A DNA stretch of 64,000 nt from Candidatus Dojkabacteria bacterium (lineage in GTDB: Bacteria > Patescibacteriota > Dojkabacteria > SC72 > JAFGCJ01): contig JAFGCJ010000004.1 of assembly GCA_016932785.1 (NCBI GenBank), positions 5,447 through 69,446 on the forward strand, read 5' to 3'. Of this stretch, positions 1-64,000 are shown in pieces. The position numbers were made by a program, and so were the translations under genes. The stretch's first letter is position 1, and every line of letters starts with the position of its first letter. The notes below the pieces were generated by a model that searched no databases, had not been told where the DNA came from, and saw only the letters and a program-made list of their open reading frames with translations.

Positions 1-1117
1 CTATTGATTCGCAAATTAGTTTTGATTGGGGATTCATCTTGTCTGTCACGTCAGCGGTTATTCCTCCCTGGCTCATACTTGCGACCTTTCTTACATATAC
101 TATTTCATCTTTTTCTGGGACATCATCCAGCTCATGTCCGTTTTTCCTTACTATGTCTATGAGATCATCGTCGATGACTATATACTTCATTACATGGGTA
201 GGAAGTGAGATATTTCTTCTGGGGTCCTTATTCTCGATTTCGATTAGTTCTTGTATTGTGTGTTTTCCATCTCCGGTTACTCGGGCAGGAATTCTGTGGG
301 TGGCAATTTCGACTTTTCCGTTTACCACCAAGACTCTGTAGTCCTGACCCTCTACTTTTCTTTGAATAAGTATCTTTTTCTGCCATCCCGATTTAGGAAA
401 TTCCATGTTCGCGTAGTATTCTTGTATCTTATCCCAGGCTTCCTCCATCTCTTTGACTGTATCCAGGCCTACGTATACACCATGGCCTGCTGTAAGTCCT
501 ACGGGTTTTATTACAAGAGGAAATCCAACTGTCTCGCAGGCTTCTGGAATTTCTTCGCGAGATTCAACTTGTGTCCAGGGTGCAATTGGCAGATCCATAC
601 CCTCTATGAACTGGTTGCTTCGAATTTTGTCTCTTTGCGTTTTTATGGAGAAAGATGAATCACCCGTAGTTGAGGCTGAAACGCATTGTGCGGCCTCTTT
701 TCCGATCCCAATGATATAGTGACGATTCAATCTATTCTTTGGCAGAATACCCTTGTTTAGAAAGGCCTGTATGGTCTCGTAACCCATTTTGTGAGCTGCC
801 TGGAGTATTGGAATAGTGGACATCGAATAGATCTGAGCGGATGCAACTTCGAGCATTTGTTCTTTGGCTTTGTCTATATCTATAGTCCCCATGGAGTATT
901 CCTCTACTGGTTGTAGAAATGTCTGATTTTTCCAAAGACTTGGTAGGTTTGTTTTTACTTTAAGGGTTTTTCCGTCTAGAATTTCGTAGTCTTTCATGAA
1001 AATGGGGTGCATTTCCTTAAAGAAATCAATGAGATCCGGTTTTACGGATTTCATTTCCGCAACTACAGTAGTTTGACTGTTTTGGAGGTTTAATCCTTGT
1101 AATACCTTGATTTTCAT
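1..1117 (-). CDS. cyanophycin-synthetase-like ligase, N-terminal part (N-domain plus ATP-grasp); the C-terminus lies beyond the left window edge
   Basis: Absent from the ORF track because there is no stop inside the window. Hand translation from the ATG (revcomp of 1115-1117) stays open for 372 codons: MKIKVLQGLNLQ...GFPLVIKPVGLTAGHGVYVGL...YRVLVVNGKVEIATHRIPARVTGDGKHTIQELIEIENKDPRR...VASMSQGGITADVT. This is collinear with the CphA N and G domains as I remember them. Confidence 0.7.
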   Translation of the reverse strand, partial: MKIKVLQGLNLQNSQTTVVAEMKSVKPDLIDFFKEMHPIFMKDYEILDGKTLKVKTNLPSLWKNQTFLQPVEEYSMGTIDIDKAKEQMLEVASAQIYSMSTIPILQAAHKMGYETIQAFLNKGILPKNRLNRHYIIGIGKEAAQCVSASTTGDSSFSIKTQRDKIRSNQFIEGMDLPIAPWTQVESREEIPEACETVGFPLVIKPVGLTAGHGVYVGLDTVKEMEEAWDKIQEYYANMEFPKSGWQKKILIQRKVEGQDYRVLVVNGKVEIATHRIPARVTGDGKHTIQELIEIENKDPRRNISLPTHVMKYIVIDDDLIDIVRKNGHELDDVPEKDEIVYVRKVASMSQGGITADVTDKMNPQSKLICESI

Positions 1118-1129
1118 ATGGTTAGGAGT

Positions 1130-2125
1130 TTACAGGTTATCTAAAATATATTGTTGTATAGGAATTGCAACTTCTGAGGGTTCTCCTTCGGTGGGTAGGT
1201 AATGAATTCTGAGCCCTGGATCATGGTTGATCTCGTTAAGAGCATGCTTCTTGGATGGATCAGTGATGTCTGGAGTAATTAGATCTACTCCTGCAAGTTT
1301 AAGATTTAGAACCTTGCTCGCTTTTATCGCGAGATTCTTGTAGTCCTCATGAACTTCAGCAAGGCACTCATGAGTTGTCCCTCCTGTACTAAGGTTTGCG
1401 TTGAATCTTATTCTTACCTTTTGTTCTTTGGAGAGTATGTCCTCAAGTGAAAATCCCTGGTCTGCGAGTGCTTTTTCTGTTTCCACGTCGATTGGGGTAG
1501 GGCTCAGGCCCTGTGCCTTTCTGGCGGAATTATTTTCATCAATTAGCACTCGAATACTTGATTTGCCATCACCTTCTACTAATGGTGGCATTCTACGGGA
1601 AGCGGCGATAACTTGATCTCCAAGAACGAGTAGTCTGTAGTTTTCTCCCTTTATGAATTCTTCGACTAGAACTTTATTTTCTGACTTTCCTTTATATTTG
1701 TCGTAGGCGTATTTGAATGCGTTTTCGGTCTCTTTTGGGGTATCTGGCAAAATTGTTACACCACTGCCGCCGAATCCTTTAACTGGTTTCACTACGATAT
1801 TCTGTATGCCTTCCTTTTCCATGAATGTATTAATATCTTCGATACTTCCGACGTTTTGCTGTTTGGGTACAGGAATACCATTATCCCCAAGGAATTTGTT
1901 ACAGGTATTTTTGTATGATGCTAGTGTCATGGCTACGCTGTCATTGATAGGCGTGAGGGACTTGTGGATTCTCCAGCTTTTATTTCCTTTCGAGAACTCT
2001 ATTAAAAGAGCTCTAATGAGCATCCTATAGGAGATTCCTAGTTCCTGGGCTGCAAGAAGATAGAAGGCCATCTGATAGTTCTTGGTGATTTCTACAGCCT
2101 CATCAAGGTTAAGTTTTTCTGACAT
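1130..2125 (-). CDS. stand-alone ATP-grasp ligase resembling the cyanophycin synthetase G domain
   Basis: 331-aa ORF with IVVKPVKGFGGSGVTI, NYRLLVLGDQVIAASRRMPPLVEGDGKSSIRVLIDENN and NANLSTGGT motifs. It lies 12 nt upstream of the next gene start on the same strand. Confidence 0.75.
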   Translation of the reverse strand: MSEKLNLDEAVEITKNYQMAFYLLAAQELGISYRMLIRALLIEFSKGNKSWRIHKSLTPINDSVAMTLASYKNTCNKFLGDNGIPVPKQQNVGSIEDINTFMEKEGIQNIVVKPVKGFGGSGVTILPDTPKETENAFKYAYDKYKGKSENKVLVEEFIKGENYRLLVLGDQVIAASRRMPPLVEGDGKSSIRVLIDENNSARKAQGLSPTPIDVETEKALADQGFSLEDILSKEQKVRIRFNANLSTGGTTHECLAEVHEDYKNLAIKASKVLNLKLAGVDLITPDITDPSKKHALNEINHDPGLRIHYLPTEGEPSEVAIPIQQYILDNL

Positions 2126-2135
2126 TGGTGTTTAT

Positions 2136-3653
2136 TTAATGAAGTAAGAACGTTTTGCTTGCGTCGACCAAGAAAAGTTTCAAGTCGCGTCTTCCCATTG
2201 TAACAGGATAGGGGACTTCTTTCATGATGCTGACGATCATTGTTGGTGTTAGTGATACACTGGCAAGTTCCATAGGGATCTCAATGGTAGGTCTTATTCG
2301 CACCGCTTCTTCATCGGTTGTAATTCTATATTCTAGAATTCTTTTGAAGGGCTCGAGTTTTGTGCTATTTTCCTCTTTGTATTTCAACGCTTCAGATCGA
2401 GACTCGAATTTGTCTGGTATCTCAAGACTTGCAAAGTGATCAAGCTCCTCTTTGAAGCCTAGCTTTCCTGCTGTTTTCTCTGCGATTCTTGAAATAACGC
2501 TTCCAGTGTTGATAAGAACTTTTGCTCTAATATTTTCATCTTTAGGTTTCTTCCTTCTTTTCCTTTTGCTTTTAGGTATTATTTTATCTGTTTCCTGAGC
2601 TGGGGCTTGATAGAATAGAGTGGCTTTTTCAACTAGCCCTATTATCTGTCTTCCAGAGACTGCTTTAACTTCATCCTCGACCTCACCACCGAAGAGATTT
2701 TGGGCAACCCGTATTCCATGGTTCGCATCGTTTATCTTCAATCCTTTAACTCTTTCAAGTCGGTCTTTCATTCCTGAAAGATTTGCAGTTTGGATGGCGA
2801 TTCCAGGGCGTGCATTCAGCTCGAAAACAACAGGCCCTTTATCTCGATCAAGTGCTATGTCGGCCCCGAAGAAGCCAAGACCTGTTGCCAGCTGGCATTT
2901 AATAGCTATTTTCAGAATGTTCTTCCAATCAGGTATTTGAATACCGCTGAGTGGTAGCTGTTTCTCATCGGGAGTGGTTTCAATTATTCTATATATATCT
3001 GAAAACATAGATGCGCCTTGTCTGATTATTGCAGTAGTAGTAATTCCGGTGGCGATGTCTATTCCGACACCGATTCCGCCGGCGTGAAGATTGGCCACAC
3101 CACCGGACTGCCTGGTGGGAAGACGAAGCTCGGCCATTATAGGCACTTTGTTGAAAACGATGATTCTTATATCTGGTATACCTTTGTAGGAATAGGGTTT
3201 AAGCAGAGGATGATTAATGATTCTCTCTTCAATTAGTGCAATATCGTGACGGTTTCCCATTGAAAACTGACCGTCTAGAATATTGCTGATATGGTTCTTG
3301 ATCTGGTTCGAGCTCATTGTTGAACCGTCTGGACGAATCCAGTCAAGGCTGTTGGTTTTCTTTCCAACAAAAACGAGAATGCCGCTTCCTCCTGTGCCGA
3401 TGTTTGGCTTAAGCGCAAAGCTTTTAGGTAGTTTGTCCCAATTTAGAGCTTCGAGTTGCTTTTTGTTTCTGATAACTTTGTATATCTCAGCTGTTGGTAT
3501 ACCGTTTCTGGATAGTATCTTTTTACATAATAACTTGTCGTCGGCGATTTCTTTTGCACGACTTCTATTATAGGGGCGCATATAAATAGCGTTTCTCTTG
3601 TTTAGGCCAAGTATTTGTCCGGCGCTCTTTAGTCTTTTAGTCAGTTCTTTCAT
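2136..3653 (-). CDS. alpha-L-glutamate-ligase-like (RimK family) ATP-grasp fused to a C-terminal DUF785 retropepsin-like domain
   Basis: 505-aa ORF. The N-terminal part (ILGLNKRNAIYMRPYN..., ALKPNIGTGGSGILVF, ANLHAGGIGVGID, FELNARPGIAIQ) matches the RimK-related ligase family. The C-terminal ~170 aa ends in MGRRDLKLFLVDASKTFLL, like DUF785/RimB proteins. Confidence 0.75.
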   Translation of the reverse strand: MKELTKRLKSAGQILGLNKRNAIYMRPYNRSRAKEIADDKLLCKKILSRNGIPTAEIYKVIRNKKQLEALNWDKLPKSFALKPNIGTGGSGILVFVGKKTNSLDWIRPDGSTMSSNQIKNHISNILDGQFSMGNRHDIALIEERIINHPLLKPYSYKGIPDIRIIVFNKVPIMAELRLPTRQSGGVANLHAGGIGVGIDIATGITTTAIIRQGASMFSDIYRIIETTPDEKQLPLSGIQIPDWKNILKIAIKCQLATGLGFFGADIALDRDKGPVVFELNARPGIAIQTANLSGMKDRLERVKGLKINDANHGIRVAQNLFGGEVEDEVKAVSGRQIIGLVEKATLFYQAPAQETDKIIPKSKRKRRKKPKDENIRAKVLINTGSVISRIAEKTAGKLGFKEELDHFASLEIPDKFESRSEALKYKEENSTKLEPFKRILEYRITTDEEAVRIRPTIEIPMELASVSLTPTMIVSIMKEVPYPVTMGRRDLKLFLVDASKTFLLH

Positions 3654-4320
3654 CGCTCTTGATTACGTCAAAAAATCTGAGATATTCGATCCATCTTGTT
3701 CCTGAGTATTTTCCTATTGCGTAATTAATTACCAGGGCGACCAGTGAAAGCCAGATATTATCTGTTACCCAGTTACGTATGATGTTAATTCTCATAATCG
3801 CCCATCCTAGCAGTGATATCAGTATTGTTTCTGCGGTAAGTCTTGTTGCTGTAATAAGGTTCTTCTTTATGTAGTTAGAGACAAATCTATCAGTAATTGA
3901 AATGATCATGGCTAGTGGGAGCGGCTGGATGTTCCTGAAGTCAAAAACTGGATTATCACTAGGTATAAATGATGTTGCTGCGATAAAGGCCATTATGGCG
4001 ATGCAGTTCATGGTGTATACAAGTGATAATCTTGAGAGGTAATGGAGCCTTGTTTTTTTAAGGATATTTCTTGTAGCCCAAGAGACAACTACCACAAGAA
4101 TGGTTATAGTTACAGCTTGTCTGGCGCCCATGAAGTAGTAAGCAAAAGACAAGATCATCGGGCTGTATATGCCGAAAGTCTTTATTCCGGTTATGTATCT
4201 TGAAATTGTAGTTGTGGTGACGAATATAGGTACGAAACAAAGAATGAGCAATACTTCATTAGAAATACCAATATCGATTAACCATTGGGAAACGTTTGGC
4301 ATTATTACTTGAGAATTCAA
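3637..4320 (-). CDS. 7-TM membrane protein, of the type usually fused to an inactive transglutaminase
   Basis: 227-aa ORF with about 7 hydrophobic segments and a GIKTFGIYSPMILSFAYYF motif. It overlaps the ligase start by 17 nt, which suggests translational coupling. Confidence 0.6.
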   Translation of the reverse strand: MNSQVIMPNVSQWLIDIGISNEVLLILCFVPIFVTTTTISRYITGIKTFGIYSPMILSFAYYFMGARQAVTITILVVVVSWATRNILKKTRLHYLSRLSLVYTMNCIAIMAFIAATSFIPSDNPVFDFRNIQPLPLAMIISITDRFVSNYIKKNLITATRLTAETILISLLGWAIMRINIIRNWVTDNIWLSLVALVINYAIGKYSGTRWIEYLRFFDVIKSDERTD

Positions 4321-4424
4321 TTTATCTGTCAGGAGAGGTACAGGTGTATTTTACTACATTGGGCGGTAATGATTAAGGGTTGGTTGTGAGTATTGTTGAA
4401 GAGGGTGGGCGATCCTGTTAATAG

Positions 4425-4466
4425 AACAATGCAGCAAAATGATTAAGTTCACATTGCTGCATTGTT
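4425..4466 (-). terminator. 13-bp perfect hairpin just downstream of the rplL stop
   Basis: aacaatgcagcaa (4425-4437) is the exact reverse complement of ttgctgcattgtt (4454-4466). The T-run lies on the plus-strand side only, so its role as a minus-strand terminator is uncertain. Confidence 0.4.
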
Positions 4467-4491
4467 TGTTTTCGATTACGAAATAGCTATG

Positions 4492-5001
4492 TTACGCTAA
4501 TTCGACGGTTGCTCCAGCTTCCTCGAGTTTTTTCTTAATTTCCTCTGCTTCTTCTTTAGCAACATCTTCTTTCACGTTTTGAGGAGTTCCCTCTACGAGG
4601 TCCTTTGCCTCCTTAAGCCCAATCTCTGTTATTTCGCGAACTGCTTTTATAACATTGATCTTCTGGTCTCCTGCTGCTTTGAGAACGACGGTGAAAGCGG
4701 ATTTCTCCTCAGCTTCTTCACCAGCGGCAGCTGGTCCGGCTGCAACAGCTACAGGTGCAGCTGCACTAACACCGAACTTTTCCTCCATGACCTTAACGAG
4801 ATCAGCAAGTTCAAGAACGGTCATCTTTTCGACCATCTCCAGAACCTTTTTTGCATCAGCTGAAAGACTTGAGACATCAACTTCCTTTGTCTCTTCCTCG
4901 ACTGGCTTTTCTTCAGTCTTGGGTTCTTCTGCCTTTGCTTCTGGAGCTTTGGCCTCTTCTTTGGCTTCGGGGGCTTTCTTTTCTTTTTTCTCTTCTGCCA
5001 T
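4492..5001 (-). CDS. rplL: 50S ribosomal protein L7/L12 with an N-terminal E/K/A/P-rich extension of about 45 aa
   Basis: [30 protein letters not shown]...[11 protein letters not shown]...[14 protein letters not shown]. Confidence 0.95.
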
Positions 5002-5041
5002 TTTAGTTAAATATTTTGAAATTAATTTGCTCTAATATTTT

Positions 5042-5566
5042 CTATTCAGAGCGAGTTTTTTGAATCTCAGATAGTGTACTCACAAATTGTCTGGCGTTTC
5101 CTCTTGAAGTCGACATAAAACCGACCAGGGGAGCATTCATTGTCCCCACAAGTTTTGCCAGGAGTTCCTCTCTTGATGAAATATCTGCGAGCTGGTCTAC
5201 TTTCTCAGCCTCAGCTATTTCGCCGAATAACACGCCAAACTTTGTTTTTAGTATCTCATATGCTTTTTGTAGTTTTTTCAGTGCTTTTGCCGGTCCGATA
5301 GGTTCTTCTTCACAGACGACTATTCCTGTGGCATCCTCAATTTCTTGGAGCTTGGTTGGCTGGTCTGTTTCCTGGGCGGCAATCTTAAATAGGGTATTCT
5401 TGACAACGTGGAAAGTCGCGCCTGATTCCTTTAAATCTTTCTTAAGTTCGGTGATTTGAGTCATTCCAACTCTATCAGTATCTACGACGAAGTAGTTTCT
5501 CCCATTGGAAAGCAGGTCTTTATACTGCTTTAGCATGGCGTTTTTTTGTTCCTTTGTTTTAGCCAT
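5042..5566 (-). CDS. rplJ: 50S ribosomal protein L10
   Basis: 174 aa, immediately upstream of rplL, with typical L10 sequence (VVDTDRVGMTQITELKKDLKESGATFHVVKNTL). Confidence 0.93.
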   Translation of the reverse strand: MAKTKEQKNAMLKQYKDLLSNGRNYFVVDTDRVGMTQITELKKDLKESGATFHVVKNTLFKIAAQETDQPTKLQEIEDATGIVVCEEEPIGPAKALKKLQKAYEILKTKFGVLFGEIAEAEKVDQLADISSREELLAKLVGTMNAPLVGFMSTSRGNARQFVSTLSEIQKTRSE

Positions 5567-5618
5567 AAGTGTATATATAAAGGTTATTGTTTTTTGAAAT
5601 TCGATTAACCTCGGCCTT

Positions 5619-5634
5619 GAGTCATTTCTGACTC
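5619..5634 (-). promoter_or_regulatory. small hairpin in the 125-nt gap upstream of rplJ; a possible L10-leader element or the terminator of the orphan gene
   Basis: gagtca-tttc-tgactc forms a perfect 6-bp stem, with flanking cc/gg extending it. Confidence 0.25.
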
Positions 5635-5691
5635 GGCTGTCTTCGGCTGATGAGAATAATAGGGGATTTAGAGTTGGATGTCAATTGTTGT

Positions 5692-6678
5692 TTATACGAG
5701 TTTTTGTCGAATTATGGGTAAGACTATTTCCATTAGATTTGCCCTGTCAGCTTCACTTATAGATAGGAGTGTTGCAAAGGTTTTTAGAGCTGCATTTCCT
5801 TGCCAGAGTAAGGAAATAGTCGATGTCTCTTGATAATGAGGATTGGTATTTGGTCGTCTTCTCAAGCCGGGTAGTAATGCTTGAGGAGTTGTTGGTCTGA
5901 TTTTGGAGGCAAGCATCGAAGCTATTTGGATTGTCAGGATCTGTGTTCTCTCGGGTTCATGTAAGCTTCTAACCTGTTGTATAGGGCAGATGTGCTCTAT
6001 TACTTTTGCTAACGACACTATGACTTGTGTTCGCGCCGCCTTAAAATCATAGTGTTTTGTGGAATTTACTTCGTGGTTTCCAAATCCATTGATTGTCGCA
6101 AGACATGCTTGTACCAGTAGACCTAATCTTTGTGCAATATCCTCTTGGGCGTAAGCCAGTACGGTAAGTTCTGCTATTATCTGTGCCCGTTGGCAGTAAT
6201 CTCGTTCCCAGTATTCTGGATATACCCAGTCTTCAGTTCCTCGGACTTTATTTACCGGAGAATTGATAAATCCGCCGCGTGTCCAGCCAAGATAATCGGT
6301 GTAGAATCCTATCGCGGCAAGAATAGCGACTCCATCTTCTTCTGGTAGTTGTAAAATAGTATTCTTACCTTCAGAAATCCACCTAGCATTCACTAATTCT
6401 AGGTACATAGTTCTTAAGTATGCAGAATATTCTTTAGGGTCTAAAGGAATGCCGGGATCTTCAGGTCTTGATCGAATACGAACTCCGTATATATCGAAAG
6501 TTGCCACTCCTGTAGAAATATCATAGGTCCAGCATTCTCTATCTCTTCCAGATATATCCACTAGCTCTGTAACCGGGTCAATTTGTATCTGTGGTTTTCT
6601 AAGACTTCCCGCGAGTAAATCAGGGTCGATGGGTGCTATGTATACAGTGTCTTTTGTTACCTGTACATCTGCAGACAT
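5692..6678 (-). CDS. hypothetical protein (328 aa) inserted between rplA and rplJ
   Basis: Long uninterrupted ORF on the operon strand. I recognise no motif, TM segment or signal peptide. It is flanked by 115-nt and 125-nt noncoding gaps. Confidence 0.7.
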   Translation of the reverse strand: MSADVQVTKDTVYIAPIDPDLLAGSLRKPQIQIDPVTELVDISGRDRECWTYDISTGVATFDIYGVRIRSRPEDPGIPLDPKEYSAYLRTMYLELVNARWISEGKNTILQLPEEDGVAILAAIGFYTDYLGWTRGGFINSPVNKVRGTEDWVYPEYWERDYCQRAQIIAELTVLAYAQEDIAQRLGLLVQACLATINGFGNHEVNSTKHYDFKAARTQVIVSLAKVIEHICPIQQVRSLHEPERTQILTIQIASMLASKIRPTTPQALLPGLRRRPNTNPHYQETSTISLLWQGNAALKTFATLLSISEADRANLMEIVLPIIRQKLV

Positions 6679-6793
6679 GGAAACAGAAGGTCAAAATTAT
6701 TGAGGAATTCATCCTTAGGAGAACCCCTCTGAACTATGGGGTATATTATATCCCATATATAGTAAATCGAAAAGATTTTATTGGGGGACGAAT

Positions 6794-7477
6794 CTAGTAG
6801 CAAGTCGTCATATCTACCTTAACACCTGTACCCATTGTTGGACTTAGGGTAACAGATTTTAGAAGACTCTCGGGGGTTTTGCCAATTGTATCTGTTACAG
6901 ATTTTATGACATATAGGATGTTTGCTTTTATTTTTTCGTCTTCTGTGTCAGTTTTTCCTACCGTAAGGTGTACAACACCTCCGTCATCGCATATGAACTT
7001 TGTTTTACCTTTCTTAAATTCCTCGATGCCTGCCTTCACATTCTCTACCAGGGTTCCGGTTTTAGGGTTAGGCATAAGCCCCTTTGGGCCCAGCTCTTTT
7101 CCAAGAACTGCAATTTGACCCATTACAGAGGGGACAGCAAGTACAACATCGAATTCCATCCATCCGTCTTGTATCTTCTTGATAAGGTCATCAAGACCGG
7201 CCTCTATTGCACCGGCCTCCTTTGCTTCCTTTTCCTGATCTTTTTCGCAGAAAATGACGATTCGAGATTCTTCGGTTTTTACTGTATTAGGAAGTGAGAG
7301 TGATCCTTTTATTGATTTTGCCTCTTTGTCTTTTGGAAGGAACATTGCAATGTGAAGATCGATACTTCCAGTAAAGGAGGAGTAGGAAGTATCCTTTGCT
7401 TTCTTTATGGCTTCATCAAGTGGATAGAGCTTGTTTTCAAAGCCTTCAGCCATTTTTTTATATTTTTTTCCTCTCAT
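6794..7477 (-). CDS. rplA: 50S ribosomal protein L1
   Basis: 227 aa with ...FTGSIDLHIAM...GLMPNPKTGT... L1 signatures; sits in the rplK-rplA position. Confidence 0.95.
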   Translation of the reverse strand: MRGKKYKKMAEGFENKLYPLDEAIKKAKDTSYSSFTGSIDLHIAMFLPKDKEAKSIKGSLSLPNTVKTEESRIVIFCEKDQEKEAKEAGAIEAGLDDLIKKIQDGWMEFDVVLAVPSVMGQIAVLGKELGPKGLMPNPKTGTLVENVKAGIEEFKKGKTKFICDDGGVVHLTVGKTDTEDEKIKANILYVIKSVTDTIGKTPESLLKSVTLSPTMGTGVKVDMTTCY

Positions 7478-7517
7478 TTGATCTTAAAATATTTAACTAA
7501 TTCGTACCCTATAGAAT

Positions 7518-7539
7518 CTTGTAGAAAAAATACTACAAG
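7518..7539 (-). promoter_or_regulatory. 7-bp hairpin in the rplK-rplA intergenic spacer
   Basis: cttgtag (7518-7524) pairs with ctacaag (7533-7539). Confidence 0.25.
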
Positions 7540-7551
7540 ATGTCGAGCGTT

Positions 7552-7974
7552 TTAATCGTATTCAATTCCCATTTGTTTTGCTGTTCCCTTAATGATTTCC
7601 TTTGCTTTTTCAATATCTGTTGTGTTGAGGTCAGGCATCTTAATCTCAGCAATTTTGGTTAGTTGCTCGTCTGATAGTTTGCCAACCTTGTCGAGGTTCG
7701 GACGATCTGAACCTTTCTTAATCTTAAGTTCTCTTCTTATGAGTTCTCCTACAGGTGGAGTTCTAGTTATAAACTCAAAACTTCTGTCCTCGTATATCGT
7801 TAAAAGAACAGGAGTTACAACACCTTGTCCTTCTTTTGTTTTATCGTTGAACTGATCACAAAATGCTTTTACATCGATACCAAGCGGACTCAATGTAGGT
7901 CCAATAGGAGGAGCGGGACTTGCTTGTCCTGCCGGTATCTGGAGCTTAACTTTTCTCATAATTTCTTTTGCCAT
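7552..7974 (-). CDS. rplK: 50S ribosomal protein L11
   Basis: VKLQIPAGQASPAPPIGPTLSPLGIDVKAFCDQFN. Confidence 0.95.
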   Translation of the reverse strand: MAKEIMRKVKLQIPAGQASPAPPIGPTLSPLGIDVKAFCDQFNDKTKEGQGVVTPVLLTIYEDRSFEFITRTPPVGELIRRELKIKKGSDRPNLDKVGKLSDEQLTKIAEIKMPDLNTTDIEKAKEIIKGTAKQMGIEYD

Positions 7975-7990
7975 TGCTTATCGTTTTTAA

Positions 7991-8656
7991 TTAAAGTTTT
8001 TTCACTTGACTGAATTCGAGTTCGACCGGTGTTTCTCTTCCAAATATTGAGATGAGAACCTTTACCTTGCCTTTTGTTTCGTCGATTTCGCTTACACTGC
8101 CGACGAAATCCGCAAATGCACCTTCAGTAATTCTTACTGCATCCCCAGGACTAAATGAGGCCTGGAAGGCTGGTTGTTCGATTTCCATAAATTTCATTAT
8201 GGCTTTAACCTCTTCATCAGGAAGTGGGCGAGGGTATTTATCTATTCTGATGAATCCTGTAACACCTTCTGTGTTGGTTATAATCTCCCACGTCTTCTGG
8301 TCGAGAACCATTCTTATCAAAACATATCCAGGGAAAATCTTCTCTTCTTTAACCTTTTGCTTTCCTTCTTTTACAATGATTTTCTTCTGGACCGGAACAA
8401 GAACCTCAGGGATGATTTCCTGGAGTTCTGTTGCCTCGACTCTGAGCTTGATTGCATCAGCAACTTTTTGCTCATGTCCAGACTGGGTGCTGATAACGTA
8501 CCATTGAGGTGCATCCTTTTTTCTTTTAGTAGATTTTTCCTCTATTTGGGTTGTTACTTTTTCTTCTTTTGGCTCTTCAGTCTCTTTGCCAATCTTTGGC
8601 TCCTGAATTTTTGTCGCAGTCTTCTTTGGTGCTTTTGTTTTTTTTGTTGCCATCAA
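7991..8656 (-). CDS. nusG: transcription antitermination factor NusG with a 50-aa K/E/T-rich N-terminal extension
   Basis: The NGN domain starts at QWYVISTQSGHEQKV and the KOW is at FSPGDAVRITEGAFADFVGSV. Sits in the secE-nusG-rplK position. Confidence 0.93.
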   Translation of the reverse strand: MMATKKTKAPKKTATKIQEPKIGKETEEPKEEKVTTQIEEKSTKRKKDAPQWYVISTQSGHEQKVADAIKLRVEATELQEIIPEVLVPVQKKIIVKEGKQKVKEEKIFPGYVLIRMVLDQKTWEIITNTEGVTGFIRIDKYPRPLPDEEVKAIMKFMEIEQPAFQASFSPGDAVRITEGAFADFVGSVSEIDETKGKVKVLISIFGRETPVELEFSQVKKL

Positions 8657-8845
8657 TTATTTAATAACAAATATATCCCGGAGCATATAAAAAAATGCGT
8701 CCAGTCCAATTATCATCGCCGTAATTATAGCAGAAACGATAATTACAAAAACAGTGAGGTTAATGGTGGTTCTTAAAGAAGGCCACTTAACCTGTTTATA
8801 TTCTGATAGTAATTTTTTTATAGATTTTGTAAAGTTGTTTAACAT
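8657..8845 (-). CDS. secE: preprotein translocase subunit SecE (62 aa)
   Basis: The start was moved to the internal ATG (revcomp of 8843-8845), because the longer ORF runs into tRNA-Trp. Sequence is EYKQVKWPSLRTT followed by a single TM. Confidence 0.8.
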   Translation of the reverse strand: MLNNFTKSIKKLLSEYKQVKWPSLRTTINLTVFVIIVSAIITAMIIGLDAFFYMLRDIFVIK

Positions 8846-8906
8846 TTCTGGTGCGTTATTAGTTCTAGGTCTCTGGCCTTTGATTTCGTTTCTGTCGTTT
8901 GACAGT

Positions 8907-8982
8907 TGGCAGGCCCACTCCGACTCGAACGGAGAAATACGGTTTTGGAGACCGTTGTTTTGCCAATTGAAACTATGGGCCC
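8907..8982 (-). tRNA. tRNA-Trp (CCA anticodon), 3' CCA encoded
   Basis: Hand fold: GGGCCCA TA GTTT CAATTGGCA AAAC A ACGGT CTCCAAA ACCGT ATTT CTCCG TTCGAGT CGGAG TGGGCCT G CCA. Confidence 0.9.
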
Positions 8983-9046
8983 TCCTTAGCAAAAAAGCGG
9001 GGCTTGATAAGGCCGTATAGTACTTTCGGGCAGCTATTTTAATGTG

Positions 9047-9214
9047 CTACTTGAGCTTTGTCTCTTTGTGCTGCGTGTGTTTCTTGCACTTTGGACAGTA
9101 TTTTTGAGCCTCAAGTTTCTCCTGTAGTTGCTTGTTTTTGTATGTTGTGTAGTTTTTCTCTCCGCATTCTTCGCACTTTAGTGCTACGATGACGCGATTT
9201 TCCTTTTTAGCCAT
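9047..9214 (-). CDS. rpmG: 50S ribosomal protein L33 (55 aa; below the ORF-track size cut-off)
   Basis: Hand translation: [55 protein letters not shown], with the CxxC...CxxC zinc ribbon. Sits in the rpmG-tRNA-Trp-secE position. Confidence 0.9.
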
Positions 9215-9337
9215 TTCTTAGGATAGTCTTAAAATAATACATGTATCGCTGACTGGTGAATTATATTGGGTTTAATGTAAGGGGTCAACTTGTTTGGAGA
9301 TAACATGAACACTAGTTTTGATGGTAGAATTTGTGTA

Positions 9338-10132
9338 ATGAGGAAATACCTTCTTTTTTTTAAGCTGAGTATACAGGAATACTTTGAATATCGTGTAAAT
9401 ATGCTGGTTATTGTTCTAAGTGGCTTTGTTCCTTTTTTTGCAACACTTTTTCTATGGAGAGCCATATATGATGCTGGAGGATCTGTTGGGAATTACACCC
9501 TTGCCGACCTTGCTGTTTATACTGTTCTTTCAGTATCGCTTAGATTGATTACTTCAATGGAGGCTCATTTCTCTGTGGCCGATGATGTGAGAAAGGGTAA
9601 TTTGAGTAATTACCTAATTAAACCTATGAATTATTTCTGGGCGAGATTCTTCAGAAGATTGGGGTTGATACCCATCAGAATAATCGGGTCCCTAGTTCTG
9701 GGGGCACTCTTCTTGTTAGTTCTTGGAGAGGAAATCAGCATAAATTTGAGAGTGGATGGTGTTATTTTCTTTTTGCTTTTTTCTTTATTGTCGGTCTTCT
9801 TGAATTATGCTTTGAGTTTTCTGTATGGTTGTATTGCCTTTTGGTTAAAGGAGATTCTTGGTGTTTATGTTTCAATCTGGTTTACAGTTAAGTTTCTAAG
9901 TGGGACTTTTTTCCCTCTGGATTTACTTGGTGGTCTGTTCAAAAATATTGTTTTGGCACTTCCTTTTCAGCTAGGTGTGTATGTTCCGATTATTGCTTTG
10001 CTTGGAAAGTATGAAATGGTTGATTATTTAAAACTTTCAGGTCTGTATGTTTTTTGGACTTTTGTTGTTTTTTTGTTAGTAGGTTTTGTTTGGAAGAAGG
10101 CGCAAAATCATTACGAGTCGGTAGGTATTTAA
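9338..10132 (+). CDS. ABC-2 type transporter permease (COG4587-like)
   Basis: Multi-TM protein starting MRKYLLFFKLSIQEYFEYRVNM. The start was chosen at the internal ATG at 9338; the ORF track begins at 9290. Confidence 0.7.
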   Translation: MRKYLLFFKLSIQEYFEYRVNMLVIVLSGFVPFFATLFLWRAIYDAGGSVGNYTLADLAVYTVLSVSLRLITSMEAHFSVADDVRKGNLSNYLIKPMNYFWARFFRRLGLIPIRIIGSLVLGALFLLVLGEEISINLRVDGVIFFLLFSLLSVFLNYALSFLYGCIAFWLKEILGVYVSIWFTVKFLSGTFFPLDLLGGLFKNIVLALPFQLGVYVPIIALLGKYEMVDYLKLSGLYVFWTFVVFLLVGFVWKKAQNHYESVGI

Positions 10133-10133
10133 T

Positions 10134-10949
10134 TTGAAGTTTGGAGTCATGATAGATACCGTGGGCAAGGTTTTTAGAATAACCAAGGTATTCTTGGGCT
10201 ATTCTCTTCAGAAGGCGATGGCATATAGAGTGAATTTTTTCTTTTTATATCTAGCCGTTCTTGTCCAATCGGTAGGGGAAGTGATATTGCTGAATGTTGT
10301 GTTAAATCAGATAGACAGTGTTATGGGGTGGGGTGTCTACGAGATACTTATCGTAATGGGATTTGCAAAAATCATTGAGGGTATTGCATGGATGGTGTAT
10401 AGAGGAGGACTTATGGATTTTAGTGAAAACATAAGGACGGGGGATATAGACAACATTCTATTAAAGCCCTTAGATCTCCAGTTTTTAATATCTATTGAGA
10501 ATTTTGCGTTTGAAGAAACATCGGGTGTAATTGCTGGTATTGTTTTTGTTGTTGTTGGTGTTGTTGGATCTGAAACGGTTCTTTCCGTTGAAAATGTTTT
10601 AGGGGCTATTTTAGCTCTGTCTGTGGGCATGGTTTTTCATTATGTTTTTCGGTTGGTATATTCAACTGTTGCCATATTTACAACTGCCCTTGAGAGGGCA
10701 ACAGTTTTGGACGTAAAGTTTTTTGAGCTTGGTAGGTATCCTGTTCAGATCTTCCCAAGAATTGTTTCTAAATTTCTAACATATGTAATTCCAATTGCTT
10801 TTGTTGGCACTATTCCGGCCGAGATGATTGTTTGGGGTCTAGATTTGAAGATGGTTATTACCGGTTTGGTAATTGAGATTGTATTGCTGGTTGGTGCTAG
10901 GAGTTTTCTGAAGTGGGCATTAAGAAAATATGAGGGAGTGGGGAAATGA
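10134..10949 (+). CDS. ABC-2 type transporter permease (COG3694-like)
   Basis: 271-aa multi-TM ORF that follows the previous permease after 1 nt. TTG start, with an alternative ATG at 10149. Confidence 0.7.
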   Translation: MKFGVMIDTVGKVFRITKVFLGYSLQKAMAYRVNFFFLYLAVLVQSVGEVILLNVVLNQIDSVMGWGVYEILIVMGFAKIIEGIAWMVYRGGLMDFSENIRTGDIDNILLKPLDLQFLISIENFAFEETSGVIAGIVFVVVGVVGSETVLSVENVLGAILALSVGMVFHYVFRLVYSTVAIFTTALERATVLDVKFFELGRYPVQIFPRIVSKFLTYVIPIAFVGTIPAEMIVWGLDLKMVITGLVIEIVLLVGARSFLKWALRKYEGVGK

Positions 10950-10955
10950 TCTATA

Positions 10956-11032
10956 TGGAGCTGGATCTGGGGATCGAACCCAGGACCTCATTCTTACCAT
11001 GAATGCGCTCTAGCCAACTGAGCTAATCCAGC
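10956..11032 (-). tRNA. tRNA-Thr (GGU), CCA encoded
   Basis: GCTGGAT TA GCTC AGTTGGCTA GAGC G CATTC ATGGTAA GAATG AGGTC CTGGG TTCGATC CCCAG ATCCAGC T CCA. Confidence 0.9.
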
Positions 11033-11070
11033 GTTTTTTTATTATATTTCATTTTTGTTTATTGGACTAC

Positions 11071-11156
11071 TGGTGCAGGGGGTGGGATTTGAACCCACGA
11101 AGTCTTGCGACGCTGGATTTACAGTCCAGTCCATTTGGCCGCTCTGGCACCCCTGC
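11071..11156 (-). tRNA. tRNA-Tyr (GUA) with a long variable arm, CCA encoded
   Basis: Acceptor GCAGGGG/CCCCTGC; anticodon stem-loop CTGGA CTGTAAA TCCAG; T arm GTGGG TTCAAAT CCCAC; ends A CCA. Confidence 0.9.
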
Positions 11157-11164
11157 TTTATTTT

Positions 11165-11446
11165 GTACTTTATTGTGACTTCGACGATGGGCATATCCCC
11201 AAGTCTCGTCACAATAAAGTACAAAATTATTGTATCGGTATTATCTTCGACAATGAGCGTATCCTCAAGTCTCGATAATGAAATGTAATAAATTTTAGGT
11301 TTCTGTTATGGGCATATCCCTAAGTCTCCTCACAATAAAGTACAAAATTATTGTATCGGTATTATCTTCGACGATGGGCGTATCCCCAAATCTCGGCGAA
11401 ATCGGTATTATCTTCGACGATGGGCGTATCCCCAAATCTCGGCGAA
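11165..11446. repeat. composite repeat array in the tRNA-Thr/tRNA-Tyr spacer
   Basis: Five copies of a ~30-nt unit, cttcgacgatgggcRtatccccaaRtctcg, at 11179, 11245, 11308 (partial), 11366 and 11412. A 65-nt direct repeat at 11187-11251 and 11308-11372 matches 63/65. A perfect 46-nt tandem duplication spans 11355-11400 and 11401-11446. A 15-bp perfect inverted repeat (11165-11179 with 11208-11222) encloses the first unit. Confidence 0.85.
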
Positions 11447-11520
11447 AAAAGAGCTAAATTTGCAGATGAGGCAAAATTTCAGATGCGAAGCATGACGCTG
11501 AGCCACATTTGCATACTCTA

Positions 11521-11594
11521 AGCCGATGGAGAGATTCGAACTCTCGACCTACGGTTTACAAAACCGTTGCTCTGACCAACTGAGCTACATCGGC
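11521..11594 (-). tRNA. tRNA-Thr (UGU), 3' CCA not encoded
   Basis: GCCGATG TA GCTC AGTTGGTCA GAGC A ACGGT TTTGTAA ACCGT AGGTC GAGAG TTCGAAT CTCTC CATCGGC T, followed by TAG. Confidence 0.9.
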
Positions 11595-11694
11595 TTTTTC
11601 AAGTACATGATTATACTACACATGTTCAGTTGAAGGCACAAGTGCTAATTATGTGTGTTGTTGTTATTTGTAAGGGGAAATAGGCAAAAAAAGA

Positions 11695-11834
11695 CCACAG
11701 CTTTGGCGGAGAAGCTGAATCACCTGCCGGCAATTCAGGTGGGAGATCACTTCCTTATCCCGCAGGACAAGGAAAAAAGATTTCCCTATGCTTTGGTATG
11801 GGGTTATCAGTCTCCTCCGATACCTCTGCTGTGG
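11695..11834. ncRNA. candidate structured RNA of unknown class, strand unresolved
   Basis: Closing helix: ccacagc (11695-11701) with gctgtgg (11828-11834), ggcggaga (11705-11712) with tctcctcc (11811-11818), and ctga with tcag. Internal hairpins: cacctg (11721-11726) with caggtg (11736-11741), and a long hairpin gggagatc...cttcctt-a-tcc[cgca]gga-c-aaggaa...gatttccc (11741-11786). No credible CDS is present. Confidence 0.3.
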
Positions 11835-11981
11835 CATTTAGATTTTATCACTTACGTTATTTTGATCAAGTATCCCTGACAGCCTTAGATGTTTTGGCCC
11901 TTAATTGGTTACTCTTGGGGTTGGGGGTTTTCTCTATAATATCTAGAGTCTGCAATCATTTAGACTAGACTTGATTTTCCT

Positions 11982-12620
11982 TTATCCTAAGAAGATTCCA
12001 GCTAGTATACTTATTGCCGTAGAGAGAATAAAGTTCACGACGTAATTTAGAGGAGAAAAAGGTATGAAAATAAGAATTAGAACCCATGTGCCATATTTTT
12101 CAAATGATTCCCAGTAGTATCTGAGGTTCTTTGGAAGAAAAGCTCGGACAATCTTATGTCCGTCGAGGGGCGGTAGAGGTATTAAATTGAAAATTCCGAG
12201 AGAGAGGTTCAGGGAGATAAAGACCAAGAGAAAGTAGGCAATTAAATATTTCAAATCCATATTCTCTTGTACCAGAATTTCTGGGCCATTCATTATTCGA
12301 AAGGCCATTGATGCCATAAAGGCCATTGTGATATTTGAAATTGAGCCTGCTGCGGAAGTAATTGCAGTTCCGATGATGGGGTTTTTGAAATTTTGTTCGT
12401 TTATGGGTACAGGTTTGCTCCAGCCGAATCTAGTTAAAATCATCATTAAACCACCGACTAGGTCGATATGTGCGAGAGGATTTAGTGTGAGACGACCTCG
12501 AAGTTTTGCCGTTAGATCGCCCAGTTTGTAAGCTGTCCAGGCGTGGGCAAACTCATGAACAGTCGAGGCAATTAACAGTGACGGAATAGAAAAAATTATC
12601 CAGGATATTTGATCGACCAT
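11982..12620 (-). CDS. site-2 protease family zinc metalloprotease (peptidase M50)
   Basis: HEFAHAW zinc motif, multi-TM, and LIPLPPLDGHKI second motif. Confidence 0.85.
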   Translation of the reverse strand: MVDQISWIIFSIPSLLIASTVHEFAHAWTAYKLGDLTAKLRGRLTLNPLAHIDLVGGLMMILTRFGWSKPVPINEQNFKNPIIGTAITSAAGSISNITMAFMASMAFRIMNGPEILVQENMDLKYLIAYFLLVFISLNLSLGIFNLIPLPPLDGHKIVRAFLPKNLRYYWESFEKYGTWVLILIFIPFSPLNYVVNFILSTAISILAGIFLG

Positions 12621-12693
12621 AAATTTTTTGATAATATCTACAAGCTTTCAAGAATTTTCTTAAAAGTATTTGAATTCTACAATATTTATTCTG

Positions 12694-12906
12694 ATGGCGA
12701 AAGTGTGTGAAATATGTGAAAAATCTACAGGCCATGGAAGCAGAAGTCGGCATCATCATGCAGAAGGGTGGCGTTATCGTGCGCCTAAATCCAGGCGGAA
12801 CTGGAAGCCAAATCTGAGAACAGCGAAGATAAATGTTAATGGTGTGATGAAAAAGGTGAGCGTATGTATGAAATGTTATAAAACCTTGGCTAAGAAAGCT
12901 GATTAG
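12694..12906 (+). CDS. rpmB: 50S ribosomal protein L28
   Basis: MAKVCEICEKSTGHGSRSRHH...NWKPNLRTAKINVNG. The start was set at the ATG at 12694. Confidence 0.88.
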   Translation: MAKVCEICEKSTGHGSRSRHHHAEGWRYRAPKSRRNWKPNLRTAKINVNGVMKKVSVCMKCYKTLAKKAD

Positions 12907-12942
12907 TTTTTTCCTTGTTGATTTCTTTCCGTTGTTTATATT

Positions 12943-13587
12943 TCAGGCGAAGAGGTTTTTTACACTCTGAATTACTATTTCAGTACACATTCGGGTAAAG
13001 TTGTATATAGGCAACAGTTTATGCTGTTTTTTTGATATCTTGGCCGTGTATTTTAGTCCTTTCAATTTCATGTAGTTGGTTTTCAGGTGTGAATGCTTTG
13101 AGTTAAGTAGAACCTCTATTCCGTATCCGGCCTTGCCGATTTCACCCAATATAGGCATCAAGTCTTTTCTATAATAGGCTCTTTGTCCGGAGAATTCTTT
13201 TGGGAGTATAGCTATTCCAAGTGTGTTGTTGTCTGGTACACCAACGGAGGCTTGGTATTCACCTGAGATGATAGGAGATAGGAGTAACTTAATGTATTTT
13301 GTTTTCAGGTTTGTAAAGTCTGCGTCCAGAAGAACAATAATGTCGGACTTTGAAGCTTTGATGCCTTGTGCGATGGCATTGCCTTTACCTTTATTGCGGG
13401 GTAGTCTAATTTGCTTAATGTCTTTGAATCGGTCTAGGATTAAACCTGTTTGGTCGGTAGAACCGTCATTTACCACTATCGCTTCCTGACATATTCCAAT
13501 CTTTTTACTTTTTTGTAGAGTTTTGGCAATTTGCCTGATTGTTCCTTCTTCATTAAATGCTGGAACTACTACGCTAACTGTTTTCAT
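12943..13587 (-). CDS. family 2 glycosyltransferase (polyprenol-phosphate glycosyltransferase-like)
   Basis: VSVVVPAFNEE...VVNDGSTDQT...LLDADF motifs; ends in TGA. Confidence 0.85.
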   Translation of the reverse strand: MKTVSVVVPAFNEEGTIRQIAKTLQKSKKIGICQEAIVVNDGSTDQTGLILDRFKDIKQIRLPRNKGKGNAIAQGIKASKSDIIVLLDADFTNLKTKYIKLLLSPIISGEYQASVGVPDNNTLGIAILPKEFSGQRAYYRKDLMPILGEIGKAGYGIEVLLNSKHSHLKTNYMKLKGLKYTAKISKKQHKLLPIYNFTRMCTEIVIQSVKNLFA

Positions 13588-13804
13588 TGCAATTAGTATA
13601 TCAGTTTTCTTATATTTTCGGGCAGTTTAACTTATTCGGACTGGGCCGGGTACGCTGGTCGTTGTATAAGGAAAAGACTCTTTTTTTATGCTACGAATGT
13701 GGTGGTTGTATTCATGCATATTTCTTCAGGGAGGTCCATTTTTATTATTTAAAAACTAGCGGGTATGTTCTATTGATTCTTAAGAAGTGTTAAAATATCA
13801 CCCG

Positions 13805-14854
13805 ATGTTGGATTCAATTTGGAACCTAGTAACACTAGACATAGGAATAGATCTTGGTACTGCGAATACATTAGTTCATGTTGCAGGTAAAGGTATAATG
13901 ATAAATGAGCCTTCAGTCGTTGCTGTTAACAAGAAGACGAAGGAGGTTCTTGCCGTAGGAAATGATGCTCGTCAGATGATTGGTCGTACTCCTGCAAATG
14001 TTGTTGCTGTGAGGCCATTAAAGGATGGTATTATTACTGATTTTGATACTACTCAGGCAATGATTCGTTATTTCATTGAGCGTGTTCATGAATTGTCGGC
14101 TAAGTTTCTTAAGATTCCTCGGCCACGTGTTGTTATGGGAGTTCCTTCATCAGTTACTGAGGTTGAAAGACAGGCTGTCGTCGATGCCGCAAAGTCTGCT
14201 GGGGCAAGAACAGTATATATAGTTGAGGAGGCTATTGCAGCTGCAATAGGCGTTGGTCTTCCCATCGAGGATCCCAGTGGTAGTATGATTGTCGATGTAG
14301 GAGGAGGCACTACTGATGTAGCGGTTCTTTCTTTGGGAGGAATAGTAGTAGATAAAACTCTTCAGATTGCCGGGGATGAGATGAATCAGGATATTATTAA
14401 TTATGTAAGGCATAAATATAATCTATTGGTTGGAGAGAGAAGCGCTGAGGATGTGAAAATCTCGATAGGGTCGGCCTATCCTCAAAAGGAGGAAAGAGCG
14501 GTAGTTTTACAGGGGCGTGATCTGATCTCAGGTTTGCCTAAGGCAATTGAAATTACCAGTGTTGAAGTACGAGAAGCACTTATGAACTCATTAAGTAGCA
14601 TTACTGATGCGATAAAGGATGCTGTTGAAGAAACTCCGCCGGAGCTCCTTGCTGATCTTGCTACTTCTGGGGTTACCTTGGCGGGGGGGGGCTCGCAATT
14701 AAGAGGACTTGATAGATTTTGGAAGGAAAAGCTTAAGCTGCCTGTTATCGTAGCTGATGACCCAATGACGGCTGTTGCTAGGGGAACTGCAAAGTTGTTG
14801 GAGAGAGTTGATCTACTAAAAAAGGCTCAATCCAGCTGGGACGAGATTATATAG
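13805..14854 (+). CDS. mreB: rod shape-determining actin homologue MreB
   Basis: IGIDLGTANTLVHV...DVGGGTTDVAVLSLGG...GVTLAGGGSQLRGLD. The ATG at 13805 is preferred over the GTG at 13787. Confidence 0.95.
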   Translation: MLDSIWNLVTLDIGIDLGTANTLVHVAGKGIMINEPSVVAVNKKTKEVLAVGNDARQMIGRTPANVVAVRPLKDGIITDFDTTQAMIRYFIERVHELSAKFLKIPRPRVVMGVPSSVTEVERQAVVDAAKSAGARTVYIVEEAIAAAIGVGLPIEDPSGSMIVDVGGGTTDVAVLSLGGIVVDKTLQIAGDEMNQDIINYVRHKYNLLVGERSAEDVKISIGSAYPQKEERAVVLQGRDLISGLPKAIEITSVEVREALMNSLSSITDAIKDAVEETPPELLADLATSGVTLAGGGSQLRGLDRFWKEKLKLPVIVADDPMTAVARGTAKLLERVDLLKKAQSSWDEII

Positions 14855-14917
14855 CGATAAGCTATTTATAGAACACAGTTGTAGTTTATAATAGAAAAAT
14901 AATTATAGGGTTAACCT

Positions 14918-15715
14918 ATGAATCTTGATTACCTTAAGAGCAAAAGTATATATGTTGTAGTTGGAATTGTGGTAAGTTTTTTCATGCTTCTTTTAGACGG
15001 TATGGGTATTTTGCAACCAGTATATTCGTGGGGAAATTTCATCTTGGAACCGTTCGAGTATTGGTCGGGACGTGTATTTAAAGGTGTAAATAATACTATA
15101 CTGACTGTAGTAGAGATAGGGTCTCTTCGTTCTGAGAATTCGGATCTTAAGATAGAGAATGCGGAGCTCAAAAGTGAGGTCACAAAGTTGGAAGAAATAG
15201 AGAAAGAAAATGAAACACTGAGAGAACAGGTAGGAATTGATCTCAAATTGGAACTTAAGCTTAGGAAGGTTAGAATTCTTGGTGTCGACTCAGATGGTTT
15301 GGCTGAACACATAATAATCGATGCCGGAAATGACGAAAAGGTTGAGAAAGGTGATGCTCTCATTGTGGGAAATGTCCTTGTTGGTGAGGTCAGGGATGTA
15401 TATAAGTCAACTTCCAGAGTAAGGCTCGTCTCGAACCAGAAAAGCAATATCATTGCTCTTGATCAGGATACGAGGGCAAGAGGTCTTGTTCGCGGATCTC
15501 TCGAGGGCGTTGTGTTTGAAGAGGTTCTTGAGAATGAGAAACTGGAGGAAGGTGATACTATCATTACGTGGTCGGATGATTTTCCGGAAGGTTTAGTCAT
15601 TGGTAAGATTCGTAAAATCGAGGTTATACCGACATCGTCGACGAAGAGGGCATATCTTGAAACAGGGGTAAATTTCGAAAATCTAAATTATGCATTTGTT
15701 GTGATAAATTTCTAA
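14918..15715 (+). CDS. mreC: rod shape-determining protein MreC
   Basis: N-terminal TM, a coiled coil (LRSENSDLKIENAELKSEV), then beta-barrel domains. Sits directly after mreB. Confidence 0.85.
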   Translation: MNLDYLKSKSIYVVVGIVVSFFMLLLDGMGILQPVYSWGNFILEPFEYWSGRVFKGVNNTILTVVEIGSLRSENSDLKIENAELKSEVTKLEEIEKENETLREQVGIDLKLELKLRKVRILGVDSDGLAEHIIIDAGNDEKVEKGDALIVGNVLVGEVRDVYKSTSRVRLVSNQKSNIIALDQDTRARGLVRGSLEGVVFEEVLENEKLEEGDTIITWSDDFPEGLVIGKIRKIEVIPTSSTKRAYLETGVNFENLNYAFVVINF

Positions 15716-15716
15716 G

Positions 15717-16208
15717 ATGAAAAGGCTCACGTCTATTGTATTATTCAGTATTTTGGTCGCTATAGCGAACTTTGGATTATCGTTTGTTGCAGATTTAAAT
15801 CTTGTCTGGATCATAGGCATGGCTCTAATTATGTCGGACAGTGAGTCTGAAGCTGTAGTTTTGACCGTATTATCGGGGTTTTTGTTTGATGTGATGATGC
15901 ACGGGCATATTGGTATTACGAGTCTATCGTTTCTTGTTCCCGCATTTCTTTTAGTTATTGTGAAAAGTATTGGCTTTGGAGATAGATCTTGGCAAAAGTT
16001 TATCATATCGTTTGTTTTCTTTTTCTTGATTGTTATTTTTGAGTTGGTTCTTCGGCAATTGATTGGAGAGAGCGGAGGACTATCTGGATCTGCGATTGGT
16101 CATTCTGTAGGTAAAATAGTGCTGAATGGTTTTGTTTCACTTGTCGTATATGGGCTTATTGAACTTTGGCATTATCAGCATCCTGAAAGAAAGGCTATTA
16201 AGGTATAA
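15717..16208 (+). CDS. mreD: rod shape-determining protein MreD (called by position and topology)
   Basis: 163-aa polytopic membrane ORF between mreC and the PBP2 gene. Confidence 0.6.
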   Translation: MKRLTSIVLFSILVAIANFGLSFVADLNLVWIIGMALIMSDSESEAVVLTVLSGFLFDVMMHGHIGITSLSFLVPAFLLVIVKSIGFGDRSWQKFIISFVFFFLIVIFELVLRQLIGESGGLSGSAIGHSVGKIVLNGFVSLVVYGLIELWHYQHPERKAIKV

Positions 16209-16217
16209 TATTGTGTT

Positions 16218-18170
16218 ATGGCTGATTCCAGTGCAGGCAAAGTTTCAAAAAAGGCTAAATATGCTCAGACCCGGATTGGTTGGATGGATATCAAGCCGCT
16301 AAAGGGCCATGATGTGGGTATCAGGGAGGGCCAAGATACTGCTCTGTGGCGTGTTACCTACATATATGTCACTGTTGCTGTTGTATTTCTGGTGCTCATT
16401 GTTGCTGTTGTGAATCTTCAGGTTGTCCATGGACGTGAGTATAGATCGCTCTCGAAAGAGAATCGTTTGGAAGAACATGTAATTCAACCGGATCGTGGAG
16501 TGGTATATGACCGATTTGGGGAAAAGATTGCAATAAATGTGCCAACATTCGATCTGATGCTTAATCCACGGGAGATTGAAGAGGAGGATCTTGATGGGGT
16601 TTTCGAAAAACTTGGCGATATTGTTGACAAGTCTTCTGATGAGCTCAGGGAAAAATATGAGAAAGCTATGGAGATTGAACCTCTTTCTAGGAGAGTTCTG
16701 TTGGTTCAGGACATTACCAGGGATCAGGTTCTTGAGATACGTGCTAATTCAGATGATCTAAATGGTGTTTGGGTGGACTATTCATCAAAGAGAAAGTATA
16801 CGGGTGGAGATAGTTTTGCTCATATATTGGGATATACCGCTGAAGCTTCAGAAAACGAGATTGAGAACTCGGATGAAGTAAGTGTTGGCGACATTGTCGG
16901 TCGTGAAGGTATAGAGAATTATTATGATGATAGGTTAAGGGGAGAGAAAGGTAAAAGGATCATCGAGATTGATGCTGCCCAGAATGTTACGGCAGAGCAT
17001 GTAAATATTGGCAGTGAGCCAATTCCTGGGGATAGTTTGTACCTAACTATTGACTCGAAATCTCAGAAGAAGTTGAGTGAGATATTGCTAAAAGGCGTAA
17101 AGACATATGATGCTACTGGGGCTTCGGCAATCCTTGAAGATGTTAATACGGGTGAAATATGGGCTGCTGTCAGTGTTCCGGCCTATGACAATAATAAGTT
17201 TATAGGAGGGATCTCAGAAAAGGATTATAAGAAACTGAATGAGGACGAGAGGTTGCCGCTGTTTAATAGAATTATTTCTGAGCAGCAACCGCCTGGGTCT
17301 ATGTTCAAAACAATAGTGGCAAGTGCAGCCCTTCAAGAGGGAGCGATTACTCGGGATACAGTCTTTGTGAGTACAGGCGTGATGTATTTAGGTGGAAATA
17401 CTCCATTTCAGGAATATCATCAGCATGCATATGGACCGTTGAATTTGATAGGTGGTATAGCTAAATCCAGCAACATCTATTTTTGCAACACAATGTTGGA
17501 GCTTGGGATAGAAAAGTTTGTACCTTATGCCGAGTTCTTTGGAATTGGAGAAGAGACTGGAGTCGATATTCCAGGTGAGATGGCTGGTCGTTTGCCTTCC
17601 CCAGAGAACAAGATTGCTTTGGCCGAAACAAGTCCTTGGCTTGATCCAATTTGGTATCCAGAAGGCGATGCGTGTAACACCGCAATCGGTCAGGGAATTA
17701 CCTTGGTAACGCCAATTCAAGTAGCGAATTGGGCAGCGACCATTGCAAACGGAGGTACAGTTATGCAACCACGGTTTGCATATAAATGGGAGTCTCCTAA
17801 TTCAGTTGAAGACAATTCGGGAGATGACGAAAAAGTAGAATCGGTTGAGGTTCGAAGTGGAAAAGTTAGTGATAGCAATCTTGCTTTGGTGAGGGAGGGT
17901 ATGAGAAACAGTGCCTCCGGTCCTTTAAGTGTTATTGTTCCATTGAGAAATACCGTTGTGCCTGTCGCTGGAAAAACAGGGACCGCTGAATTTGGCGTTA
18001 AGGATGAAAGAGGGTATTACACCAGCACTCACGCTTGGGTTATGGGATTTTTCCCCTATGATAATCCGAGATTTAGCTTTGTGGTATTTCTTGAGGGTGG
18101 TGGTGAGAGTAATAATTCTGCAGCGTTGGCAGCGGAGTTTGTTAACTGGTTTGCGGAGGAGAGGTTGTAG
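16218..18170 (+). CDS. mrdA: penicillin-binding protein 2 (elongasome transpeptidase)
   Basis: PBP dimerisation domain plus transpeptidase motifs: PGSMFK (SxxK), the KSSN region and KTGTAE (KTG). Confidence 0.9.
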   Translation: MADSSAGKVSKKAKYAQTRIGWMDIKPLKGHDVGIREGQDTALWRVTYIYVTVAVVFLVLIVAVVNLQVVHGREYRSLSKENRLEEHVIQPDRGVVYDRFGEKIAINVPTFDLMLNPREIEEEDLDGVFEKLGDIVDKSSDELREKYEKAMEIEPLSRRVLLVQDITRDQVLEIRANSDDLNGVWVDYSSKRKYTGGDSFAHILGYTAEASENEIENSDEVSVGDIVGREGIENYYDDRLRGEKGKRIIEIDAAQNVTAEHVNIGSEPIPGDSLYLTIDSKSQKKLSEILLKGVKTYDATGASAILEDVNTGEIWAAVSVPAYDNNKFIGGISEKDYKKLNEDERLPLFNRIISEQQPPGSMFKTIVASAALQEGAITRDTVFVSTGVMYLGGNTPFQEYHQHAYGPLNLIGGIAKSSNIYFCNTMLELGIEKFVPYAEFFGIGEETGVDIPGEMAGRLPSPENKIALAETSPWLDPIWYPEGDACNTAIGQGITLVTPIQVANWAATIANGGTVMQPRFAYKWESPNSVEDNSGDDEKVESVEVRSGKVSDSNLALVREGMRNSASGPLSVIVPLRNTVVPVAGKTGTAEFGVKDERGYYTSTHAWVMGFFPYDNPRFSFVVFLEGGGESNNSAALAAEFVNWFAEERL

Positions 18171-18331
18171 GGGGAGGAGTTGTTTCGGGTGTGAACGGTT
18201 GTATTAACTGTGACATAGTGTAATCTTGTTTTAATAATAATTAGTAGAAACGAATACTCCTAGATCTGTACTGTCTACTCAACTGCAATTTTTTAATCAT
18301 TTCTTAATATTTGTACTGTATCCTTTGAGAT

Positions 18332-19462
18332 ATGGTGGCTGACATATTACTAGCTCTGTATTCTCGTCGGGGGATAGGGTCGGTCACCGTAAAGAGGATC
18401 TGGAGTAGGTATAGAAAGTGTCGCGATATAAAAAGAGCGGTTCGCTGGGTATTGCGTGAATCTTTGAATTTTAAAGATCTAGAATTTCAATCGTTTTCTA
18501 TTAAGAGGAATCTTTCAGATCATGCAGTGCACTGGGTTCCATTCTGGTCCAGCAGTTATCCTCGGAAACTTAGACAGATTACTGATTTTCCGGCTTTCAT
18601 TTTCTATAAGGGAGATTTATCTAAAGATATACTGAATAAAGGCGGAGGGACGGTTGCAATTGTAGGAACCAGGTCGATGTCCGAATATGGTGCCAGGATG
18701 ACCAGGGAGATTGTCAGACCGTTGGTAAGATCTGGTGTGACCATTGTAAGTGGTTTGGCTAGCGGCGTTGATTCCCTGGCACACGAACTTGCTCTAGATG
18801 TTTCTAATGACTGTTATCCAGTTGCTGTGTTACCGGGTGGACCGGAAGATGGGTTCCCGGAGATGAGTAGAGGTCTTTATAACAATATAGTGAAGAGCGG
18901 GCTTGTTATCTCAGAATTTCTTCCAGGTACCAAGATTACGCCGAATATGTTTGCGAGTAGGAACAGATTAATAGCCGGGCTTAGTGATTGTGTTGTTGTA
19001 GTTGAGGCTCCATTGAAGAGTGGTGCTCTAATTACCGCCGATCTTGCACTTCAATATGGAAGGGATGTTTGCGCAGTTCCTGGAAGAGCTGTGGACAGTG
19101 GTTCCCTTGGGGTGAATAAATTAATTCAAGAAGGAGCTGCTCTAGTAAATAACGGGTATGAAGTTATTGAGATAATGGGAGGTGGGAGGGGATCTGATAG
19201 AGACGATTCTCAAAATGATTTATCCCAAGAGAATATTCAATTAAGAAATATAAATAAAGTACGACATTTACTGGATGGTTTAGAGGTTTTAAGCTCAATT
19301 GAAGAGGAGATTATTTCTAGAATAAATGAAAATACTCTGGATGTTGATTTCATTGTTAACAAAGCTGGGAAGAGCCCTTCGGAGGTGAGATCTATCTTGA
19401 CAAAGCTTGAAATAGAGGGTATTTTGAGGCTCGATTACAGAGGAAAAATAAAGTTTGAATAG
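18332..19462 (+). CDS. dprA: DNA-processing protein DprA
   Basis: VAIVGTRSMSEYG...GLASGVDSLAHE...FASRNRLIAGLS...VVVEAPLKSGALITA. Confidence 0.9.
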   Translation: MVADILLALYSRRGIGSVTVKRIWSRYRKCRDIKRAVRWVLRESLNFKDLEFQSFSIKRNLSDHAVHWVPFWSSSYPRKLRQITDFPAFIFYKGDLSKDILNKGGGTVAIVGTRSMSEYGARMTREIVRPLVRSGVTIVSGLASGVDSLAHELALDVSNDCYPVAVLPGGPEDGFPEMSRGLYNNIVKSGLVISEFLPGTKITPNMFASRNRLIAGLSDCVVVVEAPLKSGALITADLALQYGRDVCAVPGRAVDSGSLGVNKLIQEGAALVNNGYEVIEIMGGGRGSDRDDSQNDLSQENIQLRNINKVRHLLDGLEVLSSIEEEIISRINENTLDVDFIVNKAGKSPSEVRSILTKLEIEGILRLDYRGKIKFE

Positions 19463-19467
19463 TTACT

Positions 19468-21597
19468 ATGTCAAAGCTTGTAGTTGTTGAGTCGCCTGCG
19501 AAGGCCAAAACAATTGAGAGATATCTAGGTAAAGATTATAAGGTTGCAGCTACCATGGGTCACATAATGGATCTCCCCAAAAGCAAGCTAGCGGTCGACG
19601 TCGACAATAGATATGAGGCGAAGTACACAGTTATTCACGGAAAGAAAAAAGTAATAACAGCTTTGAGGAAATTACTTCCTCAAAACGATCAAAATGTTTA
19701 CTTAGCTATGGACCCAGATCGGGAGGGAGAGGCAATTGCGGCACATGTGGCCCAGTCGCTTAAGCTTAAGAAGCCTAGTCGAGTAGTATTTCATGAGATT
19801 ACAAAGGACGCTGTTCTTGAAGCTGTTGAAAATCCTGAGAATATAAATGAGGATTTGGTTGAAGCCCAGAAAGCACGGCGTATACTTGATAGACTTGTTG
19901 GATACAAGCTCTCAGAACTTCTCTGGAAGAAGATTTGGTATGGTCTCTCAGCAGGAAGGGTTCAGTCTGTGGCAACGAGGCTGATTGTGGAAAGGGAACG
20001 CGAGCGTCTCGAGTTTAAACCCGACGAGTTCTGGAATATTACCTCATATCTGAAGAAAGATAACGATCAATCCTTTGCATCGAAACTTGAGAGAAAGAAC
20101 GGTAAGAAATTGGTGCCTTCTTCGGAGAAGGAGACAAAAGTTATTCTTACAGATCTGGATGGAGCAGATTGGATCGTAGATTCAGTTGATACCAAAAGCA
20201 AAACGCAGCATCCGTATCCGCCATTTACAACATCAACTCTTCAGCAGGCAGCAAACAACTATCTTGGGTATAGTGCGAAAAGAACAATGCAGATTGCTCA
20301 GCAGTTGTACCAGGGAGTTAAGATCAAGGGGAAGGGACAGGTCGGACTTATTACCTATATGAGAACAGATTCCTTCAATCTTGCCCAGCAGGCGGTCAAT
20401 GCTATTCGCAGCAGGATCGAGAAAGACTATGGTAAGAAGTATCTGCCCGAGAAACCTAAGTACTATAAAACTCGGAGTAAGTCGGCGCAGGAAGCGCATG
20501 AGGCTATAAGACCAACACATTTTGATATACATCCTGATGATGTAAAAGAGTCTCTCTCGTCCCCGCAGTATCGGCTCTATAAGATCATATGGGATCGTGC
20601 AATGGGGTGTCAGATGAGTTCAATGGAATACAATGTCTTGGAGGTTTGGATAGGTGCGGTTTGCGATAAGGAGCTTACCTATAACTTCTTTGTTAGGGGG
20701 CATGAGGTAAAGTTTGACGGATTTGCGAGAGCTACTGGGTCTAGACTGTTGAGGACTGACGAGAATGTGCAGCAGATTTCGGGAATTCAAAAAGGTGACA
20801 TTTTGGATTGTGAAAAAATTGAGACCGAACAGAAATTTACAAAGCCTCGGCCGCGCTATACTGAGGCTTCGCTTGTTAAGACTCTTGAGAAGTATGGGAT
20901 AGGAAGACCTTCAACGTATGCAACAATTATTTCGACGGTGCAGTCCCGGGGCTATGTTGGTAAGGAGGGTAGATATCTGTTTCCGACAGATCTTGGGTTT
21001 GTGGTTACGGATTTTCTAGTTGAGCATTTCAGTGACATAGTTGATTACGACTTTACATCAGAGGTTGAGGAGGATCTCGATGAGATAGCTGAAGGCAAGA
21101 TGGAACTGGTTCCCGTTATGGACAAAGTGTATAAACCACTTGAGAAGGACATTAAAATTAAAGAAAAAGAGATTGATAAAAAAGACATTGTTATTCTGGG
21201 TAAGTCCGAACACAAATGTCCAGAGTGCGGAGGGGAAATGGTTATCAGATTAGGTAGAAATGGTAAATTCCTGAGTTGTGCAAAGTTTCCAGAATGTAAG
21301 GGAATGCTGGGTGTTGATGGAAAGACATTGGAAGAGTCTTTCGATGAGGAGAAATATTTGAAATCTGATCCGTGCAAGGAGTGTGGCAGTAGGATGGTTT
21401 TGAAAAGTGGAAAATTCGGGAAGTTTTGGGCATGTGAGAAATATCCTGATTGTAAAACGACAGCGCCCCTTCTTCTTAAAGAGAAATGTCCTGAGTGTGG
21501 ATCAAATCTGGTTGAAAGAAAGGGAAGGTGGGGGAAACCTTTTATTGGCTGCAGCGGTTATCCTAAGTGTCGATATATTAAGAAAGAAAAAAAGTAA
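19468..21597 (+). CDS. topA: DNA topoisomerase I with C-terminal zinc ribbons
   Basis: TOPRIM domain (LVVVESPAKAKTIERYLG), active-site region (GLITYMRTDS), and four CxxC...CxxC fingers. Confidence 0.95.
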   Translation: MSKLVVVESPAKAKTIERYLGKDYKVAATMGHIMDLPKSKLAVDVDNRYEAKYTVIHGKKKVITALRKLLPQNDQNVYLAMDPDREGEAIAAHVAQSLKLKKPSRVVFHEITKDAVLEAVENPENINEDLVEAQKARRILDRLVGYKLSELLWKKIWYGLSAGRVQSVATRLIVERERERLEFKPDEFWNITSYLKKDNDQSFASKLERKNGKKLVPSSEKETKVILTDLDGADWIVDSVDTKSKTQHPYPPFTTSTLQQAANNYLGYSAKRTMQIAQQLYQGVKIKGKGQVGLITYMRTDSFNLAQQAVNAIRSRIEKDYGKKYLPEKPKYYKTRSKSAQEAHEAIRPTHFDIHPDDVKESLSSPQYRLYKIIWDRAMGCQMSSMEYNVLEVWIGAVCDKELTYNFFVRGHEVKFDGFARATGSRLLRTDENVQQISGIQKGDILDCEKIETEQKFTKPRPRYTEASLVKTLEKYGIGRPSTYATIISTVQSRGYVGKEGRYLFPTDLGFVVTDFLVEHFSDIVDYDFTSEVEEDLDEIAEGKMELVPVMDKVYKPLEKDIKIKEKEIDKKDIVILGKSEHKCPECGGEMVIRLGRNGKFLSCAKFPECKGMLGVDGKTLEESFDEEKYLKSDPCKECGSRMVLKSGKFGKFWACEKYPDCKTTAPLLLKEKCPECGSNLVERKGRWGKPFIGCSGYPKCRYIKKEKK

Positions 21598-21679
21598 CCT
21601 TCTTTCTATCCTCAAAAGTCTCATACATTATCTTCGTTTTTTAATCTTCTGTTAACCTTCGCAAATTATAATTTGTGAA

Positions 21680-22288
21680 ATGGGTCTTCTTCCTAGGGAA
21701 AAATTACTTGAATCGGGGCTTGATAGTCTTTCAGACGAGGAACTGGTGGCATTGGTTATTGGATCAGGAATTGAGGGGAAAGGGTTTCTTCTTGTGGCAC
21801 GCGAGGTTTTCAGGCTTCTATACCGGAGAATACCATCAGGTAATGTGTCGTGGCAGGAGTTGACCAAGGTTAAAGGGGTAGGTGATATAAAGGCTATAAA
21901 AGTGGTTTGTGCGGTTGAGCTTGGAAGAAGAATATTCGGTTCTGACATTGAAAGCAGGCTGATAATAAAGTCACGGGACGATGTTGTGCGGGAAGTCGCT
22001 TATTTAAGAAGGAGGAAGCAGGAACATGTTGTAGTTTTGCTGTTGAATGCTCGAAACGAATTAGTAGGCAAAAATACCATTGCAATAGGGTCTGTTAACA
22101 AGGCCCTAGTTCAACCGAGAGAAGTTTTTAGATATGCCATAGAGAAAGGGGCTGTTGGAGTAATTATTGTGCACAATCATCCATCTGGGGATACGGATCC
22201 AAGTCTGGCTGATAAAAAATTTACGACTAGAATAAAAAAAGCTGGAGAAATAATAGGGATAGAGCTGGTAGATCATGTGATCGTTTGA
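21680..22288 (+). CDS. radC: RadC-like JAB domain protein
   Basis: The HhH region and the HNHPSGD JAMM motif; ends in TGA. Confidence 0.9.
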   Translation: MGLLPREKLLESGLDSLSDEELVALVIGSGIEGKGFLLVAREVFRLLYRRIPSGNVSWQELTKVKGVGDIKAIKVVCAVELGRRIFGSDIESRLIIKSRDDVVREVAYLRRRKQEHVVVLLLNARNELVGKNTIAIGSVNKALVQPREVFRYAIEKGAVGVIIVHNHPSGDTDPSLADKKFTTRIKKAGEIIGIELVDHVIV

Positions 22289-22315
22289 GTTATGATAAGA
22301 CTTGCACAGTTAGTC

Positions 22316-23608
22316 TTAAAGTTCTGAATATATTGGAAATCTGGATGTTAGCTTATGGACTTTATCTTTTATATTGTTTATTTCAGCTATTGATGTGATA
22401 GCTTCTCTAACTTCTGCTCTTGTGGTTTTGGGTTCGAATTTTGTTGTATTAAGAGTTTCTTCTATTAGGGATGCAATTTCTGGCATTTCTTTTTCCCTCA
22501 TTCCTCTTGTTGTCACGGCTGGAGTTCCTAACCGTATTCCGGTTGGTCTCCACGGAGTTCCAGTTTCGTATGGGATGGTATTTTTGTTTGTGATTATGTC
22601 CGTAGCCTCAAGAAGCTCAGCTGCAATAAGTCCATCCGGTTGCTTTGCTCTGATGTCGACTAAAATTAAATGTTTTTCTGTCCCTCCGGATATTACGCGG
22701 AAACCGAGTTTTGATAGTTCTTCACTCAAGGTCTTTGCATTTAGGATTACCTGTTTTGAGTATTCACGGAATTCACTAGACGATGCTTCTTTCAGTGCTA
22801 CTGCTATTCCTGCTATTGAATTAATCATGGGCCCTCCCTGTAGACCTGGGAAAACAGCTCGATCGATTGCTTCTGCAAGCTCCGATCTGGTAAATATCAA
22901 AGTACCGATTGGTCCTCTAAGAGTTTTCCGTGTTGTCATCGTTACGAAGTCGGCGTGGGGAAAAGGGCTGTTCAGTAATCCGGAGGCAATAAGACCAGCT
23001 TCATGTGCTATATCCGCAAGATAGTATGCACCAATGGATTTTGCTATTTCTCCGAGTCTTGAATGGTCAATATCTCTAGGGTATGCCGTTCCTCCAGATA
23101 TGATCAGCTTGGGCCTTACTTCTTGGGCCTGTTTCTCAATTTCGTCATAGTCAAATGTTTCTGTTTCTTTATCTACTTTGTAGAAGTAGGAGTCATAGAT
23201 CTTTCCTGAGAAGCTGACGTTTTTACCGTCTTCTAATTTCCATCCATGACTTAGGTGGCCCCCATGGGGGAGGTGCATGGCAAGAATTCTATCTCCGGGT
23301 TCAAGTACGGAGTTGTAAACAGCAAGGTTTCCTATACTTCCAAGGACTGCTTGGACATTTACGTGCCATTTCTCTGGAGATAGTCCAAATAAACTGAGAG
23401 CTCTTTCTTGACAGAGGGTTTCTATTTCATCCATATTCTTGTTGCCTTGGTAGTATCTCTTACCTGGGTAGTTTTCTGCGTATTTGTTCATCAGAATCGA
23501 GCCTACGGCTTTCATCACAGCAGGCCTAACATAGTTTTCTGAGGGAATGAGTTTGAGCTGTTGTTGTTGGTATTTGAGTTCTTTACTTATTAGGTTTTCT
23601 ATATCCAT
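22316..23608 (-). CDS. glyA: serine hydroxymethyltransferase
   Basis: LIPSENY...AENYPGKRYY...TTRKTLRGP (PLP lysine region). Confidence 0.95.
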   Translation of the reverse strand: MDIENLISKELKYQQQQLKLIPSENYVRPAVMKAVGSILMNKYAENYPGKRYYQGNKNMDEIETLCQERALSLFGLSPEKWHVNVQAVLGSIGNLAVYNSVLEPGDRILAMHLPHGGHLSHGWKLEDGKNVSFSGKIYDSYFYKVDKETETFDYDEIEKQAQEVRPKLIISGGTAYPRDIDHSRLGEIAKSIGAYYLADIAHEAGLIASGLLNSPFPHADFVTMTTRKTLRGPIGTLIFTRSELAEAIDRAVFPGLQGGPMINSIAGIAVALKEASSSEFREYSKQVILNAKTLSEELSKLGFRVISGGTEKHLILVDIRAKQPDGLIAAELLEATDIITNKNTIPYETGTPWRPTGIRLGTPAVTTRGMREKEMPEIASLIEETLNTTKFEPKTTRAEVREAITSIAEINNIKDKVHKLTSRFPIYSEL

Positions 23609-23845
23609 TTCCTGGATTGTTAATTAGGATGGAATTGATTATACAACAATTGTGTGGGTTTGATTGTTCCTTTTATCTCAAAATATAGTAGAGAGAGAAA
23701 TGTAGTCTAGTAGAAACAGAGCTTTTGTGCTGATGGGGTCTAGGTTTGTCTGTAGGCATTTTTAGAGGTTAGTAGGGAAAAGCCTGTGTGAGTCCGTGAC
23801 AGTATGTGATATTCTGCTCAATATGTTATTTCTTATTTTGATTTG

Positions 23846-24352
23846 ATGGATCCAAAGATTAAGATTGAGAAAGTAGCTAGTGATGTAATAACTCCTGAGC
23901 GGGCTTATCCTACAGATTCGGGGATAGATGTCTGGGCATATGGGTTTATGAAGCTTTTTAGAGGTGACAAAGAAATAGAAGAGATAGGTGGAAAAGTTTT
24001 AGCGGAGGCTGATTCGATAAAGCTCAACTCATTTGATAGAGTGCTTATAAGTACAGGTGTTAAAGCAACAGTAGCTCCCGGCTATGAGATACAGGTTCGA
24101 CCTAGGAGTGGTCTTGCACTTAAGCAGGGGCTTTCTGTTCTTAATACGCCTGGCACTGTAGATGAACAGTATAGGGGAATAGTCGGCGTGATCTTGGTTA
24201 ATCTTTCAGGTACACAACAGATAATATCGAAGGGTGACAAAGTTGCTCAGTTGGTTGTGTGCAAGGTGGTTCTCTCTGATGTAGAATTGATTGATAGTCT
24301 TGAGGATACCCAGCGTGGATCTGGTGGTTTTGGATCTACTGGTTCTAACTAG
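23846..24352 (+). CDS. dut: dUTP diphosphatase
   Basis: DSGIDV...RPRSGLALK...GTVDEQYRG...RGSGGFGSTG motifs. Confidence 0.9.
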   Translation: MDPKIKIEKVASDVITPERAYPTDSGIDVWAYGFMKLFRGDKEIEEIGGKVLAEADSIKLNSFDRVLISTGVKATVAPGYEIQVRPRSGLALKQGLSVLNTPGTVDEQYRGIVGVILVNLSGTQQIISKGDKVAQLVVCKVVLSDVELIDSLEDTQRGSGGFGSTGSN

Positions 24353-24366
24353 TTATAATTTTCTTC

Positions 24367-26232
24367 ATGGGGCGCACAAAAAAAACTGTACGTAAAAAAT
24401 TGTCTCTGAGCCCAAAACAGTTGATAGAGGAGTATATAGAGGATGATGACTTTTCCAGGAGGGGAGCAGCTGCTATCGGGAAGAGGGGTAAAAAGGTTGC
24501 TACTGCTGCCGATCTGGGTTCCTATTCAAAAGAAGGAGCCAATGTCATGTACAGTTTCCCTGGGTTGCTCAATAGTGTCTTTGAGAAGGTTAGTAAACTG
24601 TATTTTCTGAATGAAGATCTACCAAAGGAGTCAGCCAGTGCCCATCTTGATGGTGACATTTACATTCATGATCTTGGTAAGGGTATGGTCGGGTACTGTG
24701 CTGGTTGGAGTTTGATGAAGCTTCTTGTGGAGGGTCTTAATGGTGTGCCAGACAGAATGTCTAGTACACCTCCAAAGCATCTTCATTCGGCTGTGGATCA
24801 GATGGGAAGGTTTATTCAGATTGTTTGCAATGAGTGGGCTGGAGCACAGGCGTTCAGCTCGGTTGATACGTATCTTGCGCCTTATGTTTATTATGATGGT
24901 TTACCCTATCGGGAGATTAAACAGAATATCCAGAGGCTTTTCTTTATGCTGAATACAACAATTCGTCATGGGGGCAAGGTGCCTTTTAGCAATATATCGC
25001 TTGACTGGGAGATACCCGAAGATCTTGCAGGCCAGAAGGTTGTGATTGGTGGCAAAGTTATGAAGGAAAAATATGGCGAGTTTCAGCGGGAGGCTGATCT
25101 TATAAATAGAGCTATACTTGAGGTATTTATGGAAGGCGATAGTTCAGAACAGCCATTTTCATATCCGATTCCCACATACAATCTAACCAAGGATTTTGAT
25201 TGGGATAGCTCAAATGCTGACTTGTTATTCGAATTGACTGCAAAATATGGGACACCGTATTTTCAGAATTTCATTAACAGCGATCTAAATCCTAGAGATG
25301 TCCGAGCCATGTGCTGCAGGCTTCAGATGAACCTTAAGGATCTTGCCAATAAAACTGGAGGGTTATTTGGGGCTGGGGAGTCAACAGGTTCTGTTTGTGT
25401 GGTTGATGTGAATCTTGGGAGGGTTGGGTACGAGGCAAAAGGGAAGTCTGAAAAAGAGTTGTTCAATATCCTGAAAAAGAAGATGGATCTTTGCCGGGAC
25501 GTTCTGGAGCATAAGCGCAAGTATATAACTGAGAACCTTGAGCGGGGTCTTATGCCATATACCAAGAGATATTTGGGGAGTTTCCGGACGTTTTTCAATA
25601 CAGTGGGACTTGTTGGTATGAATGAGATGTTGGTCAATTACATGGGGAAAACGCTGGCAGAAGTAGAGGCTCGTGACTTGGGTGTAAAGGTACTTAGATT
25701 TATGAAAAAAACAATTCAGAAGTATCAGGAGGACTCGGGGAATATTTATAACCTCGAGGCGAGTCCGGCTGAAAGTGCATCGTATCATTTGGCAAGGCTT
25801 GATAAAGAGAAATATCCAGATATTTTTACCCAAGGAAATGGTGATCCTTACTATACAAATTCGAGTCAGTTACCGGTAGATGCTACGGATGATCTTTTTG
25901 AAGCGCTGGATCTTCAGGAACCTTTACAGCGTGAGTATACAGGTGGAACAGTTTTCCATGTCTATCTCGGGGAGAGACTAAGAAATGCCGAAGAGTGCAG
26001 GAAGATGGTTAAGAAAATCGCCAGCAGTTATAAGGTTCCTTATTTCTCTATCACTCCTACTTTTAGCGTTTGTCAGGAACATGGGTATATTAAAGGTGAG
26101 GTACAGGAGTGTCCTAAGTGTGGTGGACAGACATATATATATAGTCGTGTGGTCGGGTATTATAGACCGGTCGTTCGGTGGAATAAGGGTAAGTCCTCTG
26201 AATATAGGGACCGGAAGACATTTAAGGTTTAG
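24367..26232 (+). CDS. nrdD: anaerobic ribonucleoside-triphosphate reductase (class III)
   Basis: 621 aa, with a C-terminal zinc ribbon (CQEHG...CPKCGG) and the glycyl-radical motif SRVVGYYRP. Confidence 0.93.
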   Translation: MGRTKKTVRKKLSLSPKQLIEEYIEDDDFSRRGAAAIGKRGKKVATAADLGSYSKEGANVMYSFPGLLNSVFEKVSKLYFLNEDLPKESASAHLDGDIYIHDLGKGMVGYCAGWSLMKLLVEGLNGVPDRMSSTPPKHLHSAVDQMGRFIQIVCNEWAGAQAFSSVDTYLAPYVYYDGLPYREIKQNIQRLFFMLNTTIRHGGKVPFSNISLDWEIPEDLAGQKVVIGGKVMKEKYGEFQREADLINRAILEVFMEGDSSEQPFSYPIPTYNLTKDFDWDSSNADLLFELTAKYGTPYFQNFINSDLNPRDVRAMCCRLQMNLKDLANKTGGLFGAGESTGSVCVVDVNLGRVGYEAKGKSEKELFNILKKKMDLCRDVLEHKRKYITENLERGLMPYTKRYLGSFRTFFNTVGLVGMNEMLVNYMGKTLAEVEARDLGVKVLRFMKKTIQKYQEDSGNIYNLEASPAESASYHLARLDKEKYPDIFTQGNGDPYYTNSSQLPVDATDDLFEALDLQEPLQREYTGGTVFHVYLGERLRNAEECRKMVKKIASSYKVPYFSITPTFSVCQEHGYIKGEVQECPKCGGQTYIYSRVVGYYRPVVRWNKGKSSEYRDRKTFKV

Positions 26233-26390
26233 AATTCTTGTCACAGCCAGGCACGAAGCTTGCTTTTTGTGGTCAATATTTGGTATTATCCTCAACGAAA
26301 TATTTAATCTTACACACTCTGACGACCTTCTTGACCTTAGGCTATCTAGCTTTGAGGTAAGACAGAGTGGGTGTTTTAAAGGAGGTACAA

Positions 26391-27680
26391 ATGGCTATAA
26401 GCAATAAATCTTCCAGTGCTCTAGCAAAGACTGCTGCTAGTTCTTCATCGAAATCTGCAAAGCAGGATGATCCGGGTTTTAAGGTGAGTATTCCTAGTCT
26501 TCAGGATCTTCTTGAGGCCGGTGCACATTTTGGGCACAAGACCAGCAGATGGAATCCAAAGATGAAGAAGTATATTTTTGATACGCGCTCAGGGATTCAC
26601 ATAATCGATCTTACCCAGACGATAAATCTTCTTGAAGATGCTGTGCGATTTCTCCATAAAGCTTCTAAACAGGGTAATATTCTACTCGTAGGAACTAAGG
26701 GTCAGGCTGCAACTCTGATCAAGAATTCAGGTGCTGATCATGGGGCTTTTTACATAAGCAGACGTTGGCCTGGTGGGCTTCTTACTAATTATAAGAACAT
26801 AAGGAGGAGTGTTAAACGATTGATTGAAATCGAGGAAAATCTGGCCTCGCATAAGGGCTATGAAACAAAGAAGGAGAGGATGGTTATGGAAAAAGATAGA
26901 GATCGACTTTCAAAACTATATGAGGGTGTGAGGTTCATGGACAAGGAGCCAGCAGCTATGGTTGTTATCGATACCAGGGTTGAGAAAAATGCTATTAAGG
27001 AAGCTAAAAAACGTGGAATCAAGGTGGCTGGACTTATAGACACAAATTGTGATCCTAATCTTGTAGATTATCCTATCCCTGCTAATGACGACGCTCTTAA
27101 ATCCATTAGGTTGTTTGTTGAGACGTTGGTTCATGGGTTTTCGGGTTCAGATACGAGCGCGAGGCTTATTGGATTAAGAAATGATCATGCTGCAAAGCTT
27201 GCTGATCTTGAAGCAAAAGCTGTTGCTGAGGAGGAGAGAATTAAGAGAGAAAAAGAGCTTGAGGTTCAGAGGTTGAAGGCAATGAAGGAAGGTAAGGTCG
27301 TTGAAACCGGACGAACAGATACAAAAGTATTTAGGATAGTTAAAAAAGAGGACCAGGAGAATGCTGAAGAAAAAGAAACTACTAAAGAGCTTTCTAATGC
27401 AGAGACGAAGGTTGAGACAAAGGTAAAGAAAGCTCAATCTAAGGTAGCAAAAAAGGAAGTCAAGCCAAGTAAAACCTCTAAGAAAAAAGTTACCCCGAAA
27501 ACTAAAAAGACAAAGAAGACCGTCTCTAAGAAGACAACAAAGAAATCTACAAAAAAACCTTCTAGGGAAACGACCAAGAAGACTACTAAGAAAACAACGA
27601 AAAGGAAGTCTACAAAGAAGACACCAGTAAAGAAAACGAGGTCCAAGTCTTCGAAAAAGACCTCGAAATCCAAGAAGTAA
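26391..27680 (+). CDS. rpsB: 30S ribosomal protein S2 with N-terminal (~30 aa) and C-terminal (~165 aa, Lys/Thr/Ser-rich) extensions
   Basis: An AAGGAGG Shine-Dalgarno lies 7 nt before the ATG at 26391. The core contains LLEAGAHFGHKTSRWNPKM. The tail is KKTTKK-type low complexity. Confidence 0.95.
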   Translation: MAISNKSSSALAKTAASSSSKSAKQDDPGFKVSIPSLQDLLEAGAHFGHKTSRWNPKMKKYIFDTRSGIHIIDLTQTINLLEDAVRFLHKASKQGNILLVGTKGQAATLIKNSGADHGAFYISRRWPGGLLTNYKNIRRSVKRLIEIEENLASHKGYETKKERMVMEKDRDRLSKLYEGVRFMDKEPAAMVVIDTRVEKNAIKEAKKRGIKVAGLIDTNCDPNLVDYPIPANDDALKSIRLFVETLVHGFSGSDTSARLIGLRNDHAAKLADLEAKAVAEEERIKREKELEVQRLKAMKEGKVVETGRTDTKVFRIVKKEDQENAEEKETTKELSNAETKVETKVKKAQSKVAKKEVKPSKTSKKKVTPKTKKTKKTVSKKTTKKSTKKPSRETTKKTTKKTTKRKSTKKTPVKKTRSKSSKKTSKSKK

Positions 27681-27700
27681 TTAATTAAGAATTAAGACAT

Positions 27701-28417
27701 ATGGGTGTAACAATTGACCAGATTAAAGACCTTAGAGATAAAACCTCTGCCGGAATGGGTCTCTGTAAGGAGGCTCTTGAAAAATCCAAGGGCGATATGG
27801 ACAAAGCTATCGAATACGTAAATAAGAGAAGCGATGTGATAAGTCGCCTTTATAACCAGACAGGTGCAAAGATTGGTCACTGTAAATTGGCCTATGAAGA
27901 AGCGGGCCAGGACTTCGAAAAGGCTGTTGAAATAATTAAGGAAAGAGGCTGGGAAGAGGATGTTTCAGACAGCGCAGCAAAGGTGAAAAGGGAAGGCATT
28001 CTCGGGTTTTATGTTCATGGCGTTGACCAGAAGACGGCTGCTGTTGTGGAGCTCTTCTGTGACACTGATTTTGTTGCTAAGAATGAGAAATTCCAAAACT
28101 TGGCCAAGGAGTTAGCAATGCAGGTTGCTGCAATGAACCCTAAGTATGCAAGTAAGGAATCTGTTCCTGAAGAAGTTATTAAAGAAGAAAAAAAGGTTAT
28201 TAGCAAGTCTGATGACATAGAGGGGAAGCCGGATGATGTTGTTGAGAAAATTGTTGATGGAAAAATGAACAAGTTCTATCAGGAAAACTGTTTACTAGAG
28301 CAGAACTATTTTAGGGATGATTCAGTCAAGGTTTCGAGCCTTGTTGATGATGCCCGGGTGAAGCTTGGTGAAAAAATCGAGGTGGGTCGTATTTACAGGA
28401 TTGGCCTTGGAGAGTAG
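27701..28417 (+). CDS. tsf: elongation factor Ts with a tandemly duplicated N-terminal UBA-like domain
   Basis: IKDLRDKTSAGMGLCKEALEKSKGDMDKAIEYV is followed by ISRLYNQTGAKIGHCKLAYEEAGQDFEKAVEII. The core contains VELFCDTDFVAKNEKF. Confidence 0.93.
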   Translation: MGVTIDQIKDLRDKTSAGMGLCKEALEKSKGDMDKAIEYVNKRSDVISRLYNQTGAKIGHCKLAYEEAGQDFEKAVEIIKERGWEEDVSDSAAKVKREGILGFYVHGVDQKTAAVVELFCDTDFVAKNEKFQNLAKELAMQVAAMNPKYASKESVPEEVIKEEKKVISKSDDIEGKPDDVVEKIVDGKMNKFYQENCLLEQNYFRDDSVKVSSLVDDARVKLGEKIEVGRIYRIGLGE

Positions 28418-28581
28418 AATTCGGATGGGAATTTTTCCCAATAAAGCGTGTTGCCTTAAGGGCAATTAACCAGACGCTGTCAAGAGAAGTTACACTATTT
28501 TCTGGCTGCGTCATTCGGAAAAACTATGCGAGCAAAGTTTTTCGCTCACTTTCCTCGCAAATAAATTGTTCTTTTTAAAGA

Positions 28582-29130
28582 ATGACTCTTTCAGAAGGAA
28601 AGGAGAGTATTAATTCGATTGTTGAATCTCTCAAGGACGGTCTGTCGAAGATGAGGACGGGCAGAGCAAATCCGGATGTTCTGGATTCGGTTGTGGTTAA
28701 TGTATACGAATCAGAGATGCCAATAAAGCATATTGCAAATGTGTCAGTTCCGGATGCACGAACCATAGTTATTCAACCTTGGGATACACAGAATACAGAG
28801 AAAATTGAGAAGGCACTTCTTTCTTCGGATATTGGTATGACACCTGTCGTTGATGGTGAGATTATAAGACTTTCCGTACCTTCGCTTACGCAGGATCTCC
28901 GCGAGCAGTATGTAAAGGAAATGAAGGATATGGTTGAAGAGGCTAGAATTGCTATTCGGGAGGTTAGACACAGGATGATGGACGCAGCTGATAAGTCTGC
29001 AGAAGGAGGAGGTGTCTCGGAGGACGATATAAAAAGGCAGAAAGATGCTATTGAGAATGCGGTAACTGAGGTTATGGATAGACTGAAAGAGGTTGCTGAT
29101 AATAAAGAGAAAGAGCTGATGACTGTTTAA
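28582..29130 (+). CDS. frr: ribosome recycling factor
   Basis: LSKMRTGRANPDVLDSVVV...IQPWD...ALLSSDIGMTP. Confidence 0.95.
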   Translation: MTLSEGKESINSIVESLKDGLSKMRTGRANPDVLDSVVVNVYESEMPIKHIANVSVPDARTIVIQPWDTQNTEKIEKALLSSDIGMTPVVDGEIIRLSVPSLTQDLREQYVKEMKDMVEEARIAIREVRHRMMDAADKSAEGGGVSEDDIKRQKDAIENAVTEVMDRLKEVADNKEKELMTV

Positions 29131-29149
29131 ATTTCCTTAATTCTATAAA

Positions 29150-30295
29150 ATGGTTTCTACTATTATTACGGTTTTGTTGTTTGTATTGATAATTGGGGTT
29201 GTTGTGACAATCCATGAGGTTGGGCATTACGCTGCGGCAAGGCTTTCAGGAATGCTTGTTGAAGAATTTTCTTTTGGTTTTGGCCCCAAACTTGTTTCTA
29301 AGAAATGGGGTGATACAGAGTACATGATCAAACTTTTTCCATTAGGAGGGTATGTAAAGATACTTGGTGAGGAGATGGAGATAAAGGACAAGAGGAGCTT
29401 CAGTGAGAAATCTATTATTTCGAGAATGTTTGTTGCGGTTGCCGGTGTGTTAATGAATTTTCTGCTTGCAGTTGTTCTGTTTTATATAGTCTTAGGTGCC
29501 CGCGGTTTCTCGTATGAAGGTATTCCTTATTATGAAAATCTCAATTTGTGGTTTGGAGATCAGGAGGAGTTCTACGCTTACAATGTAACTGTTATTGGTA
29601 TTACTGACGATGGAGGGGCAGATAAGGCGGGGCTGGAAGAGCCCTTTGAAATACTTGGTGTTGATGGTAATCCTGTTGAGTCTGTTAAAGATCTTAAGGA
29701 CGAACTTGAGGGGAAAGAGGAGAAAACAGTTGATTTGACAATTTACAAGGATGGAGAGGAGAAGGATGTTGAAGTAGTTGAAAATAAAGAGGGTTTGATA
29801 GGCGTGGAACTTGCAAGTGACTTTAAGTTGATTCGAGTTGAATATAATGGAGTAGAAAGGATTTTTGCCGGATTTTTACATTTTGCTAATATGACAAAAG
29901 CAAATATCTTTGTCTTCGGGAGATTAATTTCGAAGTCTGTCGAGGAGAAATCAGTCAAGCCAGTTGCAACATCAGTGTCCGGGCCTATCGGGTTGTTCGT
30001 TGTCATAGATTTGGTAAGGGAGTTTGCAGGCACGGTTGGAATATTGGATTTGATAGCCACGCTCAATCTAACTCTTGTAATTATAAATATCCTTCCATTC
30101 CCTGCTTTGGACGGAGGACATGTGTTATTTATGACTATTGAAGCTGTAAGGGGAAAACCGGTCAACAAGAACGTCGAAAGATGGCTCGTTAATATTGGTA
30201 TGATAATAATGTTTGGTTTGATGATATTGATATCGGCAAAAGATGTGTTTCAGTTTGAGGTTTTTGACTGGATAAAAGGTTTATTTGTAGGTTGA
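29150..30295 (+). CDS. rseP: RIP metalloprotease RseP (M50 with PDZ)
   Basis: HEVGHY zinc motif, a central PDZ-like segment, and NILPFPALDGGH. Confidence 0.9.
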   Translation: MVSTIITVLLFVLIIGVVVTIHEVGHYAAARLSGMLVEEFSFGFGPKLVSKKWGDTEYMIKLFPLGGYVKILGEEMEIKDKRSFSEKSIISRMFVAVAGVLMNFLLAVVLFYIVLGARGFSYEGIPYYENLNLWFGDQEEFYAYNVTVIGITDDGGADKAGLEEPFEILGVDGNPVESVKDLKDELEGKEEKTVDLTIYKDGEEKDVEVVENKEGLIGVELASDFKLIRVEYNGVERIFAGFLHFANMTKANIFVFGRLISKSVEEKSVKPVATSVSGPIGLFVVIDLVREFAGTVGILDLIATLNLTLVIINILPFPALDGGHVLFMTIEAVRGKPVNKNVERWLVNIGMIIMFGLMILISAKDVFQFEVFDWIKGLFVG

Positions 30296-30397
30296 TGTGT
30301 TTTTGTTCGTAGTTATTGCGACTGGCTCATCTTTATTGTATTATTTTTGTAGAGTTTTATGGTATACTTTTGCTCAATAAGTTGGTGGAGTTAACTT

Positions 30398-32584
30398 GTG
30401 GCAATTCGGGTAAATCGAAAAACTGCTGTAATCATAGGTGTTTCTCTTTTCGTTGTTCTTGCCGGTGTCGGTGGTTTCATTGTGTGGAGGCTGAATCAGC
30501 CTAGAGAAGTTACGCCTGAAGAGAGTGAGGCTGCGGAGTGTGAGCCTCCTAGCTGTGAGGCCGGTGGTTCATGCCACGGTCCGGGAAGTACTGCAAAAAA
30601 TAAGGATAACGGATGCACATATACGTGTGTGAATGGCTCTTGGAAAAACCCCGACTGTCCAGGTTCAGATGATGATGACGATGACGATGGAGAAGGATGC
30701 GAAGGTAACGAGGGAGATTACAACAACGGTTGCTGTGAAAGGGCAGACGGATCGTTATATTGTCATGGAGATTTGGAATGTATTGGTGGAACGTGTTTGC
30801 CCCCTGCCGTAGGAGATGACGACGATGATGACGGCGGCGAGGAATATACTCCGAGTGATACTCATAGTTGTAGTGGAAGCTCATCGGACCCAGCATACGG
30901 CTGTGCTGACGTACATTGTGAATATCCGTATGCTACATATTGTAAGAATGGCCAATGTCAATGTGTTAAGTACAATGTGCAGAGTGGCTGGCCTGCTGGT
31001 TGTACGGGGGCGCCCACTGGTCCGGAACCTGCCGCTTGTCCTGCCGGGATGACTTCATGTACCAAAGGAACCGCTGGATGTGAAGAATATGACTGTCAGA
31101 AATGGGAATGTCCTGGTTGTGATAACCCTTCGTATAAATGTACTTACTGCAAAACCTCATCTTCTGGTAGCAACGAGTGTGAAACAGGAAATCTTGATAC
31201 ACCGGCCGCTGGTAGTACTGTACCTGAGGGCCAGACAGTTAGAATTGAAGGTTGGGCTGCAGACGGAGATGGTATAGATACATCGAGAATTGAAGTAACA
31301 ATAGACGGAAATCATGTTGGTAATGCTACTGCAGAAAATGCTTGTCCTGACAGGAGAGCCGATGTCTGTAATGCAGTAGGGGAAGGAAAACACCCTGTTG
31401 CATGGGTTTATGATTGGGTTGCTACTGGACAGGGGAACCATACTATAAGCGTTAGATGGTGGGATTCAGAAGGTCTTACCAGCTCTGACTGTCGTGATTC
31501 AACGAATATAACGGTTTCTGGTGTTAGTTATCTTCAGATTCAAGGTAGAGTGTTCTGCCAGGATCCAGGAGGAGAGCTATATCCGATTCCTGGTGCTACG
31601 GTGACTTTTTCCAAGACTGGAGGGAGTGATGAAACTCTTACTACGGATAGTGATGGTTTTTATAGATCTGCTGCAAATACAACTCAGAAGTCTGAGGAAC
31701 CATTCTCTGTTGATTTTGGAAGTATTCCAAGTGGAACATTACCGACAGGTGTTGACTATGAGGATATGACAGGTCCCACACTTTCTGGGACTGAAAATTG
31801 TCCGAGTAGATGTAGTTCATGTTCTGGTACTAGCTATTCCAGTTGCTCAGGATTTTCAGCAACAGGGATAAATACACACTTCGATTGGCAGTTTGTAGAC
31901 TGTGATTTGTCTCAACCTAATACTGAATGGGAACTTGAAAAAGAGGGATCTATCGTCTGCGTGGAAGAGGGAACTCCAAATGTTCACGCTATAGCGACCT
32001 ATGTTATCAGGGTGAGAAATATAGTAGAAGGGTCAACAGGTAGGCTTTTGAAAGTTGAGAACTATTATGATGAGACGGGTGTTGGTATTCAGGCGAGCTG
32101 GATTACTTCGACGACCCCCACCGCAACTTCTGTTGATAGCGAAAAAATCGTTTGGGAGCTTACGGGTGATGACCAAATATTTGAATACTGTGGTGATGAT
32201 ACCTGCTGGAGGGAATTCAGATATACCGTTCGTGTTCCTAGAGACCTGTTTGGAGACACAATTGTTGATCATGCAATAGGCTATCCGGAGACCGGAGAAC
32301 CTCTGCACGCATATGAGGATGTGGTCATCATATGTGGTCTACCAATAAGTGGAATTATGGATAGCTTTGCAGCAAGATTGGCACTCGGAGGAATACTTAT
32401 AGCCTTGGGGTATCTTTCATATCGCTATCTCTATTTGGACAAGGCATTTCTTGCAATGGGAAATGGCGTGAGTGGCTTTGTAGAAGGTCTGAAGTTTGGT
32501 CTTAGTAAAGAAGGATCTAAGAGCCGATGGGAGAAAAAAGTTATTAAAAGTGTGGATAAAAAGAGGAGGAAATCAAAGAAATAG
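30398..32584 (+). CDS. membrane-anchored Cys-rich, poly-Asp surface protein with Ig-like, CarboxypepD_reg-like and DUF11-like modules
   Basis: GTG start preceded by GGTGGAG. N-terminal TM. About 60 Cys within ~230 aa. D7 and D6 runs. IQGRVFCQD...TDSDGFYRS. C-terminal LPISG, then a hydrophobic segment and a K/R tail. Confidence 0.8.
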   Translation: MAIRVNRKTAVIIGVSLFVVLAGVGGFIVWRLNQPREVTPEESEAAECEPPSCEAGGSCHGPGSTAKNKDNGCTYTCVNGSWKNPDCPGSDDDDDDDGEGCEGNEGDYNNGCCERADGSLYCHGDLECIGGTCLPPAVGDDDDDDGGEEYTPSDTHSCSGSSSDPAYGCADVHCEYPYATYCKNGQCQCVKYNVQSGWPAGCTGAPTGPEPAACPAGMTSCTKGTAGCEEYDCQKWECPGCDNPSYKCTYCKTSSSGSNECETGNLDTPAAGSTVPEGQTVRIEGWAADGDGIDTSRIEVTIDGNHVGNATAENACPDRRADVCNAVGEGKHPVAWVYDWVATGQGNHTISVRWWDSEGLTSSDCRDSTNITVSGVSYLQIQGRVFCQDPGGELYPIPGATVTFSKTGGSDETLTTDSDGFYRSAANTTQKSEEPFSVDFGSIPSGTLPTGVDYEDMTGPTLSGTENCPSRCSSCSGTSYSSCSGFSATGINTHFDWQFVDCDLSQPNTEWELEKEGSIVCVEEGTPNVHAIATYVIRVRNIVEGSTGRLLKVENYYDETGVGIQASWITSTTPTATSVDSEKIVWELTGDDQIFEYCGDDTCWREFRYTVRVPRDLFGDTIVDHAIGYPETGEPLHAYEDVVIICGLPISGIMDSFAARLALGGILIALGYLSYRYLYLDKAFLAMGNGVSGFVEGLKFGLSKEGSKSRWEKKVIKSVDKKRRKSKK

Positions 32585-32641
32585 GGTGTTAGGTGTTGTT
32601 ATTTCAATTTTCCGTAAATTTATTATATAATCCAGTCCGTT

Positions 32642-32845
32642 ATGGCAGTTATTGTACATGCAAATGAAAATATAGAATCAGCTCTAAAGAGACTCCACAG
32701 AGAGGTCATCAGAGAAAAAGTAATCGAAACGGCAAGGGAAAAGCAGTATCGAATAAAGAAAAGTGATCTCGAAATAGAGAAAAGGAGACTTTGGGCTAAA
32801 ACAAAGAGAAGACGAAGAACAGCCAGACGCAGAATGCGTAAGTAA
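32642..32845 (+). CDS. rpsU: 30S ribosomal protein S21
   Basis: ESALKRLHREV...RRRRTARRRMRK. Confidence 0.9.
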   Translation: MAVIVHANENIESALKRLHREVIREKVIETAREKQYRIKKSDLEIEKRRLWAKTKRRRRTARRRMRK

Positions 32846-32886
32846 GGCTTTGCAACTTTTCAAATAAATTTCTTTTTATACGACCT

Positions 32887-33339
32887 ATGTCTTTACTTCA
32901 AGAAATTCAGAAGGAATCGATTCTCGCGATGAAAGAGAAGAATACTGTTAAGCAGGATATTCTTAAGCTTCTCATTGCTGCTCTTAAAAATGCTCAGATT
33001 GCTAAACCTGGTGGAAAAGAATTGACGAAAGAGGAAGAAGTGAAGGTGATTTTTTCTGAATCAAAGAAGATTAAGGATTCCATTGAAAAGTTTAAAGAAG
33101 CTGGTAGAGAAGATCTCTTGAATCGTGAAGAGGAGCAACTGGGATATGTTGAAAAGTATCTTCCTGCTCAGGCGGGTGAAGACGATATTATTAAGGTCGT
33201 TGAGAAAGCTATAAAAGAGGTTGATGCTTCGGGTATGGGTGATATGGGTCGGGTAATGGGACTTGTAATGAAAGAACTTCAGGGGAAGGCTGATGGAGCT
33301 GTCGTGAACCGGATTGTAAAGAGCAAATTATCTGAATAG
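32887..33339 (+). CDS. yqeY: GatB/YqeY domain protein
   Basis: 150 aa, MSLLQEIQKESILAMKEKN...YLPAQ...MGDMGRVMGLVMKEL. Confidence 0.85.
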   Translation: MSLLQEIQKESILAMKEKNTVKQDILKLLIAALKNAQIAKPGGKELTKEEEVKVIFSESKKIKDSIEKFKEAGREDLLNREEEQLGYVEKYLPAQAGEDDIIKVVEKAIKEVDASGMGDMGRVMGLVMKELQGKADGAVVNRIVKSKLSE

Positions 33340-33355
33340 TAATTTTGAGATCCAG

Positions 33356-33811
33356 ATGTCAGATTCATTAGATATTTTCTTATTTAATTCTTGTTCCTCC
33401 GATTTATGTAGTACCGGGTATACGGTGCTGCTTGATAGGATAAAGGATATTTCAAGGTTAGTTTCATCCAAAGTAAAAGAACTTAAAGGGTTTGAGATAA
33501 ATGTAATCATTGCTGATGGAAGGACTATGAGGGGTCTTAATAAGAGGTTTCGCCGGGTTGATAGCAGTACAGATGTATTAGCTTTTCCTTTTGATGAACC
33601 GGGTTTCGGAGAAATTTGGCTCTGTCCTTCTGTGATAGAAAAGAACGCGAAGAAATATAACCAGAGTTTTGATTTGGAGCTTATTAGGGTCCTAATTCAT
33701 GGGATGTTGCATCTAGGCGGGTATGATCATAAGGGAAAGTTTATTTCTTCCAGTGTTTCTAAGGAAAAAATGTTTAGGGTGCAGGAACAGATTTTGTCGG
33801 GGCTGGTTTAG
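33356..33811 (+). CDS. ybeY: rRNA maturation endoribonuclease YbeY
   Basis: HGMLHLGGYDH zinc motif. Confidence 0.9.
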   Translation: MSDSLDIFLFNSCSSDLCSTGYTVLLDRIKDISRLVSSKVKELKGFEINVIIADGRTMRGLNKRFRRVDSSTDVLAFPFDEPGFGEIWLCPSVIEKNAKKYNQSFDLELIRVLIHGMLHLGGYDHKGKFISSSVSKEKMFRVQEQILSGLV

Positions 33812-33939
33812 GGTCTGACCCCCGTTAGGTCTGTCCCCCGATAAATCCTTATGATGGCGCTTTTTTAATAGAAATTTCATTAAAAAACCCTTGGAAAACC
33901 GTGTAAATTGGGGTCAAACCTGTTGGGGGACAGACCCCC
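33811..33939. repeat. four copies of a G/C-rich 12-mer (GGTCTGWCCCCC), two direct and two inverted, around an A/T palindrome
   Basis: The four copies are gggtctgaccccc (33811-33823), ggtctgtccccc (33828-33839), ggggtcaaacc (33910-33920) and gggggacagaccccc (33925-33939). The second and fourth are exact reverse complements over 12 nt. The centre reads ttttttaat-agaaatttc-attaaaaaa. Confidence 0.75.
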
Positions 33940-33964
33940 AACTATAAGATGTTATAATGAAAAC

Positions 33965-34528
33965 ATGAAAGTTGTCTTTGGTTTGGGAAATCCCGGAGAA
34001 AAATATGCAAATACGAGACATAACGCCGGATTTTTCTTTGTCGACAAACTTCGAGAGTTTATGGGTTGGGATAAATTTTGGGATGTTGGTCAATGGCAAC
34101 TCGATAAGTATTTAAACTCGGAAGTTTGTACTGCCAGGTCAGAATCTGAGAATAAGCTTGTGCTTGTAAAACCGGTTACGTTCATGAATAAGAGTGGAAT
34201 AGCGGCAAAACAGATTGTTGCAAGGTATGGTATCTCCCTGAAAGATGAGTTTGTATTGGTACATGATGATTTGGATATAGAATTGGGTAGTTATAAGATA
34301 CATACGGGTGTTTCACCTAAGCAGCATAATGGAGTCAGGAGTGTTGAAAATATGTTGGGTAGTAGCAACTTTCTTAGGGTTAGAATTGGAATAGATAGCC
34401 GCTCTGGAGATAGAACAATCCCTTCAGATGATTATGTTCTTATGAAAATGTCTGATAGTGAGGTTGAAATACTGGAAGAGGCGGTGATAGCAGCTGTCAA
34501 AAGCCTGAGAAATGTATATGAGTTCTGA
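33965..34528 (+). CDS. pth: peptidyl-tRNA hydrolase
   Basis: MKVVFGLGNPGEKYANTRHNAGF...HDDLD...NGVRS. The start was set at the ATG at 33965; ends in TGA. Confidence 0.9.
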   Translation: MKVVFGLGNPGEKYANTRHNAGFFFVDKLREFMGWDKFWDVGQWQLDKYLNSEVCTARSESENKLVLVKPVTFMNKSGIAAKQIVARYGISLKDEFVLVHDDLDIELGSYKIHTGVSPKQHNGVRSVENMLGSSNFLRVRIGIDSRSGDRTIPSDDYVLMKMSDSEVEILEEAVIAAVKSLRNVYEF

Positions 34529-34606
34529 TTTGAACCCAAGATGTGATGATGTATGTTCTATTCTAGGTTTGTGTATTCGATCTTGCTGTTGTGAAATTCT
34601 TGTAAC

Positions 34607-37216
34607 TTGTGTATCCTTACCCCTGTGCGCAAAGAAGTTATAGGAGGTAGTTGGAAAAATTTTTTCGTTCAGAACCCCCATGTAATAGAAATGGCGGGGG
34701 ACCTCTTGCGGTCAATTGATTCCTGTCAGAAAGAAAAATCTGTTCCATGGATATTCACTGAAATTAACTCTCCCGTGAGAGAGATATTGGAGATAGTGTC
34801 TAAGCTTTCAAGCAAAAGGATTGTAGTGTTTCAACTTAGGAACGGGGTAGACCTTTCGGAGGTGGCAGAATTAGATTTTCATTCTCTCGAATTTCGGAAT
34901 GAGTTTCTACTGGAGAAGGATGTTGGTTTCGGTGATTTTGTTAGTGTTTTGGAGGACTTTGGCTTTAGGCGAGAGAATAAGGTGTGGGGGCAGCATGAGT
35001 TTAGTGTTGTAGGTGACGTGGTGACTTTTTGGCCTATTGGTCATGACAGGCCAATAAGGGTTGAGAGTGATGACCAAAAGGTTACGAACATATCAGTGAT
35101 AGATCCAGGAACAAGGAGAACCATCTCAAAAATAAACAGTCTTCATGTATTAGGTAGCAAAAAGGATGTCAGTGGTGAAGATGACATTATGGATGATTAT
35201 TTTGAAGTGATTGATATTGGAAGTAGATTTACTGATACCTTCGAGATTCCCGTTATAGTTAGTGATATTTCACCTCTCAAGGATGAGTTGGATTTTAGAT
35301 TTAATCTATTGAATCTCGATTTTCGGAATACTGAGTGGGGCGAAGAGAAAATAAGAAATGCATTAAGGAGCGGGTGGGATGTTCTTTTCGTAATAAATCA
35401 TAATAATGATCGTGCGCTACAGATTAAGGAGGGTTTTCCGGAAATCAAGATTTTCGAAGAGGATCTGGCATCAGGATTTGAATCTGAGCAGGCAGGGGTG
35501 ATAGTTCTAACTGATCAGGAACTCTGGGGGACAGTCAAGCTTGGAAGAGGAGCAAAACCAAAGGATAAGTTTACAGGTCTTGTTGCCGGAGAAATTAGTC
35601 CTGGTGAATATGTGGTCCATGAGGATCATGGGGTCGCGCTTTATACCGGAATTAATGTTCAAGGTGATGAAAAGTATCTTGAACTTAAATATGCTAAAGA
35701 GGATAGACTTCTTGTTCCATTCAATGTGGCAGGCAAGATTACTAAGTATGTTGGCGTTGGTGGTTTTGTGCCAAAACTTACGAGGTTGGGGGGAGGAGAA
35801 TGGAAGAGAATTCGGACACGGGTGAAGAAGTCTGTCCGAAAACTGGCGATGCAGTTATTGAGACTATATGCACTGCGTGAGATGGCTAAATCTGAAGCAC
35901 TTAAGACTGATATTAGTGATCTGAAATCCTTCGAGTCTGACTTTCCTTTTGTTGAAACAGAGGATCAAATTCAGGCAATTGAGGAAGTTAAGAGTGATCT
36001 TGGGAAAGGGAAGCCTATGGACCGGTTACTTGTTGGTGATGTGGGTTTCGGTAAAACCGAGGTTGCTATGCGTGCAGCTTTTATCTCAGTATCAAACGGA
36101 AAACAGGTTGCAGTTCTTGCGCCAACGACTGTTCTTGTAGAACAGCACTACAATGTTTTCAAGAGTAGAATGGAGAAATATGGAATAAATGTAGCTGCAC
36201 TTTCTCGTTTTCTTGGGGAAGATGAGGCTCAGGATGTGGTTGATCGAGTTGCCCAAGGGAAGGTGGATATTGTCGTTGGGACACACAGGTTACTCTCAAA
36301 GGACGTTAGTTTTAAGGATCTGGGTCTTTTGGTTATTGATGAGGAACAAAAATTTGGTGTTTCTCAGAAGGAGAAGCTAAAGGGAGTCCGTGTAGACACG
36401 CATGTTTTGTCAATGTCGGCTACACCAATACCTCGCACGCTGAACATGGCGTTATCGGGCGTTAGAGATATATCGGTGATAGCCACTCCTCCCATTGGCA
36501 GGAAGCCAGTAAAGAATGTTGTTGGAAAGTTCAATTGGAATGATGTAAAGGAAGCCATTTTGGAAGAGGTTAAACGTGGAGGTCAAGTTTATTATGTTCA
36601 TAACAGGGTGAGATCAATTGAAAACATCAAAGCCAAGTTGCAGGAATTGCTGCCGAAAGTCCGCTTTGTTGTTGGGCATGGTCAGATGGGTTCAGATCAA
36701 TTGTCAAAAGTTATGAGAGATTTTAATGAAAGGAAATATGACGTCCTAATCTGTAGTACCATAATTGAAAATGGACTGGACATGCCAAACGTGAATACCC
36801 TGGTTGTTGATAGAGCCGAAATGTTCGGCTTGGCGCAGCTGTATCAGTTAAGAGGTAGGGTAGGTCGTGGCTTAACACAGGCACATGCCTATTTCTTTTA
36901 TCATGGTGTTGATGAAGAAAGATTAGTAAGAAGAGAGTTTTCTGAATCTGGTACTATTTCCGATGAGGAAGGGCTAGGTGATAAAGTGGTCTTGTGGAAA
37001 GCAGCGAGACAGAGGCTTAATGCTATTAGGCAGCTAGAGGAGTTAGGCTCCGGGTTTGGTCTAGCCCAGAAGGACCTGGAAATCCGTGGGGCGGGAAATT
37101 TCCTTGGTAGGGAGCAGCACGGAAATGTCAGTTCTATTGGATTTACCTTGTACTGCCGTTTACTGGGAGAGTTGGTTGAAGAGATGAAAAACAATGAGGG
37201 CTCGATTCCAAAGTAG
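34607..37216 (+). CDS. mfd: transcription-repair coupling factor, with a short N-terminal region
   Basis: RNAP-interaction domain (GEYVVHEDHGVALYTGI), helicase motifs (GDVGFGKTEVA, DEEQKFG, SATPIPRT) and the TRG region. The start is uncertain: TTG at 34607 or ATG at 34691. Confidence 0.9.
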   Translation: MCILTPVRKEVIGGSWKNFFVQNPHVIEMAGDLLRSIDSCQKEKSVPWIFTEINSPVREILEIVSKLSSKRIVVFQLRNGVDLSEVAELDFHSLEFRNEFLLEKDVGFGDFVSVLEDFGFRRENKVWGQHEFSVVGDVVTFWPIGHDRPIRVESDDQKVTNISVIDPGTRRTISKINSLHVLGSKKDVSGEDDIMDDYFEVIDIGSRFTDTFEIPVIVSDISPLKDELDFRFNLLNLDFRNTEWGEEKIRNALRSGWDVLFVINHNNDRALQIKEGFPEIKIFEEDLASGFESEQAGVIVLTDQELWGTVKLGRGAKPKDKFTGLVAGEISPGEYVVHEDHGVALYTGINVQGDEKYLELKYAKEDRLLVPFNVAGKITKYVGVGGFVPKLTRLGGGEWKRIRTRVKKSVRKLAMQLLRLYALREMAKSEALKTDISDLKSFESDFPFVETEDQIQAIEEVKSDLGKGKPMDRLLVGDVGFGKTEVAMRAAFISVSNGKQVAVLAPTTVLVEQHYNVFKSRMEKYGINVAALSRFLGEDEAQDVVDRVAQGKVDIVVGTHRLLSKDVSFKDLGLLVIDEEQKFGVSQKEKLKGVRVDTHVLSMSATPIPRTLNMALSGVRDISVIATPPIGRKPVKNVVGKFNWNDVKEAILEEVKRGGQVYYVHNRVRSIENIKAKLQELLPKVRFVVGHGQMGSDQLSKVMRDFNERKYDVLICSTIIENGLDMPNVNTLVVDRAEMFGLAQLYQLRGRVGRGLTQAHAYFFYHGVDEERLVRREFSESGTISDEEGLGDKVVLWKAARQRLNAIRQLEELGSGFGLAQKDLEIRGAGNFLGREQHGNVSSIGFTLYCRLLGELVEEMKNNEGSIPK

Positions 37217-37440
37217 CAATTACCTGTCAAATTCCCAGCGCACCCGTATGTGGAGATTTGCCTCGGTTTCATGAAAAATGCCTCTTTTGGGTAACTTTTT
37301 TGATCCAAATTTGCGATGTCTGGTGTTTCTCAGGTAGGTAATTCTCATAATTATGAAACTCTTCTTTAAATAGATTCGGACACGGGGCAAATAATCCTTT
37401 TAATGAAAAGGTAATCTTTAATACCTTGTAAAAGATTACC

Positions 37441-39078
37441 ATGAGTTTTACATTGGATAGCATGTCGAAGGTACTCTATAGAAAATATAGATCTCAGAGA
37501 TTTGGCGAACTTATTGGTCAGGAGCATATTGCTTCTATTTTGAAGAATGCAGTAGCTCAAAATCAGATTTCTCATGCATATTTATTCTATGGCCCTCGCG
37601 GTTTAGGGAAGACGAGCACGGCAAGGATCTTGGCTAAAGCTGTTGACTGCCTCCAGCTTCAGCCGGATGGTGAACCTTGCTGTAAATGTGAAAACTGCGT
37701 CGCTATCCAGGAGGGCCGTTTTCTTGATCTAATAGAGATTGATGCCGCTTCAAACAGGGGTATTGATCAGATAAGAGAACTTAAAGAGAGGATTGAGTTT
37801 TCGCCTACAGAGGGCAAGTACAAGGTCTATATTATAGATGAGGTACATATGCTTACAACCGAAGCCTTTAATGCGCTTCTAAAGACCCTGGAGGAGCCTC
37901 CAGCCCATGCTATACTGATTCTTGCAACGACTGAGATACATAAAGTTCCTGCGACTATTCTTTCCCGGTGCCAGAGATTTGATTTTCGCCTTGGAACTGA
38001 TGATGAGATTGCGGCTTTGTTGGACAAGGTATCTAAGGAGGAAAAGGTTAAAATTGAGGAGGATGCGAGGGATCTTATCGTTACAAACGCGCGTGGGAGC
38101 TACAGAGATGCTCTTTCGCTTCTTGACGTAATAGTTAGTGGTCAGAAGAAGAGTAAGAATCCTCGGAATATTACTGAAGAAGAGGTTAGAGCGGTGCTTG
38201 GACTCGCTGATAGTACTATGGCCTACTTCTTTTTAGAGAAAATCGTGTCTGGAGAGGGAGGAGAAGCTCTGGATCTTATTCAAGAGCTTGCCCAGAAAGG
38301 TGTAAATCTAGGGCAATTTGTTAAGTTTGTGCTTTCAGTACTTCGAGAAATTTTAATTGATGGTCTGAAGGGCGAAATTGAGGGTAGTGAGTATTCCTTT
38401 GCGAAAAATCTTGATCGGGAGAAAACTTTGAAATTGATAAATCTTTTTGTAGAGGCCGAGAGATCTCTTAAGGATGCTGTTGTGCCGACTCTTCCTCTCG
38501 AGGTTCTTGTTGCTGATTCGATTGCATATTTCGGAGAAAACAGTGAGGGAGTCGACATGGGTACGGATAGTAGGTCTGGAGGACAGGGATCCTCGAACAG
38601 TGGAAATTCCAAAGCTTCTAAATCGATAGGTGCTGTTAGTTCGAAAAAGAAGTCATCGAAATCTAGCACTAAGGATGCAAAGAAATCAAAGGTTCCGACA
38701 GCCAGTCAGGTAAAGGCAAAATGGGGGCAGGTTATTAAGGAGATAAGAGTTTATAACAGTCATCTCCATGCTTTCTTGTCTAGAGCTGAAATTACTGGTG
38801 TCGAAGATGGGAAACTCAAACTTGCCGTCGCTTTCGATTTTCATAAGGATAGGATAGAGTGTGCCAAAAGCAAAGATGCTATTGCGGAGGTTTTCCTGAA
38901 GTTATTTGGTGTTGCAATTGGTGTCGAGTGTGAGGTTGATGACTCGATAAGGTCAAACGTTGCCCCTGCTGATGTTGTAATTGTAAGTGAGGCCAAAAGC
39001 TCTGTAAGTAGTGGGGGAGCATCGAATATTTATGATAGTGTTGCTGAAGTTTTTGGCGAAGATATTGAAGATATATAG
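37441..39078 (+). CDS. dnaX: DNA polymerase III subunit gamma/tau
   Basis: GPRGLGKTSTARILAK, zinc module CxxCxxC, IIDEVHMLT, SRCQRFDF. Confidence 0.95.
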   Translation: MSFTLDSMSKVLYRKYRSQRFGELIGQEHIASILKNAVAQNQISHAYLFYGPRGLGKTSTARILAKAVDCLQLQPDGEPCCKCENCVAIQEGRFLDLIEIDAASNRGIDQIRELKERIEFSPTEGKYKVYIIDEVHMLTTEAFNALLKTLEEPPAHAILILATTEIHKVPATILSRCQRFDFRLGTDDEIAALLDKVSKEEKVKIEEDARDLIVTNARGSYRDALSLLDVIVSGQKKSKNPRNITEEEVRAVLGLADSTMAYFFLEKIVSGEGGEALDLIQELAQKGVNLGQFVKFVLSVLREILIDGLKGEIEGSEYSFAKNLDREKTLKLINLFVEAERSLKDAVVPTLPLEVLVADSIAYFGENSEGVDMGTDSRSGGQGSSNSGNSKASKSIGAVSSKKKSSKSSTKDAKKSKVPTASQVKAKWGQVIKEIRVYNSHLHAFLSRAEITGVEDGKLKLAVAFDFHKDRIECAKSKDAIAEVFLKLFGVAIGVECEVDDSIRSNVAPADVVIVSEAKSSVSSGGASNIYDSVAEVFGEDIEDI

Positions 39079-39152
39079 CTATTACATATCCCTTTTTCCT
39101 TTTTGATTATGGTATCATTATCCTGAAAGTTTAAATTTTCTATAGAAAAATA

Positions 39153-39458
39153 ATGGCAAATGCTTTTACTCAGATGAAGGATCTCTACAAGATGCAGCGA
39201 GAGGCCAAAAAGATGCAAAATGAAATGCGCAAAATAAAAGTATCCGGTGAATCAAAGCGTGGAAGTGTTCGTATGTATTTCAATGGAGCACAGGAAATTG
39301 AGAATATAACAATCGATGAGGAGCTCTTGGATCCAGAAAGACAGGATGAGTTGGTGGAGGCTGTAAAGCAGGCATATAAGGACTATCAGAAAAAATTGCA
39401 GAAGCAGATGATGAAAAACTTTGATATGAACCAACTGCGTGGTATGCTTGGGAGCTAG
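39153..39458 (+). CDS. ybaB: nucleoid-associated protein YbaB/EbfC
   Basis: 101 aa; sits in the dnaX-ybaB-recR position. Confidence 0.9.
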   Translation: MANAFTQMKDLYKMQREAKKMQNEMRKIKVSGESKRGSVRMYFNGAQEIENITIDEELLDPERQDELVEAVKQAYKDYQKKLQKQMMKNFDMNQLRGMLGS

Positions 39459-39485
39459 TCCTGCGTTAATTGAGTTTTATTCGTG

Positions 39486-40136
39486 ATGTCAGTTCTTCCG
39501 AAAAGTGTTGAGAAAGTAATAGAGGCTTTCGGCCGTCTTCCTGGTGTAGGGCCGAAATCTGCTTCGAGAATGGCCTATTTTTTTCTTAGAGCTCCTAAAG
39601 AAAGAGCGGAGGAGCTTGCTGAGGCCTTGGTTAAGATGAAAGAGTCAACGGTTAGGTGTTCTCTTTGTCAGAACGTAGCAGACTCTGATCCCTGTGGTAT
39701 TTGTGCTGACTCTTCTAGAAATGGACTGCAGATTTGTGTTGTAGAAGAACCTTTAGACGTAGTAGCTATAGAGAGTGCCGGGATATTTAGAGGTTTGTAT
39801 TTTGTTCTTGGTGGTGTGATATCTCCGGCTGATGGAATTGGGCCAGAAGAACTCAGGATGAGAGAGTTTAGAAATCGGTTGAAAGATATCATATCAGGTG
39901 CTTCGGAGACGAGGAATATAGAAGAAACACTAGAGGTTGTGGTGGCCACAAATCCTAGTTTAGAAGGAGAAGCGACGGCTGCTTATGTTTTTGATTTAGT
40001 AAAGACATTGCGAAAGGGTTTGGATTTCGAAATTACCGTGAGCAGGCTAGCTCGTGGACTACCAACAGGTGCTGACCTTGAATATGCTGATAGAACTACG
40101 TTGAAAAAGGCATTGGAAGGCCGGACAAAGATGTAG
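39486..40136 (+). CDS. recR: recombination protein RecR
   Basis: LPGVGPKSASRMA HhH motif, C4 zinc finger (CSLCQN...CGIC), Toprim domain. Confidence 0.95.
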   Translation: MSVLPKSVEKVIEAFGRLPGVGPKSASRMAYFFLRAPKERAEELAEALVKMKESTVRCSLCQNVADSDPCGICADSSRNGLQICVVEEPLDVVAIESAGIFRGLYFVLGGVISPADGIGPEELRMREFRNRLKDIISGASETRNIEETLEVVVATNPSLEGEATAAYVFDLVKTLRKGLDFEITVSRLARGLPTGADLEYADRTTLKKALEGRTKM

Positions 40137-40227
40137 CCTTTGTTGCCATTGATGGTCTTAGGTTTGAGAAATTTTCCCCGCTTTGGTATTTTGTAGATAG
40201 TCGTTCAATTGTTAATCTTCATTCCGG

Positions 40228-42204
40228 ATGAATGGTAGCAGTAGTATTGAAAAAGTGTTTTGTCCTTATTGTGGATGCGGGTGCAGACTGATTCTTGAGT
40301 CGTCTAATGACGGTCTCGTAGTTAAGCCGGATGGTCAGGATCCTGTTAGTCAAGGTAGACCTTGCGTTAAGGGTTTAAAGATCAACGAGGTACTTGAAAG
40401 CGGCAGAGTAAAAACTCCAATGATAAAGGACCAAAAGAGTGGCAAATTGAGAGAGTGTACCTGGGAAGAGGCTTTTGCTGCTATCAAAGGGAAAATAGAC
40501 GGGATGCAGAAAGCGTATGGATTTGAAAAGCTTCGAGACAAGATTTTCTTTATCGGGTCAGGAGAAACTACGAATGAAGCGAATTATCTTATGTCTAAGC
40601 TGTGCCGAAGTTATTTTAGATCGAATAACATTGATAGTTGTGCAAGGCTCTGCCATGCGGCGACAGCTGTGGGCTTTGGTAGAATTTTCGGAATGAAGGC
40701 AATTCCTAAGTACAGAGTGGAGGATTTAAAAGCTGCTGATGGCTTTCTTTTTGTTGGCTCTGATCCTCTGGAGGATTATCCCGTCTTGTTTAACAGGGTT
40801 ATTGAGGCAAAGAAACATGGTGCCAAGGTTGTTACCGTAGATGTTGCAGAGAGTGGTACAACTTCGCAGTCAGATGTATTTTTGAAGCTGAATCCGGGCG
40901 GAATCTTACCTATGATTTCTCACCTTGTGGTGCGGCTGGTTGATGGAGGGGACATAAGCCGTAATGCTAAAGCAATTTCGGGCTTTACTGATTTTGTGAA
41001 ATCTGCAAGGGATGTTTCTCAGGCGAATCCGCTTTCTTCTTTCGGCTTTAGCCGGGATGATATGGATGTTTTGTATGACTCTGTGAATGAGGCTAAGAAA
41101 CTAGTTATTGGTTTTGGAATGGGACTTACTCAGCATATGAATGGTGTACAGAATGTTATTGCCATTACTGGACTCTCGGTTGTTATGAATGCAATTCTTT
41201 TTCCGAACAGGGGAAAGGTGAATGTTCAGGGAGCTGGGGATGTTGGGGCGGATCCGTCTTGGAGGCCAAGGAAGGATGTTGAGTTGAGCAGTAACGGATG
41301 GTCTGAAGGTTTTATTGGACATGAAGGAAAAACTATGACGGAGGCACTTTATGATAGGGAAATTGATTTCGTTTGGGTAATGGATGGTAACCCTTCTCAT
41401 TCGATGCCCGACCTGAACAGTCTGGATAGGTCTCTTGAGGATAAGTTTGTTATATATCAGCATCATCACGTAGGAAGAACAATGGAATTTGCTGATGTTG
41501 TATTGCCAAGTAAAATGATAACCGAGGAGCTGGGGTCATTTACAAATGGGGAGAGAAGGGTGAGAGGTAATTTTCCACTAGGTGACAATAGAAAAAAAAC
41601 TATAGGAGGCGAAGATGGGGCATTGGCGAATGCTGAGATACTAATGAAATTTTCATCTTTTCTTGAGATCGAAGGCTTTGATTTTGATTCGTATAGGTCG
41701 GTTTTCGAGGAGATCATCAAGGTGGTTCCTGGTTATGATGGCCTTGATTTTGAAGAAGTATTATCTAATGAAGGACAATTTGCTAATAAGAACCCTATCT
41801 TTTTGAGGCTTAGAAAATATAAGTATGATGTGAGTCATTTCTCTGGAGAAGGTGATTTTCCTTATGTTTTCACTACAGCAAGAGACAGATTCCAGTTTTG
41901 TTCTGGAGAAACTTCAAGAAGCAGTATATCTCTTCGGAATCTATCTAAGGAGCCTTTTGTTTATATGAATCCGGATGATGCACATAACGTAGGGATTAGC
42001 GACGGGTCATTGATAAAGATTATCTCAAGGGCGGGTTCAATCACAGCTGAGGTCAAAGTTAATGCGTCAATTTCAAAAAGGGTTTTGGTTGCACCTTTTC
42101 ACTATGAAAAACTGCTTGTAAACAAATTGACCCCCTTGGACTTGGATCCGGAGTCTATGACCCCTTGTTATAAGGAGGTTCATGTCAGGGTTGAGAAGGG
42201 GTAG
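40228..42204 (+). CDS. molybdopterin oxidoreductase, formate dehydrogenase alpha-like (Cys type)
   Basis: N-terminal 4Fe-4S motif CPYCGCGCRL...GRPCVKG. SCARLCHAAT has a TGC Cys codon at 40651-40653 followed by His, which is the FDH-type Cys/Sec-His pair. Confidence 0.8.
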   Translation: MNGSSSIEKVFCPYCGCGCRLILESSNDGLVVKPDGQDPVSQGRPCVKGLKINEVLESGRVKTPMIKDQKSGKLRECTWEEAFAAIKGKIDGMQKAYGFEKLRDKIFFIGSGETTNEANYLMSKLCRSYFRSNNIDSCARLCHAATAVGFGRIFGMKAIPKYRVEDLKAADGFLFVGSDPLEDYPVLFNRVIEAKKHGAKVVTVDVAESGTTSQSDVFLKLNPGGILPMISHLVVRLVDGGDISRNAKAISGFTDFVKSARDVSQANPLSSFGFSRDDMDVLYDSVNEAKKLVIGFGMGLTQHMNGVQNVIAITGLSVVMNAILFPNRGKVNVQGAGDVGADPSWRPRKDVELSSNGWSEGFIGHEGKTMTEALYDREIDFVWVMDGNPSHSMPDLNSLDRSLEDKFVIYQHHHVGRTMEFADVVLPSKMITEELGSFTNGERRVRGNFPLGDNRKKTIGGEDGALANAEILMKFSSFLEIEGFDFDSYRSVFEEIIKVVPGYDGLDFEEVLSNEGQFANKNPIFLRLRKYKYDVSHFSGEGDFPYVFTTARDRFQFCSGETSRSSISLRNLSKEPFVYMNPDDAHNVGISDGSLIKIISRAGSITAEVKVNASISKRVLVAPFHYEKLLVNKLTPLDLDPESMTPCYKEVHVRVEKG

Positions 42205-42207
42205 CTT

Positions 42208-45200
42208 TTATGGAGTAAAATATCCTAGTCCTTCAGCAATTCTTACGAAGAACCCATCAGACGGATCCAGTGGAAAGTCTTGTCCATACTCCTGATGCTC
42301 AGAATCTTCGTACTGTAGGCCTGAATATTTTTGTGTCGAGTTGTTCCAGGCTGAAACATTGTTAAGCTTGAATTCTTCATCGTCATTTACTGCCGAGATG
42401 AAGCTGCTGGCCGTGTAGCTTTTATCTGAACCGTGAATACCGATCAGGTTCCATCCTTCAGTCATGTATATTCGGACAGGTTTTGTGTATTTACTTCCAC
42501 GTAGGGTCAGTTCAACAGGTTTTTGCATGGTAACGACGTAGCCTCTTGCCGGCTGTATGTCGAAGTCTTCGCCGTAGGTACTATTTTCACGCGTGGTATA
42601 GGATATCCATTTTCCGCTGAAGTAGGAGTCAACTGCGACAGCGTATCCTCCCTGTTCTTTAATTACACTTAGGAGATCACTGGCGCTAGAGATTTCTTCT
42701 GTGTATATAGGGAAAGAGAGAAAGTTTTTACCCTTAGTAAGTGTATAGCGGACAACTTCACTGACTTTGCTTATTTCTATGCCTTCTACATCGTCAAGGT
42801 ATTCTTCTCCTTCGTCTTTGGTCAGGTTACCATTTTGATCATAGTAGAACCTCACTTCGAAGTTGCTATCATCGAATTTAGAAACGTATGGAGAAAGAAT
42901 GTGGTATTCATCTGAGGTAACTTGGTACTCTCCAGTATCGTCGACTTTGATAGATGATGTGCCGAGGACACTGGCCTCTTCGTCTGCGGTTATTCCTGTG
43001 GATGCAGTAATGTCTTGATTAACAATATAGCTTACCTTTTCGCCATTTACCTTCAGCTCCGCGTTATCCCAATATGAGTCACTGTTTCTGTATGGGTATT
43101 GATTATTGCTTCTGATAAATACGGTTACCTTGTTTGAGTTTGTGTCGGCAGATATAGAGAGCTTTTTCCATTGGGCAGATTGTTCAGGATCAACGTTCGG
43201 TAGGAGTTCGAGGTTTGACCATTTGACTGAGGAGGAATGGGGATCAACTCCTCCGCTTGGATCTATTCCTACTGCTCCAAAAAAACTTTCTTTTATTACT
43301 GTATCTTTTCCGTCGGACCATCCATGTCCTGAGACAGAAAATTCTACTGAACGTTTGCCCGATCCTGAGATTTGTACAGTGGTGTAGACTCCAGCATTGT
43401 GAGTTCCATAGGTTGTAAATAGTTGAAGAGATCCGCCCGATATTACGCGGTTTCCGACCGTAGACTTTTTATATTCTGGCCTTCTGCAGGCATCTGACTC
43501 TGCGGGGTCGCATACGAAGTTTCCGCAGGACCCGTTGCAACTGTCATACCAAGCATGCCAACCAGAGGGAACGTTAAGTTCCGGTGCTCCGTCGGCCCTA
43601 AATTCTCCATCAAAGCTTCCATTGAAAGATGATTCCACTGTAGATCCAGAAGGGGATACGGGTACTGGTTGGTCTTTTGGGGCGTCTACGTTTCCAGATG
43701 GTTGGATGTTTTCGATTTCTACATCTGTGCTGCCTTCTTGGGGTATTTGATAAGATGTCATAGTGCAGTGATCGATAAGTTCTCTTCTTAGTTTTTGATC
43801 ATTCCAGAGGTCTTGGTGGTAGTTGAAATCTGGGTCTTTGTTTAGCCCTGATGCGTCAAAGATTAGGATTACCTCGACAAAATCTAGATCTTCTATTTCG
43901 TCTAGCTCATTTTTGAAATCATCCCAGGATTTTTCTGTATTTATTTTTCCAGTTTCTGTAAGGAAGATTTTGTCAGGAAGTTCGCCTTTATCCTTTAGGT
44001 AATTATGGAAGTTTTTTAGATCGTCAGATATGTCTTTATCTCCAATCATGTAGTGATTTACTGCCATGGCATAGAGATTTTTTGCTTCGCCAGAAAAGTC
44101 TGAATTGCCCAGCATTTTGTTTAAATATTCCTTTGCAGAGTACTTGGTTCCTGGAACGTCATCTGTATTTACGAGATCAAGGTTGGGCCCGATAAGCTTT
44201 ATGCCTGAGTCGTCAGCATTTCTTGAGAGGTAACCTTCCTCACGGATTGTCTTGATAACATCTGATATAAATTTGGCTTCTGTGTTTGGATCTTTGTATT
44301 CAGCGGCGTTGGGTTCATTATGACCAGCGTGGATAAATAGGCCGTTGGGTGGGAGAGTGCTGTTTTCGAGGAGTTTATCGTAGAGCTTAATGATATTATT
44401 TGCATAAGTTTTTCTGTTTGATGCGTTGTCAATTCGAAGTATTAGTGAAATGCCTGCGTCGTCGGCATTTCTAATTGTGTCGTAGTAGACAAGCTCTAAG
44501 GTGTGGGTTTGTGCATCGGGGGCAATAACCTCGGCCCAACGCATATTGGCATCTGAAATTGTCTTGAAGTCTTTGAATCCGATTGGTATCCAGGAGGCAG
44601 TATGTTCACCGAATTTTTTACACTTTTGAGATGAGACCCGGCCTGCTGCAATATTTACCGTTTTGTAGACCTCGGTTCTTTCAGCCATTGTAATAGTAAC
44701 TTCCTCCCCACCGGCGTTTTTACACTCAACGCCATTATTGAAAGCTTTTACGACATAGGTTTTTCCGAGACCTCGATCTCCAAGCAGGGCCGTGGAAACG
44801 TAACTTCCGTTTGGATAGTTGCTAAGTATCACTTCTCCGGTTTCTTTGTCGAATAAACTTAGGGTTACTGTTTCAGGTTTGTACAGGTAAGTGTGGTTGT
44901 AGTGCGCAACAAGTCCAAGCCTGAATTTGGATGGGTCAGGACAGTTGTTTGGGTTTATGCCCTCACTCCAGTGGACATTGGTATCGCATTGAACTCTTAC
45001 TCCGCCGAATACACCGTCCTCGTAGCAGGAGTTGGAGGTATCAGCCAGGATGTAGGAGGAAAGCTTTGAAGAGTTTTCTTCCGCGATTTGCTCTTCTGGC
45101 TGTAAGCTGATAGATGGTACCGGTTGATCAAGTTGACTCTGGGCAATATACTGCATGGACTCGTAGCCTTCTGCCTCAATGTAGATTTTTTCTATATAGA

Positions 45201-45834
45201 TATCCTCTTCAGGAGATAGTTTATTTATATCGAAACTGTATCCACCTTCATCATTGGTAACACTTGATAGGAATGTCTTGTCATCCAAGGTGAGAAACAC
45301 CATCACGTTGCTCAGACCGTTGTATTTTTCATCGTAGATTGTTCCATAGACTCTGTCGGCTGTTGTTTTGGACTCTTCTGAAACAGGTTTCGTCTTGACG
45401 GTAATACTCGGAGAGAGTTGAGGAATAAAGGAAGGAATATACGGGTTTAGAACCTGGATTCTGTATTCTGAATCTGGGGTCAGGTCTTCGAATGTAACGT
45501 GGTGACTTGCTCTGGACTCTGAAACCTCATCGTCCCTGTCATCTGAGCTAACTGTGTATTTTGATTCTGAAGAGATCAGTTTGATTCTGGTCTCTGTCTG
45601 TTTTTCAGTTTTCCAAAACACAGAAAAACTATTTGAGTCTAGATTTGTCACTATTATTGCCTGTGTTTCAGATTCTCGGCTAGCCAGATATAGGAGAAGT
45701 CCCAATATGGTACCGATAGCTAACCCGACACCAAATATCTTTAGAGTAAAGACGAGACCATTTTTCAGTCGTTCCATACTTTTAGTATATACTTCAAAGG
45801 TTTTGTGATCAAATAGTTTGCTTGCATGGGGCAT
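42208..45834 (-). CDS. 1208-aa membrane-anchored multidomain surface enzyme: FN3-like, CarboxypepD_reg-like, clan GH-A glycoside hydrolase-like, CBM-like, plus an unrecognised C-terminal domain
   Basis: TM at aa ~27-52. HAGHNEPN places E507 at nt 44314-44316, and FLTETGK places E627 at nt 43954-43956. The 120-aa spacing fits the clan GH-A acid/base-nucleophile arrangement. The C-terminal 181 aa are homologous to the C-terminus of the 46772-48397 product. Confidence 0.8.
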   Translation of the reverse strand: MPHASKLFDHKTFEVYTKSMERLKNGLVFTLKIFGVGLAIGTILGLLLYLASRESETQAIIVTNLDSNSFSVFWKTEKQTETRIKLISSESKYTVSSDDRDDEVSESRASHHVTFEDLTPDSEYRIQVLNPYIPSFIPQLSPSITVKTKPVSEESKTTADRVYGTIYDEKYNGLSNVMVFLTLDDKTFLSSVTNDEGGYSFDINKLSPEEDIYIEKIYIEAEGYESMQYIAQSQLDQPVPSISLQPEEQIAEENSSKLSSYILADTSNSCYEDGVFGGVRVQCDTNVHWSEGINPNNCPDPSKFRLGLVAHYNHTYLYKPETVTLSLFDKETGEVILSNYPNGSYVSTALLGDRGLGKTYVVKAFNNGVECKNAGGEEVTITMAERTEVYKTVNIAAGRVSSQKCKKFGEHTASWIPIGFKDFKTISDANMRWAEVIAPDAQTHTLELVYYDTIRNADDAGISLILRIDNASNRKTYANNIIKLYDKLLENSTLPPNGLFIHAGHNEPNAAEYKDPNTEAKFISDVIKTIREEGYLSRNADDSGIKLIGPNLDLVNTDDVPGTKYSAKEYLNKMLGNSDFSGEAKNLYAMAVNHYMIGDKDISDDLKNFHNYLKDKGELPDKIFLTETGKINTEKSWDDFKNELDEIEDLDFVEVILIFDASGLNKDPDFNYHQDLWNDQKLRRELIDHCTMTSYQIPQEGSTDVEIENIQPSGNVDAPKDQPVPVSPSGSTVESSFNGSFDGEFRADGAPELNVPSGWHAWYDSCNGSCGNFVCDPAESDACRRPEYKKSTVGNRVISGGSLQLFTTYGTHNAGVYTTVQISGSGKRSVEFSVSGHGWSDGKDTVIKESFFGAVGIDPSGGVDPHSSSVKWSNLELLPNVDPEQSAQWKKLSISADTNSNKVTVFIRSNNQYPYRNSDSYWDNAELKVNGEKVSYIVNQDITASTGITADEEASVLGTSSIKVDDTGEYQVTSDEYHILSPYVSKFDDSNFEVRFYYDQNGNLTKDEGEEYLDDVEGIEISKVSEVVRYTLTKGKNFLSFPIYTEEISSASDLLSVIKEQGGYAVAVDSYFSGKWISYTTRENSTYGEDFDIQPARGYVVTMQKPVELTLRGSKYTKPVRIYMTEGWNLIGIHGSDKSYTASSFISAVNDDEEFKLNNVSAWNNSTQKYSGLQYEDSEHQEYGQDFPLDPSDGFFVRIAEGLGYFTP

Positions 45835-45961
45835 AATGGTGGTATGTTCTCTCTGAAGAATTTACATATTAAGGAATTATAGACGTCGAGTCTCGACAAC
45901 ATAACGGTCCACTACGTGACGATTTTTACTTTTATAAAGCCCTTTTTTCTGGTATCATCCC

Positions 45962-46624
45962 ATGACGATTATGTCCTCACAAAGAATATCTGCAGCAAAG
46001 AAGGGAATAATATTGTTTTCACTTGCAGCCGCCTCATTGGCGGTGGGTGGATGTTCACCTGCAAAGAGTTATGATTCTCCAGCCAGACCTACGGTAAAAC
46101 CGAGTGGTGAACTTGTTAATAGGGATATATTTGTGACAAGAGATAATGCTGCTCCAGTTTTTGAGAGTGTTCAATGGAGAAACTGGGTTGAAGTAACTCC
46201 TGGTGATTCTTTTCTTATACTTCCTGATCGCTCTCTTCAGCCATGGAAGGCTGAAGTTGGAGTTGTTAAGACAACTAATGTTGCATATGTGGATTTGTAT
46301 TATCCGGTTGAGAGTGTTGTCCATCATGATTCCTATGATGGAGGCTACAATTATAGTATAGACTGGCCTTCGGGGCCTTTTTTGAGGGCGGAGTTTTCGA
46401 TGGAACAGGCTCAAGGTGGAGGTTCGTTTAATGGAGGCTGTCTTAACTTTCAAAGTCTGGACGGTGGAGGACCTCCGAATTTTAATGTGCCATTAGGGTT
46501 TGAAGTAGATAACGGTGGGATTACATTTTACAGAGAAGGAGAATGTATTTCTGACAAGGTGAGTTCTGTTGAAGGTTTGGATACTATGGATGGTACCTGG
46601 ATGCTTGGGGCGTGGTCAAAGTAG
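45962..46624 (+). CDS. predicted lipoprotein, function unknown
   Basis: Signal peptide with a lipobox: LAAASLAVGG-C-SPAK. Confidence 0.7.
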   Translation: MTIMSSQRISAAKKGIILFSLAAASLAVGGCSPAKSYDSPARPTVKPSGELVNRDIFVTRDNAAPVFESVQWRNWVEVTPGDSFLILPDRSLQPWKAEVGVVKTTNVAYVDLYYPVESVVHHDSYDGGYNYSIDWPSGPFLRAEFSMEQAQGGGSFNGGCLNFQSLDGGGPPNFNVPLGFEVDNGGITFYREGECISDKVSSVEGLDTMDGTWMLGAWSK

Positions 46625-46771
46625 CTATTTCTCAAAGCTGACTCAGGAAGTACTCAGCAGTGCAAGCCAGATAGAAAAAATACTATAAGACTCCACGCGT
46701 AATTCTTCGATCAGTTCTGAGCGTATTAAAGGCTTTGTAAAAACTGTCTTTCCATTATATATTGTTAATAT

Positions 46772-48397
46772 ATGGATATTCGAAAAAGTAGCTCTAGGAT
46801 TGTGGTGATGGTATTCTGGATTTTTCTGGCTATTGCGGGGATTGTTATCACTGTTGCTGCGGTTACTAAGCAAGTTCTGGATACTAGAGGAAAGGCCGAG
46901 ACTACAATATCAACTATTGAGCCATGGAACTTTGTGGTAATAGGTGATACCCAGGCGGCAAAAGAATATATCTATTACGATACTTATTTCTCCAAGATTT
47001 TTGAGGCAAATCCTGAGATTCTTTTTCATGTTGGGGACTTCGACTGGAGTCTTCCTACAGAAAATCCTTTAAAAGGGATACTGAGTGTTCAGTACCGTCG
47101 ATTTGATGATTCTGATCCGGATAATGACTATCCTGTTGAGATTCATGTGGCTCCTGGTAATCATGATGACGGTTGTGGAAGCACTCTCTATCCACACTAC
47201 ATAAATGGAATATGCTATGGAAAGCATACCACGGATGCTGCAGGTAAATGTGAGCACTTGAGCTGGAGTAATCATCTGCCCTTCAATACAGAGGTCCAGA
47301 ATGTACAGGGATACTGTGATTTTGATAGCCAGGATCACCAGTATGTTTTTGAAAGAGGTGGTATCAGATTTATTATGCTTGAGAGACCATTCATCGATGG
47401 AGCTGAGGCTAAGAGAGCATGGTTTGAGGAACAGGTTTGCAAGAAGAATTCTGCCAGCATTTCAATTGCTTTTTTACATGAGAATGATTTCCATAACCTT
47501 AAGCTTCTTCTTGACGGTCTTCCGTGTGGTACTAATCATAATCTGAAGGCAGTTTTTATGGGGCATGGCCATAATTTTGAGTATGAGGAGTATAAAGGTG
47601 TCCATATGCTTGAAGTTTCAGGAATGGTGTATTGCAGCAGGAGGGAAGAGGGGACGGAATGTGAAGGCTGCGATGGATGCGATTTTATTAATGTTATGGT
47701 CAATAGCGATAAGATTTCTGTTGTGCGAACCCAATATGATCTTGGTAGTATAGACTATGAGAAAGAAATTTTCTCTGTAACTGGAAGCTTCTCTGAGTAT
47801 AACCATCCGGGATATGCTCAAGACGATTCCTCTGATGGTGATTCTGCGGCTGAGAAAAAAACATATTTATATGGACTTTCTTCTGGAATTCATCTGGTTT
47901 CTTTCCCGTTTGAGGCTGAAGACAGTAAAGTGTCGAAGCTGGCGTCGGTAATCTTTGATAGTCTCTCGACGAATAAGGACATTACAATTTCTTCTTTCGA
48001 GAGTGGGAGATGGGTTTCATATCGTGTTAAGAATGGTGAGGTTTACTCTGAGAAAGATTTTGATATTGAGCCTGGGAAGGGTTATCTTGTACGTCTGAAT
48101 GAGAAGGTTGATTTTAAATTGGAAGGTCGAGAGTTGAGTAGTTCTTCATATGTAGATCTAAATGAAGGTTGGAATCTGGTAGGCTTTTGGGGTGATGGTT
48201 ACAATTCAAAGAAAGTCCTTAGCAGATTGGAAGAGTTAGGGGTGGAATCGAAGATGGTTAGTACTTTTCAGGAAGGGCGATATAGGACTTTCATAGTCGA
48301 TGGAGGTAATGAATATGGGGAAGTATTTGTAATAGAAGGGAGTAAAGGTTATTTCGTGAATGTTGATAAGTCAGCAAAAGTGAAGTGGGATTGGTAA
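46772..48397 (+). CDS. membrane-anchored calcineurin-like metallophosphoesterase with the shared C-terminal domain
   Basis: N-terminal TM. Motifs VVIGDTQ, HVGDFDW, APGNHDD, FLHEN and MGHGHNFE. The C-terminal 179 aa (nt 47858-48394) align with the 1208-aa protein. Confidence 0.8.
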   Translation: MDIRKSSSRIVVMVFWIFLAIAGIVITVAAVTKQVLDTRGKAETTISTIEPWNFVVIGDTQAAKEYIYYDTYFSKIFEANPEILFHVGDFDWSLPTENPLKGILSVQYRRFDDSDPDNDYPVEIHVAPGNHDDGCGSTLYPHYINGICYGKHTTDAAGKCEHLSWSNHLPFNTEVQNVQGYCDFDSQDHQYVFERGGIRFIMLERPFIDGAEAKRAWFEEQVCKKNSASISIAFLHENDFHNLKLLLDGLPCGTNHNLKAVFMGHGHNFEYEEYKGVHMLEVSGMVYCSRREEGTECEGCDGCDFINVMVNSDKISVVRTQYDLGSIDYEKEIFSVTGSFSEYNHPGYAQDDSSDGDSAAEKKTYLYGLSSGIHLVSFPFEAEDSKVSKLASVIFDSLSTNKDITISSFESGRWVSYRVKNGEVYSEKDFDIEPGKGYLVRLNEKVDFKLEGRELSSSSYVDLNEGWNLVGFWGDGYNSKKVLSRLEELGVESKMVSTFQEGRYRTFIVDGGNEYGEVFVIEGSKGYFVNVDKSAKVKWDW

Positions 48398-48444
48398 GAG
48401 GCTAGGACAATTTCGTTTTTCATTGTGAATTCTGTAGAGCCTAC

Positions 48445-48474
48445 TTGACAAGACTAGGTAGTGTGTATTACTAT
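48445..48474 (+). promoter_or_regulatory. candidate sigma70-type promoter for the PadR operon
   Basis: TTGACA at 48445-48450, an 18-nt spacer, then TACTAT at 48469-48474. A strong SD (GGAGGAGGAG) precedes the ATG at 48504. Confidence 0.3.
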
Positions 48475-48503
48475 GTACTAAATAAACTTGGCAGGAGGAG
48501 GAG

Positions 48504-48821
48504 ATGTCATCTGAAACTCAGTTCAAAAAGGGAACGCTTGAGCTTTGTGTTTTGGCTCTAATTAATAAGAAGAAACGTTACGGTTATGACCTCGTTTGTT
48601 CACTCAGAGATTCGGGTCTTCTTGTAGCTGAGGGGACTCTTTATCCCATTCTATCAAGGTTGGGTAAGGAAGGTCTTGTAGAACATAGTTGGGTTGAGTC
48701 GAATCAAGGTCCGCCTCGTAAGTATTATGAAATTACTCCATCGGGTAGAAGACTATTGGAGAAAGAAAAGAAGGAATGGAGGAAGATTTCGAAAGGTGTG
48801 AATAAGATTGTTAATTCTTAA
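48504..48821 (+). CDS. PadR family transcriptional regulator
   Basis: KGTLELCVLALINKKKRYGYDL...GTLYPILSRLGKEGLVE...PRKYYEITPSG. Confidence 0.9.
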   Translation: MSSETQFKKGTLELCVLALINKKKRYGYDLVCSLRDSGLLVAEGTLYPILSRLGKEGLVEHSWVESNQGPPRKYYEITPSGRRLLEKEKKEWRKISKGVNKIVNS

Positions 48822-48855
48822 CAAAAATTTTTTAAATTATTATCGATTGAAAATA

Positions 48856-50796
48856 ATGGCAAAATCAAAGAAAGATTCTTCAAAAAAATCACAAAAGAAG
48901 TCTAAGACGGATCTGAAAGAAAGTCTTGACAGGTTTTTTTCAAATTTGGGAGGGAAAAAGTATAACCTTAAATCTTCTTTCGATTTTACTTCGAGTGCAG
49001 AGGAAACCCTCAATGAGTACTTTAAGTCTCTTGAAATTCTCAAGGATCGTGTTACGTCCAGTGAGTATGAGGAGATTGAGTCAAGTCTCAGAGAACATTT
49101 TTATGTTGTTCTTAGTGAGAAAGTTGCTGATTCTGAGAGAGTGACCAAAAACACAGTCGATGAAATAATTGAGCACTTGGGGGATCCTGAGGATATGGCC
49201 GAGTACTATGGGGGTGAGAAGAAGGTCAAGATGAGACGTGTGAATGTTTGGAAGAAGGTTCTTTGGGTGATGTGGCTCATGGTCAAATGGTTTGTTTTAT
49301 TTATCTTGTTTGTCGGGGTATATTTTCCTCTCGTAATAAGTGCTTTTTCAGTAGCGCTTTCTGGGATTGCAGTTCTTATGTTCTGGTGGGTTGATCCTGT
49401 AAGCTTTTGGGATGAGAGGGTTGTCGTTACAAGTACTCTTGGCTGGCTAACTCCGTTTCTTGCAATGGGACTTGTTTTCATGGGAACGGGGGTTGGTCTG
49501 TTGCTTATTAATATCATAACGAAGATTCACTGGAAAAAAGCTGTAGTGAAGGGCCTTTTCATTATTGCCTCATTGTTTTTTGGGGTCGTATTTACTTTGG
49601 GCCCTGTGGTTGCTTTTTTTGCAATGAATAGAGCTGAGGTAAGTGATGAAGAGAATTGGACGGTAGATGTTGAAGGTGATGAAAAGCTAGTTATCTCGGA
49701 AATATTTGGAAGTATTGAAGTAGTAGGTGACAAAGACTTGGAGGGACAAATTGAGGTGAATGTCGAGAGATATTCAGCTGGAAGGTCGAATAAGGATGCT
49801 GAGACTAATCTTGAGGATCTTGAATTTTCTGTCTTGAAGAAGGATGGGGAGATACTTGTAACAAGTTCTAAACGATATTCCATGAAGGAAATGTTCCACT
49901 TTGAAAAAATTGTTGCAACTTTGAGGGTTCCAGCCGATATGGAGGTCGTCTTTGATGATGATATTGATAGAACTGAATACATAGGGCTGGTTACGCTGTA
50001 TCACAATTCTCCAGTGGTGACCCTTAAGAGTTTGAGCTCTGATCTGAACATCGAGGTTCCATCTATTCGGCTAAGGCTTGAAGACATAGATAACCATAAA
50101 GTTCAGATCAAGCATAGCTATGGTAGTACAGATTTCAAGGATGTTAAAACAGACAGCATTGTATTTGAGAGTAATGCCGGCTCACTTGATATGCAGAATA
50201 TTGATGTAAATGGAGACTTGGAAATCAAAGATAGATTTGGGTCCGTGGATATGGAGGAAATTGAGGCTGATAATTGTTTACTTGATTTAAACTCCGGAAG
50301 TATAGATATGGAGAATATGTCCTGTGATGTAAAGATTGACTCGCAGTATGGATCTGTTGATATTGTAGATCTCAATGGTGATGCACAAATTGATGCGAGG
50401 AGTGGGAGTGTTGATCTGGAATCTATTCTTGGAAATGCCAGTGTCGTAGCAAGGTACGGATCTGTAGATGTTAATGGTATGAATGGAGATCTTGTTATAA
50501 ATGCGTCAAGTGGGTCAGTAGATGTTTATGATCTTATTGGGACTGTTGATATCAGATCAAGATATGGAAGTGTTGATATCGAATTTAAGGAGGTAAGAGC
50601 TGGAAGTGAGAATATGATCGAGTGCAATTCCGGTTCCATTGATCTTGCCATTCCTCGGGGTTCTCATCCGGACATTCGAGTGTCTGCGGACCGTGGTAGT
50701 GTAGACAACGAATTTTCGGGACGAGAAACAGATGATGAAAGCCCGGTGTTTACCATTGAGGCCGAATATGGAAGTGTTGATATAGTTGCAATTTAG
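48856..50796 (+). CDS. PadR-associated membrane protein: DUF1700/HAAS-like N-terminus, TM block and DUF4097 beta-helix repeats
   Basis: ATG at 48856. About 5 TM segments (aa ~150-270 of the track ORF). At least 10 repeats of about 19-20 aa each, containing (Y/S)GS(V/I)D. Confidence 0.8.
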   Translation: MAKSKKDSSKKSQKKSKTDLKESLDRFFSNLGGKKYNLKSSFDFTSSAEETLNEYFKSLEILKDRVTSSEYEEIESSLREHFYVVLSEKVADSERVTKNTVDEIIEHLGDPEDMAEYYGGEKKVKMRRVNVWKKVLWVMWLMVKWFVLFILFVGVYFPLVISAFSVALSGIAVLMFWWVDPVSFWDERVVVTSTLGWLTPFLAMGLVFMGTGVGLLLINIITKIHWKKAVVKGLFIIASLFFGVVFTLGPVVAFFAMNRAEVSDEENWTVDVEGDEKLVISEIFGSIEVVGDKDLEGQIEVNVERYSAGRSNKDAETNLEDLEFSVLKKDGEILVTSSKRYSMKEMFHFEKIVATLRVPADMEVVFDDDIDRTEYIGLVTLYHNSPVVTLKSLSSDLNIEVPSIRLRLEDIDNHKVQIKHSYGSTDFKDVKTDSIVFESNAGSLDMQNIDVNGDLEIKDRFGSVDMEEIEADNCLLDLNSGSIDMENMSCDVKIDSQYGSVDIVDLNGDAQIDARSGSVDLESILGNASVVARYGSVDVNGMNGDLVINASSGSVDVYDLIGTVDIRSRYGSVDIEFKEVRAGSENMIECNSGSIDLAIPRGSHPDIRVSADRGSVDNEFSGRETDDESPVFTIEAEYGSVDIVAI

Positions 50797-50861
50797 GCAT
50801 AAGCAGCATATAGAGTACTTTCATTAGGATTTTGCGGCCTTTGTCATGTATAATGACTTCC

Positions 50862-52217
50862 ATGGAGATATATGATTCGCTAAAACGGAGTAAAGTACAA
50901 TTTGAACCCATTAAAGAAGGGCACGTAGGGATGTATGTCTGTGGTCCGACTGTTTATGGTCCTAGTCATCTTGGGCATGCCAGTACCTATATTGCCTTTG
51001 ATATTATCCGGCGCGCTTTTGAATACCTTGGCTACAAGGTCAAGTTGGTTGTCAATATCACTGATGTTCATGACGATATGATAAAACAAGCAAATAAGGA
51101 AGGTATCACGATATTTGAACTAGCAGATAAAAATATTAAACAGTACATGGAAGATTTAGCTGAGCTGAATATTCTTCCCGCAGATGTCTTTCCGAGAGTG
51201 ACAGAGCATATTAAGGAGATAATTCAGATGGTCGAAAAACTTGTTGAAAATGGATACGCATATGAAACTGACGACGGTGTTTATTTCAATGTTGCGAAGT
51301 TTGAGGGTTATGGAAAACTATCTGGAATCAAGCTCGAAGAGGGGGAAACAGGAAAACGCGTAGAAACGGACAAATACGATAAAGAAGGTGTTGCGGATTT
51401 TGCACTATGGAAAAAGGCAAAACCTGGTGAACCGACGTGGCCTAGTCCTTGGGGAGAGGGTCGGCCCGGATGGCACATAGAATGTTCTGTTATGTCCAGT
51501 AAGTATCTAGGGATGCCGTTTGATATTCATGGGGGCGCATTGGATCTTCGGTTCCCGCATCATGAGAATGAGATTGCTCAATCTGAAGCTGCAACAGGTA
51601 AGGAATTTGTGAAATACTGGATGCACGCTGGTATTCTCAAAGTTGACGGACAAAAGATGTCAAAATCTCTGGGAAATTTCATTAACATTCCAGAGATTCT
51701 TGAAAAGTATGATCCAATGGTATTGAGATATTGGAGGGCAACTGTTCACTATAGAAGCGAGATCAACTATCAAGAGTCCACTATAGAGGCAGCGAAGGCT
51801 GCCTTGGGGAAACTTAGGGGTTATGTAGCTGGGTGGAGGGCTGCTGGAGGGGTGGGTAAGGTTGATTCGAAGTTTAGAAGTGAGTTTGTTAAGGCTCTGG
51901 AAGATGATTTTGGTCTTCCTGAGGCGGTGGCTGTTCTTTGGAAGGTTGTGAAATCGGGTAAAATGTCTGATGCTGATAAGTTAGCTACGGTACTGGATTT
52001 TGATAGAGTGCTAGGGCTTGGTCTTGCTGAGTTTAAGGGTGATGAGAAACAAGTAACAAAGGATACGAAGTTGAAGATTGATAAGCTTGTTAAGGAGCGT
52101 GATTTGGCAAGAAAGGACAAAGACTGGAATAGAGCTGATGAGATACGTGGTGAGCTCGATAAGATGGGAGTTATCATTGAAGATACTGACGATGGGTCGG
52201 TATGGTCACTCAAATAA
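50862..52217 (+). CDS. cysS: cysteine--tRNA ligase
   Basis: HLGH (HIGH) and KMSKS motifs, plus GWHIECS. Confidence 0.95.
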   Translation: MEIYDSLKRSKVQFEPIKEGHVGMYVCGPTVYGPSHLGHASTYIAFDIIRRAFEYLGYKVKLVVNITDVHDDMIKQANKEGITIFELADKNIKQYMEDLAELNILPADVFPRVTEHIKEIIQMVEKLVENGYAYETDDGVYFNVAKFEGYGKLSGIKLEEGETGKRVETDKYDKEGVADFALWKKAKPGEPTWPSPWGEGRPGWHIECSVMSSKYLGMPFDIHGGALDLRFPHHENEIAQSEAATGKEFVKYWMHAGILKVDGQKMSKSLGNFINIPEILEKYDPMVLRYWRATVHYRSEINYQESTIEAAKAALGKLRGYVAGWRAAGGVGKVDSKFRSEFVKALEDDFGLPEAVAVLWKVVKSGKMSDADKLATVLDFDRVLGLGLAEFKGDEKQVTKDTKLKIDKLVKERDLARKDKDWNRADEIRGELDKMGVIIEDTDDGSVWSLK

Positions 52218-52336
52218 TTCCATTTAGTGGGGTAGAAAGAATCCGAGAATTTCGTAAGTATGACTTTGCGTATTATTTCAATGTTTGATATATAATCCTG
52301 AATAGGCTTTTTGTTAAATTTAGCAGATATAAATCA

Positions 52337-52969
52337 ATGGAAGATAAAAGAGGCATTAAATCTCTTGTTATTACGCTTGTTGTATCAGGCTTACTTGGAA
52401 TGATGGCTGGGATTATTCTTGGGTTTGTAATCTGTAACTGGTCAAGGAACTCAGAGGAATCTGGGGAAAAGACAGAGGTTACCCGGACTACAGTGCTGGA
52501 AAAGCTTCAGGATCAGGCATTTCTTGTAACCAGGACCGTAATTGCCGATCAGGATGTAGAGATCAATGTTGATCAGGGTTCTGCTTGGTCAAATTTCTGG
52601 TGGGGACATGAGATTGTCGCTGCTTCAAAGATGCAGGTAGATATAGGGGTCGATCTTTTAGAGGTAGAAAAAGATGATATATCGGTAGATGAATCTAAAA
52701 AGGAAATAAAGATAGATCTTCCTAATGCAGAAATCTACAATACTAGTGTAGCAAGCAAAATTGAGATTGAGACAAAAAGCGGTGTTTTAAAAAAGATACT
52801 GGATAACGATAAGGAGGAGGATTTCAACCTGGCGCTTGATTCCTTATCTCAGGCAGCTGAGGATAGCGTGAGTGGAGACGTTAAACTAATGAATGATGCC
52901 GAGGATGCAGCTGTTAAGATTCTTCAGGCTATCTTTAAAGACACAGGTTATAAGGTAGTTGCAAAGTAG
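52337..52969 (+). CDS. DUF4230-like membrane-anchored protein
   Basis: Single N-terminal TM followed by a soluble domain. The family assignment is from memory only. Confidence 0.5.
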   Translation: MEDKRGIKSLVITLVVSGLLGMMAGIILGFVICNWSRNSEESGEKTEVTRTTVLEKLQDQAFLVTRTVIADQDVEINVDQGSAWSNFWWGHEIVAASKMQVDIGVDLLEVEKDDISVDESKKEIKIDLPNAEIYNTSVASKIEIETKSGVLKKILDNDKEEDFNLALDSLSQAAEDSVSGDVKLMNDAEDAAVKILQAIFKDTGYKVVAK

Positions 52970-53020
52970 CTATATCTCGAGAATCTTTGTAGGGTTTCTT
53001 TTCTGTGTTATTATTAATCC

Positions 53021-53923
53021 GTGCAGATTACTAAGGTTTTCCAATCAAAAAATCTGAGTAGAGATAAGATTCTCTTGAGAGAGGCCGTTAGTGGGATGAG
53101 AGTGTCTGAACCGTCCGGGTCTATGGCATGGCAGTTGCGATCAGAGGGATTAGTTGTTTCAGCGTATGAATCGGGGAAGATTGTTATTCAAGGTAAAAAC
53201 ACCGACGAAGTAGAAAAAATACTACAGAAGTTGGATGTGAGACAGGATACATCGGATGATAGTTTTACTTCTCATATCGGAGTAGATGAGGCGGGTAAGG
53301 GAGATTACTTTGGTCCGCTTGTAGTCTCTGCTGTATTAGTTGAATCTCAGGAACTTTCTCGGGAACTGGTGAATATGGGAGTACGCGATTCTAAGAAAGT
53401 GTCGGATTCTACCGCTATTGATCTGAGGTCGTCAATCCTTGAGACGTGCAAGTTTACTTCGACAGTCGTGATCTCTCCTAAAGAATACAATAAGAAGTAC
53501 AAGAATTATAGAAATGTAAATAAACTTCTTGCTTGGGGACATGCTCAATCAATAGAAAATATACTAGAGGACACTAAGTTGAAAGAGAGGCCTAGTAAGG
53601 TTGTTATTGACCAGTTCGCAAAGAGTGAGTCCAGGATTCTTGATGCCTTAATGACTAATGGCAAGAAACTCGAGATAGATCAGAGACATGGTGGAGAAGA
53701 GGATATCGCTGTAGCTGCAGCTTCAATTGTAGCCAGAGGTCGATTTCTTCTTGAGCTTGAGAAGATGAGAAGTAAATATGGTTTGAGTTTCCCAAAGGGT
53801 GCCAGTGATGTTGTTAGTTTTGGCAAGGAGTTCATTAAGAAGTATGGTATTAAGGAGCTAGATGATGTTGCCAAGATTTCTTTTAGAACTACACTAAAGA
53901 TTACGTCTACTTTTGATATATGA
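53021..53923 (+). CDS. rnhC: ribonuclease HIII
   Basis: GTG start. An N-terminal ~80-aa TBP-like region is followed by the RNase HII-fold motif GVDEAGKGDYFGPLVV. Confidence 0.85.
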   Translation: MQITKVFQSKNLSRDKILLREAVSGMRVSEPSGSMAWQLRSEGLVVSAYESGKIVIQGKNTDEVEKILQKLDVRQDTSDDSFTSHIGVDEAGKGDYFGPLVVSAVLVESQELSRELVNMGVRDSKKVSDSTAIDLRSSILETCKFTSTVVISPKEYNKKYKNYRNVNKLLAWGHAQSIENILEDTKLKERPSKVVIDQFAKSESRILDALMTNGKKLEIDQRHGGEEDIAVAAASIVARGRFLLELEKMRSKYGLSFPKGASDVVSFGKEFIKKYGIKELDDVAKISFRTTLKITSTFDI

Positions 53924-54557
53924 ATCCTTGTATTTTATAGTGAGACAAGAACCACAACAAAATTGTGTGATTATTCCTGGTCTTGGAGATAACAGCCGAA
54001 TTATGAGTTTGTCTTCAGCTCGATGGGAAAAAGAAGGAATAGCTTCCTATGTTCACCCTATTCAATGGTATGACAGAGATACTACTTTTGAGGAGAAACT
54101 TGATAATCTGTTGAATCTGGTTCGTGATCTTAGTAGGTCAGGACCTGTTTCACTTGCAGGTGTAAGTGCTGGAGCCAGTACAGCACTTAATGCTTTTTTA
54201 AGAGAGCCCGATCTCATTTCCTCTTGTATTTGTATTTGTGGTCCAGTGAGGTTTGGGGATGGAAAATTATGTGAACGTGAGAGAATGAAAAAACGGAGCC
54301 CTTTGTTTGCTCAGTCCGTTGAGATGTCAGAAGAAAATATTGGCAAGCTGCATAATGGTCTTGAATCTAGAATTTTGACTATTTTCCCTAAATTTGGTGA
54401 CGAGTTGATCCAGCGTCATACTGTTAAAATCAGTGGTGCAAAAAACATTGAAATACCGGTGATAGGACATAGAACAGGAGTGTTGTTCGCAATGACTTTA
54501 TGGAGTAAAGAGATACTTGGTTTTATTAAGAATCATGAGCCGATTGCGGAGATTTAG
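53913..54557 (+). CDS. alpha/beta hydrolase
   Basis: GVSAGAS nucleophile elbow (GxSxG). Overlaps the rnhC end by 11 nt. Confidence 0.6.
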   Translation: MIYESLYFIVRQEPQQNCVIIPGLGDNSRIMSLSSARWEKEGIASYVHPIQWYDRDTTFEEKLDNLLNLVRDLSRSGPVSLAGVSAGASTALNAFLREPDLISSCICICGPVRFGDGKLCERERMKKRSPLFAQSVEMSEENIGKLHNGLESRILTIFPKFGDELIQRHTVKISGAKNIEIPVIGHRTGVLFAMTLWSKEILGFIKNHEPIAEI

Positions 54558-54616
54558 TTGGAGCATTAAGGGTGGATGGTGTATAATGTTCATGCTTAAT
54601 TTTCTTTAGAAATAAT

Positions 54617-55600
54617 GTGGCAGAGACAATAATTTCAGTTCAGAGTCTTTCAAAATTCTTCAAACAATACAAGAAACAGCCGGGGTTGCTTGGCTCGATT
54701 AAATCGCTTTTCAAAAGAGAGTACTTCACGATCAAGGCAGTTGATAACATTTCTTTCGAGGTAGAAGAGGGTGAATTTGTTGGATTTATTGGTCCTAATG
54801 GAGCAGGGAAGACTACGACACTGAAATGTCTTTCGGGTTTGCTGTTTCCTACGGCAGGTAAGGTCAGCGTAATGGGATATACACCGTTTGATCGCAAGAA
54901 GGAGTTTTTGAAGCAGATATCTTTAGTTATGGGACAGAAAAATCAGCTTTGGTGGGATCTTCCTGCTATGGACAGTTTTCTGTTGAATAAGGAGATTTAT
55001 GAGGTTTCCAAGGAGCAGTTTGACAAGGTAATTGATGAGCTAGTGGAGATGCTTGATCTAAAGGATGTTCTTAACGTTCAGGTCCGTAAATTGTCGCTTG
55101 GGCAGAGAATGAAGTGTGAGCTTGTTGCGGCATTGCTGCATTCACCGAGAGTTCTGTTCCTTGATGAACCGACAATTGGTCTTGATGTAACAATGCAGAA
55201 GCGTCTGAGAGATTTCTTCAAGGAGTTTAATGGCAAGTTCAAGACGACGGTAATTCTGACCAGTCATTATATGGACGACGTTCGTGAGCTTTGTAAGCGT
55301 GTAATAATTATTGATAAGGGTAAGATTATTTACGATGGGGAACTGGATTCGATTGTAAAACAGTATGTCAAGGATAAATATATTACCATGAGATTTCTGA
55401 AAGAGATTGATAAGGTTGACGTCACCAAGTTTGGTAAACTAGTGAAATTTGAAGGTGATGTTGCTACAATTTCCGTTGCGAGGGAGGACGTTCCGAATGT
55501 TTCGGCGAAAATGCTTGAGGAATTGCCAGTAGATGATGTTGATATCAAAGAAATGGATTTGGATGATGTTGTAAGGGAGATATTTGAAAAGAACAGGTAA
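54617..55600 (+). CDS. ABC transporter ATP-binding protein (COG4586-like, the usual partner of the 9338-10949 permeases)
   Basis: GTG start. Walker A GPNGAGKTT, MGQKNQLWWDLPA, signature LSLGQRMK, Walker B LFLDEPT. Confidence 0.9.
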   Translation: MAETIISVQSLSKFFKQYKKQPGLLGSIKSLFKREYFTIKAVDNISFEVEEGEFVGFIGPNGAGKTTTLKCLSGLLFPTAGKVSVMGYTPFDRKKEFLKQISLVMGQKNQLWWDLPAMDSFLLNKEIYEVSKEQFDKVIDELVEMLDLKDVLNVQVRKLSLGQRMKCELVAALLHSPRVLFLDEPTIGLDVTMQKRLRDFFKEFNGKFKTTVILTSHYMDDVRELCKRVIIIDKGKIIYDGELDSIVKQYVKDKYITMRFLKEIDKVDVTKFGKLVKFEGDVATISVAREDVPNVSAKMLEELPVDDVDIKEMDLDDVVREIFEKNR

Positions 55601-55659
55601 ATCTCCTCTCTTTAGCTGGTAACATAATCCCTTTTTAACAGAAATTTCATCTTTCTCGG

Positions 55660-55689
55660 CTAGAATTGTAAACATATGTTTACTTCTAG
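55660..55689. promoter_or_regulatory. 30-nt near-perfect palindrome (operator-like)
   Basis: ctagaa-tt-gtaaaca-ta-tgtttac-ttctag. Confidence 0.4.
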
Positions 55690-55952
55690 AAGATATCGCA
55701 GTAGACGTTGGAGGTTGGTAGGGTGTATTTCGGCGAGGGAGAGATTGGGAAAGTATACTATTCACAAATACAGGACAGTGAATTCCTGCCGACGATGTCC
55801 GAATAGTAAACTCCAGGGTGGCGATTTACGGTAAAAATGCGCAATAGCGTGAAACACCTTCTAGGTAATAGCCTGGTCCGTGTTTCTCAAGAGAAATCAT
55901 CCTTGTTACGAATTCTACGGTGAGTGTAGCGTCGTCTTGGTCGAGGAAATGC

Positions 55953-56004
55953 GGTGTTCGATTTCCGGTAGTGTCCGAACGCCTTCAAATTTCTTTGAAT
56001 TTTA
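55953..56004 (+). terminator. terminator-like hairpin ending a possible plus-strand noncoding transcript
   Basis: ggtgttcg (55953-55960) pairs with cgaacgcc (55976-55983), including one G-U pair, and is followed by ttcaaatttctttgaatttta. Confidence 0.3.
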
Positions 56005-56109
56005 CTTAAGTTCGCAATTTGTTTGTGGGAGATTTTGAGTTATAATGAAAAATCAGGAAATTTTAGGGTAAGGTTCTTTTTTTGTTGAACAAACCCAGCT
56101 TTTATTGAA

Positions 56110-57549
56110 ATGGAAGATAAATATTTTAAAGTTGAATTTGCAATACCTGAGTATGTCCAAACAGTAGCACGAATGCTTATCAAGGAGGGTTTTCAGTGCT
56201 ACCTTTGTGGGGGGGCATTACGTGACATTTGTATGGCCATTGAGCCTGAGGATTATGATCTTGCGACTAATGCTCTACCGGAACAGATGCTTCAGATTTT
56301 TCCTAAGGCGGTTTCTACGGGGATAAAGTTTGGAACAGTTGTTGTATTAATTAGAGAGAAAGATGGTTTTCCAACATACGAGGTCGAAGTAACAACTTTT
56401 AGGAGTGAGGAGAAGTATATTGGAGGTCGTTGGCCGACTGAGGTGGAATTTGTTTCGGACATAGACAAGGACTTAGAAAGGAGAGACTTCACTTGGAATG
56501 CTATGGCTTTTGATTTCTCTTCGGCGGAACTTGATGGTAGTCAAGAAATAAAAGAATGGACAGTATATGATCCTTTTGATGGTCGTGCCGATCTTAAGAA
56601 AAAACTTGTGAGGGCTGTCGGGGATCCGGTAGAAAGGTTTACTGAAGACGGTCTGAGAGCCTTTAAGGCTTGTAGAATGGCTGCACAGCTCGGTTTCGAA
56701 ATAGAGCAGAAGACACTTGATGCCATAACTAAAACTTTGAGTGTTGCGGCACAGGTTTCAATGGAAAGAATCCGCGATGAGTTTATGAAGATGCTGAAGA
56801 ATTCAGAGAAGCCTTCGATTGGAGTGGAGTATATGAGAAAGGCAGGTTTGCTTAAGCTATTTATGCCTGAACTTTTGGAAGGTGTTGGATTTGAGCAAAA
56901 AATCTTTCATAAGCATGATGTTTATAATCATTTGCTTCGGACTCTCGATTTATCACCTGTCGGGGTGAGATTAGCTGCTCTATTGCATGATATAGGGAAA
57001 CCCAGGAAAGCAATGCCTGATGGGCACTTTTATGGGCATGACCGTGAAGGGGAGGAAATGGCTATTAAGATAATGAAAAGGATGAGGTTCTCTCGTGCTG
57101 AAATAAAACGAGTGGCCAATCTTGTCCGAAATCATATGTTTTATTACCCAACAATTGAGGATGGAGCTACATCTCGGGAGCAGGAGCAATTTGAATCGAA
57201 GAAGTGGACGGATTCTGCCGTTAGGAGGTTTATCGCTAGGGTCGGTGAGGATGCCATTGATGATCTTTTTGCGCTTCGTATGGCGGATGCCTCTGCTAAT
57301 CCTGAGGGGATTTGGGATCCCGGGGAAATAGAGGAACTGCAAAAGCGAATTTCAGAAGTCAGAGAGAAAGACATGGCACTGAAGGTCACGGATCTTAAGA
57401 TAAGGGGCGATGACATCATCAAGCTTGGTGTTAAAAAAGGTCCCGAAGTTGGTGAAATTCTAAAAAAACTTCTGGATGAGGTTATTGAAGATCCTTCATT
57501 GAACACAAAAGAAAATTTGGAAAAAATCGTGAAGGATATGATAAAGTAG
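56110..57549 (+). CDS. cca: CCA-adding enzyme / tRNA nucleotidyltransferase with HD domain
   Basis: GGALRD...DYDLAT nucleotidyltransferase motif, RRDFTWNAMA, and an HD domain (LLHDIGKP). Confidence 0.9.
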   Translation: MEDKYFKVEFAIPEYVQTVARMLIKEGFQCYLCGGALRDICMAIEPEDYDLATNALPEQMLQIFPKAVSTGIKFGTVVVLIREKDGFPTYEVEVTTFRSEEKYIGGRWPTEVEFVSDIDKDLERRDFTWNAMAFDFSSAELDGSQEIKEWTVYDPFDGRADLKKKLVRAVGDPVERFTEDGLRAFKACRMAAQLGFEIEQKTLDAITKTLSVAAQVSMERIRDEFMKMLKNSEKPSIGVEYMRKAGLLKLFMPELLEGVGFEQKIFHKHDVYNHLLRTLDLSPVGVRLAALLHDIGKPRKAMPDGHFYGHDREGEEMAIKIMKRMRFSRAEIKRVANLVRNHMFYYPTIEDGATSREQEQFESKKWTDSAVRRFIARVGEDAIDDLFALRMADASANPEGIWDPGEIEELQKRISEVREKDMALKVTDLKIRGDDIIKLGVKKGPEVGEILKKLLDEVIEDPSLNTKENLEKIVKDMIK

Positions 57550-57586
57550 TATAAACAAGTTTTAATTATGAAGGTTACTGCCCGAA

Positions 57587-58969
57587 ATGGAACTACAATT
57601 TTGTGGAGCGGCGAAAACAGTAACGGGTTCTTGTCATTACCTTGATACCGATAAGCACAAGATTCTTATCGATTGTGGAATGTTTCAGGGACTAGATCGG
57701 AATAAAAACTTTGGCTCGTTTCCGTTTAATCCGACAGATATAGAATACGTTTTTCTAACTCATGCTCATATTGATCATTGCGGGAGACTTCCCGTTTTAA
57801 TAAAGAATGGTTTTCGTGGCAAGATAATATCGACCAGGGCAACAAGAGATCTTGTAAGGATATTGCTAAAGGACTCAGCAAAGATTCAAAAAGAGGATCT
57901 TAGGCGATGCCTAGGTCAGAAAAGGTCTAACTGTGAAAGGGAGGCTCTTTATACCGAGGAGGAAGTCGATGATACTATGCAATATTTTGTTACTTATCCC
58001 TATGGAGATAGTGTGAAACTGGAGGACGGTCTGGAGTTTCGTATGCGTGACGCGGGACACATTCTCGGATCAGCTATTTTTGAACTGTGGTTGGTAAATG
58101 GGAGTGATAGGCTTCGAAAAGTGGTTTTCTCTGGTGATCTTGGACAGCCAGGGCAGCGCATAATAAAGGATCCTGATATGATCCGTGAGGCAGACTATGT
58201 TGTTATTGAGTCGACATATGGGAATCGTCTGCACAAGAGCAAGGATGAAACAATGCTTGAGTTTATGACTGTTATAAAAAGAGCTCTTGAGGAAAATGGT
58301 AATGTTCTTATTCCGAGTTTTGCCGTGGAGAGGTCTCAGGAAATATTGTATGAGCTTAATCTTTTTGTTGAAAACAAACTAATCGAGGGCTTGAATGTTT
58401 ATTTTGATAGTCCGCTGGCCCAAAAGGCTACAGAAATTTTCACCCGCTATGCTGAGCTATATGATGAAGATGCCAGGAGACTTATTGAAACAGGTGATAA
58501 CATCTTTGAGTTTGAGGGACTGGAGTATGTAGCTGATTTTAGCGACTCAAGAAGACTTTCAGCTAGAAAAGGAATAATGATTATTGCAGGAAGTGGAATG
58601 TGTACTGGAGGGAGAATTGTTTATCATCTTCAGAACAATATTACTGATCCTAGGAATCATCTCGTTTTTGCTGGGTATCAGGTTCACGGGACTCTTGGAA
58701 GGAAAATTATCGATGGGGCAAAGAGTGTAAGAATCAGGGGGCAGGAGTATGATGTTGGAATTCAAACGCATACCCTTGGCGGTCTCTCTGCTCATAGTGA
58801 TAAGAACGACCTCGAATATTGGTTGAGAGGTTTTGGTCATTCTCCCAGAAAGGTTTTTGTTGTCCATGGCGATGAGGAAGTTATAGACTTCTTTTCTGAC
58901 CATATTGAGAGAAATCTGGAGATCGAGGCATATGCACCAGAACTAAATGAGATAGTTGAACTGGATTAG
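57587..58969 (+). CDS. MBL-fold beta-CASP RNA-processing nuclease
   Basis: THAHIDHCG metallo-beta-lactamase motif, and the beta-CASP plus RNA-specificity region (GGLSAHSD...VHGDEE). Confidence 0.85.
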   Translation: MELQFCGAAKTVTGSCHYLDTDKHKILIDCGMFQGLDRNKNFGSFPFNPTDIEYVFLTHAHIDHCGRLPVLIKNGFRGKIISTRATRDLVRILLKDSAKIQKEDLRRCLGQKRSNCEREALYTEEEVDDTMQYFVTYPYGDSVKLEDGLEFRMRDAGHILGSAIFELWLVNGSDRLRKVVFSGDLGQPGQRIIKDPDMIREADYVVIESTYGNRLHKSKDETMLEFMTVIKRALEENGNVLIPSFAVERSQEILYELNLFVENKLIEGLNVYFDSPLAQKATEIFTRYAELYDEDARRLIETGDNIFEFEGLEYVADFSDSRRLSARKGIMIIAGSGMCTGGRIVYHLQNNITDPRNHLVFAGYQVHGTLGRKIIDGAKSVRIRGQEYDVGIQTHTLGGLSAHSDKNDLEYWLRGFGHSPRKVFVVHGDEEVIDFFSDHIERNLEIEAYAPELNEIVELD

Positions 58970-59036
58970 GATTGTTTGCTGAGTTTTTTATCATGGGTTA
59001 TATTGTAATAGTGAGTTATAAATTAATATTTTGCAT

Positions 59037-60050
59037 ATGATGGCTGAAGATGAGATAAAGGTATCGCCTGAGATTTCACAAATAATAAAAGAAATTGAAG
59101 AATTGAAGATTCAGGGGGCGACAGCTGTTGCGGAGTCTTCTTTTGAGGGGATAAAACTGTATATCGAAGGATATGATAAGTCTGATGTTCATCGTGACGT
59201 TTTTCTTGCTGATGTTGAAAAGGTCGGATTGAAATTAGTGAAGGCTCGTCCAAATGAACCCTTGGCCAGGAACGGACTTAAGTATCTTCTGAACACATTC
59301 AAAATTCAGAATCCGGGCCTTAATGATATTGATGAAATGCAAGGCAAATTAACAGGTATTATGGACGGGTTTCTGGAGCTTCTTAAGAAAGCGAAATCCA
59401 AAATAGTAGACGTTGGAATTAAGGAGTTCTCTACACTTAATGGTGTTCTCACCCATTGTCACTCTTCGACCGTTGAGAATGTGCTAAAAGGAATTGTAGA
59501 AAAGAAAAGCAAGGGTGAGTGGTTCTCTATTCTCGCGACTGAGACACGTCCCAGATATCAAGGAAGGATTACCGCAAAGAATTTGACTGAAGCGGGGCTG
59601 GAGGTCCTCATGATTGTAGATAGCGCGGTAACATCTTTTCTCTCTGGAGACTGGAAGGCTAGCGACATCTCGGGGGATTGGGGTGACTGGGATATACCTG
59701 TTGATGGAGTATTCATAGGTTGTGACCAGATAAATTTCAATGGTGACACAATAAATAAGGTTGGAAGTTATGGGATTGCTCTATCGGCATATTACTCAAG
59801 TAAGCCCGTTTATGTTGTCGGGACAATTCTCAAGATGGATCCGAGTACAGTTTATGATCACCCAAAGATTGAGATGAGAGATCCTAAAGAGATCTGGGAA
59901 GATGCGCCTGATAAGCTAAAGCTTATTAATCCTGCGTTTGAGATAATTCCAAGAGAGTTTGTTACGGGGGGCTTTGTTACAGAATTTGGTGTTCTAAAGC
60001 CTGACGATCTTGAGAAAGCATTAAATGATAATTATGACTGGATGTGGTAG
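59037..60050 (+). CDS. ribose-1,5-bisphosphate isomerase (eIF-2B alpha/beta/delta-like, e2b2)
   Basis: VLTHCHSSTV (catalytic Cys region), ETRPRYQGR, IGCDQINFNGDTINKVGSY. Confidence 0.85.
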   Translation: MMAEDEIKVSPEISQIIKEIEELKIQGATAVAESSFEGIKLYIEGYDKSDVHRDVFLADVEKVGLKLVKARPNEPLARNGLKYLLNTFKIQNPGLNDIDEMQGKLTGIMDGFLELLKKAKSKIVDVGIKEFSTLNGVLTHCHSSTVENVLKGIVEKKSKGEWFSILATETRPRYQGRITAKNLTEAGLEVLMIVDSAVTSFLSGDWKASDISGDWGDWDIPVDGVFIGCDQINFNGDTINKVGSYGIALSAYYSSKPVYVVGTILKMDPSTVYDHPKIEMRDPKEIWEDAPDKLKLINPAFEIIPREFVTGGFVTEFGVLKPDDLEKALNDNYDWMW

Positions 60051-60101
60051 CTATGCTTTTGGTTGGTAGCTTTGCGAGGAAGAGATTATTTTAAATTATT
60101 A

Positions 60102-61412
60102 ATGAAATTGAAAATGACAAGACAGCGGTCATATCTTCATCTTGGAGAAAATATTGATGCCTCTAAATTCGTAATTGTGGACTTTTATGTTGAGTCTGAC
60201 AAAGATATTCTTGAAACTGCGGAGGCACTGGCGGCAGAGTCTTCAATAGGTACTTGGACTGATGTTCAAACAATGAACTCAGATGTATTTAGTACCTTGG
60301 CTGCAAGAATTTTCTATGCGAATGCTGATGAGAATATTGTAAAAATTGCTTACCCATTGGAATTGTTTGAAGGAGAAAATCTGGCCCAGTTGTTTTCAGA
60401 TGTTGCCGGAAATGTCTTTGGGATGAAGGAAATTAACAATCTTCGTGTTAGAGATATAAGATTTCCTGAGGCTTATGTGAGGATGTTTGAGGGGCCGGCA
60501 TTTGGGATTGAGGGCATAAGGTCTGTTCTTGAAGCCGGAGACCGTCCGCTGCTTGGCACAATAATCAAGCCTAAGGTGGGTCTGTCAGCAGATGAACATG
60601 CCAAGGTAGCATATGAGGCCTGGGTCGGGGGAGTGGATATAGTCAAGGATGATGAAAATCTTACAAACCAGAGCTTTAATCCATTTGAGGAACGAGTCGT
60701 AAAAACAATTATCGCGAGAAAAAAAGCTGAGGATGCTACCGGGAAGAGGAAAGTATATGCCCCCAATATAAGTGCTCCTGTATCAGAGATGATGGATAGG
60801 GCAGAGTTTGTAAAAGTTCAAGGGGGCAGAGTTCTAATGCTGGACATACTCACGGTAGGCTTTTCTGCTGTTCAACATATTCGTGCGCAGAATTTTGGAA
60901 TGATACTTCATGGTCATAGAGCAATGCATGGTGCCTTTACGAACAATACCAAACACGGGATTGCCATGCTTCCAATAGCCAAGATTGCCCGCCTGGCCGG
61001 GATTGATCAGCTTCATACGGGTACAGTGGTAGGAAAGATGGAGGGTGATGAGGAAACAGTGGATGAAATAAATGACGCTATGAGAAAGAAGTGGTTCGAT
61101 GTTAAAAGAACAATGCCTATTGCCTCTGGTGGAGTGCATCCTGGACTTATTCCTGAGGTTATCAAGAGAGTAGAGGGTGAGGTTATAATTAACCTGGGTG
61201 GCGGAATTCATGGTCACCCCGATGGAACTCAGAGTGGTGCTAAGGCTGCATTTCAAGCTCTTGAAGCAGCAATGGAGGATGTTCCGCTCCGTGAATATGC
61301 AAAGGACCATAAGGAACTAGCAAAGGCCATTGAGAAATGGGGAGTATATGGTGATTCAAGGGAAATGACGAAGGAATTGGTTACTTATAAGTATGGTTTA
61401 AAAGAAAAATAA
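60102..61412 (+). CDS. rbcL: RuBisCO large subunit, form III / II-III type
   Basis: GTIIKPKVGL, DIVKDDENL (carbamylated Lys), HGHRAMHG, GGGIHGHPDG. The start is ATG at 60102 or 60114. Confidence 0.9.
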   Translation: MKLKMTRQRSYLHLGENIDASKFVIVDFYVESDKDILETAEALAAESSIGTWTDVQTMNSDVFSTLAARIFYANADENIVKIAYPLELFEGENLAQLFSDVAGNVFGMKEINNLRVRDIRFPEAYVRMFEGPAFGIEGIRSVLEAGDRPLLGTIIKPKVGLSADEHAKVAYEAWVGGVDIVKDDENLTNQSFNPFEERVVKTIIARKKAEDATGKRKVYAPNISAPVSEMMDRAEFVKVQGGRVLMLDILTVGFSAVQHIRAQNFGMILHGHRAMHGAFTNNTKHGIAMLPIAKIARLAGIDQLHTGTVVGKMEGDEETVDEINDAMRKKWFDVKRTMPIASGGVHPGLIPEVIKRVEGEVIINLGGGIHGHPDGTQSGAKAAFQALEAAMEDVPLREYAKDHKELAKAIEKWGVYGDSREMTKELVTYKYGLKEK

Positions 61413-61430
61413 ATTATTAACTAAATATAT

Positions 61431-61850
61431 ATGGCTGCAGATGTAAAAGCTGGGCTCTCGGTTTCTGATACCTCTGGACTTAGCGTAGATAATATTCTGC
61501 TCGATAAGGGATTAAAGCCCGAGGAAAGGGCTGTAAAGGTTGTTGAGGCTCTTGAATTGAATGAAGAAGAGAGGGGTGCCAGACTATGTCGCTCTATTGT
61601 TAGGAGTTCAGTAGTTATACTGGATAGTATGTCGGATATTCTTGATGAGGAAAAAATGAAAGGTCTCGGCGAAGAATATGTTGCCAGTCTGTCATTTTTT
61701 TCTTCGTGTGGCGCGGTTGGTGGAGGTTGCAATCTTGGAGTTTCCTTTAGAGATCTCTATCGGTGGCAACAAGATGCCTCAGATACTTCATATCCAAGCT
61801 CTGGTAATATGAGGGCCGTATTTGAAGGAGGGCTTAGGGCGGGTCTTTGA
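61431..61850 (+). CDS. hypothetical protein (139 aa); upstream part of a frame interrupted by TGA at 61848-61850
   Basis: ORF only. There is no SD and no motif I recognise. Long antisense ORFs also occur here. Confidence 0.4.
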   Translation: MAADVKAGLSVSDTSGLSVDNILLDKGLKPEERAVKVVEALELNEEERGARLCRSIVRSSVVILDSMSDILDEEKMKGLGEEYVASLSFFSSCGAVGGGCNLGVSFRDLYRWQQDASDTSYPSSGNMRAVFEGGLRAGL

Positions 61851-61904
61851 GGTAAGATTTCGAGAGACCTTGTTGACAGTCTTCTTGAGGAATTTCCGCC
61901 TTCT

Positions 61905-62183
61905 GTGGATGAAGGTAAATTACGGGGTGTCGGGCGTTCATTACGGTTGGTCATGACTTTGTTTGAACAACGATCGAATCTAGGAAATTTAACTTTGGAT
62001 GTACTTGAGGTCATAAAAGAACGAGGAATTACAGCATGGGACCATCTGGTAATTGGGTTGCTGGTTGATTCTCCAGATTCAATAGTGACTCGTGCCTTAG
62101 CCGGTGGTCTTGTAGATGAGAGGGTTGCCGGTGATATATCACAAGAGATTTCGGCAAGGAAGAAAAGGGACGGGGGAGTATAA
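61905..62183 (+). CDS. hypothetical protein (92 aa from GTG); in the same frame as 61431-61850
   Basis: 61905 minus 61851 is 54 nt (18 sense codons), so the two ORFs form one 250-codon frame apart from a single TGA. Confidence 0.35.
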   Translation: MDEGKLRGVGRSLRLVMTLFEQRSNLGNLTLDVLEVIKERGITAWDHLVIGLLVDSPDSIVTRALAGGLVDERVAGDISQEISARKKRDGGV

Positions 62184-62201
62184 CTTATTAATATTTAATC
62201 T

Positions 62202-63710
62202 TTGGCCTACTACTTTAAAACTAAAAAACTTGATATTTCTGCGGGGAACCCGCTAATTGTTGTCATAAACTCAAAGGATGCCCATGAATTTGGAATCCAC
62301 AAGCAGGATAAGGCATATATGTGTTGGAACGATCTTTGCATGTTTGTTTCGGTGGACTACAGCGATTCAGTAGTGAGCACAGGTGAGCTTGGAATGTTCA
62401 GTGAAGTCTGGGACAAATACAATATCCCCGCTCGTGATATTGTTTCATTAACAATTCCGGAACCTGCTGAATCTCTTGATGCCATTCGCAAAAAGATCCG
62501 AGGTGGGAAGCTTACCTATGATGAGATTAAGAATGTTTTGGAAGATATAACTCAGCGTAGACTTAGCACTATTGAAATGACGTATTTTGCCGCGACTTCA
62601 TATAATCCTGGATTTGACGAAGACGAGGTCTACTTCTTGACTAAGGCTATGGCAGAGACCGGCGAAATAATGGATTTTTCCGGAGGAGACCCCACAAAAA
62701 AGATTGTCGATAAGCACTCCATTGGTGGGATTCCGGCTAAGGGTGTTACTCCGATTCTTGTACCTATTGTCTCATCATTTGGTCTTGTCGTTCCCAATAC
62801 GTCTTCCCGTGCTATAACGACTCCGTCTGGTACCTCGGACATGCTTGAGGTTGTTATGCCTGTTACTCTTCCGAAAGATAGAATACTCAAGGTCGTAGAA
62901 AAAGAGAATGCTTGTCTGGTCTGGGGAGGAGGCATGCATCTTGCTCCGGCAGATGACATTCTTATTAATATTGAGAGGCCTCTAAATATTGAGTCATATG
63001 ACAAGTTCTTGGTAAGTATAATTGCTAAGAAGGCGGCTATGAAGATTACTCATCTTTTGGTAGATATCCCTTATGGCGAAGGAACAAAAGTTCATAATAT
63101 CTCGGATGTAGAGGAAGTGGAACAGCAGTTTCAGGCTCTTAGTTCGAGATTCAATATAAAGGTGGATATTTATAAGCGTGAGTCTCTCTCTCCTGATGGA
63201 TATGGGATAGGTCCTTTGCTTGAGATTCGTGATGTTCTGAGGATTTTTGAGAGGCATCCGGAAAGACCTCAAGCTCTAGAGGATCTTGCAATTGATATGG
63301 CTGGGAGGTTGCTTGAATTAAGTGAGGTTGCTAAATCCGGGGAAGGAAGACAAATGGCTCGGGCAAAACTTGAGAGTGGGGAGGCACAGGAGAAATTCTG
63401 GAGTATTGCTTTTGCACAGGGGGCGACAAAGAGGGTTGACTCTGAGGAGCTTATTCTCGGAGAATTTGAAGAAGTCATAGAGGCTGATCATAGCGGTGTT
63501 ATTACTAGTATTGGCAATAGGGAGGTAGTTGAGATTGCCAGGGCGTTAGGTGCTCCGTTTATAAAGGAGGCCGGCATGTATTTTCATAAGAAAGTTGGTG
63601 ATAGTGTGAGTAAAGGTGATCCTCTTGTAACTCTTTATGCTACCTGTACGGACAGGTTGGAACTTGGACTTGAGGTTATGGATGACTGTGGTGAGTTTAT
63701 ACGTTACTAA
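62202..63710 (+). CDS. deoA: AMP phosphorylase (archaeal DeoA-type thymidine phosphorylase family)
   Basis: TTG start. The N-terminal AMPpase-specific domain (LDISAGNPLIVVINSKDA) is followed by KHSIGGIPAKGVT and TSSRAITTPSGTSDMLE. Confidence 0.9.
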   Translation: MAYYFKTKKLDISAGNPLIVVINSKDAHEFGIHKQDKAYMCWNDLCMFVSVDYSDSVVSTGELGMFSEVWDKYNIPARDIVSLTIPEPAESLDAIRKKIRGGKLTYDEIKNVLEDITQRRLSTIEMTYFAATSYNPGFDEDEVYFLTKAMAETGEIMDFSGGDPTKKIVDKHSIGGIPAKGVTPILVPIVSSFGLVVPNTSSRAITTPSGTSDMLEVVMPVTLPKDRILKVVEKENACLVWGGGMHLAPADDILINIERPLNIESYDKFLVSIIAKKAAMKITHLLVDIPYGEGTKVHNISDVEEVEQQFQALSSRFNIKVDIYKRESLSPDGYGIGPLLEIRDVLRIFERHPERPQALEDLAIDMAGRLLELSEVAKSGEGRQMARAKLESGEAQEKFWSIAFAQGATKRVDSEELILGEFEEVIEADHSGVITSIGNREVVEIARALGAPFIKEAGMYFHKKVGDSVSKGDPLVTLYATCTDRLELGLEVMDDCGEFIRY

Positions 63711-63991
63711 GATATCTGTGGGTCTCTGTTTGAGGTAGGACTTTCAGTTGGCCTTTGGGTCCGTGGTCTTCTGGCTATTCTGCTGAATACTCCAATGAGA
63801 AACATTATTATCAGAATGAGAGAGCATACCGGTGTGAGGATAATCAGTGCCTTTCCAATGGCTGTAGTCTGAATCAAGCGTGAAACTTTCTCGGTTGTTG
63901 ATGATGAGGAACCTATTTCGTCGATTAGCTCGTCAAGTGTCTGTAATCCGCCTTCGGTGGGGATTTCTTCTATCGCTGTTATTTCGATCAT
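63707..63991 (-). CDS. small hypothetical membrane protein (94 aa)
   Basis: Single TM (ALIILTPVCSLILIIMFLIGVF) followed by a basic, Pro-rich tail. Convergent with deoA, with a 4-nt overlap. Confidence 0.45.
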   Translation of the reverse strand: MIEITAIEEIPTEGGLQTLDELIDEIGSSSSTTEKVSRLIQTTAIGKALIILTPVCSLILIIMFLIGVFSRIARRPRTQRPTESPTSNRDPQIS

Positions 63992-64000
63992 GCTCGGATC

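Follow-up and report, generated by a model that had tools for sequence, protein, structure and literature searches.

A probable lineage-specific accessory gene at a variable boundary between the rplKA and rplJL transcription units of a Candidatus Dojkabacteria genome

Where the gene block running from L11 to L10 is split in bacteria, the split lies mostly between rplKA and rplJL (PMC4481853). The leader of the L10 transcript has been described as carrying a hairpin with two unpaired adenosines (PMC3616713). Hotspots of gene turnover in species pangenomes (Oliveira et al., 2017; PMC5635113) have conserved core-gene borders, genome-specific content and empty states, and have been associated with natural transformation and with homologous recombination in the core genes on either side. 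ORFan genes of CPR/Patescibacteria lack a homologue or a domain in any library, belong to small streamlined genomes and are annotated as hypothetical proteins.

The window (the whole 64,000-nt stretch of DNA analysed) includes an uninterrupted minus strand ORF of 328 codons at 5692..6678 (987 nt with the stop codon, ATG start), located between rplA upstream and rplJ downstream, both on the same strand. It is separated from rplA by 115 nt (6679..6793) and from rplJ by 125 nt (5567-5691), so the position, strand, length and gap sizes reported in a preliminary description of this DNA are correct. NCBI annotates an identical 328-aa product, hypothetical protein JW710_04565 of Candidatus Dojkabacteria. 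The ORF has no match in Pfam, NCBIfam, PADLOC or PDB sequences at E up to 1-10 and no significant match among PHROGs (best E-value 0.36). Both a word-indexed search of 5.8 billion proteins and an exhaustive HMMER scan of 1.84 billion cluster representatives returned only the ORF itself. The lack of a recognisable motif and the orphan status, both suggested from the sequence beforehand, are borne out by these searches. While similar in all these respects to other ORFans of CPR/Patescibacteria, it differs from the typical ones in being an exception within its own window, where clear Pfam families were found for 20 out of 20 other genes sampled and for the three neighbouring ribosomal-protein genes. 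Nor is its location a typical variable island, as it lies in the most conserved gene neighbourhood known.

The ORF was initially thought to split a canonical rplKAJL operon. However, rplJL has its own strong promoter and leader, both conserved in the clade. The promoter P(L10) (TTGACA-17-TATTAT, 11/12 matches) occupies 5656..5684 on the minus strand, its -35 hexamer starting 7 nt past the stop codon of the orphan ORF. It is present in 11 of the 13 clade loci, 102-145 nt upstream of rplJ, and is invariant in an alignment of eight genomes. It is followed at 5609..5646 (minus strand) by the core of a putative leader: CCGAAGACAG, then a 9-bp stem, then CCGAGG. The stem (5614-5637) has an AA bulge and a GAAA loop, and the minimum-energy fold of the hairpin is -16 kcal/mol (z = -2.38). 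The kink-turn flanks mimicking the L10 site of 23S rRNA (GAAGA...AGC / GCCGAGG) are present and were aligned to the Rfam consensus CCGaAGACAG...CCGAGG; GAAGA, GC and GAG vary little or not at all among the eight genomes. Three out of six predicted stem pairs show compensatory changes among relatives, and in 10 clade loci the core has the same position, within the 5' untranslated region immediately before rplJ. As the AA-bulged hairpin also matches the described L10-leader feature (PMC3616713), we consider the downstream gap to hold a putative L10(L12)4-binding autoregulatory leader of rplJL.

The Rfam model RF00557 aligns with 5567-5664 across the model, but scores only 24.4 bits (E = 0.78), below the gathering threshold of 44. 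Compared to the model, the Dojkabacteria leader lacks a segment of about 44 nt and the terminator; it is short, with a 38-nt core and about 42 nt between the core and the rplJ ATG. It is therefore best described as a short variant and not as a curated-threshold member of RF00557. The 6-bp hairpin at 5619-5634, noticed earlier as a part of the orphan gene's surroundings, is real (GAGUCA-GAAA-UGACUC) but constitutes the apical tip of the 9-bp leader stem. The idea that the orphan gene has noncoding flanks of its own fails as well on this side, since the 125-nt gap is taken up by the promoter and leader of rplJL. The genes served by them, rplJ (L10; Pfam PF00466, E = 2.9e-20) and rplL (L7/L12; PF16320, PF00542), are located at 5042..5566 and 4492..5001 on the minus strand.

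The upstream unit lies entirely on the same strand. A promoter-like site (TTGACC-17-TATAAT, 11/12 matches) at 9260..9288, upstream of rpmG, is the likely start of an rpmG-tRNA-secE-nusG-rplKA transcript, judging by its sequence and position. rpmG, coding for ribosomal protein L33 (9047..9214, 55 aa), is an ORF call presumed to be this gene from its synteny with 55-aa PF00471-annotated genes of relatives. tRNA-Trp (CCA) at 8907..8982 separates it from secE (8657..8845), which probably codes for 62 aa if its start corresponds to that of the 60-64-aa SecE genes of relatives. A longer 111-aa TTG ORF listed for secE overruns the tRNA-Trp gene. nusG (7991..8656) and rplK (L11, 7552..7974) align with the NusG and L11 genes of relatives, and rplA (L1; 6794..7477, Pfam PF00687, E = 3.6e-45) is the final gene of the unit. 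No terminator-like site was found in the 115-nt gap after rplA, and the rpmG-to-rplKA transcript may continue into the orphan ORF by read-through.

The sequence of this upstream gap shows no conservation among relatives, and its predicted folding is no stronger than that of shuffled sequence, although there is a predicted bulged stem-loop at about 6702-6729. The near-palindrome ATGGGGTATATTATATCCCAT at 6736..6756 (strand unspecified) occurs once, and was found 0 times in 100 shuffles. The TATAAT inside it (6750-6745, on the coding minus strand) might serve the orphan ORF as a -10 element, with a weak -35 match (3/6). The preliminary description had pointed to this element correctly as far as its presence goes, but no relative retains it. 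A conserved operator or promoter was considered for the palindrome and rejected, as it is unique to this genome and not unusually structured.

As P(L10) and the leader are conserved in relatives, the orphan ORF is located between two transcription units. The locus shares the separate promoter and the kink-turn leader directly upstream of rplJ with the rplKA | rplJL(-rpoBC) organisation, and the split point known from other bacteria, after rplA, is the site of the orphan ORF (PMC4481853). It differs in that rpoBC is not located 3' of rplL. The genes found after rplL form a 7TM-transglutaminase and ATP-grasp cluster.

The rplA|rplJ slot was compared in the window and 12 related Dojkabacteria genomes with L10 identities of just 53-66%, the nearest relative being 66% identical in L10. 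Among the 12 relatives, the slot is empty in two (L084 and L168, where it is down to 209-317 nt), carries cell-wall genes in two (ddl or Mur-ligase genes in L087 and L169) and is occupied by other family-less ORFs on either strand in eight. ORFans on the same strand as rplA and rplJ are found in the window, L081, L083, L086 and L171, and those on the opposite strand in L082, L085 and L172. Overall, there are at least eight different slot contents among 13 genomes between constant rplA and rplJ flanks; unlike rplA|rplJ, all neighbouring junctions of the cluster are constant. None of the nine ORFan occupants matches Pfam or PADLOC, and a six-frame tblastn search with the orphan protein (WIN_328) found no homologue in any of the loci. 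A fixed insertion, suggested previously, does not fit slots that are empty, hold ddl or contain unrelated ORFans on either strand.

The rplA-rplJ gap is at most 500 nt in 52 of 61 diverse bacterial genomes, and the other nine carry unrelated insertions. For this census L10 genes were located by HMMs, as a single tblastn query missed many. When a genome collection was scanned with L1, matches to the universal KGLMPNPK motif swamped the output, which consisted mostly of Firmicutes with one distant Dojkabacteria. A metagenome scan with L10 returned relatives of at most 37% identity only, and both scans served as a background census.

With its conserved core-gene borders, genome-specific content and empty states, the rplA|rplJ slot can be regarded, from these gene orders, as a gene-turnover hotspot of the kind described by Oliveira et al. 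(2017). Also in common with those hotspots (PMC5635113), it has no recognisable mobile-element genes, and its occupants are lineage-specific with no function assigned. However, the published hotspots were defined in species pangenomes with a statistical threshold, while the genomes compared here are 53-66% identical in L10, so the turnover is seen across long evolutionary distances and not within a species. The slot also contains just one to three genes in each case, unlike the published hotspots. The window encodes DprA, in keeping with the link to natural transformation.

The variable content of the slot, which is empty in two relatives, speaks against a lineage-specific factor, ribosome-associated or involved in translation, that would owe its place in the cluster to its function. 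This reading, proposed at the outset, draws on the location of the ORF on the same strand inside the most conserved ribosomal gene neighbourhood and on probable co-transcription with rplKA. Yet in other relatives the place is taken by ddl or Mur-ligase genes or by opposite-strand ORFans, no RNA-binding or ribosomal domain was found in the protein with Pfam and NCBIfam, and the predicted product is acidic (pI 5.65) and lysine-poor (3.4%), unlike typical ribosome-binding proteins. We regard such a role as very improbable.

Slightly less credible still is a mobile-element or prophage remnant integrated at the slot, although the patchy distribution and atypical codon usage would suit it. There are no direct or inverted repeats flanking the ORF, only short chance-level matches around it, which agrees with the earlier remark that repeats suggestive of a mobile element are missing. 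No integrase or transposase gene is present at the site and no tRNA gene adjoins it, the nearest being 2.2 kb off. Searches against 50,697 phage records and 72,556 plasmids (tblastn) gave nothing meaningful, IMG/VR contigs yielded no match to the protein, the PHROG search was likewise without a hit, and the GC content of the ORF equals that of its neighbours.

The orphan ORF is probably a real gene, as far as its sequence permits to judge. The chance of 328 stop-free codons at the local composition is about 5e-8 per start, other genes are absent from this sequence, and the codon signal is frame-specific (+0.16 for the reading frame of the ORF, -0.72 and -0.60 for other frames). Its codon-usage score of +0.06 is the third-lowest among 48 genes, below the average for genes (+0.32) and above that for shadow ORFs (-0.16). 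A Shine-Dalgarno test was uninformative, with the motif present in just 8 of 50 window genes. The predicted protein has no transmembrane segment and no signal peptide; a low-confidence model shows helices after a short beta region at the N-terminus. Single-sequence AlphaFold2 prediction reached a pLDDT of 37.5, too poor for a fold search, and the slot protein of L086 (P0122) fared likewise with 40.2. Such a low value is expected for the orphan protein because the prediction was made without an alignment.

The remnant of an acquired gene in the course of decay, or an ORF that is no longer (or never was) usefully translated, could also account for a global singleton with an atypical amino-acid composition, a codon score near the bottom of the genes and exceeded by one shadow ORF, an upstream region without a conserved promoter or structure, and a poor structural model. 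We find this unlikely, as an intact 328-codon frame would hardly persist without selection and the in-frame codon signal is clearly above that of the other frames. Besides, two undoubted genes of the window (those coding for an M50 peptidase and a 7TM protein) score lower on codons than the orphan ORF, and CPR genomes are compact, with the slot itself reducible to 209-317 nt in two relatives. The preliminary description took absence from close relatives, together with a lack of homologues anywhere, as the mark of a spurious or decaying ORF. The ORF is indeed absent from the relatives and has no confirmed homologue, but it is intact, and the slot habitually holds genes of this sort. The clear family match that, according to the same description, would make the gene ordinary was not obtained in the searches above. 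That the slot does hold real genes is indicated by the clearly homologous slot genes of L086 and L171 (59.7% identity), which are under purifying selection (dN/dS of about 0.2).

This pair also bears on the possibility that the ancestor of the clade acquired a single slot gene and that this gene diverged almost beyond recognition, possibly in an arms race, which would make the same-strand ORFans a new fast-evolving family co-expressed with ribosomal-protein operons. All five same-strand ORFans belong to one clade (the window, L081, L083, L086, L170/171 and L085), recovered in 275 of 300 bootstraps (92%) from 1588 core-protein columns, and this is a hint of common ancestry rather than of freely exchanged cassettes. 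They all code for soluble proteins of 328-437 aa and terminate 0-47 nt before the -35 hexamer of P(L10). WIN_328 resembles the slot protein of L083 (L083_373) by Smith-Waterman (z = 7.05, p = 7e-5), by BLASTP (E = 2e-5, in a database of 10 sequences only) and by hhalign (P = 3.5e-4 over 96 columns, against 0.046 for the best of 30 controls). Smith-Waterman z-scores were 5.5 for L083 and L081 and 3.2 for L081 and L086, and as a group the same-strand pairs exceeded controls (Mann-Whitney p = 0.03-0.04).

Against this, phmmer found no match, HMM rank tests gave E = 0.3-0.7, and a profile built from four of the same-strand ORFs retrieved no sequences beyond two of its seeds. The significance first obtained for a three-way alignment by column shuffling was discarded as biased, since the alignment had been optimised on the real sequences; in a fair control, with realignment after shuffling, 6 of 40 replicates did as well as the real alignment. 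The L086/L171 gene evolves at 2.55 times the rate of core genes, and at this speed slot orthologues are expected to be 38-43% identical, while in fact they are undetectable. Finding four of five lineages with the same orientation has a chance probability of about 0.19 and is unremarkable. As the mutual similarity is far below the orthology expectation, rapid divergence and repeated replacement are indistinguishable here, and we treat common descent of the slot genes only as a tentative possibility. More speculative again is its extended form, in which the same-strand genes would be one ancestral gene evolving far above the 2.55-fold rate excess, hyper-variable, expressed by read-through and engaged in an arms race, either with phages or with the organism on which these episymbionts live, with the rplA|rplJ boundary as the clade's dedicated, highly expressed landing pad.

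We therefore favour, with a probability of roughly 0.6, the reading in which the orphan ORF is a real accessory gene, dispensable and restricted to its lineage, whose product is a cytoplasmic protein that is soluble, acidic and mostly helical, and in which it sits at a turnover hotspot between two transcription units. The upstream unit ends with rplA, while rplJ-rplL starts at its own conserved sigma-70 promoter; given the conservation of P(L10) and the kink-turn leader, autoregulation of rplJL would be untouched by whatever occupies the slot. Since no terminator follows rplA, most transcription of the orphan ORF would come by read-through from the strong ribosomal-protein promoters upstream of it, perhaps with its private TATAAT as a second source. 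The highly conserved flanks may act as anchors for homologous recombination, so that the slot content could be easily swapped or lost. The protein itself would presumably not belong to the ribosome.

The locus is a cautionary case in two ways: an apparent break in a highly conserved gene order is a known seam between two operons, and a supposed orphan-gene flank with a hairpin contains the promoter and the putative autoregulatory leader of the neighbour. The compact variant of the L10 leader and its promoter, conserved across a CPR clade while scoring below the Rfam threshold, could improve the annotation of Patescibacteria. The slot itself appears to be a small, precisely bounded hotspot with at least nine family-less proteins encoded beside highly expressed core genes. 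If these proteins are functional and fast-evolving, it would be a handy place to search for host-interaction or defence genes in unculturable organisms.

The orphan ORF (328 codons, 5692-6678, minus strand), annotated in the source record as hypothetical protein JW710_04565 (Candidatus Dojkabacteria, CPR/Patescibacteria), is located in a run of minus-strand genes. rpmG (9047-9214), tRNA-Trp (8907-8982), secE, nusG (7991-8656), rplK (7552-7974) and rplA (6794-7477) precede it, while rplJ (5042-5566) and rplL, coding for L7/L12 (4492-5001), follow. A 115-nt gap (6679-6793) with the palindrome ATGGGGTATATTATATCCCAT (6736-6756) separates it from rplA, and a 125-nt gap (5567-5691) with a 6-bp hairpin (5619-5634) from rplJ. 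All these features were found where the preliminary description had placed them, but the interpretation it gave them is only partly supported.

The best promoter-like site near the orphan ORF, TTGACA-17-TATTAT (5684-5656, 11 out of 12 positions), has its -35 hexamer starting 7 nt past the orphan stop codon. When the rplJ upstream regions of the window and of seven related genomes are aligned, both hexamers are invariant and are followed by conserved GAAGA(C/A)AGC, a hairpin and GCCGAGG. A pattern search located this promoter 102-145 nt in front of rplJ in 11 of the 13 clade loci, and the core of the L10 leader, an autoregulatory RNA element, in ten of the 13. Positions 5567-5664 align end to end with the Rfam L10 leader (RF00557) at 24.4 bits, short of the gathering score (44) as they lack a 44-nt segment of the model and its terminator. 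Compensatory changes affect three of the six predicted pairs of the leader consensus fold. For the window leader a 9-bp stem is predicted (-16 kcal/mol, z = -2.4), capped by a GAAA loop and bearing two bulged adenosines; the 6-bp hairpin makes up its six apical pairs. The L10(L12)4 binding element described by Fu et al. (PMC3616713) consists of a kink-turn and a hairpin with two unpaired adenosines; the window leader has the same elements in its sequence and predicted fold. Judging by these signals, the gap previously taken for the orphan gene's own flank belongs to rplJ. As rplJ is preceded by its own promoter and leader, rplJ-rplL would be transcribed as a separate unit with autoregulation, and the orphan ORF, rather than splitting one operon, sits between two.

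The upstream gap is not conserved in any relative compared, is predicted to fold no more stably than shuffled versions (z = -1.2) and contains no site flagged by the terminator scan. Its TATAAT, as read from the sequence, is accompanied by a weak -35 only. The lack of a Shine-Dalgarno motif at the orphan ORF is uninformative since the motif is rare genome-wide (8/50 genes). A bulged 12-pair stem-loop, GAGGGGUUCUCC-UAA-GGAUGAAUUCCUC followed by AAUAAUUUU (6702-6729, minus strand), lies about 23 nt in front of the start codon; it escaped the terminator scan, the whole gap is not unusually stable, and the structure might act as a weak rplKA terminator or belong to the 5'-UTR. The most economical inference is that the orphan ORF is transcribed by read-through from upstream ribosomal promoters, e.g., the site at 9288-9260 (11/12 positions), and the private -10 element may contribute.

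An open frame of 328 codons is expected by chance at about 5e-8 per start at the local composition. Codon log-odds are +0.16 in frame and strongly negative in the two other frames, and the opposite strand carries no rival ORF longer than 72 aa. In a leave-one-out codon model with antisense frames added as background the ORF scored +0.06, above the mean of 27 background (shadow) ORFs (-0.16, SD 0.13) and third-lowest among 48 genes (mean +0.32, SD 0.14), the two genes below it being genuine membrane-protein genes. No transmembrane segment is predicted in the orphan protein. GC content equals that of the surroundings; the protein is acidic (pI 5.65), poor in Lys (3.4% vs 7.8% in the genome) and has raised Gln, Thr, Pro and Arg. 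The ORF, atypical in usage, is probably a genuine gene, and we consider it unlikely to be non-functional.

The claim that the product lacks a recognisable motif was borne out: searches of Pfam, NCBIfam, PADLOC and PDB sequences gave zero matches, and PHROG a chance-level one. The protein matched only itself, both among 5.8 billion clustered proteins and when 1.84 billion representatives were scanned exhaustively with HMMER, i.e., the gene is a global singleton; all 20 other window genes sampled have clear Pfam families. A single-sequence AlphaFold2 model (pLDDT 37.5; beta-rich N-terminus, then helices) was unusable for fold searching. Searching phages, plasmids and viral contigs of IMG/VR by tblastn yielded nothing, and the ORF is not bracketed by repeats; these results, together with the census of relatives, contradict a mobile-element remnant and make such an origin extremely improbable.

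Relatives were selected using L10 as an anchor, the closest retrieved being 53-66% identical in this protein. In the corresponding slot, four comparison loci carry same-strand ORFs without a Pfam family: L081 (437 aa), L083 (373 aa), L086 (427 aa) and L171 (414 aa, also in truncated L170). Opposite-strand ORFs, also without a family, occupy L082 (303 aa), L085 (512 aa) and L172 (261 aa plus a partial ORF). L087 has ddl, Mur ligase and hydrolase genes in this slot, L169 has ddl, L084 and L168 are empty (317 and 209 nt), and L001, from a distant Dojkabacteria genome, contains about 4.5 kb of assorted genes. The nine ORFan occupants had zero matches in Pfam and PADLOC even at E = 0.1. The neighbouring junctions (nusG-rplK-rplA, rplJ-rplL, rplL-7TM-transglutaminase-ATP-grasp) are all constant. 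No confirmed homologue of the orphan was found in the same slot of related genomes, six-frame searches revealed no cryptic copy in their loci, and DNA-level conservation of the window slot is confined to the promoter and leader segment. This census contradicts the suggested role as a ribosome-associated factor, which we regard as highly improbable. We estimate at roughly 60% the probability that the orphan ORF is a real gene, accessory and dispensable, located in a gene-turnover hotspot where two operons adjoin.

Among diverse bacteria, rplA and rplJ are at most 500 nt apart in 52 out of 61 genomes and separated by 1.2-4.5 kb of unrelated genes in the other nine. According to PMC4481853, where this gene block is broken up, the break mostly falls between rplKA and rplJL. 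In several Lachnospiraceae genomes (L048 4674-6032, L059 6838-8130, L072 6723-8111), of a phylum unrelated to Dojkabacteria, the recurring occupant is a protein of 430-462 aa that carries a membrane anchor at its N-terminus. The L1 HMM detected no L1 gene in 29 metagenomic loci (L095, L101, L103, L106 and 25 others; rplJ at ~7001) with 3-7 kb upstream of rplJ, so either rplKA is unlinked from rplJL there or L1 is absent. rplA is also absent within 6 kb of the L086 slot gene (1.13-Mb genome), so that rplKA and rplJL form completely separate units there; upstream of this gene, on the opposite strand (1-4505, minus), lie two ORFs of 862 and at least 746 aa (the latter running off the locus) without a Pfam family.

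The L086 and L171 slot genes are clearly related (59.7% identity, dN/dS ~0.2) and 2.55 times more diverged than flanking core genes. The motif GAAATAAAATGGCTAACATTATACTATAGG, conserved in front of both (L171 ~150-330, L086 ~4450-4600), suggests a private promoter, which would be needed in L086, whose upstream genes run in the opposite direction. On a neighbour-joining tree of seven flanking core proteins (1588 columns) the five genomes with same-strand ORFans and L085 form one clade (275/300 bootstraps), with the empty, ddl and L082 states outside, a distribution that one acquisition in an ancestor could account for. If the window, L081 and L083 held orthologues diverging at the relative rate of L086/L171, an identity of 38-43% should remain. 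This is not observed, which leaves much faster divergence in these lineages or repeated replacement of the gene. The same-strand ORFs might tentatively be viewed as a hyper-divergent family of positional orthologues, which overlaps with the hotspot reading and does not exclude it. The orphan and the L083 protein gave z = 7.05 (p = 7e-5) by Smith-Waterman, E = 2e-5 by BLASTP (in a tiny database) and P = 3.5e-4 over 96 columns by hhalign (best of 30 controls, 0.046); L083 vs L081 and L081 vs L086 reached z = 5.5 and 3.2, and same-strand pairs as a group exceeded controls (p = 0.03-0.04). However, phmmer found nothing, HMM rank tests gave E = 0.3-0.7 at best, tblastn against the relatives' loci was negative, and a three-way alignment signal disappeared under a fair shuffle-and-realign control.

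Other features of the window deserve mention. Directly 3' of rplL, in the place of rpoBC in most bacteria, a 7TM-transglutaminase gene is followed by three to five ATP-grasp (ATPgrasp_ST/RimK-like) genes (1130-4320, minus). The cluster is present in every Dojkabacteria relative examined (L081-L087, L168-L170), strictly syntenic with rplJL, and resembles a peptide-ligase or protein-modification system. L7/L12 ranges from 110 to 171 aa in the relatives and measures 169 aa in the window, where an N-terminal extension (some 50 residues, with abundant Lys, Glu, Ala and Pro) precedes the dimerisation domain beginning at residue 51. Ribosomal protein S2 (26391-27680, plus; 429 aa) has its Pfam domain at residues 40-248 only and a C-terminal extension of about 180 residues outside any assigned domain. 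Several mechanically listed ORFs at 10956-11595 (minus) are translations of a tRNA gene cluster located there: Thr(GGT), Tyr(GTA), Thr(TGT).

In the hotspot reading, most expression of the orphan gene would come from read-through, and rplJL, having a separate promoter and leader, would keep its regulation insulated from the slot content. Transfer hotspots without mobile elements, flanked by core genes and associated with homologous recombination and transformation, have been described (PMC5635113) and appear to be the closest known analogue of the rplA-rplJ slot; DprA is encoded in the window. The orphan gene is best filed as an ORFan in a core-flanked hotspot and, as known biology accounts for its context, is of modest interest.
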